From Lentilitoribacter sp. (GTDB lineage: Bacteria; Pseudomonadota; Alphaproteobacteria; Rhizobiales; Rhizobiaceae), in NCBI GenBank assembly GCA_039974935.1, contig JBDWIC010000006.1, positions 93,434-157,433 on the forward strand: a DNA stretch of 64,000 bases, read 5' to 3'. The notes under the pieces are model-generated. The model was not told the origin of the DNA. It made no database searches and saw only the letters and a list, made by a program, of their open reading frames with translations. The position numbers were made by a program, and so were the translations under genes. Shown one piece after another: positions 1 through 64,000 of this stretch (the stretch's first letter is position 1; the number at the start of each line of letters is the position of its first letter).

Positions 1-546
1 TTCAAGTGTCTCGGGCGTACCGTTTTTCTCAAGGTATTCAGGTGTTGCGCACAAAACGCGACGAACTGGCGCTAGTTTACGGGCCACGAGGCTTGAATCT
101 TTAAGTTCAGCAATTCGGATAGCTAGATCATAACCTTCGCCGACGATATCAGTCATATCATCGTGGAGGTTTAGATTTATCTGAATGCCCGGGTTTTGTT
201 CGAAAAATTGCTGCAAATGCGGTGCGACATGCATGCGTCCAAAAGACGTGGGAGCTGAGATTTTTAAAATACCACGCGCGACATTTGAACGTCGGCTGAC
301 AAATGATTCCGCTTCTTCAAGGCCTGCAAGAATAGCAACCACGCGTTCGTAGAACCCCTGTCCAGCCTCGGTTAGCGAGATCTGTCGGGTTGTCCTATTC
401 ATCAGTCTTGTTCCAAGTCGGTCCTCTAATCGGCGTAGCCTTTTAGATACAACTGCTGGCGATAAACCCAACTCGCGACCCGCCGCTGACATTGAGCCGG
501 CAGACACCATTCGCGCAAATACTTCTAAATCACCGAGATTATTCAT
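1..546 (-). CDS. LysR-family transcriptional regulator, N-terminal part; the gene runs off the window start
   Basis: Reverse-strand ATG at 546..544. Hand translation MNNLGDLEVFARMVSAGSMSAAGRELGLSPAVVSKRLRRLEDRLGTRL is a typical LysR wHTH, followed by a substrate-domain start. No stop before position 1. Divergent from glcD. Confidence 0.85.
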   Translation of the reverse strand, partial: MNNLGDLEVFARMVSAGSMSAAGRELGLSPAVVSKRLRRLEDRLGTRLMNRTTRQISLTEAGQGFYERVVAILAGLEEAESFVSRRSNVARGILKISAPTSFGRMHVAPHLQQFFEQNPGIQINLNLHDDMTDIVGEGYDLAIRIAELKDSSLVARKLAPVRRVLCATPEYLEKNGTPETLE

Positions 547-708
547 GACACTTTATCCAATACGAGCTTTGAATGTTGTACGTCAAATTTGATTAACTAG
601 ATCATTTTATCAATGTTTACTCAATCCAAATATGAAAAACACTGTTGCGATTGCATCGTAATTAAAAAAGTGGTAAACAAAATTTACCAAAATAGAGTGG
701 AGCCCGTT

Positions 709-2148
709 ATGACGGAGTTGATCAAGTTTCTTGAGCCTAATGCTCAGATTATTTCAAAGCGGCCAAGTATTATCGCAGGGCTTGCACAATTGCTACCAGA
801 TGATTGTCTTATTACCGATGAGCGCGAACTTGTGCCATTTGAAACGGACGCGTTTATCGCTTATCGGCGTTTGCCGCTTGCCGTCGTTCTGCCAGAAACC
901 ACTGAGCAAGTGGCAGAGGTTGTTAAATATTGCCACGAAAATGAAGTGCCTATCGTTCCGCGCGGCGCGGGTACATCTCTCGCAGGGGGAGCGATCCCGC
1001 AGGAAGACGCAATCGTCATTGGCCTGTCAAAGATGAACCGTATCTTGGATGTGGACCTAGCAAATCGCTGTGCTGTCGTTCAGGCAGGCGTCACCAATAT
1101 CGCAATCTCGCAAGAAACAGATTCCGAAGGTTTCTTTTATGCGCCAGATCCAAGTTCGCAGCTTGCATGTACCATTGGTGGCAATATTGGAATGAACTCG
1201 GGTGGGGCGCATTGCTTAAAATATGGTGTGACAACAAATAACCTTTTGGGCCTCAAGATGGTTATGTTTGATGGTACGGTGATTGATCTTGGCGGAAAAG
1301 CGCTAGATATGCCTGGATACGATTTACTCGGTTTGTTGTGCGGATCAGAAGGTCAGATGGGCATTATCACCGAAGCAACGGTGAAATTACTTGCAAAGCC
1401 GGAAGGTGCAAAGCCTGTTTTATTTGGATTTGATAGCCCAGAAGACGCCGGACAATGCGTTAAAGATGTGATCGGTGCAGGCATCATCCCTGTTGCGATA
1501 GAATATATGGATAAGCCCGCGATCGAAATTTGTGAAGCATTCGCAAATGCTGGATATCCTATGGATGTTGAAGCTCTACTGATTGTTGAAGTTGAAGGCT
1601 CGGAAGCTGAGATGGATGCGATGCTGGCAAAAATTATTGAAGTTGCCAAAAAGCATAATGTTAAAACGGTCAAGGAAAGTCAGTCTGCGTTTGAGGCAGC
1701 ATTGATCTGGAAAGGCCGTAAATCAGCATTTGGCGCGACAGGGCGTATTGCTGATTATATGTGTATGGATGGCACTGTGCCGTTGTCCCAACTAGCGTTT
1801 GTTTTGGAAGGCACTGCGAAAATTATTGAGAAGTATGGGTTGCGGGTCGCTAACGTGTTCCATGCAGGCGATGGTAATATGCATCCGCTCATTCTGTTTA
1901 ATATGAATGATCCAGAAGAGAGCATTAAAGCGGAACAAGCGGGAATGGATATCTTGCGTTTGTGCGTTGATGCCGGTGGCTGTTTAACAGGTGAGCATGG
2001 CGTTGGTATCGAAAAACGCGATTTAATGACCCATCAATATTCCAAAGAAGACTTGGATCAACAGATGGCAGTTCGTGCAGCCTTTGATCCAAATTGGCTG
2101 TTTAATCCATCAAAAGTATTCCCATTAGAAGTTAGAGAAGACGCATGA
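709..2148 (+). CDS. glcD: Glycolate oxidase FAD-linked subunit GlcD
   Basis: FAD-binding PCMH domain (PIVPRGAGTSLAGGA) and C-terminal FAD-oxidase domain (GEHGVGIEKR). Followed by glcE and glcF. ATG at 709 follows GAGTGGAG; the longer ORF from 613 adds a non-conserved extension. Confidence 0.9.
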   Translation: MTELIKFLEPNAQIISKRPSIIAGLAQLLPDDCLITDERELVPFETDAFIAYRRLPLAVVLPETTEQVAEVVKYCHENEVPIVPRGAGTSLAGGAIPQEDAIVIGLSKMNRILDVDLANRCAVVQAGVTNIAISQETDSEGFFYAPDPSSQLACTIGGNIGMNSGGAHCLKYGVTTNNLLGLKMVMFDGTVIDLGGKALDMPGYDLLGLLCGSEGQMGIITEATVKLLAKPEGAKPVLFGFDSPEDAGQCVKDVIGAGIIPVAIEYMDKPAIEICEAFANAGYPMDVEALLIVEVEGSEAEMDAMLAKIIEVAKKHNVKTVKESQSAFEAALIWKGRKSAFGATGRIADYMCMDGTVPLSQLAFVLEGTAKIIEKYGLRVANVFHAGDGNMHPLILFNMNDPEESIKAEQAGMDILRLCVDAGGCLTGEHGVGIEKRDLMTHQYSKEDLDQQMAVRAAFDPNWLFNPSKVFPLEVREDA

Positions 2149-3383
2149 GCGAACAAGAATTAATATCGCCTACATCTGCTGATGAATTGGTCGATGCGGT
2201 AAAGAGTGCTTTAGCAAATGGTCAGGCAATTAATGTTCAAGGTTCTGGGACTAAAACGGCCATCGGAAATGATGTTGATGCAAGCGTGCAAATCTCAACA
2301 TCAAAACTCAACGGTGTTAGCGAATATATCCACTCTGAATTAGTGATGACGGCAAAAGCTGGCACGCCTGTTTCAACGGTTCAAAAAGAGCTCGCCAAAA
2401 ACAACCAAATGCTGGCGTTTGAACCTGCCGATTACTCAAATCTGCTGGGTTCAAAAGGTAAACAAACAATAGGCGGCGTGTTTGCCACCAATATGTCTGG
2501 TTCGCGTCGATTAAGTATCGGTGCAGCTCGCGATGCTCTTTTGGGTGTTAAGTTTGTCAATGGAAAAGGCGAGTTGATTAAAAGTGGTGGCAAGGTCATG
2601 AAAAATGTCACGGGTCTTGATCTGGTAAAATTGCTTGCAGGATCGTGGGGCACACTTGGTATTATGAGTGAAGTTACATTTAAGGTTCTGCCGCGACCTG
2701 AGGTAATGAAGACCATTTTGATCAAGGGTTTGAGCGATGCAGATGCAACGAAAGCCATGGCATTGGCGATGGCGCAATCAACAGAGGTTTCATCTGCTGC
2801 CCATCTGCCGAAATCTGTAAGCGGTGCATTTTTAGATGGCACCTTTTCAGACCAATCAATTACCGCTCTGCGCTTGGAAGGCTTGGATGAATCCGTCAAT
2901 GACAGAGAGAAACGTCTCATTGATGCGTTGTCTGAATATTCAGATCTAATAGTTATAGAGACAGAACAATCCGCAAAGCTCTGGCGAGAGATTGCTGATG
3001 TGAAACCATTTTGTGGCACCAATTCAATTGTTTGGAAAGTTTCCGTTGCGCCATCGCAAGGGCATAACCTTGTCGCAAAATTAGTGCAAAAGACAGAAGT
3101 CGATGCTTTTTATGATTGGCAAGGCGGGTTGGTCTGGTTGTCTTTAAAATCAGGGCAACATGGATCGGACATTCGTCAAACCATCAAAGAAGTTGGCGGT
3201 GGCCACGCGACACTCATTCGTGCAGATGACGATGCGCGTGCGCAAGTCGATGTATTTGAACCTCAGTCGCTTCCTGTCGCAGCACTTTCCGCGCGCATCA
3301 AAGCACAAATTGATCCTAAAAACATCTTTAATCCCGGTCGTATGTCCTTAAACGATGATACGATAAATAAAGCGGCGGTTTAA
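2145..3383 (+). CDS. glcE: Glycolate oxidase FAD-binding subunit GlcE
   Basis: FAD-binding-4 type domain. 4-nt ATGA overlap with glcD. Sits between glcD and glcF. Confidence 0.85.
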   Translation: MSEQELISPTSADELVDAVKSALANGQAINVQGSGTKTAIGNDVDASVQISTSKLNGVSEYIHSELVMTAKAGTPVSTVQKELAKNNQMLAFEPADYSNLLGSKGKQTIGGVFATNMSGSRRLSIGAARDALLGVKFVNGKGELIKSGGKVMKNVTGLDLVKLLAGSWGTLGIMSEVTFKVLPRPEVMKTILIKGLSDADATKAMALAMAQSTEVSSAAHLPKSVSGAFLDGTFSDQSITALRLEGLDESVNDREKRLIDALSEYSDLIVIETEQSAKLWREIADVKPFCGTNSIVWKVSVAPSQGHNLVAKLVQKTEVDAFYDWQGGLVWLSLKSGQHGSDIRQTIKEVGGGHATLIRADDDARAQVDVFEPQSLPVAALSARIKAQIDPKNIFNPGRMSLNDDTINKAAV

Positions 3384-3387
3384 TAAT

Positions 3388-4689
3388 ATGAGAACAACAT
3401 TTTCACCTGATCAGCTCAAGGATCCAATGGTCTCTGAATCTGAGGCGATCTTACGTAAGTGCGTACATTGTGGGTTTTGTACTGCAACTTGCCCAACCTA
3501 TGTCACGCTTGGCAACGAACTCGATAGTCCGCGTGGTCGAATTTATCTCATCAAAGATATGCTTGAAAACAATCGCCCTGCAGATGAGAAGACGGTTAAA
3601 CACCTTGATCGTTGTTTGTCATGCCTTGCTTGCACCACAACTTGTCCGTCTGGTGTTGATTACATGCATTTGATTGACAACGCGCGTGCATATATTGAAA
3701 AGACATATGATCGTCCAATGATGGACAAAATTATCAGAGCGATCTTGGTCAATGTTTTGCCATATCCAAAACGCTTTCGTTTGGCGCTTCGTTTTGCGCA
3801 AATCGGCAGACCGTTCGCAGGTTTATTCAAGAAGGTTTCAGCATTTAAACCTATGGGAGCTATGCTTGATTTAGCACCTAAATCTATCCCGTCAGATAGC
3901 TCCTCAGCGCTACCTGGTGTCCGAGCTGCTAAAGGAAAAAAACGCGCACGTATTGCAATCTTATCAGGCTGTGCGCAACCAGTGCTTAACCCAACAATAA
4001 ATCAGGCTACAATGGATCTTCTTAATCGTTTTGATGTTGAAGTTGTTGTGCCTGAAGGCGAGGGATGTTGTGGTGCTCTAACCCACCATATGGGTCGTGA
4101 ACACGTTGCGCATCAATCTGCTAAAAACAATGTGGATGTGTGGACACGTGAAATTGAAAATGGTGGTTTAGATGCGATCATCATCACTGCATCAGGCTGT
4201 GGCACGACGATTAAAGACTATGGGCACATGCTACGTGATGACCCTGAATATGCTGAGAAAGCAAAACGAGTTTCGGAACTTGCAAAAGATATAACAGAAT
4301 TTTTGGTCACTCTTGAATTGCCTAAAGTAACGCGTGATGAAGAGATGATTGTCACATATCATTCTGCTTGTTCAATGCAACATGGCCAGAAAATCACAAA
4401 TCATCCTAAAGATCTGTTGCGTAGCGCAGGCTATACCGTGCGTGAACCAGCTGAAGGTCATTTATGCTGCGGTTCGGCAGGAACTTACAATATTATGCAA
4501 AGCGAAATAGCTGATAAACTAAAGACGCGCAAAGTTGGAAATCTTGAGCGTACAAAACCTGATGTCATTGCAGCGGGGAATATAGGCTGCATTACCCAAA
4601 TTGGTTCAGGCACTGATATCCCAATTATTCACACAATCGAATTACTTAACTGGGCTTATGGTGGACCAAAGCCAACTGGGATAAACTAA
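3388..4689 (+). CDS. glcF: Glycolate oxidase iron-sulfur subunit GlcF
   Basis: Two 4Fe-4S motifs (CVHCGFCTATCP, CLSCLACTTTCP) and C-terminal CCG cysteine-rich domains (CCGA, CCGSAG). Confidence 0.9.
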   Translation: MRTTFSPDQLKDPMVSESEAILRKCVHCGFCTATCPTYVTLGNELDSPRGRIYLIKDMLENNRPADEKTVKHLDRCLSCLACTTTCPSGVDYMHLIDNARAYIEKTYDRPMMDKIIRAILVNVLPYPKRFRLALRFAQIGRPFAGLFKKVSAFKPMGAMLDLAPKSIPSDSSSALPGVRAAKGKKRARIAILSGCAQPVLNPTINQATMDLLNRFDVEVVVPEGEGCCGALTHHMGREHVAHQSAKNNVDVWTREIENGGLDAIIITASGCGTTIKDYGHMLRDDPEYAEKAKRVSELAKDITEFLVTLELPKVTRDEEMIVTYHSACSMQHGQKITNHPKDLLRSAGYTVREPAEGHLCCGSAGTYNIMQSEIADKLKTRKVGNLERTKPDVIAAGNIGCITQIGSGTDIPIIHTIELLNWAYGGPKPTGIN

Positions 4690-4730
4690 ACGCAACGGCA
4701 ATGCCCCTTATGTTAAAAAGTCCAAGTAAC

Positions 4731-4771
4731 AAAAAACCCAGCTGATCAGATCAACTGGGTTTATTTTTTTG
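4731..4771. terminator. Bidirectional rho-independent terminator between glcF and the convergent L,D-transpeptidase gene
   Basis: Hairpin aacccag..(loop)..ctgggtt at about 4736-4762, flanked by an A-run upstream and a T-run (tttattttttt) downstream. Confidence 0.6.
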
Positions 4772-4790
4772 TTTCTTATGGCTGCTATTA

Positions 4791-5468
4791 TTAAGCGCCG
4801 AAAATACCTTTTTTCACAGTGTAGTATTTGCTGCTAGACTGACCAGGCCCAATAACAATTACTTTTGTGCCAACAGGCGCACGCTTATAAAGATGCTCGA
4901 CATCTTTATTGACCATGCGGATACAGCCAGATGACATGTTGTGACCGATCGTCCAAGGTTGGTTTGTACCGTGGATGCGGAAAATCGTATCACGGCCACC
5001 ACGGTAAAGGTAAAGTGCACGAGCACCAAGAGGGTTGTTAATACCACCTTTCATAAAAGGAGGGATCTTACGGCCCTTACGAGCTTCGCGTGCGATCATT
5101 GTTTTCGGAGGCGTCCAAGAAGGCCATTCAGCTTTGCGGCCAATTTTAACAGTACCGCTCCAGCCAAAGCCGTCGCGACCAACACCAACACCATAACGGA
5201 TAGCTCTGTTCTTCTTAGTGATCAGATAAAGATATTTCGTGTTTGAATCGATAATGATCGTTCCAGGCTTCTGGTTTGTGTCGATCCGAACATTACGGCG
5301 CTTAAACTTTGGGTTAACGCGTTTTTTAGATGCTGCTAAAATCACATCACTCTGTTGAGCTTCAGCAACTGGCGCTTGATTAAATGTGAAGGCAAATGCG
5401 CTTGGCGCAGCGATAATAAGTGCAAGACCAACACTTATCATCATTGTAATTTTTCTCATATAACTCAT
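4791..5468 (-). CDS. L,D-transpeptidase (YkuD domain), exported
   Basis: Catalytic motif HGTNQPWTIGHNMSSGCIRM. Signal peptide MSYMRKITMMISVGLALIIAAPSAFA. ATG at 5468 follows GGGGAG; the ORF extends to 5546. Confidence 0.85.
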   Translation of the reverse strand: MSYMRKITMMISVGLALIIAAPSAFAFTFNQAPVAEAQQSDVILAASKKRVNPKFKRRNVRIDTNQKPGTIIIDSNTKYLYLITKKNRAIRYGVGVGRDGFGWSGTVKIGRKAEWPSWTPPKTMIAREARKGRKIPPFMKGGINNPLGARALYLYRGGRDTIFRIHGTNQPWTIGHNMSSGCIRMVNKDVEHLYKRAPVGTKVIVIGPGQSSSKYYTVKKGIFGA

Positions 5469-5657
5469 GTTTATGAGCTCCCCTTTATTGAAATATACCC
5501 AGAAAATACCACTGTTTTTTAATTGTGCAATATCAACTGCGATCAATTTGTTACTGATCTTAATAAAATTTGATAATCAATTATCAACCCCATAAACAAA
5601 GTGACCTTAGATTGTTATGTCTAAGGTCACAAATAGAGTTTCTTATGAGACTTAAAG

Positions 5658-6395
5658 TTATATAACGCGAACTTTCGCACCGACGCGCGCGCGCTCATAT
5701 AAATCCACGACATCTTGATTTCGCATGCGGATACACCCTGATGAAACTGCTTGGCCAATCGTCCACGGCTGATTTGTTCCATGGATTCGATAAAGTGTTG
5801 AACCAAGGTATAAAGCGCGTGCACCCAATGGGTTTTGCGGGCCGCCTTCCATAAAGGTTGGTAAGTGACGCCCTTTTTTCTTTTCACGCGCAATCATTTC
5901 AGCAGGTGGACGCCAAGATGGCCACTCTTTCTTTTGGGTAATTTTTTCTGATCCGGTCCATTCAAACCCGGCTTTACCTACACCAACGCCATAGCGACGT
6001 GCTTTGCCATCACCCATGACGAGGTATAAGAAGCGGCTTTGTGTATCGATAATAATCGTTCCGGCTTTTTCACTCGAATTATATGCAACCACTTGCGGCA
6101 AAAACTGCGAAGCGATCTGCGGTTTAGTCGCCTTCTTTTTCTGCACAGGCTTGACCGATGCTTGGCGATACTTCCGTGGCTTTTGCGGTGTCACAGCATA
6201 ACGGCGCGTGACTTGTCGTTGGGCTTGAGGCGCCTGCGCGCGCGCTTGCCCACCATTTAATTGCATAACCCATGGGGCTGCTAAATCCGGGCTCAATATA
6301 ACCGGTGGTTTCGTGTGGTATCTATCATTTGCAGATGTTGGGGACACAAATGCGATTGCTGCAGCCAAAGCTGATAATATAACTGTATTTCTCAT
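5658..6395 (-). CDS. L,D-transpeptidase (YkuD domain), exported, with a Pro/Lys/Gln-rich linker
   Basis: Motif HGTNQPWTIGQAVSSGCIRM. Signal peptide MRNTVILSALAAAIAFVSPTSA. ATG at 6395 is one codon inside the TTG-initiated ORF. Confidence 0.85.
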   Translation of the reverse strand: MRNTVILSALAAAIAFVSPTSANDRYHTKPPVILSPDLAAPWVMQLNGGQARAQAPQAQRQVTRRYAVTPQKPRKYRQASVKPVQKKKATKPQIASQFLPQVVAYNSSEKAGTIIIDTQSRFLYLVMGDGKARRYGVGVGKAGFEWTGSEKITQKKEWPSWRPPAEMIAREKKKGRHLPTFMEGGPQNPLGARALYLGSTLYRIHGTNQPWTIGQAVSSGCIRMRNQDVVDLYERARVGAKVRVI

Positions 6396-6626
6396 CAAAC
6401 GGACTCTTTACATTTCGTTGATCGGAACTCACCCTTTACGCGGGATTAAAAATGATTGTCCGTGACCTTTCATACCAATTTATGAATCAGATATAGATAA
6501 GACTTGATATTGCTCATAAAGCTTTTATCAGGGTTATTAAGTGGTTCATCCATTTAGTTAACAATATCTAAAATTAAGATTTGCAGGCAAATTTTGAAGA
6601 TTAGCCAGCAATTTGGAGGAAATTTC

Positions 6627-7268
6627 ATGGCAGATGACGGGTTGATTACGGGTGAAGACGGCATAACAAGATGCGCCTGGGCTGGAAGTTCGGCAGATTA
6701 TTTAGACTACCATGATAATGAATGGGGCCATCCTGTTGCTGATGACACAAGGCTTTTTGAGAAGATATGCTTGGAGGGTTTTCAATCAGGTTTGTCATGG
6801 ATCACGATCTTGCGAAAACGAGAAAATTTTCGAAAAGCATTTGCAGGATTTGATATTCCAACAGTTGCAAAATTCGGTGAAGACCACATCGAAGAACTGG
6901 TGCAGGATGCTGGTATCATCCGCCATCGCGGTAAAATTAAATCGGTCATCAATAATGCAAACCGCGCATTGGAAATGCAAAAAGAGTTTGGCTCGCTCGC
7001 CATCTACTTCTGGGCCCAAGAGCCGGATGAAAGCGAGCGTCCAAAAATCTGCGATTTTGAAACGTTAAGGACAATGGGCAAAACCGAGCGTTCAACCGCA
7101 ATTTCCAAGGATTTAAAAAAACGCGGTTGGAGCTTTGTTGGTCCAACGACCGTTTATGCGTTCATGCAAGCAATGGGCATGGTCAATGACCATCTTGAAG
7201 GTTGTTATCACCGCCAAGTGGTTGAAGAAAAGCGCGCTGCATTTGTGCGTCCTAAAGCAAAAAGTTAG
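6627..7268 (+). CDS. tag: DNA-3-methyladenine glycosylase I
   Basis: RCAWAG...YHDNEWGHP...CLEGFQSGLSWITILRKRENFRKAF closely matches the Tag family signature. ATG at 6627 follows GGAGG. Confidence 0.85.
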   Translation: MADDGLITGEDGITRCAWAGSSADYLDYHDNEWGHPVADDTRLFEKICLEGFQSGLSWITILRKRENFRKAFAGFDIPTVAKFGEDHIEELVQDAGIIRHRGKIKSVINNANRALEMQKEFGSLAIYFWAQEPDESERPKICDFETLRTMGKTERSTAISKDLKKRGWSFVGPTTVYAFMQAMGMVNDHLEGCYHRQVVEEKRAAFVRPKAKS

Positions 7269-8188
7269 GCGCGTTTTGCTTTTATCAAAATTGATATTGC
7301 AACACCGCCTAATATCAATGCTGATGCGAGCACAAATCTGAATGTCAAAGGTTCTGATAAAAAGATCAAGCCGCCTATCCCCGCAACGACGGGAACGGTT
7401 AGTTGTACAATTGATGCGCGTGTCGCGGTGAGCTGCGGCAACACTTTGTACCAGAGCGCATAGCCCATGCCTGATGTGATCGCGCCGGATGCGATCGCTA
7501 ATATTACACCGTAAGTAGTTATCTGACTTATTGATAATGTGATCAATAAAAGTGCCAGTCCCATGGGTACAGATAATAAGAAATTTCCAGCCGTTGCCTT
7601 AAGCGGATCGGAGGAAGATTTTCCCCTTAATGAGTAAGCGCCCCAAGCAATGCCTGATACTGCCATGAGCATGGCAGCAATAGGATCAGGTGCTTCAAGT
7701 CCGGGTGAGACCAGCCAAATAAATGCACCAAATGCAACGAATATTCCAAGCCATTCAAATAAGCTTGGTCTATCGCCTTTAAACAATGCCCAGCCGATCA
7801 TTACAGCTTGCACGCAGGCAAATAATATCAAAGCACCAACGCCAGTTTCAATATTTACATATGAAAACGAAAATGATGCTGCGTATGCAAAGAGGCAGAA
7901 CGCAGAAACAAGATTGCCATGGCTTAAATTCTTTTTGCTAACTCCACTTGAGACACACACCAACAATGCAAGCATAATCGCGCCAGATAAAAGCCGGATA
8001 AATGAATAGCTCGATGGATCTATTGCATCCCCTTCCAGCGCCACGCGTCCAAATATTGAATTGGCGCCAAAGGCAATCATGGTAACTGTGGTGAGAAGAA
8101 AAATACGCAAATGGAACTCCAGCCGTTTGGTCCTTTTAACACATAAAAACCTGTTTGTTTGAAGTGAATAAAGATCGGTTATGATCAA
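7265..8188 (-). CDS. EamA/DMT-family transporter (10-TM permease)
   Basis: Highly hydrophobic, two-repeat EamA-like architecture. The true start is probably downstream of 8188, because the first ~30 aa are not membrane-like. Confidence 0.7.
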   Translation of the reverse strand: MIITDLYSLQTNRFLCVKRTKRLEFHLRIFLLTTVTMIAFGANSIFGRVALEGDAIDPSSYSFIRLLSGAIMLALLVCVSSGVSKKNLSHGNLVSAFCLFAYAASFSFSYVNIETGVGALILFACVQAVMIGWALFKGDRPSLFEWLGIFVAFGAFIWLVSPGLEAPDPIAAMLMAVSGIAWGAYSLRGKSSSDPLKATAGNFLLSVPMGLALLLITLSISQITTYGVILAIASGAITSGMGYALWYKVLPQLTATRASIVQLTVPVVAGIGGLIFLSEPLTFRFVLASALILGGVAISILIKAKRA

Positions 8189-8320
8189 TTTAAGTTGATC
8201 CTTTTCCTAAAGGAGCGAATTGCCATCCAATAAACTAGTTCAGAAAGCTTGCCGCGCTCGCCGCAATGGGCTAACAAGCGGGCAATTCCGGCAAATGATA
8301 ATCGATCTTGAGATTTCCCC

Positions 8321-9889
8321 ATGAGTGAAAAGAAGAAAAAGAAAAAACCGCAAAGATTAAGAGCGCGTCTGCCGCGTGGTTTTCCAGATCGCAGCCCAGG
8401 TGATATTCGTGCCACAGACGAGATGCTCGGTAAAATTAAGTCGGTTTATGAGCGTTTTGGTTTTGAGCCTGTTGAAACACCAATGTTTGAATATACGGAC
8501 GCCTTGGGTAAGTTCCTGCCGGATACGGATCGTCCCAATGCGGGCGTCTTTTCGCTTCAGGACGATGATGAACAATGGATGTCATTACGTTATGATCTAA
8601 CCGCACCGCTTGCGCGTCATGTGGCTGAAAATTTCAACGAAATTCAATTGCCATATCGCACCTATCGTAATGGTTGGGTGTTCCGCAATGAAAAGCCCGG
8701 TCCGGGTCGTTTCCGCCAGTTTATGCAGTTTGATGCTGATATCGTCGGCGCACCGGGTGTGCAGGCTGATGCTGAAATGTGCATGATGATGTCTGATACC
8801 ATGGAAGCGCTTGGCATTAAGCGTGGTGACTATGTGATCCGTGTGAATAATCGTAAGATTCTTGACGGCCTGATGGAAGCTATTGGTCTCGGCGGCGATG
8901 AAAACACTGAGCGACGCCTAACCGTACTTCGTGCGATGGACAAGCTTGATAAGTTTGGCATTGAAGGCGTCAAACTTCTTTTAGGTTCGGGACGCTGGGA
9001 TGGCGGCGAAGAAGGAGAGGGGGATTTCACCGAAGGTGCCAACCTCTCAGATGAAGGTTCAAATGCGATCATTGATATCTTGTCTGCCTCTAGCTTGAGC
9101 GAACTCGTCAGCGAAGGTGAGGCGCTTACATTTAAAAGCGCAGCCCTCTCGGCACTTGAGCTCAACAACACTTTTGAAGCTGGCTTTAACGAATTGCGCA
9201 TGATTGCAAACATTGTAACAGCTTCTGGATATGATGGTGACAGAGTTAAAATCGACCCATCAGTCGTTCGTGGTCTCGAATATTATACTGGCCCTGTTTA
9301 TGAAGCCGAATTGCTTTTCGATGTGGTCAATGAAAAAGGCAAAAAAGTGCAGTTTGGTTCTGTCGGCGGTGGTGGCCGTTATGATGGCTTAGTCTCGCGC
9401 TTTATGGGCCAGCCTGTGCCAGCAACTGGATTTTCCATCGGTGTTTCACGCCTCATGACTGCGCTAAAAAACCTAGGCAAATTGGGTGGTGCGGATGAAG
9501 TTGGACCTGTTTTGGTCACAGTCATGGACAAGAAAATGTTGTCTGACTATGCACTTCTTGCACATAAGCTCCGATCAGAACTTGCAGAAGAGTTTCCTGA
9601 TTTTCCGGTAGAGCTTTATCAAGGCAATCCAAAGAACTTTGGCAATCAGTTAAAATATGCGGATCGCAGAGCATCACCGATCGCTATCATTCAAGGTTCG
9701 GATGAAAAAGAAAATGGTGAAGTTCAGATCAAAGATTTGATTGAAGGTAAGCGTTTATCCGAGCATATCGAAGATAATGCAGAATGGCGCTCAAGCCGAC
9801 CTGCGCAAGTTTCTGCATCCGTAGATGATATGGTTAAAAAAGTTCGTGAGATTTTGCGAGCACAAGCAAATGACCGCAACAGCATTTAA
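8321..9889 (+). CDS. hisS: Histidine--tRNA ligase (long alphaproteobacterial type)
   Basis: Class II motifs ([29 protein letters not shown]; GGGGRYDGL) and a C-terminal anticodon-binding domain. Lys-rich N-terminus [11 protein letters not shown]. Confidence 0.95.
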
Positions 9890-9910
9890 TAAGTTCAGGT
9901 TGAATGAGCA

Positions 9911-11023
9911 ATGGTATCTAAAGATATGAAAACTATTCTGGCGCGTGTTGAACTAGATTTAAAGTCTTGTGCCGCATTGATGATGGATTGCGATATCATT
10001 CAGCCCGCTGAGCCATTTTTAAAAATGGCGGGTGAAGATTTACGCCGCAGAATTTTCCTAACGCAAAATGTTGCGGGCGAAGCTTTGTGTCTCCGTCCTG
10101 AATTTACCATCCCAGTATGTATGGCGCATATCAATGCGGGCGAACAGGCGCCGCAAAGCTATGGCTATATCGGGCAGGTCTTTCGCCAGCGCGATGTCGG
10201 CGTGACAGAATTTTACCAGGCTGGAATTGAAAATCTTGGTGATCCAGAAATTGCCCATACTGACGCGCGAATGATTTCAAATGCTTCGATGTTGGTTCGC
10301 AATTCATCTCAAGTAGATCAAATCCAGATCATTCTAGGTGATCAAGCCGTATTTGCCGATGTGCTATCGGCACTTGGACTACCAACTGGTTGGCAAGATC
10401 GCCTCATACATGCATTTGGTGATGCGCAAGCTTTGGCGACGATGTTGCAAACATTGAGCGCACCAGATCAGCAGTCTTATCCAGATGAGGCAGTAAAAAC
10501 GCTTACAGAAGCTGATGACCATGATGGATTATCTGCCCATCTTGCAGACGTGATGGCAAAAACGGGCTACTCAACAAAAGCTAGCCGCTCGCCAGATGAT
10601 ATCGCGCGCCGGATGCTTGAAAAACAACGTCTTTCTAATACCAAACTGGGTGAAGAGGACTTGGCAAAACTCAAAGCGTTTCTCGATATTAAAGTGCCAC
10701 TGGCTCAAGCGATTGAAACGCTGACAAGTTTTGCGGATCGATCAAAGATTGATCTATCTCATTCACTCAAGACCTTTGCAACGCGTATTGAAGCACTTGA
10801 GCAATCAGGCTTTGATATGTCTTCTACTGTTTATGAAACAGCCTTTGGTCGACCGCTTGATTATTACACGGGTCTTGTTTTTGAGATCAGAAATGCAGAT
10901 AGCGAGCAAGTTTTAGCTGCTGGTGGTCGTTATGATAAGTTGATGGCCTTACTGGGTGCAGCAAACTCAATTCCCGCTGTTGGTTTCTCATTGTGGCTTG
11001 ATCGTTTTGAGGTGAAATCATGA
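9911..11023 (+). CDS. hisZ: ATP phosphoribosyltransferase regulatory subunit HisZ
   Basis: HisRS paralog core (LRPEFT, GGRYD) without an anticodon-binding domain. Overlaps the short-form hisG by 4 nt. Confidence 0.85.
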
Positions 11024-11706
11024 CCATTACTGTTGCACTACCATCCAAAGGGCGTATGAAAGCCGATACTCTTGAAGCTTTTAGATCAGCGGGAATGACA
11101 GTTGAAGCTGTTGGGAACGACCGCTCCTATCATGGTAGAGTGCTTGAGCATGACGATATTGAAATTGCCTTTATGTCGGCAAGTGAAATTGCCAAGGAAA
11201 TGACCAAGGGGTCTATTGATTTTGGAGTTACTGGCGAAGATCTTGTGCGCGAAACAATCGCAGATGTTGATAGCCATGTTGATTTTCACGCGCGCCTTGG
11301 ATTTGGCAATGCTGATGTGATTGTTGCAGTTCCTGAATTTTGGCACGACGTGACAACAATGTCTGATCTGGCTGATGTTGCGATGGGTTTCCGCGCGCGG
11401 CATGGTCGTCAATTATCAATAGCAACGAAATACTGGCAGTTAACGCAGCAGTTTTTCTCATCGCGCCATGGCATTCAGCTTTATCGTATCGTGGAAAGCT
11501 TGGGGGCAACAGAGGGTGCACCTGCTGCTGGTACTGCTGACGTGATCGTAGATATTACAACTACTGGATCAACGTTAAAAGCAAATCACCTTCGTATTCT
11601 GTCCGATGGTTTGATCTTGCGATCTGAAGCCTGCTTAGTTGGCGCAAAAGCATCAGCGCAATACGGATCAGATTTATACAACAAAATAGCAACTGCATTT
11701 AAATAG
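11020..11706 (+). CDS. hisG: ATP phosphoribosyltransferase, short (HisZ-dependent) form
   Basis: 228 aa. Motifs [28 protein letters not shown]. Directly follows hisZ. Confidence 0.9.
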
Positions 11707-11961
11707 GCAATTTTTAGTTGGGCAAAAAGAAAGACCGCCTCAATGAGACGGCCTTTCATCAGTTATAAACTGAAAAGTTTGGTTAGCAACGTTCGGGCGC
11801 TGAATTTGCTAACCTTGCAGCCCTGCGGGAGCTACATGCCTGAACGAAAAACTGCGGGTTATTTCGTACTGACATTGTTTTTACGATTGAGCTCCGTAAT
11901 TGGATCAGTTTAGTCTAAGAAAAAATGTCTGAAATAGATTAAAACCACTATCTATATGGTT

Positions 11962-12429
11962 TTACTGAATGAAATTAATCACTTTATCGAGCGGTACATA
12001 TGGGAAAATAAAGATCCCACCGATGGTTCCGCCGCTATCTTCATCTAGATCAGACTCGCCAATACAAAAAACGGGTTGTTGTATACCCAGCTCGCATTCA
12101 AGAACTGTACTGTAAGTAAAGGGAGTTGATTCTGATGTCACAGTTTCAAATATCTGAAGAATGCTTGCTTGATCTTTTTTCTCATAGCATGCGATGACAT
12201 TGGATAGACCACAATTCATCATGTCTACGCCGTGAAGTTTTGATGAGATCGGGCCAAGTCTGATCTGGCCAGTTTCAGTATCAGCTGACCATTCCTCAAT
12301 CTGGCAAAAATGCTCCAGTTGTTTACGGCTAAGTTTTGCCTCCCCAAACGGGGATTGAGCCGCGATGCGGGCTTGTCTTGACATGACTTTAAACACTGGC
12401 ACTACTCTCGAACTGAAACATGGGAACAT
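11962..12429 (-). CDS. Hypothetical protein, possibly a single PAS-like fold
   Basis: The pattern EEWSADTETGQIRLGPISSKLHGV resembles the PAS_3-type W-x-D-x-x-G...G start. No other motifs. The start may be the internal Met at MSRQARI. Orphan gene between hisG and groEL. Confidence 0.45.
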   Translation of the reverse strand: MFPCFSSRVVPVFKVMSRQARIAAQSPFGEAKLSRKQLEHFCQIEEWSADTETGQIRLGPISSKLHGVDMMNCGLSNVIACYEKKDQASILQIFETVTSESTPFTYSTVLECELGIQQPVFCIGESDLDEDSGGTIGGIFIFPYVPLDKVINFIQ

Positions 12430-12654
12430 GTATTCAAAGCCCGATCATTCATAATTTGAATGTAGTATTTTGTCCGATATGAAAAAATACAAAAACCGAG
12501 AGCGGCGTTCATGCCGCAGCCATAAGTTTGCCTATGACGAATACTGCAAGTGTAATAACTAGTATAAAATGATTATTCAAGCGTAATAGATGCTTACGGT
12601 TAATGCTAAATTTTTTGTAAAATTGTCTCATTCTGAAACATTTAGAGATTCTAA

Positions 12655-12684
12655 TAAAAAAAAGAGCGGTTCGAAAACCGCTCT
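12655..12684 (-). terminator. Rho-independent terminator of groESL
   Basis: Minus-strand hairpin gagcggtt-ttcg-aaccgctc followed by T8. It lies 30 nt after the groEL stop. Confidence 0.75.
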
Positions 12685-12712
12685 CTCAGTAATCCGTTAT
12701 GGATGGAATGAC

Positions 12713-14383
<1,671 letters not shown>

Positions 14384-14443
14384 TCAATTTTTATGGGAAG
14401 GGCCCTAGATTTAACTAAATTATTTGATTGGTTATCTAAAGGC

Positions 14444-14740
14444 TTAGCCCAAGATACCCATGATGTCAGATTCTTTCATGATCAAAAGCTCTTCACCACC
14501 AAGTGAAACTTCTGTGCCTGACCATTTGCCAAACAACACTTTGTCGCCAGCTTTAACTTCAAGAGCAACAATTGCACCTTTGTCGTCACGTGCGCCTGCG
14601 CCAACTGCAACAACTTCACCTTCAGATGGTTTTTCTTTTGCTGTATCTGGTATGATAATACCGCCAGCAGTCTTTTCTTCTGACTCAACGCGGCGTACAA
14701 CAACGCGGTCGCCTAGTGGACGGAAATCTGTATTTGCCAT
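14444..14740 (-). CDS. groES: Co-chaperonin GroES
   Basis: 98 aa. [12 protein letters not shown]...[13 protein letters not shown] mobile loop. Upstream of groEL. Confidence 0.97.
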
Positions 14741-14802
14741 TTTTTTTAACCTAATCTCTCATTACTGGAGTGGACTATAATATTCCAAAAATTATTGGGT
14801 TG

Positions 14803-14829
14803 TTAGCACTCGCTTAAGGAGAGTGCTAA
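14803..14829 (-). promoter_or_regulatory. CIRCE operator (HrcA binding site) in the groES leader
   Basis: Perfect match to TTAGCACTC-N9-GAGTGCTAA: ttagcactc gcttaagga gagtgctaa. It lies 63 nt upstream of the groES ATG. Confidence 0.9.
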
Positions 14830-14837
14830 GCGATGTT

Positions 14838-14867
14838 GATCTAGTGTCTGATGAGGGTAATGTCAAG
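14838..14867 (-). promoter_or_regulatory. Candidate groESL promoter
   Basis: Minus strand reads CTTGACA - 17 nt - TAGATC immediately upstream of CIRCE. The -35 is excellent and the -10 is weak; it could serve sigma70 or sigma32. Confidence 0.35.
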
Positions 14868-14944
14868 ATAATGAGATGAATCTTTCCCTATAAAATTCAT
14901 AAAACCCATCGGGTGAAACGTCATTTCAAATTATGAGGTGCAAG

Positions 14945-15724
14945 ATGAGACGATTAAACGATAAAATTTGTGTTGTAACGGGTGCGGCCCAAGGAATTGG
15001 TAAAGCCATTGCGGAACAGTTTGCCTTTGAAGGCGCGCGTGTTGTGTTAACGGATAAGAATATTGTGTTGGGTGAAAAAGTAGCCCAAGAGCTCAAATGT
15101 GAGTTTGTAAGGCTTGATGTTTCAGTAGAGCAAGACTGGTCTGATTTTGCGGGAAAATTTGATGAGATTGATGTGCTTGTAAACAATGCGGGCATCACCG
15201 GATTTGAAGATGGATTTAAAGCTCATGACCCTGAACATGCAAGTTTGCAAGATTGGCAGGATGTGCATGCGACCAACTTAAATGGCACCTTTTTGGGGTG
15301 TCGGTATGGAATTGGCGCCATGAAAAATAAAGGCACAGGTTCTATAATCAATATGTCGTCTAGATCGGGTTTGGTTGGCATTCCAGGTGCCGCCGCCTAT
15401 GCGTCGTCAAAAGCTGCAATACGCAATCATACAAAAACAGTTGCTTTATATTGCGCTCAGATAAAAACAAATATCAGATGTAATTCCATTCATCCTGCCG
15501 CTGTTTTAACGCCAATTTGGGAGCCGATGTTGGGGGAGGGGGAAGATCGCCAAAAAAATATGGATGCATTGGTGGCAGATACCCCGCTAAAACGTTTTGC
15601 AATGCCTGAAGAAGTTGCGGCTATGGCCGTTTATCTAGCCAGTGATGATGCGTCATATGTGACGGGTTCTGAATTTAATATTGATGGTGGATTACTAGCA
15701 GGCAGCGCAGCAACGCCAGGGTAA
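14945..15724 (+). CDS. SDR-family oxidoreductase (classical short-chain dehydrogenase)
   Basis: TGAAQGIGKA cofactor motif, NNAG, S...YASSKAA catalytic motif. An alternative ATG lies at 14933. Confidence 0.85.
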   Translation: MRRLNDKICVVTGAAQGIGKAIAEQFAFEGARVVLTDKNIVLGEKVAQELKCEFVRLDVSVEQDWSDFAGKFDEIDVLVNNAGITGFEDGFKAHDPEHASLQDWQDVHATNLNGTFLGCRYGIGAMKNKGTGSIINMSSRSGLVGIPGAAAYASSKAAIRNHTKTVALYCAQIKTNIRCNSIHPAAVLTPIWEPMLGEGEDRQKNMDALVADTPLKRFAMPEEVAAMAVYLASDDASYVTGSEFNIDGGLLAGSAATPG

Positions 15725-15868
15725 AGATCAGTGGCAACATCGGGGTAAAGACAATTTGATCCTTTCCAAGAGCTCATTTCGTCTTAATTATGATCTTTCT
15801 GCTTGAGTTTATCTTCAGCTTGCTTCAAGACATGGCTTCTATTTTCTTATGATATTGGAGACAGGCTT

Positions 15869-16726
15869 TTGCTTAAAAAACTGGATAATCTTGATGGTTT
15901 GCATGACAATTATGATGTCATACTAAGCGATGTTTGGGGTGTTCTGCATAATGGTGAATCCCCTTATCAAAATGCCTATGAAGCCTTAAAGCGTGCTCGA
16001 GAAGCTGGCAAAACTGTCGTTTTGATCACAAACTCACCCCGTCGCAAGCAAGGTGTTGTCTCTCAGCTAGATATGCTGGGCATTAAATCTGATTGCTATA
16101 ATGATATTATCACATCAGGCGAGTTAACGCGTAAATTGATAAAAGAAGCGCCTAAAAAGGTGTTTTTCTTAGGTCCCGATCGCGATTTACAGTTGCTCGA
16201 TGGTTTGGATGTTGAACGTCTTGATCAAGATGAAGCCCAATCTATCGTCTGCACCGGGTTCTTTGATGATGAAGTTGAAAAGCCTGAAGACTATACAGAT
16301 ATGTTGCAAGCTTTTGTGGCACGTGGAATTCCATTTATTTGCGCAAACCCAGATCTAATTGTAGAGCGCGGTGAGCGTATGATCCCGTGCGCAGGTGCAA
16401 TCGCTGCTCTATATAAGCAAATGGGTGGTGAGGTTTTTGTTGCAGGTAAACCGCATAAGCCAATGTACAAAGCAGCGCTGGATATTGCCAAGGAGGTTCG
16501 AGGAGATATCGATCCAACTCGTATTATCGCTATTGGCGATGGGATGCCGACTGATGTGCGCGGCGCAGTAAATTATGGATTAGATCTGTTATTTGTCGCC
16601 CATGGTATCCATATCAACCAATATAAGAGTACCGATGCTCCCGGTGGTATCGATGATTTTAAATTGTCAGGCTTCCTTGCAAAGGAAGGTGTGCGTCCAA
16701 ACTATTGGATGGAATGGGTAAAATAA
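15869..16726 (+). CDS. HAD-superfamily hydrolase, subfamily IIA (the type found next to ribF in alphaproteobacteria)
   Basis: Motif I LSDVWGVLHNG, ITNSPR, and C-terminal GDGMPTDVRGA. The stop abuts the ribF start. The ORF opens at 15803; the TTG at 15869 after GGAGA gives a typical ~285-aa length, but the start is uncertain. Confidence 0.75.
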   Translation: MLKKLDNLDGLHDNYDVILSDVWGVLHNGESPYQNAYEALKRAREAGKTVVLITNSPRRKQGVVSQLDMLGIKSDCYNDIITSGELTRKLIKEAPKKVFFLGPDRDLQLLDGLDVERLDQDEAQSIVCTGFFDDEVEKPEDYTDMLQAFVARGIPFICANPDLIVERGERMIPCAGAIAALYKQMGGEVFVAGKPHKPMYKAALDIAKEVRGDIDPTRIIAIGDGMPTDVRGAVNYGLDLLFVAHGIHINQYKSTDAPGGIDDFKLSGFLAKEGVRPNYWMEWVK

Positions 16727-17725
16727 TTGAGTGCGGGCAGATTAAATATTATTCGCGTTCAAGGCGGGCAAACGTTAAGCAATGATCTGCGTGGCGGGGT
16801 TGTTGCCATCGGTAATTTCGACGGTGTGCATCGTGGGCACCAGTCTGTTTTAGAACGCGCTTTGGAAATTGCCAGCGAAAACAATATTCCTGCACTTGTT
16901 ATGACGTTTGAACCGCATCCTCGTGCGGTATTTACACCTGACAATGCTCCCTTTCGAATTTCTCCAGCGCCGATGAAAGCTGCGTTGCTGGAAAAACTTG
17001 GGTTTAATGCGGTTGTTGAGCAGGCTTTTGATAAGAATTTTGCAAGTAATTCAGCTGAAGACTTTATCAGTAAAATTCTAGTCAGCCAATTTGGTGTTTC
17101 TCATGTCGTTACCGGGTTTGATTTTCATTTTGGCAAAGGTCGAGAAGGTGGCCCGGCATTTTTAATGGCCGCGGGTGAAGAGCGTGGGTTTGGTGTCACT
17201 TTGGTCGATGCGTTTAGAGATGAAAATGCTGATGTCATTTCTTCAAGCAGAATTCGAGAGCTGCTTACCCAAGGCGCGTTAGGTGAGGCAAATGCCTTGC
17301 TCGGTTATCGTTTTACTGTTGAAGGCAAGATCATCAAGGGACGCCAACTGGGCCGAGAATTGGGTTATCCCACCGCTAACATGGTTTTGCATCAGGATAA
17401 TGGGCTTAAATCTGGGATTTATGCAGTTAAATTCAGGGATGGAAAAGGCAAACTCCGTGACGGCGTTGCAAGCTTTGGCGTACGCCCAACGGTCGAGGAT
17501 GATGGTGCGCCCATTTTAGAGACATTTGTGTTCGATTATACAGGTGATCTATACGACCAAAATTGTCAGGTACATCTGGTGTCTTACCTGCGAGGTGAGC
17601 AAAAATTTGATGATCTCGATGCACTTGTTGTGCAGATGAAATTAGATGATGCGGAAGCTCGAGAAGTTCTAATGCATTCAAAGCCGATCAGCTCATTAGA
17701 TAAATCGGTGTGTTTTGATGACTAA
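16727..17725 (+). CDS. ribF: Bifunctional riboflavin kinase / FMN adenylyltransferase
   Basis: GNFDGVHRGHQ nucleotidyltransferase motif. C-terminal riboflavin kinase domain (GRQLGRELGYPTANM, GVRPT). Confidence 0.92.
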   Translation: MSAGRLNIIRVQGGQTLSNDLRGGVVAIGNFDGVHRGHQSVLERALEIASENNIPALVMTFEPHPRAVFTPDNAPFRISPAPMKAALLEKLGFNAVVEQAFDKNFASNSAEDFISKILVSQFGVSHVVTGFDFHFGKGREGGPAFLMAAGEERGFGVTLVDAFRDENADVISSSRIRELLTQGALGEANALLGYRFTVEGKIIKGRQLGRELGYPTANMVLHQDNGLKSGIYAVKFRDGKGKLRDGVASFGVRPTVEDDGAPILETFVFDYTGDLYDQNCQVHLVSYLRGEQKFDDLDALVVQMKLDDAEAREVLMHSKPISSLDKSVCFDD

Positions 17726-18437
17726 TAGTAAGAAGTCGCTTACATTGTTGACGGGTGCAACATCGGGTATTGGTCTGGAATTGGCAAAACGCTTGGTTTT
17801 GACAGATCATTTGGTGGTTATTGGCCGAAAACCCGAAAGCGAAGTTCATGCGCTTATATCGGATAAAATTCAATATATTCAAACGGATATATCAAATCCT
17901 AAGCAAGCAACCGAGGCTGTTGTTTCCAGTTTGAATGATATGCAGGTTGAAAAGATAGATCGTGTTATTCATTGCGCAGGCACTGGGGTTTACACTTCAC
18001 CTGAGCAAGAGACACTTGAGCAGATTGATCTTAATGTAAGTGTTAACTTACTATTCCCAGTTCTGTTAACCAGAGCGTTAGTGCCGCAAATTGAAGCTGC
18101 AAAGGGAAAAGTCGTGTTAATCGGGTCTGTTGCCCATAAAGGTTCACCGAATATGGCTTCCTATGCTGCATCCAAAGCAGGGCTCGCAGGTTTTGCAAGA
18201 TCGCTGGAGGCTGAATGGCGTGGTCGGATTGATGTGCAGGTTATTCACCCCGGCCCAACACTTACACCAATGCTTGAAAAGGCAGGTTACACAGTGGGAA
18301 TGGAGCGACACATTTTCTTATCCCCACCTGTTATGGCAGAAGCAGTTTTAAAGGCTATCCAATCCGGCAAAAAGTCTGCGACCATATTCCTAGGTGCAAA
18401 GATCAAAAGCCTGTTATTCAGAAAGAAAAACGCATGA
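17718..18437 (+). CDS. SDR-family oxidoreductase
   Basis: TGATSGIGLELA, S...YAASKAG. ATG at 17718 overlaps the ribF stop by 8 nt. Confidence 0.8.
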   Translation: MTNSKKSLTLLTGATSGIGLELAKRLVLTDHLVVIGRKPESEVHALISDKIQYIQTDISNPKQATEAVVSSLNDMQVEKIDRVIHCAGTGVYTSPEQETLEQIDLNVSVNLLFPVLLTRALVPQIEAAKGKVVLIGSVAHKGSPNMASYAASKAGLAGFARSLEAEWRGRIDVQVIHPGPTLTPMLEKAGYTVGMERHIFLSPPVMAEAVLKAIQSGKKSATIFLGAKIKSLLFRKKNA

Positions 18438-19204
18438 AGGCTTGGAAACACGCACTTGTTACCGGAGCAGGGCAAGGGATTGGTAAAGCACTATGTCTGC
18501 GATTATTGGATGAAGGTGTAAACGTTACGTCAATCGATCGAGATTCAATAAATTGGACGCATAAAAATAAAGATAAGTTATTGAATCATATGCAGATTGA
18601 TTTAATTAACTTGAATTCAGTTAACAATGTGGTTTCTAATATCAAATCATCTGAGAAGTTTGATTTGGTTATTCACAATGCTGGTATTTCAGCAACAGGA
18701 AAATTTGAAGACATTGATCCAAAAGCTTATGAGAATGTGCTTAAGCTCAATACAACGGTGCCGATGCAATTAAGCGCTACCCTGATGCAAAGTGGGCTTT
18801 TTGCCAATAATGCAAACCTTGCGTTTATCTCATCTTTATCACATGCAACGGGATATCCTGGCGCAGCAGTTTATGGCGCAAGTAAAGATGCGATAGCAAT
18901 TTACGCCAAAAGCATCCGCAAACCATTTGCAAAAAAAGGTGTCTCTGTCTTGTCGGTCTTCCCAGGCCCTGTGCGCACAGATCATGCCGAACGCCATGCC
19001 CCTGAAGGTGCTGATGCCTCCAAACGTATGCTACCTGATGAACTTGCATCTAGAATACTAATGGCAGCGTCATCAGACAAGAAAACCTTATACCCGGGAG
19101 CAGCGGCGCATTCAGCACGAATTTTGGGAAAAATTGCACCAAATTTGATGATCAATATGATGCGCAAGATCATTTACGATAAGCTTGATCGCCCTGTTTG
19201 GTGA
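18434..19204 (+). CDS. SDR-family oxidoreductase
   Basis: TGAGQGIGKAL, NAGI, S...YGASKDA. ATGA overlap with the preceding SDR gene. Confidence 0.8.
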   Translation: MKAWKHALVTGAGQGIGKALCLRLLDEGVNVTSIDRDSINWTHKNKDKLLNHMQIDLINLNSVNNVVSNIKSSEKFDLVIHNAGISATGKFEDIDPKAYENVLKLNTTVPMQLSATLMQSGLFANNANLAFISSLSHATGYPGAAVYGASKDAIAIYAKSIRKPFAKKGVSVLSVFPGPVRTDHAERHAPEGADASKRMLPDELASRILMAASSDKKTLYPGAAAHSARILGKIAPNLMINMMRKIIYDKLDRPVW

Positions 19205-19466
19205 AGATAACTGACAATAAGTCTTTTCTTGTTGATCAAAAACATTTAAGAAGCGCTCACAAATCCCCCGCGATTAAGCGAAGCTAAGAGAGATCTATTT
19301 TGCTGTCTATGTTACCAGGTTTGAGCATTCGAATATTTCGAATTACTAGCCCGGCCTCCGTCTAGAACGATCTGGAGTCCCGGGATAAGGGCGTTGCAAA
19401 CGCTATTCTCATTTCAATTTAAGCAACAATTACGTTTAAAAACGTGTCGATTATAAAGCCGATAAA

Positions 19467-22403
19467 ATGACTGAAGAAACATTCGATTATTCAAAAACAT
19501 TAAATTTACCAAAAACAGATTTCCCAATGCGTGCAGGTCTGCCAAAGGCAGAACCCAATTGGATCGCAAAATGGGATGAGATGAAGCTATACAAAAAGCT
19601 TCGCGAACAATCCAAAGGCCGTCCAAAATACGTCCTGCACGATGGCCCTCCATATGCAAATGGTAACTTGCACATCGGACATGCACTCAACAAAATCCTG
19701 AAAGACATGATCACGCGTTCATTTCAGATGCGTGGTTATGATTCAAACTATGTGCCTGGTTGGGATTGCCACGGCCTTCCAATTGAGTGGAAAATCGAAG
19801 AGCAATATCGCGCCAAGGGTAAAGATAAAGATGAAGTGCCGATCAATGAATTTCGTAAGGAATGTCGCGATTTTGCTGATCATTGGATTGGTGTTCAAAC
19901 TGAAGAATTTCGTCGCTTAGGTGTCGAAGGTGATTTTGTAACGCCCTATAAAACGATGAATTTTCCTGCGGAAGCGAAAATTGCCTCAGAATTGATGAAG
20001 TTTGCTAAGTCTGGTCAACTTTACCGTGGTTCAAAACCAATCATGTGGTCTGTTGTTGAACGCACTGCTTTGGCAGAAGCTGAGATCGAATATGAAATGT
20101 ACGAATCTGATACGATCTGGGCAAAGTTCCCAATCATTGATGGTGCAGGTGATCTTGCTGATGCATCAGTTGTTATCTGGACAACAACACCTTGGACAAT
20201 TCCTGGTAACCGTGCAATCTGCTATTCATCCAAGATCAATTACGGTCTTTACGAAGTAACCAGCGCTGAAATGGAATTCGGTCCGCAAGCTGGTGACAAA
20301 CTCGTCTTCGCTGATGCTTTGGCTGAAGGGTGTGCGGAAAAAGCTAAAGTTGAGTTCAAGCGTGTTCGCGATGTAACTGCAAAAGAATTTGCATCAATGG
20401 CCTGTGCGCACCCATTGCGTGGTTTCAATGATGCCTATGGCTTTAATGTACCGTTACTTGATGGTGATCATGTGTCTGATGACGCAGGTACTGGTTTTGT
20501 GCACACAGCACCTGGTCATGGTCGTGATGACTTTGAAATCTGGGTTGCACGCCGTAATGAAATTGAAGCGCAAGGTATTTCATCTGAAATCCCGTTTACC
20601 GTTGCAGATGATGGATCTTACACTGATGAAGCTCCGGGCTTTGGTGATGTGCGCGTAATCGATGACAAGGGTAAAAAAGGTAAAGCCAACCAGGCCGTAA
20701 TCACTGCATTGATTGGTGAAAATAACCTATTTTCCCGTGGTCGGGTCAAGCACGAATATCCGCATTCATGGCGTTCAAAAAAACCAATCATCTTCCGCAA
20801 CACACCACAATGGTTTGTTTACATGGATAAAGATGGTGTGATCGGCGATGGCACGCAGTCAAACGCAGGTACGCTACGCCAAACATCATTGGCAGCGATT
20901 GATGAAACGCGCTTTGTACCAGCTGCTGGGCAAAACCGTTTGCGCGCCATGATCGAGCAACGTCCTGATTGGGTTTTATCTCGCCAACGTGCTTGGGGGG
21001 TTCCAATCAGTGTGTTTAGAAACACTGAAACCAATCAAGTTATCCCTGGCCCAGAATTTGATAAATCAGATGAGCTATCAGACCGCATTCAAAGTGCGTT
21101 CCGCGAAGAAGGTGCCGATGCATGGTTTGCAGATGGCGCTAAAGAGCGCTTCTTAGATGGCATGGTCGATAACCTTGATGAATGGGAACAAGTCCGCGAT
21201 ATCTTGGATGTGTGGTTCGATTCAGGTTCAACACATTCTTTCTGTTTGGAAGAACGCGATGATCTAAAATGGCCGGCAGATTTATATCTTGAAGGTTCAG
21301 ATCAGCACCGTGGCTGGTTCCATTCATCCTTGCTAGAGAGTTGCGGAACACGCGGCCGCGCGCCTTATGATGCTGTATTAACCCACGGCTTCGTAATGGC
21401 TGAAGATGGGCGCAAAATGTCCAAATCTTTGGGCAATGTTGTTACACCTCAGGAAGTTATCAAACAGTCAGGCGCTGATATCCTGCGCTTGTGGGTGTCA
21501 TCTGCAGATTATGCAGAGGATTTGCGTATTGGTCCTGAGATCTTAAAAACATCAATCGATGCTTATCGTAAGATGCGTAATACATTGCGCTGGATGCTCG
21601 GAACTTTGGCGCATTACGAGGGTGAAGAAGTTGCTTATTCTGATTTGCCAGAACTTGAGCGTTCAATGCTTCACCGTTTGGCGGAACTCGATGAAGTTGT
21701 TCGCGATGGTTATGATGAATTTGATTTCAAACGAATTTTCTCAAACCTATCAAACTTCATGAACCTTGAGCTTTCAGCATTCTATTTCGATATCCGAAAA
21801 GATACGCTGTATTGTGAAGGCCCATCAAGCCATGAGCGTAAAGCCGCACTACAAACAATTTCCAAGATCTTTGATTGTTTGGTCACGTGGATGGCGCCGA
21901 TGTTGCCGTTTACCATGGAAGAAAGCTGGTTATCTCGTTATCCTGATGCGGTTTCTGTTCACATGGAGCAATTTGCAGAGATTGATGCGTCATGGATCGA
22001 TGCAGAATTGGCAAGTAAATGGCAGAAAGTGAAAACAGTTCGTCGTGTGGTTACGGGTGCTTTAGAAATCGAACGCCGTGAAAAACGCATTGGATCATCA
22101 CTTGAAGCTGCGCCAGTGGTCTATATCGATGATGCTGAATTGTTAGATGTTGTATCAGGTATGAAGTTTGAAGATATCTGCATCACCTCAGCGATTGAGA
22201 TCAAATCCGGTCAATCCCCATCAGGTGCGTTTAAACTTGATGATACGCCTTCAATCGGTGTTGTACCTGAAATGGCCGAGGGACAAAAATGTGCACGTTC
22301 CTGGCGTGTAACCAAAGATGTCGGCTCTGACCCAGAATTTCCTGATGTGTCAGCCCGTGATGCTGCAGCGCTCCAGGAATTAAAGGCAATGGGGCGTTTA
22401 TAA
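19467..22403 (+). CDS. ileS: Isoleucine--tRNA ligase
   Basis: 978 aa. HIGH motif ([12 protein letters not shown]), KMSKS motif ([10 protein letters not shown]), CP1 editing domain. Confidence 0.97.
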
Positions 22404-22412
22404 TACAGATTG

Positions 22413-22450
22413 AGGCCTAGCCAATTGTGATGGCTTGGCCTTTATCATTT
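22413..22450 (+). terminator. Rho-independent terminator after ileS
   Basis: aggcctagcc-(9 nt loop)-ggcttggcct (one mismatch) followed by a T-rich tract. It lies 10 nt after the stop. Confidence 0.6.
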
Positions 22451-22609
22451 ATTAGAGCTTGTAAAATAAACTATTGAACAAATTCGTTATTTGCGAAAAA
22501 TGCAGCCTTAGGATAATACTTGCCTGAAATCTGCCTGATTTAGTAAATATGGCTGGCAGTATGTGCGGTCTTTTGAGTAGGAACAACGTTGTAAGCGTTG
22601 TAAAAATAT

Positions 22610-23203
22610 ATGAATAAAGCATTCATTGCGGTAACATTAATGAGTTTTGGTGCATTGCTATCGGGCTGTGTGTCATCGCCTACTTATGGGACAGATAAGT
22701 CATCGTCAGAGCAGTTATTTGAAGATCTAGGTAATATAGCGTCTTTGAAGACTCAAAAAGGCGCGGAAATTGATTATAAGCCTCGCCCTGATCTTGTAAC
22801 ACCACCATCGACAAGTTCGCTGCCAGAACCGCAAGTAAGTGTTGTTAAGAATGAACAGGTTTGGCCTGAATCTCCTGAAGAGACCAGAGCACGCCTCGTT
22901 GCTGAAATTACAGAAAATCAAGATAATCCTGGTTATGTTTCTCCATTGGGAATCGCCGGGCCAAATGGTAAAAGCCTAACCAGAGGCGAACAGCGTGAAG
23001 CATATCGTAAAGCGCGAGCCATTCAGCAAGGCGCTTATCAAGAAAGACGTTTTTTATCTGATCCACCAGCTGGCTATAAAATTCCAGCATCCACTGCGCC
23101 AATTGGCGAATTGGGTGAGACTGAACGTGAAAAAGAGAAAAGACGTTTAGAAGGTGCGACCAAGGCCGGCACTGGCAAAAGATGGTGGCAAGTCTGGAAG
23201 TGA
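22610..23203 (+). CDS. Lipoprotein, DUF3035-like
   Basis: Lipobox ALLSGC at residues 16-20. Low-complexity Pro/Glu-rich mature part. The family assignment is from memory of proteins with a similar layout near ileS/lspA in alphaproteobacteria. Confidence 0.65.
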   Translation: MNKAFIAVTLMSFGALLSGCVSSPTYGTDKSSSEQLFEDLGNIASLKTQKGAEIDYKPRPDLVTPPSTSSLPEPQVSVVKNEQVWPESPEETRARLVAEITENQDNPGYVSPLGIAGPNGKSLTRGEQREAYRKARAIQQGAYQERRFLSDPPAGYKIPASTAPIGELGETEREKEKRRLEGATKAGTGKRWWQVWK

Positions 23204-23236
23204 TAATCAGCTTCCACACGCTTTAATCATTTTTGT

Positions 23237-23683
23237 TCAGCGCTGCGTTTTGAAAAAGTCTTTTAAAATACCCGCACATTTGTCGGCTTGAAAACCTGAA
23301 TAAACGTCTGGTGCATGATGGCATGTGGGCTGATCAAAGAACCTTGCGCCATTTAATACCGCTCCGCCTTTTTCATCTTCAGCGCCGATATAAAGCCGTC
23401 TGATGCGGGCAAAGGAAATCGCACCAGCGCACATTGTGCAAGGTTCAAGCGTTACATAAAGATCAAAATCAGAAAGTCGTTCTTGTCCTAAATATTTCGA
23501 TGCGCGCCGTATGGCTAAAATTTCCGCATGCGCTGTGACATCATTTAGCGCCCTTGTTTCATTGCCAGCGCGGGATATAACCTGGTTATCTTGCACAATG
23601 ACAGCGCCAACAGGCACTTCACCGCGCACGCGTGCTGCTTCTGCCTCTTCGATGGCAATATGCATGAAGCTATCTTTGGGCAA
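23237..23683 (-). CDS. tadA: tRNA adenosine(34) deaminase
   Basis: CDA zinc motifs HAEILAIRRA and LEPCTMCAGAI. 148 aa. Confidence 0.9.
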   Translation of the reverse strand: MPKDSFMHIAIEEAEAARVRGEVPVGAVIVQDNQVISRAGNETRALNDVTAHAEILAIRRASKYLGQERLSDFDLYVTLEPCTMCAGAISFARIRRLYIGAEDEKGGAVLNGARFFDQPTCHHAPDVYSGFQADKCAGILKDFFKTQR

Positions 23684-23767
23684 TTTTATATCCTTTTTTA
23701 TTGCAAAGCATCAATTGCTCAATCCATTTGAAACTGTTAGGACAACGCCAACAAAGGCAAACACCAT

Positions 23768-25159
23768 ATGAGCAAACAAGACAAGCCCTTTAGCGGCAAA
23801 AAACCAAACAGAGATGATGGTAAAGCATCGCGTCCAAGAGGTGGTAAACCCGGCGCGGGTAAACCTGGCGCTGCAAAAGCGGCAAAACCATCCGTGGCAA
23901 AAGAAGCAGCACCAATTTTAGTCGAAGGGCGCATTGCTAAGATGCTCGCCCGCGCTGGCGTTGCTTCACGCCGTGAAGTTGAGCGCATGATTGAAGAAGG
24001 TCGCGTTAAACTTAATGGCAAAGTTCTAACAAGCCCAGCGATTAACGTGACGCAGTCAGACAATATTGAAGTCGATGATAAACCCGTTGGCGGTATCGAG
24101 CGCACTAGACTTTGGCTCTATTACAAGCGCGGTGGGTTGGTGACAACAAATAGCGATCCCGAAGGACGCCCAACCGTCTTTGATAATCTACCAGATGACT
24201 TACCAAGGGTTATGTCTATTGGTCGTTTGGATATCAACACGGAAGGCTTGCTATTGCTGACCAATGATGGCGGCTTGGCGCGCGTGTTGGAACTTCCTTC
24301 TACAGGCTGGTTGCGGCGCTATCGCGTTCGAGCTCATGGTAAGATTAATCAAGAACAATTAGATGAGTTAAAAGAAGGTATCGCTGTTGATGGCGTTCTT
24401 TATGGTTCAATAGAAGCAACGCTGGATCGTGTTCAAGGATCCAACGTTTGGATCACAATGGGCTTGCGCGAAGGTAAAAACCGCGAGATTAAAGTTGTAC
24501 TCGGTGCGTTGGGTTTGGACGTCAATCGCCTTATTCGCCTTTCTTACGGTCCGTTCCAATTAGGAGAGCTATCTGAAGGTGGTGTGGTTGAAGTAAAAGG
24601 CCGCATGCTTCGTGATCAGTTAGGTACACGATTGGTAGAGGCTTCTGGTGCCAACTTTGATGCGCCATTACGCGAGCACGAAAGCAAAGAAGAGCGCGAA
24701 AAAGCAGCTGAGTGGAAACCGCGTCGCAAACTAAGCGAAGCTGAGCGCAAAGAGCGTGCTCGAGATCGATTGGGCACACGCCCTGAAGGTCCCGATGGGA
24801 AGCGCAAATTTTCCGATAACAAATTGGATCAAGAAGAAGAACGTCCGCGTCAAAGAGGTCCTCGAAATAGAGCTGCTAACGTTTGGATGGCAAAAGGTGG
24901 TCGTCCTCGCGTTGAGCGTAAAGACGATGACGTTGAATATGGCAATGAACCAGTAAAAGGAAACTGGCATCGTCCTAAAGATAAGCTTGATCCTCATAAA
25001 AGCTTTCGATCAAAGAAATCAGATCAAAAAGGTTCGGACCAATCCCGCGACGGCAAAAAGCAATCCCGTGACGGGAAGAAACCGTTTCGTGATGGTAAAA
25101 AGCCTGATGGTGTAAACTTCAAAGGTAAAAAGGGCAGCAATGCGGATCGTCGGAGGTAA
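23768..25159 (+). CDS. rluB: Pseudouridine synthase, RluB/RsuA family, with S4 domain and long basic N- and C-terminal extensions
   Basis: S4 domain (RIAKMLARAGVASRREVE) and catalytic motif GRLDINTEGLLLLTNDG. The C-terminal ~170 aa are Lys/Arg/Asp-rich with SRDGKK repeats. Confidence 0.85.
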   Translation: MSKQDKPFSGKKPNRDDGKASRPRGGKPGAGKPGAAKAAKPSVAKEAAPILVEGRIAKMLARAGVASRREVERMIEEGRVKLNGKVLTSPAINVTQSDNIEVDDKPVGGIERTRLWLYYKRGGLVTTNSDPEGRPTVFDNLPDDLPRVMSIGRLDINTEGLLLLTNDGGLARVLELPSTGWLRRYRVRAHGKINQEQLDELKEGIAVDGVLYGSIEATLDRVQGSNVWITMGLREGKNREIKVVLGALGLDVNRLIRLSYGPFQLGELSEGGVVEVKGRMLRDQLGTRLVEASGANFDAPLREHESKEEREKAAEWKPRRKLSEAERKERARDRLGTRPEGPDGKRKFSDNKLDQEEERPRQRGPRNRAANVWMAKGGRPRVERKDDDVEYGNEPVKGNWHRPKDKLDPHKSFRSKKSDQKGSDQSRDGKKQSRDGKKPFRDGKKPDGVNFKGKKGSNADRRR

Positions 25160-25709
25160 ATACCGTGGGCGATCAATTGTGTCGCCTAAAACGGAAAATA
25201 TCAGACCAACGAAAGATCGCACGCGCGAGAGCATTTTTAATATTTTAGAGCATTCTTATTCTGAACACCTAAAAGATGGCCGTGTGCTCGAATTATTTGC
25301 CGGCACTGGTGCGGTTGGCATTGAGGCTCTTTCCAGAGGCTGCGAGTTTGTTTTGTTTGTTGAGCAAAGCATTGAGGGACGTGGGTTGCTTCGGCAAAAC
25401 ACGGATAATTTATCGCTTCACGGCTGCACTAAAATCTTCAAGCGTGATGCCACAAAACTCGGTCCGCTGAGCAAATTTGAACCCTTTACGATTTTGTTCG
25501 CCGATCCGCCATACGGCCAAGGTCTGGGTGAAAAAGCGATCAAATCTGCTGTCGATAACGGGTGGATGGTGGATCAGGCTCTCGTGATTTTAGAAGAGCA
25601 TGTCGATATCGAGCCAGATCTTGATGATCGTTTTACACAAATTGACAAACGCCCTTTTGGCGAGACTAATATCTGGTTTTATTCTTACTCGGCAAACTCA
25701 CAAGGCTGA
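25140..25709 (+). CDS. rsmD: 16S rRNA (guanine966-N2)-methyltransferase
   Basis: MRIVGGKYRGR...RPT.DR.RES.FN, SAM motif ELFAGTGAVGIEALSRG, and DPPY motif. Confidence 0.85.
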   Translation: MRIVGGKYRGRSIVSPKTENIRPTKDRTRESIFNILEHSYSEHLKDGRVLELFAGTGAVGIEALSRGCEFVLFVEQSIEGRGLLRQNTDNLSLHGCTKIFKRDATKLGPLSKFEPFTILFADPPYGQGLGEKAIKSAVDNGWMVDQALVILEEHVDIEPDLDDRFTQIDKRPFGETNIWFYSYSANSQG

Positions 25710-25721
25710 AAGGTGCATGGC

Positions 25722-26546
25722 ATGGCAGATAAGTCGGTAGCAGTTGCATTTGGCGGCGGCGGTGCGCGTGGTATCGCGCATATTCATATTATTGAAGTAT
25801 TAGATGAGTTGGGCATTACGCCAGTTGCAGTATCTGGCACATCCATTGGCGCTATCATGAGTTCAGCAATGGCTGCTGGGATGAGCGGTGTGGATATCCG
25901 CGAATTTATGATGGAAAGTATCGGGCGACCAACAAATGTTGCCTCCCGTTTGTGGAAAGCGCGTCGTCCTACTTGGAAATCCGTTATCACGGAAGGTGTA
26001 ACACTGGGACAATTTAATGTGGAACGCATTATCGACGCGTTTATGCCCGAAGAGTTACCTCACAGTTTTGATGAATTGAGAATCCCGACCCAACTTTTGG
26101 CTACCGACTTTTATGGGCATTCAGAAGTTATAATGAACGATGGGAACCTGCGCTCGGCGATTGCCGCCTCTGCTGCACTTCCCGCGATTTTTAAACCAGT
26201 GCATAGAGATGGGCGTTTCTTAATCGATGGCGGTATTTTTAACCCACTGCCGTTTGACGTGCTCGAAGGGCTGGCTGACATCATTATTGCAGTTGATGTT
26301 GCAGGTTTCCCCACAGGTGACGCATCCCAAAGACCAAGTACAACCGATGCAGCTTTTGGTGCCAGCCAACTCATGATGCAGTCAATCATTGCCGAAAAGG
26401 TTGAAAAAACGCCACCTGACATTTTCCTCGTGCCAGATGTACACGATTTTCGCGTTTTAGATTTCATGAACGCTGATGATGTCTTAAAGCAAAGCGCAGG
26501 TATTCGTGATGTGCTTAAATCTGAACTTGATCGAGTGCTCAGTTAA
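25722..26546 (+). CDS. Patatin-like phospholipase
   Basis: Oxyanion GGGGARG, nucleophile elbow GTSIGA, catalytic DGG (LIDGGIFNPLP). Alternative GTG start at 25713. Confidence 0.85.
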   Translation: MADKSVAVAFGGGGARGIAHIHIIEVLDELGITPVAVSGTSIGAIMSSAMAAGMSGVDIREFMMESIGRPTNVASRLWKARRPTWKSVITEGVTLGQFNVERIIDAFMPEELPHSFDELRIPTQLLATDFYGHSEVIMNDGNLRSAIAASAALPAIFKPVHRDGRFLIDGGIFNPLPFDVLEGLADIIIAVDVAGFPTGDASQRPSTTDAAFGASQLMMQSIIAEKVEKTPPDIFLVPDVHDFRVLDFMNADDVLKQSAGIRDVLKSELDRVLS

Positions 26547-27955
26547 AGTGCGGATGCTTTACCGCTGGTAAATGGAGAATTTGCGGCGGGGGGATAACGA
26601 TGGTTTTGATCATCGTCGTTGTCCTGTTCGCGTGCCTCTAGTTTTTTGATAACGCGTAGACAAACGATCGCACTCATAATTCCAAAGAACACAGCTCCTA
26701 ATCCATAGCCAACTAAAGCACCTTCTATGCCGTAATATTGAGATCCCACCCAGACAAATGGGATAACACCGAGTGTTGAACGTCCCCAATTGAACATAGT
26801 TGAATAAAACGCGTAACCAAGATTATTAAAGGCAGCATTGGCCGCAAATAACATGCCGTTAAACAAGAAGCTGGATGCAATCCATAGGCAGAAGAAAGTC
26901 ACGACCAATCGCGCATCACCTTCGGTTCCAAAAATATCGGCAATTTGATGACGGGCAAGTGCAAGGACGCCAGAAATTGCTACAACGTAGATAATCGTAA
27001 AGATGAAACCATCTTTGATTGCGCGCTCAATTCTATCATACCTGCGTGCGCCAAGATTTTGCCCTAAGATAGGTCCAATAGCCCCTGAAAGTGCAAATAA
27101 TGCGCCAAACGCAACGGGGATAATTCGTCCAACAACAGCCCAACCAGCAACAGCAGAATCGCCATATTCAGCAATTGTAGCGGTCATATAAGTGTTGCCA
27201 ATTGGCGTTGCTAGCTGTGTTAATATCGCAGGCGTGCCGATGATTAAAAACGGCTTTATCTCCCGACGAAGTGTACCCAGCTTAGGCGCGGCTATAAGGT
27301 CATGCACCTTGATAAGCGCATAAAGACCAAATGATACCATAATGAAGCGAGAAATAACGGTTGCTATAGCTGCGCCATTGATACCCATATCAAAACCAAA
27401 GATGAAAATTGGATCTAAAAGAGCAGTGGCAAATCCAGCAATAAGTGTCACATACATTGCTCGTTTAGCATCTCCAACAGCTCTGAGTAGAGAAGCTGCA
27501 CACATTCCCAATCCAAGAATTGGAAGCGACAATAAAACAATCTCAATATAACCGACCGCAAGTTCAGCGGTCACACCTTTGGCGCCAATCCAACCAACAA
27601 AATCCCCGATGAACGGATAGGAAACCACTGTGACCACCACAGCACTAATGAACATATAAACCATAGAAGCACCCGCGAGCGCTCGTGCTTCTGGTCTGTC
27701 ATCTGCACCAAGAGCACGTGAAGTAAGTGCAGTTGCAGCAATCGATAGTCCAATGTTCAGAGACATCGTAAAAAACAGCAAAGTACCCGCATACCCGATA
27801 GCTGCGGCAAGCTCATCCTCACCCAAAAGCGAGATGTAAAACAAATTAAATGCGTCAACCAAAAAAACGGCAACTAGTCCGATAGAACCAGTTGCTGTCA
27901 TATTGATAACGTGGCGCATTGTTGAGCCCGTTACAAATTTTGCTTTTTCACTCAA
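26543..27955 (-). CDS. MATE-family efflux transporter
   Basis: 470 aa, 12-TM, two-repeat MatE layout. 4-nt overlaps at both ends. Confidence 0.85.
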   Translation of the reverse strand: MSEKAKFVTGSTMRHVINMTATGSIGLVAVFLVDAFNLFYISLLGEDELAAAIGYAGTLLFFTMSLNIGLSIAATALTSRALGADDRPEARALAGASMVYMFISAVVVTVVSYPFIGDFVGWIGAKGVTAELAVGYIEIVLLSLPILGLGMCAASLLRAVGDAKRAMYVTLIAGFATALLDPIFIFGFDMGINGAAIATVISRFIMVSFGLYALIKVHDLIAAPKLGTLRREIKPFLIIGTPAILTQLATPIGNTYMTATIAEYGDSAVAGWAVVGRIIPVAFGALFALSGAIGPILGQNLGARRYDRIERAIKDGFIFTIIYVVAISGVLALARHQIADIFGTEGDARLVVTFFCLWIASSFLFNGMLFAANAAFNNLGYAFYSTMFNWGRSTLGVIPFVWVGSQYYGIEGALVGYGLGAVFFGIMSAIVCLRVIKKLEAREQDNDDDQNHRYPPAANSPFTSGKASAL

Positions 27956-29733
27956 AACTTTTCGCCTTCTGCGTTATCTGCTCTTGGTTCAATCAATGGT
28001 TCAGGTTTCACAGGTTTGGTCAAAACATGATGAACACCCGCCGTTAAGCCTTCTGCCTCTTGCAAAGCAAGGCGCGCTTCATCGCGGCGCTTCACCTCTT
28101 GGGCAATTTCTAGTGAAACTTGCTCGCTTAACCCAAGCGCTTCAAGTGTTTTGCGGCCAAATTCGATACCGGATTCAAACGTTTCTCGAATTTCGTAGTC
28201 CACTCCTGTGGCGCGCAGCGCAAGCGTATGAGCACGATCATATGAGCGAACAAATATCTTAGCTTCAGGATATTCGGAACGTATGAGATCAACAATTTTA
28301 TCGGTAGTCTCACGTTCGTTGGTACATATGGCAACGATTTTTGCCCGTTCAATACCCGCTGCGCGCAAAACATCTTTGCGTTTGCCATCTCCGAAATAAA
28401 TCCGAAAACCAAAATTGCGAGCGTTGCGAATACGTTCTGCGGATTGGTCGAGAATGGTTACATCTGTTCCGCCGGTCAAAAACATTTGCGAAGCGATCTG
28501 GCCAAAGCGTGAGAAACCAATGAGTAAGACATCGGACCCTGCGCCTTCAAAGTTTTCTTCCATACCTTCGTGTGTTGCACGGGTGAGGCTATCAGCAATT
28601 TTCGTCACAATAGGAGTAAGCGCCATCGTAATGGTCACAATTGCAATAAGTATGGAAGCAGATGCTTGTGTTAAAACATTTGCGGTAACCGCAGCTGTAA
28701 ACAAAACAAATCCAAATTCACCGCTTTGCGGTAAAATTCCGGCAATGCGTGTTGCTTCATTGCGGTGCGAACCAAACCCTCGGCATAGAATATAAATCAC
28801 GCTGGCTTTCACAATGAGAATAATCGGCACGGCTATGAGGATTAAAAGTGCATTGTCAAATAAGACATCAATATCAAGCGACAGCCCGACGGCCATGAAA
28901 AACAGGCCCAATAAAATACCGCGGAATGGTTCGATATCTGCTTCTAACTCGTGACGATATGAAGATTCAGCCAGCATCACACCTGAAAGAAATGCACCCA
29001 ATGCCATGGAAAGCCCTGCAAATTCCATTAATGCACCTGCGGCTAATACCACAAACAGAGCTGCCGCAATCATCGCTTCTTTTGCACCGGTACTCGCGAT
29101 CATTTGAAACAATGGATTAAGCAGATAGCGCCCAGCCAGAATGAGCAAGACCACAGCGATAATCGCTATATAAATACTATTCCATTCGACACCGTTTGAT
29201 TCAGATGAACCTGGGGCTAGAATGGCAACCATGGCAATTAGCGGAACAATAGCTATGTCCTGAAACAGCAATATTGAAAATGTTTTTTGCCCATATGCAC
29301 GGTTTAAGTCACCGCGTTCATCCAAAATCTGTAGAACAAAAGCGGTTGAGGAAAGTGCCAGTGCAAAGCCAATAACAATGGACGTGGTAAGGTTTTGACC
29401 GCCCAAAAACCTCGCTAACGCGGTTAATATGAGCGCAGTTACAACAACCTGTATACTGCCCATTCCCAGGATGTCTCGCCGCATGCGCCATAGTCTTGAG
29501 GGTTTTAATTCAAGGCCAATGATAAACAACAACAAGACCACGCCAAGTTCTGCGAAGTGCAAGATCTTCTCGCCATCAGCGATAATGCCCGCGATAGGAC
29601 CAATAACAATCCCTGCGGCTAAATATCCTAAGACGGTGCCAAGCCCTATGCGCTTGAACAAAGGGGCTGCGATCACTGCACTTCCAAGAAGAACAATAGC
29701 ATAGCTAAATAAGTCGGCTTCTTCGCCCGCCAT
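27952..29733 (-). CDS. CPA2 monovalent cation:proton antiporter with C-terminal RCK/TrkA-N domain (KefB/KefC-like)
   Basis: Na/H-exchanger membrane domain followed by a Rossmann-like LLIGFSRFGQ and RCK domain. Confidence 0.85.
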   Translation of the reverse strand: MAGEEADLFSYAIVLLGSAVIAAPLFKRIGLGTVLGYLAAGIVIGPIAGIIADGEKILHFAELGVVLLLFIIGLELKPSRLWRMRRDILGMGSIQVVVTALILTALARFLGGQNLTTSIVIGFALALSSTAFVLQILDERGDLNRAYGQKTFSILLFQDIAIVPLIAMVAILAPGSSESNGVEWNSIYIAIIAVVLLILAGRYLLNPLFQMIASTGAKEAMIAAALFVVLAAGALMEFAGLSMALGAFLSGVMLAESSYRHELEADIEPFRGILLGLFFMAVGLSLDIDVLFDNALLILIAVPIILIVKASVIYILCRGFGSHRNEATRIAGILPQSGEFGFVLFTAAVTANVLTQASASILIAIVTITMALTPIVTKIADSLTRATHEGMEENFEGAGSDVLLIGFSRFGQIASQMFLTGGTDVTILDQSAERIRNARNFGFRIYFGDGKRKDVLRAAGIERAKIVAICTNERETTDKIVDLIRSEYPEAKIFVRSYDRAHTLALRATGVDYEIRETFESGIEFGRKTLEALGLSEQVSLEIAQEVKRRDEARLALQEAEGLTAGVHHVLTKPVKPEPLIEPRADNAEGEKF

Positions 29734-29842
29734 CCTTTAATTTCCGTTATAAAGTGTTATGACAAGTTTGTGATGCGATTTGTCTTGTCTTGATATGAAT
29801 CTAATTTAAGCATACATGGGCCAAAGAGAAAGGCCAATTCCT

Positions 29843-31189
29843 ATGAAAGATACCAAACAATCCCAAGAACTTCTTTTAAGAGCTGAAAAATTAATTGATG
29901 CGGCTAAAAAATCCGGCGCAGATGCTGCAGATGCAGTTGTGGTGCGCGGTAAGTCAAAATCTGTTTCAGTCCGTCTTGGAAAGGTTGAGAATACGCAAAG
30001 TTCTGAGAGTGATGATTTCAGCCTGCGGGTATTTGTTGGCAATAAAGTTGCTTCTGTGAGCGCAGGCCAAAGCGGCGATGATTATCAACTTGCCGAACGT
30101 GCTGTCGCTATGGCCAAAGTGTCGCCGGAAGATCCCTATGTTTGTTTGGCAAACAAAGAAGATTTGGTGGACAAGGTTGTCGACCTTGATCTGTTTGATG
30201 CAACAGAAGTTTCATCTAACGACATGACAGATGCTGCCCTTGCAATGGAAGAAAGTGCGATGGCTGTCGATGGTGTTGCAAATTCACTTGGCGCTGGCGC
30301 ATCAAGCGGAATGGGCGGTTTGGTGCTGGCGACATCGGACGGGTTTTCAGGAAGTTACGCGGTTTCAGGGTTTGGCAGATCAGTTAGCGTACTTGCCGGT
30401 GAAGGCACAGCGATGGAACGTGACTATGAGTTTGATAGCCGCGTTTTTTATTCTGATTTAGATGCACCGGAGACTATTGGTGTTGCAGCTGCAGAACGCG
30501 CGGTAAAACGTTTAAATCCGCGTCAGGTCCCGACAGCCAGTGATGTGACAATCGTTTTTGACCCACGTGTTTCGCGCGGTATTTTTGGTCACCTAATTGG
30601 AGCAATTAATGGTGCATCGGTGGCTCGAAAAACAAGTTTCTTGCGCGATCAAATGGGTGAACAAATCTTGCCGGATGCTGTAAATATTATCGATGACCCG
30701 AAGATTGCTCGCAAATCAGCATCGCGTCCATTTGATGGAGAAGGTGTTGATGCAAATGCAATGACAATGGTTGATAACGGCGTATTGCAAAATTGGTATT
30801 TGAGCACTTCATTGGCCAAGCAACTTGGACTAAAAACCAATGGCCGTGGTTCGCGCGCTGGTAATAATGTCGGCGCCTCATCTACCAATGTGTTGGTCTC
30901 ACCGGGCGATATGAGTGCGAAAGATCTCATTGGTTCGGTTAAATCTGGCTTATATGTCACCGAAGTTATCGGCCAAGGCGTGAATATGGTCACCGGTGAA
31001 TATAGTCGTGGAGCATCTGGTTATTGGATTGAAAACGGGGTACTAACATTCCCAGTATCAGAAATCACAATTGCGTCTAATCTGAAGGACATGTTTAAAC
31101 GTATTGTGTTGGCAAATGATATTGACCCGAAATACTCAATCGCGGCGCCCACTATTGCCGTTGAAGGAATGACACTTGCTGGCAAATAA
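29843..31189 (+). CDS. pmbA: TldD/PmbA-family metalloprotease (PmbA-like)
   Basis: PmbA_TldD domains. The C-terminal GEYSRGASGYWIENG motif is typical of PmbA. The ORF opens at 29816. Confidence 0.8.
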   Translation: MKDTKQSQELLLRAEKLIDAAKKSGADAADAVVVRGKSKSVSVRLGKVENTQSSESDDFSLRVFVGNKVASVSAGQSGDDYQLAERAVAMAKVSPEDPYVCLANKEDLVDKVVDLDLFDATEVSSNDMTDAALAMEESAMAVDGVANSLGAGASSGMGGLVLATSDGFSGSYAVSGFGRSVSVLAGEGTAMERDYEFDSRVFYSDLDAPETIGVAAAERAVKRLNPRQVPTASDVTIVFDPRVSRGIFGHLIGAINGASVARKTSFLRDQMGEQILPDAVNIIDDPKIARKSASRPFDGEGVDANAMTMVDNGVLQNWYLSTSLAKQLGLKTNGRGSRAGNNVGASSTNVLVSPGDMSAKDLIGSVKSGLYVTEVIGQGVNMVTGEYSRGASGYWIENGVLTFPVSEITIASNLKDMFKRIVLANDIDPKYSIAAPTIAVEGMTLAGK

Positions 31190-31976
31190 ACTTCAAAGTC
31201 TTGATGATCAATCATTGATTGAAACTATTGCGCTTGAAGCTGGAAAAATAGCTTTAAAGCATTTTAAGAAAGAGCCAGAAGTTTGGTATAAAGGGATTTC
31301 AAAATCCCCTGTGAGTGAAGCTGATCTTGAGATTGATGAATTTCTGAAGAAAACGCTTCTTGAAGCCCGGCCAGATTATGGTTGGTTATCAGAAGAAACC
31401 GAAGATAACAGTGAGCGCCTTTCAGCAGAAAAAGTGTTCGTGGTGGATCCAATAGATGGAACACGCGCCTTCATCGCAGGAACAGATGAATGGTGTATCT
31501 CCATCGGTATCGTCGAAAATAGTAAGCCGATAAATGGGGTGTTATTTGCCCCTGTGAGAGAAAAACTTTATTCCGCCGCTCTCGGGAAGGGGGCGTTCAT
31601 TAACGGAATTGGTGTTGATCCTGATGTTGTTTCAATGATGCTTGAGCCCCACCGTGTGATTATTCCGCAAGAAGTTGCGAAATATGTTCGTGATGACTTT
31701 GTCAAAGAGATTGAAACTGTGGGTGGCGTGCGGTCGCTTGCTTTACGCATTGCAGGACTAATTGAAGATTACGCCGATGGAATTTATGTTCGCAAAAATT
31801 CAAGAGATTGGGACATGATTGCAGCGCACTTAATTGTGCAAGAAGCTGGTTTTCGATTGGTGGACCTTGATTTGGAAGATGTTGTTTATAACAAATCTGA
31901 AACCAAACATGGTCTATTAATTGCCGCACACCCCAGCTATACAGGGGAAATGAAAGACGCTTTGCAGCTTACCTGA
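31176..31976 (+). CDS. Inositol monophosphatase-family protein (CysQ / 3'(2'),5'-bisphosphate nucleotidase-like)
   Basis: Motifs WLSEETED and VVDPIDGTRAF, plus C-terminal WD. TTG start overlaps pmbA by 14 nt. Confidence 0.8.
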   Translation: MLANKLQSLDDQSLIETIALEAGKIALKHFKKEPEVWYKGISKSPVSEADLEIDEFLKKTLLEARPDYGWLSEETEDNSERLSAEKVFVVDPIDGTRAFIAGTDEWCISIGIVENSKPINGVLFAPVREKLYSAALGKGAFINGIGVDPDVVSMMLEPHRVIIPQEVAKYVRDDFVKEIETVGGVRSLALRIAGLIEDYADGIYVRKNSRDWDMIAAHLIVQEAGFRLVDLDLEDVVYNKSETKHGLLIAAHPSYTGEMKDALQLT

Positions 31977-32021
31977 TCGCGTATTTCACAAAAATTTCCA
32001 CCCTTTTATAAAGGTATAATT

Positions 32022-32258
32022 ATGTCAGAAGAAAAATCAAAACAGCTTCTTCATCTGGTTTTTGGCGGTGAATTGGAGAGTCTCGAAGGTATGGATTTTC
32101 GAGATCTTGAAGATCTAGACGTTGTTGGTATATACCCAAATTACGAAACCGCATTTGCTGCTTGGAAATCGAAAGCTCAAATGACAGTTGATAACGCGCA
32201 TATGCGTTATTTCATTGTGCATATGCATAAGTTGTTAGAACCTGGTATCGACGACTAA
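32022..32258 (+). CDS. DUF4170-like small conserved protein
   Basis: 78 aa. LHLVFGGEL...VVGIYPNYETAFAAWKSKAQ.TVDNAHMRYFIVHMH resembles the small protein conserved upstream of waaA in alphaproteobacteria (assignment from memory). Confidence 0.65.
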   Translation: MSEEKSKQLLHLVFGGELESLEGMDFRDLEDLDVVGIYPNYETAFAAWKSKAQMTVDNAHMRYFIVHMHKLLEPGIDD

Positions 32259-32292
32259 TCTACGTTCGACTGTTGAAAAGAAAGAACTCATT

Positions 32293-33006
32293 TTGAATCT
32301 GCGGTCGATCTCCAAAACCATATTGCGCTCAAATTTTTTCCAGGCCATTGCCGCCAGGTTGCTCTACTTTATTCTCTGGTTCATTTATAAAACAAATAAA
32401 CCAGATGCAGATGCAAAAAAGCAGGAAGAAATCGCATTTTCCAATGAGCCATGCATATTCGTCTTGTGGCATGGTCAACATTTGTTGTCGCCTTTCTTTG
32501 CACCTCGTGGAAGAAAATTTACCGCATTGGTTTCTAAAAGTGCCGATGCGGAAATAAATGCGCGAATATTAAAGCTTGCAGGTCACGGCGTGGTTCGAGG
32601 GTCAGGTGGCAGAGTTCGCGAAGCTGCGCATGAAAAAGGTGGTGTGTCGGCAACGCTCGCCCTAAAAAACAAACTCAAGGCAGGCGAGAACATCGCAGTC
32701 ATTGCGGATGTCTCTAAAAGCGAGCCCCGAAAAGCAGGGCGCGGTGTCGTCAGTTTAGCCAAAATTTCTGGTCGTCCCATTGTCCCGCTGGCAATGGCTA
32801 CAAGTCGCTTTAAAATTATCGAGAAAAGCTGGGACAAAACAACAATTAACAAACCTTTTGGAAAAGCTGGTGCGCGGGTTGGTAATCCAATTTTTGTGCC
32901 ATCTGATTGTAGTGCCGAAGAGCTAGATCATTATCGTAAAAAAGTTGACGATGAACTCAATCGCGTTACAATCGAAGCCTATGGGGTAGTTGGACATAAT
33001 CTATGA
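32293..33006 (+). CDS. DUF374 / lysophospholipid acyltransferase-like protein
   Basis: N-terminal TM. HGQHLL matches an HX4D-like acyltransferase region. Overlaps waaA by 4 nt, the usual partner position. Confidence 0.7.
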   Translation: MNLRSISKTILRSNFFQAIAARLLYFILWFIYKTNKPDADAKKQEEIAFSNEPCIFVLWHGQHLLSPFFAPRGRKFTALVSKSADAEINARILKLAGHGVVRGSGGRVREAAHEKGGVSATLALKNKLKAGENIAVIADVSKSEPRKAGRGVVSLAKISGRPIVPLAMATSRFKIIEKSWDKTTINKPFGKAGARVGNPIFVPSDCSAEELDHYRKKVDDELNRVTIEAYGVVGHNL

Positions 33007-34334
33007 GTAATATTTTAGCGCGCGCAATATTGAGCGGGTATAGATGGACGGGTGCGGCTGTATATCCGCTACTGGGTCCGTATCTTGCTTATCGCGCTGC
33101 CAAAGGCAAAGAAGAGCGTGACAGACGCAGCGAACGCTATGGGCGCTCGCAAGTTGCACGTCCAAATGGTCCACTTATTTGGTTTCATGCGGCAAGTGTT
33201 GGTGAAACCATCGCTGTTATTCCATTGGTTGAAGAAGTTGTTAGCCGCAACATTTCTGTTGTCCTCACCACGGGCACGGTAACCTCGGCAAATATCTGTC
33301 AGGATCGCTTGGGTGATAAGGTTATTCACCAATATGTGCCGCTTGATCTAAAGCCTGCGATCAGTAACTTCCTTGACCATTGGAAACCAGATCTTGCTAT
33401 CATTTCTGAATCTGAAATTTGGCCGATGACGATTTTGGAGCTTGGCGCACGCCGTATGCCACAAATTTTGGTCAATGGACGTATGTCCGATAACTCATTT
33501 GTCCACTGGAACAGAAGTCCAGCTTTAGCCGAAGCTCTGTTTGAAAACCTATCACATGTCATTGCACAATCCGAGCTTGATGGTGAACGTTTTAGTGCTT
33601 TGGGTGCGCGTTCGGTCAGTGTTTCAGGTAACTTAAAAGTTGATACAGATCTGCCACCGTTTTCAGACGCTGATCTTGCAAATTTAAAAAAGCAGATAAG
33701 CTTAAGACCAAGTTGGGCATCTATATCAACATTTGAAGGTGAAGAAGCGATTGTTGCAGACACACTTTTAGATGTGAAGAAAACGATCAAAAATCCACTA
33801 GCGATAATCGTGCCGCGTCATGTTGAACGCTCTGATGCGATTGAAAAAATGCTCAACGACAAAGGGTTAAAAGTTGCGCGCCGTTCTCGTGGTGATCTCA
33901 TCACGCCGGATATTGATGTCTTTATTGGCGATACAACAGGTGAAATGGGGCTTTATCTGAGCCTCACAAATATTGTATTTGTGGGTAAGTCTTTAACAGG
34001 TGAGGGCGGACAAAATCCTTTAGAACCAGCTATGCTAGGATGTGCCATCCTATCGGGTCCAAACGTACAAAACTTCAGAGATTCCTATCGCGCATTGTTA
34101 CAAAACGGCGCGGCGCGTTTGGTCAAAGACGGTGATGGGCTTACAGCTTGTTTGATGTATTTATTAGAAAATGATGAAGTAAGAGACACGATGATTGAAG
34201 CGGGTCAATCAACGTTGCTAACCATGCGCGGATCATTGGATATTACGGTGAAGAACCTAGAACCCTATTTGACCCCATTGATGATTGAATCAAGTCTTCT
34301 ACGTTCCAGAAACAGCGATAAAGTTGGGAGTTAA
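33003..34334 (+). CDS. waaA: 3-deoxy-D-manno-octulosonic acid (Kdo) transferase
   Basis: WFHAASVGE motif, glycosyltransferase N and C domains (GGQNPLEPA). Confidence 0.9.
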   Translation: MSNILARAILSGYRWTGAAVYPLLGPYLAYRAAKGKEERDRRSERYGRSQVARPNGPLIWFHAASVGETIAVIPLVEEVVSRNISVVLTTGTVTSANICQDRLGDKVIHQYVPLDLKPAISNFLDHWKPDLAIISESEIWPMTILELGARRMPQILVNGRMSDNSFVHWNRSPALAEALFENLSHVIAQSELDGERFSALGARSVSVSGNLKVDTDLPPFSDADLANLKKQISLRPSWASISTFEGEEAIVADTLLDVKKTIKNPLAIIVPRHVERSDAIEKMLNDKGLKVARRSRGDLITPDIDVFIGDTTGEMGLYLSLTNIVFVGKSLTGEGGQNPLEPAMLGCAILSGPNVQNFRDSYRALLQNGAARLVKDGDGLTACLMYLLENDEVRDTMIEAGQSTLLTMRGSLDITVKNLEPYLTPLMIESSLLRSRNSDKVGS

Positions 34335-34336
34335 AA

Positions 34337-35368
34337 ATGGCGTCGGATGCTCCTCCCTTTTGGTATGAAACTCCTGGCTTAAAGTCATTTTTAATGTCGC
34401 CCTTTGGCTGGATTTATGGGTCTGTCGCAACGCGTCAGATGAAAAATGCCAAGCGCGAAGAACTTGAGATCCCCGTTCTATGTGTCGGTAACTTTACAGT
34501 TGGCGGAACTGGCAAAACACCAACGGCAATCACCATTGCAGAAGCTGCGATTGAAATGGGATTAAAACCTGGTTTTTTAACTCGGGGCTACGGCGGTGCA
34601 GTTTCAGAACCGACACTTGTCGACATTGATCACCATGGCGCAAAATATGTTGGTGATGAACCATTGTTACTGGCAGCTGTTGCGCCAACGGTTGTGTCTC
34701 CTGACCGGGTAAAAGGTGCTGAAAAGCTCATTGAGTTTGGTGTCGATATCATTTTAATGGATGATGGTTTTCAAAGCGCGCATTTGTGCTTTGATTTTGC
34801 GTTGCTTGTCGTTGATGCCTATCGCGGGCTGGGTAATGGCAAGGTCATCCCTGCAGGGCCGGTCCGTGCACCCTTAAAACGGCAAATGATGTATGTCGAT
34901 GCACTAGCCGTTGTTGGAGATGGGAGTGCCGCTGACCAGCTTATCCGCATCGCTGCGCGCTCAGCAAAGCCAGTTTACCCAGCATTGTTAAAACCAACCG
35001 TAAAGCAGAACTTTGCAGGTTTATCTTGCTTAGCTTTTGCAGGGATCGGCAATACGGAAAAGTTTTTCACGTCGCTGAAAGACTGTGGTGCAAATATTGA
35101 AATAAAGAAACCTTATCCTGATCATCATTATTATAGCGATGATGATATTAAAGAGTTGCTTGAGTTAGCTGATAAAAACGATCTGACATTGGTCACAACG
35201 GCCAAAGATTTTGTTCGCATCAAGTCCGGATTAGGGCTGTCGAAGGAATTGGCAGGGCGTGTGAAAGTGCTAGATATCAATATGGCTTTTGATGATTTTG
35301 GAACCAGCAAACTGCTGATCAAGCGCACAATTGAAAACTACAAAAAGCGTCGTTTGAAAAACAAATAG
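34337..35368 (+). CDS. lpxK: Tetraacyldisaccharide 4'-kinase
   Basis: P-loop VGNFTVGGTGKTP. RGYGG. DDGFQ. Confidence 0.9.
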   Translation: MASDAPPFWYETPGLKSFLMSPFGWIYGSVATRQMKNAKREELEIPVLCVGNFTVGGTGKTPTAITIAEAAIEMGLKPGFLTRGYGGAVSEPTLVDIDHHGAKYVGDEPLLLAAVAPTVVSPDRVKGAEKLIEFGVDIILMDDGFQSAHLCFDFALLVVDAYRGLGNGKVIPAGPVRAPLKRQMMYVDALAVVGDGSAADQLIRIAARSAKPVYPALLKPTVKQNFAGLSCLAFAGIGNTEKFFTSLKDCGANIEIKKPYPDHHYYSDDDIKELLELADKNDLTLVTTAKDFVRIKSGLGLSKELAGRVKVLDINMAFDDFGTSKLLIKRTIENYKKRRLKNK

Positions 35369-35376
35369 CTCTAATG

Positions 35377-35586
35377 CTACTTCGGTATATTTTGAAGTTC
35401 TGCGGTATAGGATGCATCTGCGTCGATATACGCTTCTTGCCGCGCAACACTCCAATATTTCAATTCATCAATTGGTATTCTTTGGCCTGTGACAGCGCAT
35501 AAAACATAACTACCTTGGACGATGATCTGAAAATCAGCATCTAGGTAGCGGATTTTTGCAGGTGCAGCACCATCAAACCTATTCAT
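35377..35586 (-). CDS. DUF2093-like small conserved protein
   Basis: 69 aa. YLDADFQIIVQGSYVLCAVTGQRIPIDELKYWSV...EAY pattern. Position between lpxK and mutL. Confidence 0.65.
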   Translation of the reverse strand: MNRFDGAAPAKIRYLDADFQIIVQGSYVLCAVTGQRIPIDELKYWSVARQEAYIDADASYTAELQNIPK

Positions 35587-35727
35587 GTTTGTTCCTTAGT
35601 TCCAATCGACTTTATGATGTGATCGATGTTATCGACCCAGCAGCATTTTATCTTTGATAATAGCCATCACGTTGCATTGCAATGTTTTATTGCACCCTAA
35701 TGTTGGGCTACAGGAAAGAAGACAGCA

Positions 35728-37539
35728 TTATCTTCGTGAAAATAGTTTTTCTATTTCCTCAAGTCCAAGCTCAATATAGGTGGGGCGACCGTGGTTGCAT
35801 TGCCCCGATCCTGGCGTATTTTCCATCTGCCGTAATAGTGCGTTCATCTCATCTGCTTGCATTCTTCGCCCTGAACGAACCGAGCCGTGGCATGCCATTG
35901 TCGATGCCACAGCTTCCAGTTTTTGTGCCAAACCAGATGCGTCATCCCATTCAGCGATTTCATCGCTTAGTTGCCTTAACAATGCCAATGCATCTGTCTC
36001 ACCAAGAATTGCAGGTGTTTCTCGAACGGCAATTGCGCCCGGGCCAAATCGTTCAATGGTAAGACCCAGCTTTGAAAAATCTTCGCCAAATTGCATTAAT
36101 CGATCGCATTCATCTTCGCTGAAATCGATAATTTCTGGAATGAGTAAGGCTTGTGCGGCAACTTCGTTGGAAAACAATGACTTTTTCATACGTTCATAAA
36201 CAATGCGCTCATGCGCTGCATGTTGATCTACAATAATCATTCCATCTTCTGTTTGAGATAGAATATAATTTTCATGGATCTGAGCTCGTGCTGCGCCCAA
36301 GCGTTTTTGAACCTCATCTGGCTTTGCTTCTTGAGTTTCAAACCTTGCTGATGGTGCCTCAGTGCTTGTAAATGTCGATTGCGGGGTTTCACCAAACCCA
36401 TCATTTAAAGGTCGTGATGGTGAACGTTCAGAAGACCAATCTCTAGATTGCGGAGTGCCAAAATCTCGTTGTTGCCAATTGGTACTCGGTGGTGTGTTCT
36501 CTTCAACACGAAATGCACTGATCATATCACTTGCTGCTGTGCTTGAAGATCTGTCACCGGAAATTCCAAGGGATTGGCGAATTGCACCAATGATTAAACC
36601 GCGCACCATTTGTGGATCTCGAAACCTTACGTCAGCTTTTGCGGGATGGACATTGACATCAACAAGTGCGGGGTCAAGCGAAATAAACAATACTGCGACT
36701 GGGTATCGCCCTTTTGGAAGGCGATCTGAATAGGCAGCCCGTAATGCAGATAAAACCATCTTATCTTGGATGGGACGGCCATTTACATAGGCAAATTGGT
36801 GGAGCGAATTTCCACGGTTAAAGGTTGGTACTCCGATATATCCCCCAAGGGATATCGTCTCGCGGACTGCATCAATTTCAATAGTATTATCGGCAAAATC
36901 CCTGCCTAGAACTTGTGAAATTCTTGCCAGTTGATCTTCACCGGTTGATTTAAACTCAATGCTGGATCGGTCCGGCCCTGAAAGTGAAAAATGAATGTGC
37001 GGAAAAGCGATTGCAATTCGTTTGATCACATCTGCAATTGCGGTATTTTCTGCGCGATCGCTTTTCATAAATTTAAGCCGTGCAGGCGTTGCAAAAAACA
37101 AGTCGCGGACTTCGATGAGAGTGCCAGGATTTGTGGCTTTTGGACGAACTTGTGACACCGAGCCACCATTTACTGAAATTTCATAGCCAATCTCAGCATC
37201 TGGTAATCTGCTTCTGATATTGAGCTTTGACACCGAACCAATGGATGGTAGCGCTTCGCCGCGGAATCCTAGCGAGCTTATATCATCTAACCGATCGTCA
37301 ATTTTTGACGTACAATGCCTTTCGATGGCAAGTCGCAATTCGTCCTTACTCATCCCGCTGCCATTATCAATAACGCGCAGGAGTGCCTTGCCACCCGAAG
37401 CAGTTGCGATTTCAATACGGTTTGCACCGGCATCAATTGAGTTTTCGACAAGTTCCTTGATCACACTTGCCGGGCGTTCCACAACTTCGCCTGCGGCGAT
37501 TTGATTAACAAGTGTGTCTGATAAGCGTTTTATGGTCAT
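35728..37539 (-). CDS. mutL: DNA mismatch repair endonuclease MutL
   Basis: GHKL ATPase N-terminus ([26 protein letters not shown]). C-terminal endonuclease motif [19 protein letters not shown]. Confidence 0.95.
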
Positions 37540-37644
37540 GGCTCTATTGTCATGGATTCGAATAAATGAGAAAAGAGGTTTCGTCCATTTTTCGAATACA
37601 CTTCACATTATTTGCATCATAATTTGCAAGAAAGGCCATAATCA

Positions 37645-38925
37645 ATGTCCTCCTGTGATAAAATTATCGCTGAACTTAAGTCTTTATTCCACCATGGCCT
37701 AGGTGTTGCAGATCCTATCAATTGCGTTCCACCGCATTTACCGCAAAAACCTAGAGGTCGTGTCCTAGTGATTTCTGCAGGAAAAGCAGCTGCTTCCATG
37801 GCGCATGCTGTTGAGCAAAAATGGGGTGCTGGTCTTGAAGGTATTGCAGTCACTCGTTACGGGCATGGCAAAGATTGCCAATCAATTGAAGTTATTGAAG
37901 CTGCACATCCTGTGCCGGATAACCGCGGAGAGATCGCAGCTAAAAGACTGCTAGAGGTTGCCAATACACTTGAAGAAGATGATTTGCTTTTGTGTTTGAT
38001 ATCAGGTGGTGGTTCAGCTTTGCTCGGTTTAGCGGCCGATGGTCTGACATTTGAAGACAAGAAGGCGATTAATAAGGCGCTTTTGGCATCTGGTGCACCA
38101 ATTGGCGAGATGAATATTGTACGCAAGCACTTATCCGCCATTAAAGGCGGACGATTGGCAAAAGCTGCATATCCGGCAAAAATACTTACAATGGCGATAT
38201 CAGATGTTCCAGGAGATGATCCATCGGTCATTGCTTCGGGGCCAACGGTTCCCGATGAAAGTACAAGCGAGCAAGCGATTGAGATCATAGATAGATACGG
38301 TATCTCAATTCCTAAACATGTGCGTGCGCATCTTGAAAACCCATCAAGTGAAACGCCGAAGCCCGGGGATGAGGTTTTTGAAAAGTCCGAGGTCGTGATG
38401 GTCGCAAGACCGGTTGATATGGTCAATTCAGTTTGTGAGAAAGCGGAAAGCCAAGGGTACAATGTTATTAACCTTGGCGCTGATATTGAAGGTGAAGCAA
38501 AAGAAGTTGGTCAACAACAGGCTAAAATGGCGCTTGATTATCAGGCAGATATGAAAGTTGGTGATAAGCCGATAGTGATTATCTCTGGCGGTGAAACAAC
38601 GGTCACGATTACCGGCGAAGGCGGCAAAGGTGGGCGCAATTGTGAATATATCCTATCACTGGCTGTTGCACTTAATGGTGCTGAAAATATTCACGCACTT
38701 GCATGCGATACAGATGGCATTGATGGCAGTGAAGATGTTGCTGGCGCAATCATCACGCCAAATACTCTTGAACGTGCAAAACTAGCGGGTTACTCAGCGC
38801 AAGAAATACTCGCAAAACACGATTCTTATACACTGTTTCAAGCTTTAGGCGATTTGTATAAAACAGGCCCAACACTGACCAATGTCAATGATTTGCGCGT
38901 GATTTACATCACAAAATGCACTTAA
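37645..38925 (+). CDS. Glycerate 2-kinase / hydroxypyruvate reductase-type protein (DUF4147 + MOFRL)
   Basis: VISAGKAA..M, ISGGGSAL, and a C-terminal MOFRL domain (ISGGETTVT..G.GKGGRN.E, DTDGIDG, TGPT.TNVND). Confidence 0.85.
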   Translation: MSSCDKIIAELKSLFHHGLGVADPINCVPPHLPQKPRGRVLVISAGKAAASMAHAVEQKWGAGLEGIAVTRYGHGKDCQSIEVIEAAHPVPDNRGEIAAKRLLEVANTLEEDDLLLCLISGGGSALLGLAADGLTFEDKKAINKALLASGAPIGEMNIVRKHLSAIKGGRLAKAAYPAKILTMAISDVPGDDPSVIASGPTVPDESTSEQAIEIIDRYGISIPKHVRAHLENPSSETPKPGDEVFEKSEVVMVARPVDMVNSVCEKAESQGYNVINLGADIEGEAKEVGQQQAKMALDYQADMKVGDKPIVIISGGETTVTITGEGGKGGRNCEYILSLAVALNGAENIHALACDTDGIDGSEDVAGAIITPNTLERAKLAGYSAQEILAKHDSYTLFQALGDLYKTGPTLTNVNDLRVIYITKCT

Positions 38926-39049
38926 ACTCCAAAACTTTGCCCATAATCTGAGGAATAGCTGATAGTATAAAATTAACAATTGTCCCTTAACTATAGTTGC
39001 ACAAACGAAAACATTAGTAATTAAATGTGGAACTGGGGTTTCTGATTAA

Positions 39050-40405
39050 ATGGATTTGGCATCCACAAGATCAAACGATATAGCGGAAGATGTATCACGG
39101 TTTACCGATCCATTGACAGGTTTGGGCAATCGTCGACGCTTGATCGATAAGATACTGCGTTTGGTTGATGAACGCGCTATGGACCCTGCACCATTTACAG
39201 TCGGCATCATGAATATTGATGGGTTTAAACCTATCAATGATTTATTTGGACATGCAGCTGGTGATGAGATTTTAAGCCAGATCGCCCATCGCTTGAAAAG
39301 TTGCCTTCCGGAAGGTGCCACATGTGCACGCCTGACCGGCGATGAATTCGGTTTTCTACTACCTTTGGTTTTTGACAAGGACAACGCCACAAAGCTTGGG
39401 AAAGTTTTGGCTGAAGTATGTTCAGCACCATACGATTTGGGTGATAGAAATGTTCGCTTGTCATCTTCATTTGGGTTCTCCATCTACCCATTTGCCGGTG
39501 AAGACGAAAATTCTCTGCTTGAGAGTGCGGACACAGCGCTTTATCGCTCTAAGCGTCGTGGGCGCAATCAAATTACCGTTTATTCAGAAGAAATAGCTGA
39601 TCAGATCAAACGAGGTACGCAGATTGAACAGGCTTTACGCCGCGCAATCACCGCGGATGAAGTTGAAGTTCATTTCCAACCGATCATCGATTTATCAACC
39701 AATATACCTGTCGGGTTTGAAGGTTTGGCGCGTTGGACAGATCGCGAACTCGGCTTTGTTTCCCCTGGTGCTTTTATTCCTCTGGCAGAAGAGCGTGGAT
39801 TTATTGATAGCTTAACTGAGGTGCTACTTAAAAAAGCAGTGAAGGTTGCGCAAACGTGGCCAGAAGGCATGTTTTTGTCCTTTAATCTATCATCCGCACA
39901 ACTTGTTGATCCAAGTACGGCATCTTCGATTATTCAGATCTTACATCGCTCAGGTATTGACGCTCGCGCGGTTGAAATGGAAATCACCGAAACCGCGATG
40001 ATGACCGATCCTGATACGGCTAACAAAATCATGAACGAGCTGCGTGCAGCCGGTGTTGGTATTTCATTAGATGATTTTGGAACTGGACAATCAAGTCTTG
40101 GCCGATTGCGAGATTTCGCATTTGATAAGGTTAAGATTGACCGCGCATTCGTGAGCAAGATCACCGATGATCGCCCAACAGAACACATTGTGAAAGCGAT
40201 TTTGACGATGTGTTATGGTCTGGATCTTTTAGCAGTTGCTGAAGGCATCGAAACGGAAGAACAAGCCGACATGCTACGCGAAATGGGCTGTGCCTATGGA
40301 CAAGGGTATCTCTTTGGTAAAGCGCAAAACGCAAAAGATACTTGCATGTATTTGGAAACATTAGGTATTTTGCCGCGCGGCTCATCGCTGACGTTTCAGT
40401 ATTAA
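39050..40405 (+). CDS. GGDEF-EAL protein with degenerate GGDEF (TGDEF); likely c-di-GMP phosphodiesterase
   Basis: GGDEF domain starts at residue ~20 (DPLTGLGNRR) and its A-site reads RLTGDEFGF. The EAL domain has EGLAR, N (SFNLS), EITE, DDFGTG, KIDR, EGIE and QGY. Confidence 0.9.
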   Translation: MDLASTRSNDIAEDVSRFTDPLTGLGNRRRLIDKILRLVDERAMDPAPFTVGIMNIDGFKPINDLFGHAAGDEILSQIAHRLKSCLPEGATCARLTGDEFGFLLPLVFDKDNATKLGKVLAEVCSAPYDLGDRNVRLSSSFGFSIYPFAGEDENSLLESADTALYRSKRRGRNQITVYSEEIADQIKRGTQIEQALRRAITADEVEVHFQPIIDLSTNIPVGFEGLARWTDRELGFVSPGAFIPLAEERGFIDSLTEVLLKKAVKVAQTWPEGMFLSFNLSSAQLVDPSTASSIIQILHRSGIDARAVEMEITETAMMTDPDTANKIMNELRAAGVGISLDDFGTGQSSLGRLRDFAFDKVKIDRAFVSKITDDRPTEHIVKAILTMCYGLDLLAVAEGIETEEQADMLREMGCAYGQGYLFGKAQNAKDTCMYLETLGILPRGSSLTFQY

Positions 40406-40408
40406 AAG

Positions 40409-41824
40409 CTAAGCCTTAAGTAGCGCCTGTAGTTTCCCGTATTCTCTGATCTGCTCAATTTTATTTTCAAATGCTGACCAATCATCGTTTTCGGCGATCT
40501 CTGACCAGATATCCTCAACTTCATCTATGAGCAATCTCGCAGCTTTTGAACCGGGCTTTGTAAGCTCATGATCAAGATAAGCATCAATATTTGGCAAGGC
40601 TTTGCATTTGCGGATATTCGTGATCAGAACACCCATTTCTCCCGTTTTATAAAATTCTGCATTGGGGCTTTGGGAGAGCCTTTCCTCTTTCGCGCCGCCC
40701 GCAAAATCAAAAAATGCCTGTTCAAATAGGGCATCGCTGGCTTGGAGCGTTTTATAATAAAGCGGAATGAGCGGATGTGGTTCAGAACCTACATCTTCAA
40801 GCCCAAGGCGTTTTAACGTGAGCGTTTGAAGCTCCGCCTCAAAGATAGGTGAATAGCCCTCGATTGCTGATTTAAGCTCATCAATGTCACAAAGCGGGAT
40901 CAAACACTCCGCCAATCGCGCCAAATTCCATTGTAAAGCATCAGGCTGGCGCCCAAAGGCATAAAGACCAGAATGATCAAAATAGGCAGCGGTAAAATCT
41001 GCATCTAAGTTGGGTAAAAACCGCCAAGGTCCATAATCAAAGCTCTCGCCTGTAATGGTGATATTGTCGGTGTTAAGTACACCGTGCACAAACCCTGCGA
41101 CAAACCATTGCGCACCCATTTTTGCAACGGCTTTCACCACCAGTTTATAAAAAGCCAAAACAGGATTGTCAGATTGTTTTGCCTCAGGCCAATAGTTTTC
41201 AATCGAGTAATTAACCAGTTTCTCAATGCTTTTGTGATCTTCAAGGTATAATAGCCGCTGGAAAGTTCCGATACGAATATGGCTGTGATTAAGCCGAACC
41301 AAAACACTTGATCGTGCTGGGGAGGGTTCATCATTGCGATAAAGCCGTTCACCTGTCTCTATCAAGCTAAAACTCTTTGATGTGTTGACCCCAAGGGCTG
41401 TCAGTAATTCTGTTGCCAAAACTTCACGCACGCCACCCTTAAGCGTTAGGCGCCCATCGCCTGCGCGCGACCATGGCGTTTGACCTGATCCTTTTGTGCC
41501 CAAATCCAACAGACGATTTTGGTCATCCATTAATTGCGCGAATAAAAAACCGCGACCGTCACCAAGTTCGGGATTATAGTTTCGAAACTGGTGACCATGA
41601 TATCTTAGCGCCAAGGGTTGAGGTAGATTATTTGGCAATGGTTTGAAACGACCAAAATGCGAGAGCCACTCAGCTTCAGAGAGATCATTGAGTCCTACGG
41701 TTTCAGCCGCTTTTTGGTTACGATACCGCAAAATAGTTTGAGGAAAATCTGCCGCTTTCACAGGATCAAAGAATGCGTTTCCTAAATTAAGATGCTGTGT
41801 GGAGGGGCTATACTTATGGGGCAT
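40409..41824 (-). CDS. selO: Protein adenylyltransferase SelO (YdiU)
   Basis: 471 aa. GDGRGFLFAQL, GSGQTPWSRAGDGR, HGVLNTDN pseudokinase-fold motifs. Confidence 0.9.
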   Translation of the reverse strand: MPHKYSPSTQHLNLGNAFFDPVKAADFPQTILRYRNQKAAETVGLNDLSEAEWLSHFGRFKPLPNNLPQPLALRYHGHQFRNYNPELGDGRGFLFAQLMDDQNRLLDLGTKGSGQTPWSRAGDGRLTLKGGVREVLATELLTALGVNTSKSFSLIETGERLYRNDEPSPARSSVLVRLNHSHIRIGTFQRLLYLEDHKSIEKLVNYSIENYWPEAKQSDNPVLAFYKLVVKAVAKMGAQWFVAGFVHGVLNTDNITITGESFDYGPWRFLPNLDADFTAAYFDHSGLYAFGRQPDALQWNLARLAECLIPLCDIDELKSAIEGYSPIFEAELQTLTLKRLGLEDVGSEPHPLIPLYYKTLQASDALFEQAFFDFAGGAKEERLSQSPNAEFYKTGEMGVLITNIRKCKALPNIDAYLDHELTKPGSKAARLLIDEVEDIWSEIAENDDWSAFENKIEQIREYGKLQALLKA

Positions 41825-41898
41825 GCTTTGATCTCTAAATACGAATTATTATAGTATCGTACATTTAGGGTGCCAGAGCGCAAGTTGTAATGGGTAAA

Positions 41899-41928
41899 TA
41901 AAAAAGAGCGCCAATCAGATTGGCGCTC
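41899..41928 (-). terminator. Rho-independent terminator after xylA
   Basis: Minus-strand hairpin gagcgccaa-tctga-ttggcgctc followed by tttttt. Confidence 0.75.
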
Positions 41929-41977
41929 ATCTTCGAATACAAATGTATTCACAGGGAGGATTTTATCAAATTAGTTT

Positions 41978-43291
41978 TTAAACAAAACGATTGATAACGT
42001 TTTCTAGGTATTCTTGACGTCCTGAAATTGGCTCAGGATTCACATCTGCTTGCTCAACATAACTTGAAATTTCTTCAAGACCATATTCTCCGTTGAGCAT
42101 CTTTTGTGCTTCATCGCCTTTCCAACCGGCATAACGATCTTCAACAAAGTTATCGAGTGTACCATCTTCGATCATCGCAGCTGCAGCTTTAATACCACGA
42201 GCACATATATCCATGCCACCAATATGGCCATGCAATAGATCTTCAGCATCTGTTGATTGACGACGAATTTTCGCATCAAAGTTCGTGCCGCCTGTCTTAA
42301 GTCCACCATCCTTTAAGATGTGGTAGTATGCGAGCGCAACTTCAGGAACATTATTCGGGAACTGATCAGTATCCCATCCGGACTGGTAGTCATTCCGGTT
42401 CATATCAATTGAACCTAAAATTCCAAGGCTGGCAGCTGTTGCAATTTCATGCTCAAAACTGTGACCAGCAAGGATCGCATGCCCTTGCTCAAGATTGAGC
42501 TTCACTTCATTTTCCAAACCGTGTCGCTTTAGGAAACCGTAACAGGTAGCGGCATCATAGTCATATTGATGTTTGCTTGGTTCCTGTGGTTTTGGCTCAA
42601 CAAGAATGGTGCCTTTAAAACCAATTTGGTGCTTATACTCAACCACCATGTTGAGCATACGGCCCATTTGCGCATCTTCTTTGCCAAGATCAGTATTGAG
42701 CAGTGTTTCATAGCCCTCGCGACCACCCCAGAGGACGTAATTCTCACCGCCCAATTTATGTGTCGCATCCATGCACGACTTAATTGTAGCGGCTGAATAA
42801 GCAAACACATCCGGATCAGGATTTGTGCTCGCACCTGACATAAAGCGCTTATGAGAAAACAGATTTGCTGTTCCCCACAGTAGTTTCATGCCTGTTTCAG
42901 CTTGTTTTTGTTCAAAAATTTCAACGATTTCTTCTAAGTTACGTTTGCTTTCAGCAAAGTTACTGCCTTCGGGACGGACATCAGCATCATGGAAGCAATA
43001 GTAGGGTGCACCCAAAATTTCAAACATATCGAAAGCCACATCAGCTTTCAGTTTTGCTTTGCCCATCTCATCTTGCGGATACCAAGGTCTGTCAAACGTG
43101 CGGCCGCCAAATGGATCGCCACCTTCCCAAGCAAATGAATGCCAATAAGCAACTGCAAACCGCAAGTGATCTTCCATGCGTTTGCCCATGACCATTTCAT
43201 CGGGATTGTAGTGACGAAAAGCCATTGGTTTGGTGCTTTCCGGCCCTTCATATTTTATTTTCTCGATCCCTGAAAAGAAATCTGTTTTCAT
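41978..43291 (-). CDS. xylA: Xylose isomerase
   Basis: 437 aa. [19 protein letters not shown]-like metal site context ([18 protein letters not shown]). Confidence 0.95.
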
Positions 43292-44748
43292 GAGTATACT
43301 CCTCTTAATGCAGGATATAACGCGCGATATTGTTGATAGGCGTCATCAAATTCCTGGCTCATATTTAAATTTGGTTCAAAACTTTTTGCTGTTTTTGGCA
43401 AAGACATAATCTGCTCAATTGGTGTTGAGGAAACAGATGCTTGGGCTAAGCGGGCTGCGCCAAATGCTGCACCAAAATCACCCTGTTCAGGCAGATCAAT
43501 GGGCTTACCCAAAATGGTTGCCAGCAGGCTCAACCAATAATTTGAACGTGAGCCACCGCCAACAGCGATGATCCGATCAAGTTCAGTCCCTGCTTGTCGC
43601 AAAGCTTCCAAATTATCGCGCAGTGCAAAGCTTACGCCTTCTATCACTGATTGGGTCAAATCTTCTGGAGTGCTTGCGATATCAATGTTGGAAAATGAAC
43701 CACGGATATTGCTGTCATTATGCGGTGTGCGTTCACCAGAGAGATAGGGAAGAAATTTCACCGCATTGGGTGATTTCACATCAGACCCAAGAGCCGCCGT
43801 CAGTTCAGATGGTTTTTGTCCCGTGATATTTGATAACCAGTTTAAGCTATCTGTTGCGGACAAAATCACACCCATTTGATGCCATATTGAAGGGATGGCA
43901 TGGCAAAATGTATGCACAGCGCTTTCTGGATCTGGGCGATAAGAATTATTCGCAGCAAATAGAACACCAGATGTGCCTAAAGACACAAACGCTTCACCTT
44001 CGCCGGTTGCACCGATGCCACAAGCCGATGCTGCATTATCACCTGCTCCACCTGCAACGACCACACCTTTTGGCATGCCAAATTCAGACGCTAATTCTGA
44101 TCTCAATTCACCCGATGCCTCACTGCCTTCAACGAGGCTTGGCATTTGCTCTTTCGACATCCCTGATGCATCAAGCAGCTCATTTGACCAGTCGCGTTTT
44201 GCAACATCAAGCCAGGATGTACCCGCAGCATCTGACATTTCAGACACGTGTTCACCAGTTAGCCAAAGGCGTAAGAAATCTTTTGGTAATAATACTTTTG
44301 CAGTTCTATCAAAAATATCTGCTTCATTGTTTTTAACCCAAGCAAGCTTTGGTGCGGTAAATCCTGGGAAAACAATATTGCCGGATAATTTTCTGAAAAT
44401 TGGATTCTCATCAAAGGCTCTAGCCTCTTTTGATGAGCGTGTATCATTCCATAAGATACAAGGCCGTAGAACATTATCAGACGCATCAATCAGCGTAGCG
44501 CCATGCATATGTCCAGAAATGCTGATGGCTTTGACCAATGACATTTCATCCGCATGCTCAGTTTTTAAAGATGATAGCGCTGTGCGACAACCATCAATCC
44601 AATCCTGAGGGTTTTGTTCTGACCACCCAATATGTGGACGGGTGACATCATAATGGGCTTCAGCAGATGCCAGCATGATTTGATTCTCATTCATCAAAAC
44701 TGCTCGAACACCTGATGTGCCAAGATCTAAACCTATAAACATTCCCAC
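43288..44748 (-). CDS. xylB: Xylulokinase (FGGY family)
   Basis: [11 protein letters not shown]-terminus, FGGY C-terminal [13 protein letters not shown] overlap with xylA. Confidence 0.9.
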
Positions 44749-44812
44749 CTCACTTAATTTAACCCTTAAAAAATTACATTTTGCTCGGTTGATGTCAAGA
44801 AGGTTTTCAGGT

Positions 44813-44824
44813 TATTACGTAATA
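44813..44824. promoter_or_regulatory. 12-bp perfect palindrome in the xylB / ROK-regulator divergent intergenic region (candidate operator)
   Basis: tattacgtaata lies 24 nt upstream of the regulator start. No experimental or consensus support. Confidence 0.2.
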
Positions 44825-44847
44825 GGGCATATTTAAAGGACAGGCGT

Positions 44848-46059
44848 TTGAGCAAAACAAAACAGGTTTATCTCTCTGATGACGTCAGAAAACAAAATCG
44901 ATTACGCATCATTTCGCAGTTTCGATTGCATGGAAAAAAGTCTCGAACAGAAATTAGCAAGCTTGCCGATTTAAGCGCCGGCACTGTGACTAATGTCAGC
45001 ACGATGTTGCTTGATGATGGTATTATTCAAGTTTGTCAGCCTGATATTACTGCGCAAGCTAATAACTCGCATGGGCGGCCGAGAGTGCAACTTGAATTAA
45101 ATCCTGATTACAGATTTGTCGTGGCAGGGTCGCTTACATTTAACTCAATATCGTTGTCAGTTGTGGATTATGTCGGTGATAAAATTGCTGCTATTCAAGA
45201 AAAAGTTTCACTCGAAAACTTAAATGGTCAAGACGTTGCGAAGACGATCTTAACGATGCTCAACTCTCTTGAGATGAAAGTTACACCATCTATATTTGTG
45301 TTAGGTGTGCAGGGGCTGACAAACAATAATGGCAGCGAAATATTGTGGTCACCCATCTTATCTGAAAGTGGGTTGAAGTTTGCTGATCATTTATCGCAAC
45401 TCTCCAAGGTGGAAGTGATTGTTGCAAATGATAGCGCCATGATCGCCAAAAGCCTGTCTAAAGATCAAGAATATCAAGATGGTACCTTTGCAGCGGTTCT
45501 GATGTCATATGGTATTGGCCTTGGTTTATACATTGATGGCGAACCGTTTCATGGTGCAAAATCTTCTGCATCTGAATTGGGGCACATATCATTTGAAGGT
45601 AATGACGGTGCGTTGTGCCGTTGTAAAAAACATGGATGTGTTGAAGCATATGCAAGTGATTATGCTATTTGGCGGCGCGCTAACCAGCTCGACCCAAAAT
45701 CTCTTCCAGATAAGCAGGTTACTGGAGAAGATATCGCCAAGATTATTCAAGAAGCAAAGCAGGGCGACGGACCAGCAAGAGAAGCGATACGTGAAGCGGG
45801 GCGCGCGATGGGCTTTGGTCTTGCGATCATGTTTGGATTGTTCGATGCGTTTCCAGTGGTATTTGTCGGGCGCGGTGCGCAGGCACTTGATTTGATGGAG
45901 GATGAAATTCGTAAGTCACTTAACGAGCATTTTCGTTTTCATAAGCAATTAGATGTTTCATTTACCCAAGCAAATGATGCTCTGATCCATGTCGAAAATG
46001 GCAGTTCCATCATTGGGTTAGAATGGCTTGACCAACAGGCAGCTTTTGGCGCGTCGTAA
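44848..46059 (+). CDS. ROK-family transcriptional regulator (N-terminal wHTH + ROK sugar-kinase fold)
   Basis: wHTH (KSRTEISKLADLSAGTVTNVSTML). ROK zinc motif GALCRCKKHGCVEAY. Divergent from xylBA. TTG start after AAGGA. Confidence 0.85.
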   Translation: MSKTKQVYLSDDVRKQNRLRIISQFRLHGKKSRTEISKLADLSAGTVTNVSTMLLDDGIIQVCQPDITAQANNSHGRPRVQLELNPDYRFVVAGSLTFNSISLSVVDYVGDKIAAIQEKVSLENLNGQDVAKTILTMLNSLEMKVTPSIFVLGVQGLTNNNGSEILWSPILSESGLKFADHLSQLSKVEVIVANDSAMIAKSLSKDQEYQDGTFAAVLMSYGIGLGLYIDGEPFHGAKSSASELGHISFEGNDGALCRCKKHGCVEAYASDYAIWRRANQLDPKSLPDKQVTGEDIAKIIQEAKQGDGPAREAIREAGRAMGFGLAIMFGLFDAFPVVFVGRGAQALDLMEDEIRKSLNEHFRFHKQLDVSFTQANDALIHVENGSSIIGLEWLDQQAAFGAS

Positions 46060-46343
46060 ACAGATTGTTTATTTGATGATAAATTTATCTTGGTTTTCTA
46101 TTTTAGCCCTGTAAAAGGGAGTTGATACATCAGCAATCCGGAATAATAGAACCAGCCTAGTAATAAAAATCATAGGTTGTTTAATGGGAATTTTTGTCTC
46201 ATTTTCCATTGTTTCATCCCAGTAATTTTACGGTTAATTAATACTTAAAACGCAATAACCATTGTTAAGGGGTGTGATTTTACACTGGTATGATGCCGTA
46301 GCCTGCTTTTGCATGTCATTATTAATGGACTTGGGTAGGGCTT

Positions 46344-48941
46344 ATGTGTATTTCCATTTTTAAATTCTTCGTTTTTTCAATTTGTGCGCTTCTTCTCGTT
46401 TCGGTGGATAGTTCGTTCGCTGTTGAGCAACCACCATCATGGGTAGCGGAACTTCAGACACAAATTGATGCGCAGCAAACCAACTCAGACCACATCTGGA
46501 CGATGACTGCCGCGGCACTTGTTTTAATGATGCAGTTTGGGTTTTTGCTTCTAGAGGCGGGAATGGTGCGGTCAAAAAACTCCATTAATGTGGCGCAAAA
46601 GAACATTTCCGATTTCTTCCTAGCAGTTGTGGTTTTCTACCTCTTTGGCTTTGGTTTGATGTTCGGTGTTAGCGAAAGCGGGTGGATCGGAAGCGTTTCT
46701 GAACTTGGTATGTTTGATAAGATGGATGAATGGCCATATACGTTCTTCGTTTTCCAGGCGGTGTTTGTAGGTACTGCAGCCACCATTGTTTCCGGCGCGG
46801 TTGCTGAACGTATGAAGTTTGGTGGGTATCTTCTCATATCAATTGTTATTGCGGCTTGTATCTATCCAGTATTTGGACATTGGGCGTGGGGCAATCTATT
46901 AAATGGTGATAATCCTGCATGGCTTGCAAATGCCGGATTTATAGATTTTGCGGGCTCTACGGTTGTTCATTCAATTGGCGCTTGGGTTGGTCTTGCCGGG
47001 ATTGTTGTCATGGGTGCGCGTCTCGGCCGATTTGGTAAAGATGGTAAGCCTATTGAAATTCAAGGCTATTCAACTGTTCTTTCCGCAGGTGGTGCAATTG
47101 TTCTGCTTGTCGGTTGGATTGGCTTTAACGGTGGTTCCACGACTGCTGGAACACCAGATTTTGCACGTGTTGTCGCAAACACGGTCATTGCAGCAGCATT
47201 TGGTGGTATTGCTTCAATGTTTATTGGCCGTTTTTACGATGGTCTTTATAATCCAACACGTTCGATAAACGGTCTGCTTGGCGGATTGGTTGGTATTACT
47301 GCTGGTTGCTTTGCTGTGGATCCGCAAGGTGCAGCAATCATCGGTCTTATTTGTGGCCTGTGCGTAGTTATAAGCGAAGAAATGATGCTACGTGTCTTCA
47401 AACTTGATGATGCGGTTGGCGCGGTTTCTGTGCACGGTATTGGCGGTGTAGTTGGCACGCTTCTTGTGGCCGCTTTTGCCACTCAAGACAATCTAATTGC
47501 AGCAACACGCTGGGATCAGTTTTTAGTGCAAGCACAAGGGGTAGCTGTCGCATTTGCATGGGCATTCCCGACTGCATTTATTGTCTTCAAAGTATTAGAT
47601 TTGCTGGTTGGTCTTCGGGTTTCAGAAGAAGAAGAGCATGAAGGTCTTAATGTGGCGGAGCACGGAGCATCATTAGGTACCGGCGAGCTACAGAAAGTTT
47701 TAGCCACATTGGTAACCGGAAGCGCCGATCTTGGAACGCGTTTGAAAGTAGAGCCGGGTGATGAAGCCGGGGAACTTGCCGAATTGTTCAATCTGCTTTT
47801 AAACAATCTTGAAGATGAGGAAAAAGCAAAGAGCCGAGATGCAGCTGAACGCGCTGCGTATGCTGAACAGGAAAAACATGCGGTTATGCAGATCTCCAAG
47901 ATCATTGATGCAGCTAGGAATGGTCAGCTTCAAGGGCGTATGGACCTTGAGGGTAAAACTGGTGTTATTAAAACGATTTCAGAAGGTTTGAATGGCTTGC
48001 TCGATGCAACATCAAATGTTGTCGGTGATATGAAAACATCTTTGTCCGAACTTGCAAATGGTCGTCTCAAAACGGTGGAATTGCAAAACGCGCAAGGTGA
48101 TTTTGCAGATATCAGACATTCATATAACGAAGCAACGTCGAAGATGACGAAGGTAATTCAAACCATAAGCTCAAGCTCAAAAGAGATCGATGGATCTGCC
48201 GGTCAATTGGATGAAACAGCTTCAAAAGTACGTAGCCAATCTGAAATTCAACGTACAAAAATAAATGAATCTACGCAGCGGCTCACAGAGATGGAGACCG
48301 CTATTTATGGGACTGCAAAAAATGCAGAAAACGCATCGTTAGCGGCTTCGGAGACAAGCAAATTATCTGAAATTTCGCACGAAAAGGCGAATATGGCCAT
48401 GCAGAGCATGGAGCAGATAAAAGAATCATCCGAAAAGGCACAAAAGTTCATTGAACTTGTAGATGACGTGGCATTTCAAACCAATATTCTTGCATTAAAC
48501 GCAGCGGTAGAGGCTGCACGTGCAGGGGAATCTGGAAAAGGTTTTGCCGTGGTTGCTCAGGAGATCAGAGATCTATCAATCAGGGTCGGAGATCTTTCGC
48601 AGGAGATTAGCGGCATCATGAAGGAGAATGATGTTTTGATTAAAGGCGGCGTAAGTGTCATGGATGAAATTAAAAATTCGCTCGGTCAGATTACTGATGT
48701 TGCACAAAACTCAGCACAAATTATTTCGCAGATTAGTAAAGCTTCAAAATCCGATACTCAGAATATTTCTGCGATAAAACACTTGGTTGATGATATTGAG
48801 GAGCTTATGCAATCAACACTTGGTGAAGCCCGCAAAACTTCTGAAGTCACAAGTTTGCTTCGTGATTTTTCAGCTGCATTACACAGCGATGTTTCACACT
48901 TTGATACGGACAATATGGCCCCGGGTTCAAAGGCGGCATAA
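46344..48941 (+). CDS. Ammonium transporter (Amt) fused to HAMP-like and methyl-accepting chemotaxis (MCP) signalling domains
   Basis: Residues ~1-26 are a signal peptide. Residues ~45-445 are an Amt core with DFAGSTVVH and [14 protein letters not shown] (twin His) and GHWAWG. HAMP-like [18 protein letters not shown] follows. The C-terminal MCP hairpin tip is [39 protein letters not shown] (nt ~48471-48570). Confidence 0.9.
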
Positions 48942-48956
48942 AACATTGGTTTACTA

Positions 48957-48990
48957 AAGAAAAACCCGCTCGGTTGAGCGGGTTTTTTTA
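48957..48990. terminator. Bidirectional rho-independent terminator between the Amt-MCP gene and dctM
   Basis: acccgctc-ggtt-gagcgggt hairpin flanked by an A-run and T7. Confidence 0.8.
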
Positions 48991-48993
48991 TGT

Positions 48994-50442
48994 TTAATTT
49001 CCATAAGCAATAGCGGGTAGCCAGGTCGATAATTCTGGGAAGTAGAACACAATTCCCAAACCAAGCAGCTGTACCAATACGAACGGTATGATACCGCGAT
49101 AGATATGCCCCAGTGTTATTTCCGGTGGACATACGCCTTTAAGATAAAACAGCGCAAAGCCAACGGGCGGGGTTAAGAACGAGGTTTGCAGAGTTACTGC
49201 CACAAGGATCGCAAACCATACAACAGATGGATTGTCTACCACACCATAGCCTTCAACCGGAAGATCAAGCGCAAGAACAACAGGCAGCATGAGCGGCATG
49301 ATGATCAATGTGATCTCAATCCAGTCTAGCAAGAAGCCCAAGCAGAAAATGATCAACAAGATAAAGCCAACAACAACATAAGGATTGTCAGAAGCCCCTG
49401 TTACCAAGTTTTCGATGATCTCATCACCACCATAGCGGCGCAGGATAAAAGCAAAGAAGCTTGCAGCAATAAAGATACCAACGATGTAACCGGATGTGTT
49501 GAGCGTTTGGCGCATCACATCTTTAAATACTTTTAGGTTAAGATTACGGCTGACAAATGCAAGGAATGTTGCGCCCATTGCACCAAGACCAGAAGCCTCT
49601 GTTGGTGTTGCAAGACCAAAGAAGATAGATCCAAGAACCAACAGGATTAATAGCAATGGCGGTACGACCGACAACGCAACATCCGCAATCACCTTCATAG
49701 ATACAGGTTCTCTGTTTTCCGGTAGTGGCATGGCTTTTGGATTAAGCACACCATAAATAATGATGAAAAGAATATATAATCCTCCAAGGATTAACCCTGG
49801 GAACAATGCACCCATAAACAAATCACCAAGGCTGATCGCCAATTGGTCAGACATGATCACCAACATAATCGATGGCGGGATCAAAATACCCAATGTGCCC
49901 GATGCAGCAATTGTTCCAGTTGCAATCTCTTTGGAGTAATTTTGGTTCATCATGGTCGGAATGCCCATAACGCCCAGTAACACCACAGAAGCACCAATAA
50001 CGCCTGTTGACGCGGCTAAGATAATGCCAATCAGCATAACAGATAATGCCAAGCCACCGCGAAGTGAGCCAAACAATGCCTGCATCGCCTTCATCATTTT
50101 CTGGGCAACGCCAGATTGATCAAGCATTAAGCCCATAAAGATAAACATTGGCAGCGCCACAAGAACAGGGTTTTTGATGACCCCGCCGAAGAACCGGCCA
50201 GAAATCGCGAACAGTTTTTTGTAGGTGATGCGTGTTTTATCAAAATCAATATATTGCGAAATTGCTTTGGCATTGGGATCAAGAACGAATTCTCCAAGTA
50301 CGCCAAATAGTAAGCCAACGCCTACAAGTGCAAATGCAACCGGTATTCCGCGAAACAGCATAAAGATGAAGGTAAGAAAAAGAAGCAGAACCAACAGTTG
50401 GTTCATATTCAACACGTTACCAATAAGGGATAAGATTTCCAT
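48994..50442 (-). CDS. dctM: TRAP transporter large permease subunit
   Basis: 482 aa polytopic DctM-type sequence. Adjacent to dctQ and dctP. Confidence 0.9.
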   Translation of the reverse strand: MEILSLIGNVLNMNQLLVLLLFLTFIFMLFRGIPVAFALVGVGLLFGVLGEFVLDPNAKAISQYIDFDKTRITYKKLFAISGRFFGGVIKNPVLVALPMFIFMGLMLDQSGVAQKMMKAMQALFGSLRGGLALSVMLIGIILAASTGVIGASVVLLGVMGIPTMMNQNYSKEIATGTIAASGTLGILIPPSIMLVIMSDQLAISLGDLFMGALFPGLILGGLYILFIIIYGVLNPKAMPLPENREPVSMKVIADVALSVVPPLLLILLVLGSIFFGLATPTEASGLGAMGATFLAFVSRNLNLKVFKDVMRQTLNTSGYIVGIFIAASFFAFILRRYGGDEIIENLVTGASDNPYVVVGFILLIIFCLGFLLDWIEITLIIMPLMLPVVLALDLPVEGYGVVDNPSVVWFAILVAVTLQTSFLTPPVGFALFYLKGVCPPEITLGHIYRGIIPFVLVQLLGLGIVFYFPELSTWLPAIAYGN

Positions 50443-50444
50443 GA

Positions 50445-51248
50445 TTATGCTGCCCCTGCAGTATTATCTTTTTTACGCGCCAATATGTAACTGACAATGA
50501 GCATGATGACGAAAAGCCCGATACCGTAATATGTTGAAGCTTCCAAAAGTGGTTCTCTGGAAATACGGCGATCTGCAATTTCAGTGTTGGTGAGACGAAC
50601 AAACCACCAAGATGCGTAGTAAAATATCCTCTCACAGGCAAAAACAGCAAATGGAAGAGCAGCGAGAAGCAATTTCCAAAATCTCACTTCTGTAAATCGC
50701 GCTAGGTGTCGATATAAAACTGAATAAGATGCAATGATGCCGATGAAAAACAACACTGGGAGTGAGAGCTTTAAAAGATAGAGCATATGAAGACCATTTG
50801 CGCTATCGGAACCTTCGCCAGCAACCCAGGAAGCCCACCCGTAGTGGATCATGACATCAGTCATGATGAGCATAAAAGGCATAAGCAACCAACCAACGCC
50901 AAACACCTCTATGCGGGCTTTCTTTTTTCTTGAATAATTTTGATGAAGAATATCAACGCGTACATGACTTTCAGTCGTAATGGCGTATCCAAATGCAGCG
51001 AGCATAGCAAAGCCATACATCCACCATTGGGCATCATCGAGCCAAGCCTGATTGTGGCCAAATTTTCGAATAATAACTTGTGTTACAATCGCGACCATCA
51101 ATATTGGGAATATCCATGCAACCACATTGCCAACACCGATAACCAGTCGATCACCCCAGAGGTGTTCTTCTTTATTGCGCTCTCCTGGGTCATTAATGGC
51201 AATTGATTTTGCAGCCACTTCAACGACATCCAAAGTACGATCAGGCAT
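50445..51248 (-). CDS. dctQ: TRAP transporter small permease subunit (long, 267 aa)
   Basis: 4-TM DctQ core with an N-terminal extension. Its stop is 2 nt from the dctM start. Confidence 0.8.
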   Translation of the reverse strand: MPDRTLDVVEVAAKSIAINDPGERNKEEHLWGDRLVIGVGNVVAWIFPILMVAIVTQVIIRKFGHNQAWLDDAQWWMYGFAMLAAFGYAITTESHVRVDILHQNYSRKKKARIEVFGVGWLLMPFMLIMTDVMIHYGWASWVAGEGSDSANGLHMLYLLKLSLPVLFFIGIIASYSVLYRHLARFTEVRFWKLLLAALPFAVFACERIFYYASWWFVRLTNTEIADRRISREPLLEASTYYGIGLFVIMLIVSYILARKKDNTAGAA

Positions 51249-51334
51249 AGTATGCTCCTAAAATGAGGTTGCCAACTTCATACAGAAAGGGCGACTTTAA
51301 TTGAAAAGCCGCCCTCAAAGGTTATCACGCAATA

Positions 51335-52372
51335 TTAGCGTGGAAGGTAGATGCTCTTAGACCAAGTTGCGTAACCTTTGCGGTATTCTGCAAGGTCAGC
51401 CCAAACTTTAGCGAAGAACTCGTCTTCTGCAGCTAGTTCTTGTGCAACAGCATTCCAGTTTTCTTCAAATGCAGCCAAGATTTCAGGGCTCCACTGCTTG
51501 ATTGTCACACCGTTATTTTCAGTGTTGTCAACCATTGCAGCAAAGTTTGTTGCTTCGCCTTCAGCCAAGTTTGTTGTGATGTTTGCAAGACAAGCAACTT
51601 TAATCTGCTCTTTTGCACGATCAGAAAGCTCTTCATATACATCTTTGTTGATCAAAAGCTCAAACAATGTTGATGGCTGGTGCCAACCTGGGAAGTAGTT
51701 GTACTTCGCAATTTTGTGGAAGCCCAAACGCGCATCAATACGAGGCATTGAGAATTCAGTTGCATCAATTGCACCACGCTCAAGAGCAGGGAAGATGTCA
51801 GACGCGCCTAGAAGTGATGTTGATACACCAAGACGTTCCATAACCTTCGCGCCAAGACCGAAGAAGCGCATGTTCAGACCCTTAAGGTCGTCCAATGTGT
51901 TGATTTCTTTTTTGAACCAACCTGATGTTTCAGGCGCGATCACGCCACACGGTGTAGCAACAACGTCATAACCGGCTTGGTCATACATTTCTTGCCAAAG
52001 TTTACCACCATTACCGTAAAGGATCCAACCCATGAACTCACCAGCTTCTGGTCCAAATGGAACAGCTGCGAAGAGTGAAGCTGCAGTGATCTTACCCTGC
52101 CAGTAACCTGATGTTGCATAACCTGCATCAACAGAACCGTTTGAGATCGCATCAAGTGCTTCTAGTGTAGGAACGAGTTTACCTGGATCGAAATGCTCAA
52201 ATTCCACATCTTCGGATATAGCATTGATTTTAGATACAAAATCCAGCGCAGCAGTACCAAGAATTGGTAGGTTTTGGCCGAATGACGATGTCATTTCCAG
52301 GCTGTCTTTTGCAGATGCAGAACCAGCCAATAAGGCGACACTTGCAACAGCAGCGAGTAAAGTTTTTTTCAT
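51335..52372 (-). CDS. dctP: TRAP transporter substrate-binding protein (DctP family, FcbT1/TakP-like subgroup by eye)
   Basis: Signal peptide MKKTLLAAVASVALLAGSASA. GWFKKEI..LDDLKGL.MR, ALERGAIDATEF, PGWHQP motifs. Confidence 0.85.
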   Translation of the reverse strand: MKKTLLAAVASVALLAGSASAKDSLEMTSSFGQNLPILGTAALDFVSKINAISEDVEFEHFDPGKLVPTLEALDAISNGSVDAGYATSGYWQGKITAASLFAAVPFGPEAGEFMGWILYGNGGKLWQEMYDQAGYDVVATPCGVIAPETSGWFKKEINTLDDLKGLNMRFFGLGAKVMERLGVSTSLLGASDIFPALERGAIDATEFSMPRIDARLGFHKIAKYNYFPGWHQPSTLFELLINKDVYEELSDRAKEQIKVACLANITTNLAEGEATNFAAMVDNTENNGVTIKQWSPEILAAFEENWNAVAQELAAEDEFFAKVWADLAEYRKGYATWSKSIYLPR

Positions 52373-52440
52373 GTATTCCTCCCAAAGAAATCACGATGTT
52401 AAAATTTGGACTAATCTGAATCCTCTATTCAGAACCAATG

Positions 52441-52463
52441 ATTGGTAAACTAAAATTACCAAT
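52441..52463. promoter_or_regulatory. 8-bp inverted repeat upstream of dctP (candidate operator)
   Basis: attggtaa-N7-ttaccaat lies ~70 nt upstream of the dctP ATG in an AT-rich intergenic region. Confidence 0.25.
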
Positions 52464-52599
52464 ATGATTAATCAATCCGTAATAATACCGACATAATTAT
52501 GGTTTCGGTAGCGACAATGTATACATAAATGAGCGCATGTGAAGCCCTAAATTAGAAGCTACAGTCTTTTCAATTTTAAATTGGGTTGTAGATTGGCGG

Positions 52600-53211
52600 T
52601 TAGAGACCGCCTTTATCTACTAAAAAGCTGACGATTTCGTCTGTGCCGTACCCGCGTTTCATATCGGTAAATATATGATCATCATTTGAGCGGACGCGTT
52701 TTGCATCGCGCTGCATGACGCTCAAATCAACCTCAACATGCGGTGCAAGGTCCTGCTTATTGATGACCAAAAGGTCTGAGCGTGTGATGGCAGGGCCACC
52801 TTTTCTGGGAATTTCTTCCCCCTGACATACAGAGATTACATAAATGGTCAGATCTGCAAGGTCTGGAGAAAATGTGGCAGCCAGGTTATCACCGCCGGAT
52901 TCGATAAAAATGACATCAAGATCAGGATGTGTCTCACATAATTGATCAATCGCGCGTAAGTTTAACGATGCATCTTCCCGAATTGCCGTGTGAGGACAGC
53001 CACCTGTTTCAACACCCACTACGCGATCTGAAGGCAAAGCTTGCATCCGCATAAGCGCTTCTGCATCTTCACGGGTATAAATATCATTGGTTAAAACGGC
53101 GAGGGAATACGTCTCCCGCATGGCTTTGCATAACTTCTCAGTTAGGGTCGTTTTGCCAGATCCAACAGGACCACCAATTCCAACGCGCAACGGACCATTA
53201 CCTTTAGCCAT
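52600..53211 (-). CDS. ureG: Urease accessory GTPase UreG
   Basis: [17 protein letters not shown]-loop, ESGGDNL, NKQDL. ATG at 53211 follows GGAG; the ORF opens at 53226. Confidence 0.95.
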
Positions 53212-53256
53212 GTTTTTGAACTCCAATTTTTACGATCGTGATCAAGATTAATCTAA

Positions 53257-53919
53257 TTAAGATTGAAATATCCGCGATTCCATAGTTTCGTGTCGCATAG
53301 ATGAAATATCGGCGGTAATAGTAAAGCTTCCCAGGTCATCCAACGTTGTTTGCGAAGCGCGTTCTGTCAATTCAATCAACAAAGGTTCAAACCGCGCCAA
53401 AATTTTCAATGCATCATTTTGCCCAATGATAGATAGGCGAATTGCAGCTTGTAACTGATTGCTGACAAAAGCCTGTAGGTAAGTCAAAAGCGCGGGCGAT
53501 AATTCAATGCCAGCATCTGCGCATCTTGCCCCAACCGCAATGGGAAGTGCGCATTGGCTGGCGAGTGTTGAGCGATCCACATCCCACGCATTTGCAGCTT
53601 TTAAAAAAGCTGCACCCTGAGCTATCGTTTCGTGATGTCGTTCTTTAGTACCAGCCATAGCTTCTGCCAACGCGGATACCTCACCAAGATGAGAACCATC
53701 TTTGGCCAATTGCCAAGCATTTGAAAAAAAGACCGCGTCATTCCAAGTGCTACCATAATTTAAATAATCACTTAGCCAGTCAAAAAGTTGCTCAGCGTTT
53801 GTAACCATTCCGCTTTTGCTTGCCTGTTCCAGCCCGGCGCTATAGGCAAAGCTGCCAATTGGGAATACAGGGGATAGCCATGCCATCAATCTTAAAAGGG
53901 AAGTTCTATCATCAGTCAT
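53257..53919 (-). CDS. ureF: Urease accessory protein UreF
   Basis: [24 protein letters not shown] is a typical UreF N-terminus. The ATG overlaps the ureE stop (ATGACTGA). The ORF extension to 54018 was rejected. Confidence 0.9.
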
Positions 53920-54379
53920 GATGGTGATGATCACCTTTATGATGGCCGTGCGAGTGTCCAGAAGAATATGCGCCACCTTCAGGGTCAAACGGCGCTGTGA
54001 TTTCTTCAACTTTCGCACCTAAACCTAAAAGCATATCTTTGATGACATGATCTGCGCGGATAAACAAATGGTCCTTGAATATCTGCGTAGGCAGGTGGCG
54101 ATTGCCCAATTGCCAGGTGAGTGAAAGCAAATGATGGTCGTCATTGCCCGAAACTTTGAACAATAGTTCAGGTTCCGCACAGACTTCTATTAAACGCCCA
54201 TCATCAAGCATCAAACCTTCACCATGGCGAAGAAGCTTTGCCTCGGGTAAATCGAGCAAAAACTCTATGCCATTATCTGATTTCATCTTCATGCGACGTC
54301 GATGACGTGCTGTTTCATCCAAAGTGATGATGTCATCAGACTTATTGAAATCAAATGTAGTTTGGTTTGCTGTTATCAT
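53912..54379 (-). CDS. ureE: Urease accessory metallochaperone UreE
   Basis: UreE N- and C-domains. His-rich tail [17 protein letters not shown]. Confidence 0.9.
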
Positions 54380-54594
54380 GGCATTGCCTTAATCATTTCA
54401 CGAATTTTTACAGCTTTTTCAAAATGATCGAGTTCATGTGTTTTAATCCACCAAGTTGCAGCTTCCATAAGTAATTCTGGATCTGTGTTTTTATTGGCGA
54501 AAAAGGCGTAGAATGACAAACCGACATTTTCGCCCTTTTGTTCGATCTTGGCGTTACAAACATCGATAATCTTTGCTTTTAATTCTGCACGCAT
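54376..54594 (-). CDS. Hypothetical 72-aa protein embedded in the urease operon
   Basis: ATGA overlap with the ureE start implies translational coupling. Predicted helical. No recognisable motif. Confidence 0.55.
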
Positions 54595-54607
54595 GATTGA
54601 ACGTCTA

Positions 54608-54904
54608 CTATTTCACGACAACATCTTGAGGCGTAATAATCTCAATTTTCCGATCGAGGAAATACTCAGATGCAGCTTCGCGCCATGCTAAGAAATGTGG
54701 CTCAGTAAAGTGGTTGTCGACTGCTTCTTGCGTTTCCCAACGCTCAACAAAAGTCAGCGTGTTTTCCTCGGTCATGTTTTCAAACAAATCATAAGAAATG
54801 TTGCCAGCCTCTTTGCGTGTGCCTTCGATGCACGGCGCCACAAGTTTTCTTAGTGTTTCTTGGCTGCCAGGTTTGATTTTCAAAGTTGCGATCAAATAGA
54901 TCAT
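54608..54904 (-). CDS. ABM-domain protein (antibiotic biosynthesis monooxygenase / YgiN-like)
   Basis: 98 aa. The pattern I..L.IKPG...........TR.E.GN.SYDLF.........F.ERWE.QEA...H is typical of the ABM ferredoxin-like fold. Confidence 0.7.
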   Translation of the reverse strand: MIYLIATLKIKPGSQETLRKLVAPCIEGTRKEAGNISYDLFENMTEENTLTFVERWETQEAVDNHFTEPHFLAWREAASEYFLDRKIEIITPQDVVVK

Positions 54905-54915
54905 AGTAGTATCCC

Positions 54916-63692: not shown

Positions 63693-64000
63693 ATGTCTAA
63701 AGTTGAGCAAGGTTCAGGAAAAGCAAGTCCAGCTAAGAAAAATAAGGTTGATACAGACAATCTTGATCTTGGTGGTGAAACACCAATTGAACGCATGGAT
63801 ATTGTGCTCCCTGGCCAAGACGAAGTTGGCGCTGGTGCCGGGCATATTAACCAACAGCCGCTTCAAGGTGGCGTAGACGCTCAAGCATCTCCACAATCAC
63901 ATATTGATGCTCCCGCAGAACAAAACTCGCTATCTACAACTGCCGGTGATCTGACTACTCCTGACACAAAAACTCCTGCATCTAATAACAGCGCCAATCA
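63693..64000 (+). CDS. Open-ended ORF (first 102 codons); low-complexity acidic/Pro/Thr/Gln-rich N-terminus; candidate large secreted protein
   Basis: ATG at 63693 lies 5 nt after AGGAG. The hand-checked frame has no stop to the window end: MSKVEQGSGKASPAKKNKVDTDNLDLGGETPIERMDIVLPGQDEVGAGAGHINQQPLQGG... It is divergent from the T1SS operon. It is absent from the ORF track because it has no stop. Confidence 0.5.
   Translation, partial: MSKVEQGSGKASPAKKNKVDTDNLDLGGETPIERMDIVLPGQDEVGAGAGHINQQPLQGGVDAQASPQSHIDAPAEQNSLSTTAGDLTTPDTKTPASNNSAN

Follow-up and report, generated by a model that had tools for sequence, protein, structure and literature searches.

The gene at the centre of this analysis, which comes from a marine bacterium, probably encodes an ammonium receptor of the AmR class in which a chemoreceptor (MCP) module serves as the output, a reading that we hold with moderate confidence. 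Such a protein would bind ammonium without net transport, would couple to CheA and would act on behaviour. The reading draws on the domain architecture, on agreement with the receptor class residue by residue, on the fold predicted for the protein, on the selection acting on each module and on how widely the fusion occurs. Features of the gene and of its surroundings are listed in Table 1, in which positions refer to the window (the whole 64-kb stretch of DNA analyzed).

Table 1. Features of the Amt-MCP gene and its flanks.
Feature	Position in window	Strand	Basis
Whole gene, 865-aa Amt-HAMP-HAMP-HAMP-MCP (MEP3199876.1)	46344..48941	+	Pfam, NCBIfam
Probable Sec signal peptide, residues 1-26 (...SSFA/VEQ)	46344..46421	+	Hydrophobic N-terminus
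Amt-like sensor, 11 TM helices, residues 49-442	46488..47669	+	Pfam, TIGRFAM, AF2, Foldseek
N1/N2 signature Q64-x6-E71-x15-N87-x2-D90-F91-x55-T147-x2-S150	46533..46793	+	Regex, signature of PMC11152129
HAMP1, residues 445-491	47676..47816	+	Pfam HAMP, AF2, junction homology
Di-HAMP, HAMP2 (about 514-560) and HAMP3 (about 561-607)	47883..48164	+	Pfam HAMP_2, alignment, AF2
MCP hairpin, residues 608-853, E. coli Tsr length	48165..48902	+	Tsr alignment, AF2, Foldseek
Hairpin tip, residues 711-734	48474..48545	+	Tsr identity, invariance, dN
Conserved noncoding block just before start codon	46264..46335	+	Five orthologous loci
Intrinsic terminator, 14-bp stem and T run	48958..48989	+	17 nt past stop codon

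Reality and conservation of the fusion

One ORF with an ATG start encodes the whole protein, and the ORF, the Pfam matches and the NCBIfam matches bore out the initial annotation of a continuous 865-aa Amt-HAMP-MCP fusion. The orthologue in one MAG chromosome assembly (L005) was split into two ORFs, as would be expected if a frameshift or an assembly error had joined two separate genes in the present sequence, but the break in L005 lay near residue 320, inside the Amt domain and not at a domain junction. The identical 865-aa protein was found on three independent MAG contigs. PF00909 and PF00015 occurred together in all of the best 120 homologues (120/120), and the same architecture was present in more than 120 homologues; in a census of the sensor-HAMP cassette, MCP was the commonest partner (91 of the 150 best representative clusters matching the junction). 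Because the fusion recurs, the artefact against which the initial annotation had cautioned is refuted, and we consider its chance practically nil.

Compared with orthologues, the modules (Amt, HAMP and MCP) had dN values of 0.03-0.06 at a saturated dS. Along the HAMP-MCP part, drift was limited to the last 12 residues, and the signal-peptide region evolved faster than the remainder of the protein (dN/dS 0.16-0.24). Strong purifying selection acts on all modules. These data bear on the database label: MEP3199876.1 is named 'ammonium transporter' at NCBI, and NCBI, JGI and UniRef all name such proteins in this way, which would suit an ordinary ammonium transporter extended at its C-terminus by a tail that is regulatory or vestigial and has no signalling partner. 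That explanation is very improbable, given that the HAMP and MCP modules were constrained to the same degree as the Amt module, that residues of the hairpin tip were invariant in 121 homologues and that the fusion has been kept across many families and several phyla.

The Amt module and its pore

The Amt module was complete, as the initial annotation had stated. Pfam Ammonium_transp matched residues 52-442 (E 9e-105; 351 bits against a cutoff of 23.2; model positions 2-396 of 399), and the NCBIfam model TIGR00836 'amt' matched with 362 bits against a cutoff of 343. The AF2 model of the module had 11 long helices with pLDDT >90, and Foldseek gave TM values of 0.88-0.95 to solved Amts; by profile (PF00909, TIGR00836) and by fold, the protein thus belongs to the Amt/Mep/Rh superfamily. 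It is preceded by a probable Sec signal peptide, predicted from the N-terminal sequence (residues 1-20 had low AF2 confidence).

All Amt and tip motifs quoted in the initial annotation were located in the protein. GHWAWG occupies residues 178-183, DFAGSTVVH occupies residues 201-209 and holds D201 and H209, and the second twin-His motif (residues 355-368) holds H364. Alignments to AmtB and Sd-Amt1, by which the pore residues were located, showed that the canonical residues W182, F141, F261, S265, D201, H209 and H364 were intact, so that no essential pore residue had been lost. The twin-His pair (H209/H364), the Phe gate (F141/F261), the recruitment pair (W182/S265) and D201 were invariant in 121 homologues.

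Match to the ammonium-receptor class

The regular expression Q-x6-E-x15-N-x2-D-[FT]-x54-60-T-x2-[ST], which represents the N1/N2 signature proposed for ammonium receptors (PMC11152129), had an exact match at residues 64-150. Two further criteria were taken from Sd-Amt1: a switch formed by Lys-44 and Tyr-119, and a constricted cytoplasmic exit formed by Asn-269. In the query these correspond to K86, Y162 and N309; K86 lies inside the signature span (46533..46793) and Y162, the second switch residue, lies slightly downstream. In an alignment of 121 fusion proteins, with identity down to about 38%, the N1/N2 ligands and Y162 were invariant, K86 was conserved in at least 90% and N309 was present in 118 of 121.

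Both characterized ammonium receptors were the closest solved structures. The query scored 304 bits against Ks-Amt5, 297 bits against Sd-Amt1 and 162 bits against AmtB; Foldseek TM was 0.95 to Ks-Amt5 and 0.94 to Sd-Amt1, at 42% identity (31% to AmtB). Query and Sd-Amt1 had the same residue at each of the 18 positions compared in the pore, the ligands, the switch and the exit (18/18), whereas E. coli AmtB differed from the query at every N1/N2 position. A C-terminal transducer joined through a HAMP linker, which also characterizes the AmR class, was found in the query, where HAMP1 (445-491) begins right after TM11. Judged by sequence and predicted model, the Amt module falls into the AmR class together with Ks-Amt5 and Sd-Amt1 and is not AmtB-like. 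In experiments on these two receptors, NH4+ bound at N1/N2, charge was displaced without transport and the outputs were activated (PMC11152129; PMC5764959).

The canonical arrangement of AmtB with GlnK, in which amtB lies beside glnK, was absent. The lack of an adjacent glnK, claimed earlier, held across the whole 64-kb window, in which tblastn with a P-II probe found no P-II/glnK gene. Among the related loci, tblastn found no P-II gene beside any Amt-MCP gene; matches occurred only beside stand-alone Amts, which are probably transporters. These stand-alone proteins also carry the N1/N2 signature, with identical switch and exit residues, an observation that counts against the main reading. The signature is therefore a clade marker and was rejected as proof of a receptor that does not transport.

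The same observation favours a transceptor, in which the Amt module would conduct ammonium inward and the MCP would report flux or occupancy, so that uptake and signalling would be coupled. All canonical pore residues are intact, and transport is noted for cluster-2 proteins, plant AMT1 among them (PMC11152129). We nevertheless judge this reading unlikely, because the query agrees with Sd-Amt1 at 18/18 positions, including the exit-narrowing N309, because Sd-Amt1 and Ks-Amt5 displace charge without translocation and because none of the Amt-MCP genes has a P-II partner beside it.

In a neighbour-joining tree of Amt modules (without support values), the MCP classes, the HK and GGDEF fusions and the stand-alone proteins were intermixed. 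From this tree, no firm conclusion was drawn for a single origin of the fusion.

The HAMP relay

The initial annotation described two HAMP-like stretches; we found three units, at about residues 446-490, 514-560 and 561-607. HAMP1 was matched by Pfam HAMP at residues 449-491 with 20.9 bits, slightly below the gathering score, and in the AF2 model it comprised a helix at 445-457, a loop and a helix from 474. It directly follows TM11, which is the position of the HAMP in Sd-Amt1, and the TM11-HAMP1 cassette is common to the GGDEF and HK fusions (homologous junction).

The di-HAMP was matched by Pfam HAMP_2 at residues 540-599 (26.5 bits; cutoff 24.3), and its repeat pattern was visible in the subgroup alignment. 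The AF2 model had helices at 517-524, at 541-571 and from 586 onward; the helix at 541-571 ran continuously from AS2 of HAMP2 to AS1 of HAMP3, an arrangement known from poly-HAMP arrays, in a region partly of low confidence (pLDDT <50 for 506-558). Among NCBIfam models, Vibrio Aer2 matched the C-terminal half best. A rule of odd HAMP numbers (1, 3, 5), derived from linker lengths, was dropped: the units of the longer classes could not be counted by Pfam, and some of these classes hold PAS. Across the fusion classes, only 1 vs 3 HAMP units are claimed.

The MCP signalling module

A full MCP domain with a conserved tip, as first annotated, was confirmed. Pfam MCPsignal matched residues 668-822 (102 bits; cutoff 34.6), and the hairpin aligned without gaps to Tsr 264-512. 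In the AF2 model the HAMP units run into one long hairpin, with helices at 586-726 and 728-851 and the turn at G728, and Foldseek gave TM 0.85 to 3zx6, a HAMP-Tsr fusion. The quoted tip motif corresponds to residues 711-737. In the tip window (710-745), 30 of 36 residues were identical to Tsr residues 372-407; N719, A720, E723 and F734 were invariant in 121 homologues, and dN in the tip was 0.02-0.05 relative to orthologues. The tip region of Tsr binds CheA/CheW and makes the trimer contacts.

The initial annotation had asked for the methylation sites of the domain, and the canonical ones proved to be absent. The motif [EQ][EQ]xx[AGST][AST] had no match in the query, in a regular-expression search that recovered Tsr 297, 304, 311 and 493 as a control. 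The four Tsr sites map to I635, E642, E649 and K831, without EExxA[ST]. Within the family, 70 of 121 members had no match, and no position was conserved. The CheR-tethering pentapeptide (NWETF tail) was also absent in the query. Because the canonical sites are absent, the name 'methyl-accepting' is doubtful here, although non-canonical sites may exist, and the module could lie outside the classical adapting chemotaxis pathway, a point that counts against the main reading.

Genetic context and the signalling pathway

Upstream, the gene is flanked by a ROK regulator and downstream by a convergent TRAP set (DctM/Q/P), followed by ureG/F/E/C. The TRAP and urease genes had been taken as a nitrogen-themed neighbourhood, an argument that fell: no neighbour family recurred across 38 Amt-MCP loci (none occurred more than three times among 118 neighbours), and orthologues with 90% identity had differing neighbours. 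An association with urease or TRAP was rejected, as there was no conserved neighbourhood.

No che or flagellar genes were found within the 64-kb window. When CheW and CheY of E. coli served as tblastn probes, 1 of 81 related loci had a CheW-like gene within 10 kb, and the presence of che genes beside the fusion was rejected. The lack of che and flagellar genes in the window and the rarity of CheW-like genes at the related loci count against the main reading.

The hairpin might instead feed a non-flagellar chemosensory pathway (biofilm, c-di-GMP, pili or development), with ammonium still sensed by the Amt module. This would agree with the missing methylation sites and pentapeptide, with the lack of che and flagellar genes in the window and with the sister architectures, in which the same sensor governs lifestyle decisions through c-di-GMP synthesis and two-component signalling. 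The genus itself may lack flagella, the type species of Lentilitoribacter being described as non-flagellated, which also counts against the main reading. Even so, we regard a non-flagellar output as quite unlikely. The hairpin is as long as that of E. coli Tsr and almost identical to it at the tip, properties typical of receptors serving flagellar systems, and carriers in the homologue survey included Azospirillum, Roseibium, Rhodospira and Terasakiella, which are flagellated, chemotactic genera; many of the carrier genera are presumably motile. Carriers that can be cultured include Roseibium marinum DSM 17023 (WP_103220777.1), Cohaesibacter marisflavi CGMCC 1.9157, Rhodobium orientis DSM 11290 and Rhodospira trueperi.

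Regulatory elements

The conserved block before the start codon contains TGGTATGAT, which is extended -10-like, plus a small hairpin. It was almost 100% identical in five orthologous loci despite saturated coding dS, occurred once in the window and elsewhere was found solely upstream of orthologues. The cores GG[TC]ATGAT[GA]C and GCATG[TC][AC]AT were kept in orthologues of 74-80% identity. An RNA structure gave a weak consensus fold (-13 kcal/mol, one covarying pair), and no Rfam match to the block was obtained at E ≤ 0.1. Because the RNA fold is weak and only the -10-like core survives in the more divergent orthologues, a promoter/operator is favoured, and from its sequence the block is probably of this kind. 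Control by sigma-54/NtrC was rejected, since the spacing of the GG/GC elements upstream does not fit, and a sigma-70 scan of the upstream + strand gave nothing convincing.

The terminator sits between the convergent genes. A search of the gene and its flanks for known RNA elements gave only sub-threshold Rfam matches ('Leu_leader'), which are the terminator hairpin itself.

Proposed mechanism

According to the preferred reading, an ammonium receptor with an MCP output, the protein would insert with 11 TM helices and, like all Amts, would probably form a trimer. Periplasmic NH4+ would be selected at the Trp/Ser vestibule, pass the Phe gate to the twin-His pair and fill the lateral sites N1 and N2 (E71, N87, D90, T147 and S150, with Q64 nearby). 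AmR proteins discriminate against methylammonium, to which only a weak response would be expected. As in Sd-Amt1, occupancy may flip E71 off K86, move Y162 and shift the cytoplasmic end of TM11. The movement would pass from HAMP1 on TM11 through the di-HAMP to the Tsr-length four-helix-bundle hairpin, the tip of which would regulate a CheA/CheW complex and thereby motility or another chemosensory output. Since it lacks canonical methylation sites, the receptor probably has no methylation-dependent adaptation to accompany its signalling, by analogy with Aer of E. coli, which lacks methylation sites and signals independently of methylation.

An Amt channel fold in place of a periplasmic ligand-binding domain, which the initial annotation had proposed as the ammonium sensor, is supported by the sequence and structure comparison, namely by the AmR-class residues and the TM11-HAMP cassette.

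The symmetry of the two modules does not agree: Amts are trimers, whereas MCPs are dimers that form a four-helix bundle and assemble as trimers of dimers. This mismatch counts against the main reading.

A broader proposal, which we put forward tentatively as possible but doubtful, is that many Alphaproteobacteria, most of them marine, and a few other lineages have in Amt-MCP proteins the long-sought chemoreceptors dedicated to ammonium, which would follow a new structural logic. Their obligately trimeric channel-fold sensor would drive obligately dimeric MCP bundles without methylation-based adaptation, in an array geometry unlike any described. Two Amt trimers (six chains) might then form exactly one trimer of dimers, or dimers might form between neighbouring trimers.

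Significance

Bacteria have been reported to swim toward ammonium. To our knowledge, no chemoreceptor dedicated to ammonium has been described in bacteria, and none was found in the literature searched. Nor did that literature yield a paper describing an Amt-MCP fusion. From sequence and predicted structure, Amt-MCP is a strong candidate for bacterial steering by ammonium. If this is true, the protein provides a molecular entry point for the study of ammonium taxis in marine nutrient patches, the sensor repertoire of chemoreceptors gains an 11-helix channel fold and a structural question arises, namely how a trimeric sensor drives a dimeric four-helix-bundle output in arrays of trimers of dimers.

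Comparison with known systems

The Kuenenia Amt-histidine kinase, given in the initial annotation as a precedent, is real, but a second characterized example, Sd-Amt1 (2024, PMC11152129), had been missed. Only these two Amt-like ammonium receptors have been characterized, one with a kinase and one with a cyclase output (PMC5764959; PMC11152129), and their authors predicted further Amt-based signalling systems.

Sd-Amt1 of Shewanella denitrificans (Amt-HAMP-GGDEF; PDB 8qj3/8qj4; Pflueger et al. 2024, PMC11152129) belongs to the same Amt clade as the query (297 bits, 42%, TM 0.94). In both, HAMP follows right after TM11 and a trimeric sensor with a dimeric output is predicted. The output of Sd-Amt1 is a diguanylate cyclase with c-di-GMP effectors downstream, whereas the query has an MCP hairpin with presumed CheA/CheW partners and two extra HAMP units. 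Ks-Amt5 of 'Candidatus Kuenenia stuttgartiensis' (PDB 6eu6; Pflueger et al. 2018, PMC5764959), the best-scoring solved relative (304 bits, TM 0.95), shares the N1/N2 site and is a receptor without net transport; it differs in its histidine kinase output and in having Arg for K86, Asn for Y162 and Thr for F91, S150 and N309.

AmtB has in common with the query its fold of 11 helices, the pore residues (Trp/Ser recruitment site, Phe gate, twin-His pair and conserved Asp) and a cleavable signal peptide, which is probable in the query. It is more distant (162 bits, 31% identity), has Ser where the query has the exit Asn and differs at every N1/N2 position; the query, moreover, has a 425-residue cytoplasmic signalling extension and no glnK partner. 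Fungal Mep2 and insect Amt 'transceptors' share Amt-family ammonium sensing, but their downstream partners are separate proteins, no bacterial signalling module is fused to them and their sequence similarity to the query is low (112 bits).

Among chemoreceptors, those of Tsr length ('36H') share the gapless hairpin, the tip (30/36) and a HAMP before the bundle. The sensor of Tsr is a two-helix dimer with a periplasmic four-helix bundle, whereas that of the query is an 11-helix trimeric channel fold, and the query has neither the EExxA[ST] motif at the mapped sites nor the NWETF tail. The HAMP units of the query probably form a poly-HAMP relay like that of Aer2 (Pseudomonas/Vibrio; best NCBIfam match; match to PDB 3vol), and with its methylation sites missing the query may signal independently of methylation, as Aer of E. 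coli does. Aer and Aer2 sense through a cytoplasmic PAS with FAD or haem, whereas the query would sense through a membrane channel fold.

Amt module

By sequence, the Amt module of the 865-aa query protein belongs with the two Amt proteins shown by experiment to be ammonium receptors (AmR), Ks-Amt5 (histidine-kinase output) and Sd-Amt1 (diguanylate-cyclase output), and not with AmtB; this placement is the main new result. The nearest solved structures by sequence were Ks-Amt5 (6eu6, 304 bits) and Sd-Amt1 (8qj3 and 8qpf, 297 bits), compared with 162 bits for AmtB. The AF2 model of the query, with pLDDT above 90 over the Amt part, returned the four receptor entries first in Foldseek (TM 0.93-0.95 at 42% identity), followed by AmtB at 31%. 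Residues 64-150 matched exactly the signature proposed for N1 and N2, a pair of lateral NH4+ sites, Q-x6-E-x15-N-x2-D-F/T-x54-60-T-x2-S/T (Pflueger et al. 2024, PMC11152129). In pairwise alignments, from which the residue equivalences in the table were read, the query was identical to Sd-Amt1 at 18 of the 18 positions checked, whereas in E. coli AmtB each of the N1/N2 residues is different and the exit residue is Ser. The pore that the initial annotation had judged complete was kept on alignment (W182, F141, F261, S265, D201, H209, and H364 all present), and pore, N1/N2, switch, and exit residues were invariant or nearly so over 121 fusion proteins. In Ks-Amt5 and in Sd-Amt1, for which both ON and OFF states have been solved, NH4+ gives charge displacement with no translocation and the fused outputs are switched on; both proteins discriminate against methylammonium (PMC11152129).

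The same 18 residues were found, without exception, in stand-alone Amts of the same clade. At six loci of Bryobacteraceae and related MAGs (L068, L070, L071, L072, L080, and L081), a stand-alone Amt lies a few kb from a P-II (glnB/K-like) gene and has the full N1/N2, switch, and exit set of the ammonium receptors. Because such P-II-linked proteins share the complete set, the signature is a property of the clade and no proof of transport loss, and fused sensors are not alone in carrying the published "AmR signature." The clade corresponds to "cluster 2," which also includes plant AMT1 transporters (PMC11152129). No P-II gene was found near any Amt-MCP gene in the loci examined or anywhere in the window, in agreement with the earlier remark that no glnK is adjacent.

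Features of the Amt-MCP gene, its product, and its surroundings (window coordinates unless residues are stated)
Feature	Position	Description
Conserved noncoding blocks	46229-46335	AGTTAATTAA; AATAAC; ~75 nt with small hairpin, TGGTATGAT and GCATGTCA
Amt-MCP gene	46344..48941 (+)	One 865-aa ORF, ATG start
Ammonium_transp	residues 52-442	Pfam, full length, E 9e-105
HAMP	residues 449-491	Pfam, slightly under gathering score
HAMP_2	residues 540-599	Pfam, over gathering score
MCPsignal	residues 668-822	Pfam, 102 bits vs. cutoff 34.6
HAMP1	residues ~446-490	Directly on TM11, then short helical spacer
HAMP2	residues ~514-560	After spacer
HAMP3	residues ~561-607	After spacer
N1/N2 ligands and neighbors	Q64, E71, N87, D90, T147, S150	Sd-Amt1 Q22, E29, N45, D48, T104, S107
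Side-path opener	F67	Sd-Amt1 F25
Switch residues	K86, Y162	Sd-Amt1 K44, Y119
Narrowing of cytoplasmic exit	N309	Sd-Amt1 N269
Intrinsic terminator, strong	48958-48989	After stop codon of Amt-MCP gene
Rfam "Leu_leader" and "rnk_pseudo" matches	48882-49062	Sub-threshold, both strands
Urease cluster	52600-57096	ureG, ureF, ureE, ureC
LprI-family gene	56707-57096	Past ureC
ORF, 155 aa	11962-12429 (-)	No Pfam match at E ≤ 1e-5
ORF, 197 aa	22610-23203 (+)	No Pfam match at E ≤ 1e-5

Gene and genomic context

The reading frame and the Pfam domains bear out a single ORF from Amt through MCP, and all motifs quoted in the initial annotation were found where it had placed them. The protein is MEP3199876.1, "MAG: ammonium transporter [Lentilitoribacter sp.]," and its exact sequence occurs on three MAG contigs, which identifies the source as a marine bacterium of the Rhizobiaceae. 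It passes the NCBIfam "amt" model (362 bits vs. 343), and Aer2, a poly-HAMP aerotaxis transducer, is the top named NCBIfam match of its C-terminal half.

Amt-MCP is a solitary gene, with the end of an unrelated ROK regulator 284 bp upstream; beyond the terminator lie convergent TRAP-transporter genes followed by ureG/F/E/C. The two Rfam matches overlap the terminator hairpin between Amt-MCP and dctM and most likely reflect that hairpin. In the urease cluster, read from ORFs of at least 120 aa, ureA/ureB (small subunits) and ureD were not located at that cut-off. The surroundings of the 155-aa and 197-aa ORFs are otherwise housekeeping (hisS, hisZ-like, hisG, groEL, ribF, and ileS).

The suggestion of a nitrogen-themed neighborhood, drawn from the TRAP and urease genes, did not hold. 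No Pfam family occurred more than three times among the 118 genes flanking Amt-MCP genes at 38 loci, none being urease, TRAP, P-II, or Che, and neighbors already differed between 90%-identical orthologues. Three Pelagibius/Kiloniellaceae loci have a second, conventional HAMP-MCP gene directly 5′ of Amt-MCP and on the same strand (L016 8789-10570, L029 8822-10603, and L030 8996-10813). No che or flagellar genes were found within the 64-kb window, and a CheW-like gene lay within 10 kb at one locus of 81 only (L061 14801-15256, Spirochaetia UBA6919 MAG). Since che genes are absent from the window and nearly absent near related loci, a link of the query to CheA is something we infer. For MCPs, an orphan gene is the usual situation.

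The noncoding blocks that precede the gene were ~100% conserved in five orthologous loci, despite saturated synonymous sites in the gene itself. The hairpin of the ~75-nt block shows one compensatory change, and TGGTATGAT resembles an extended -10 element, with the -10-like core kept in orthologues of 74-80% identity and gone at 60%. The element occurs only 5′ of the Amt-MCP gene and has no match in Rfam; it is probably a promoter or operator.

Distribution and constraint of the fusion

PF00909 and PF00015 were both present in all 120 best homologues from a collection of 5.8 billion proteins (identity from 90% down to ~38%). When one genome per GTDB species was scanned, relatives turned up in 202 stretches; the MCP module was matched by tblastn in 44 of the 80 loci kept, and Pfam confirmed further fusions with a more divergent MCP part (e.g., L017 and L059). 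Carriers include Cohaesibacter, Roseibium, Rhodobium, Pelagibius, Kiloniellaceae, Rhodospira, Terasakiella, Azospirillum, and Woodsholea, with scattered occurrences in Rubrivivax, Pseudobdellovibrionaceae, Bradymonadia, and Spirochaetia. In comparisons with three ~90%-identical orthologues, dS was saturated (≥1.9 or undefined), whereas dN was just 0.03-0.06 for each of the Amt, HAMP, and MCP portions, with drift confined to the last 12 residues; these values indicate constraint on all modules. The three MAG contigs, the 120 two-domain homologues, and the uniformly low dN show the fusion to be real and no frameshift or assembly artefact joining two genes. In a Lentilitoribacter sp. chromosome (OY829371.1, L005 9971-12603), a frameshift within the Amt domain divides the orthologue into ORFs of 326 aa and 555 aa. 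This split may represent pseudogenisation, but it is probably an error of sequencing or assembly in that MAG chromosome.

HAMP relay and MCP hairpin

HAMP-like stretches do follow the Amt module, as first annotated, but subgroup alignment and AF2 secondary structure give three helix-loop-helix units and not two. HAMP1, like the HAMP of Sd-Amt1, sits directly on TM11. A helix at 541-571, modeled with low confidence, bridges the end of HAMP2 and the start of HAMP3 as in poly-HAMP arrays, and another runs from residue 586 to G728, turns, and returns to 851.

The MCP signaling domain is full, as claimed: its Pfam match lies above the cutoff, and residues 264-512 of E. coli Tsr align to the hairpin without any gap. 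Tsr E391 corresponds to the tip Glu E729, and the two proteins share 30 of 36 residues around the tip; we take the hairpin to be a "36H" receptor by the Alexander-Zhulin classification. The initial annotation had also raised methylation sites, and canonical ones are absent from the query. The four Tsr sites correspond to I635, E642, E649, and K831, none in EExxA[S/T] context, and a regex that recovers exactly Tsr 297, 304, 311, and 493 had no match in the query or in 70 of 121 family members, and in no architecture class was a position conserved. An NWETF-like tail was absent. Because the hairpin and tip are Tsr-like and both methylation sites and tail are lacking, the module looks fit for CheA/CheW complexes and unfit for classical methylation. 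E. coli Aer is a precedent for a methylation-independent transducer.

Architecture of the family

The distance from the Amt end to the hairpin tip fell into discrete classes among the 121 fusion proteins. Most members (84) span 208-216 residues, with one HAMP and longer hairpin arms (tip to C-terminus ~161), whereas the class of the query (282-304 residues, 25 members) has three HAMPs and Tsr-length arms. Additional HAMP or PAS-like modules occur at 377-390 residues (9 members), additional HAMP or PAS modules at ~600 (2 members), and a single protein (238 residues) lies between the two main classes. In the homologues P0055 (1183 aa) and P0072 (1158 aa), inserted PAS domains separate HAMP1 from a longer HAMP array and suggest that a second, cytoplasmic input is integrated.

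Other fusions of this Amt clade end in GGDEF (Planctomycetota, Fusibacter) or in a hybrid histidine kinase. Searched alone against 1.84 billion representative proteins, the TM11-HAMP1 junction (residues 395-500) had 1217 matches at E ≤ 1e-3, and 139 at E ≤ 1e-10. In the best 150 of these 1217, the output was an MCP module in 91, histidine-kinase-like in ~20, and GGDEF-like in ~7 by a crude motif test, the rest being fragments or unassigned. With all three outputs behind the same junction, the sensor-HAMP cassette is a reusable unit; MCP is its commonest partner around this query, in a census biased by the choice of query. Output types were intermixed in a neighbor-joining tree of Amt modules, which, drawn without support values, suggests repeated shuffling of outputs.

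Proposed mechanism and comparison with known systems

On balance, we favor the query being an ammonium receptor that signals via its MCP module to a chemosensory pathway. The core of the original proposal, a chemoreceptor built on an Amt channel, is strengthened by the AmR residue match, whereas its nitrogen context and some details needed correction. NH4+ would come in from the periplasm, pass the twin-His pair, and occupy N2 and then N1; E71 would depart from K86 and Y162 would move, so that TM11 shifts at its cytoplasmic end. The change would then be relayed through HAMP1 and the di-HAMP unit to the hairpin, whose tip would alter CheA activity in either an attractant or a repellent sense. 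An Amt assembles as a trimer and an MCP bundle as a dimer, a symmetry mismatch for which the Sd-Amt1 authors propose pairing of two of its three HAMPs (PMC11152129). Speculatively, six chains from two Amt trimers might form one trimer of dimers, or dimers might form between adjacent trimers.

Databases label Amt-MCP proteins "ammonium transporter." A link between an Amt domain and an MCP was absent from the literature searched, although Tremblay & Hallenbeck (2009) may include fusions of this kind in their review. Neither AmR paper (Ks-Amt5, PMC5764959; Sd-Amt1, PMC11152129) mentions chemotaxis, nor does a 2023 review of prokaryotic Amts. In a January 2026 paper, anammox bacteria were still treated as the sole bacteria for which direct physical evidence shows that external ammonia is sensed through an Amt. 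The fusion does not come as a complete surprise, because the AmR authors predicted more Amt-based systems. It opens bacterial ammonium chemosensing to direct tests, and its symmetry mismatch is a real puzzle. Compared with the known receptors, the query is an AmR-class sensor with an undescribed output and, equally, a chemoreceptor with an undescribed type of sensor.
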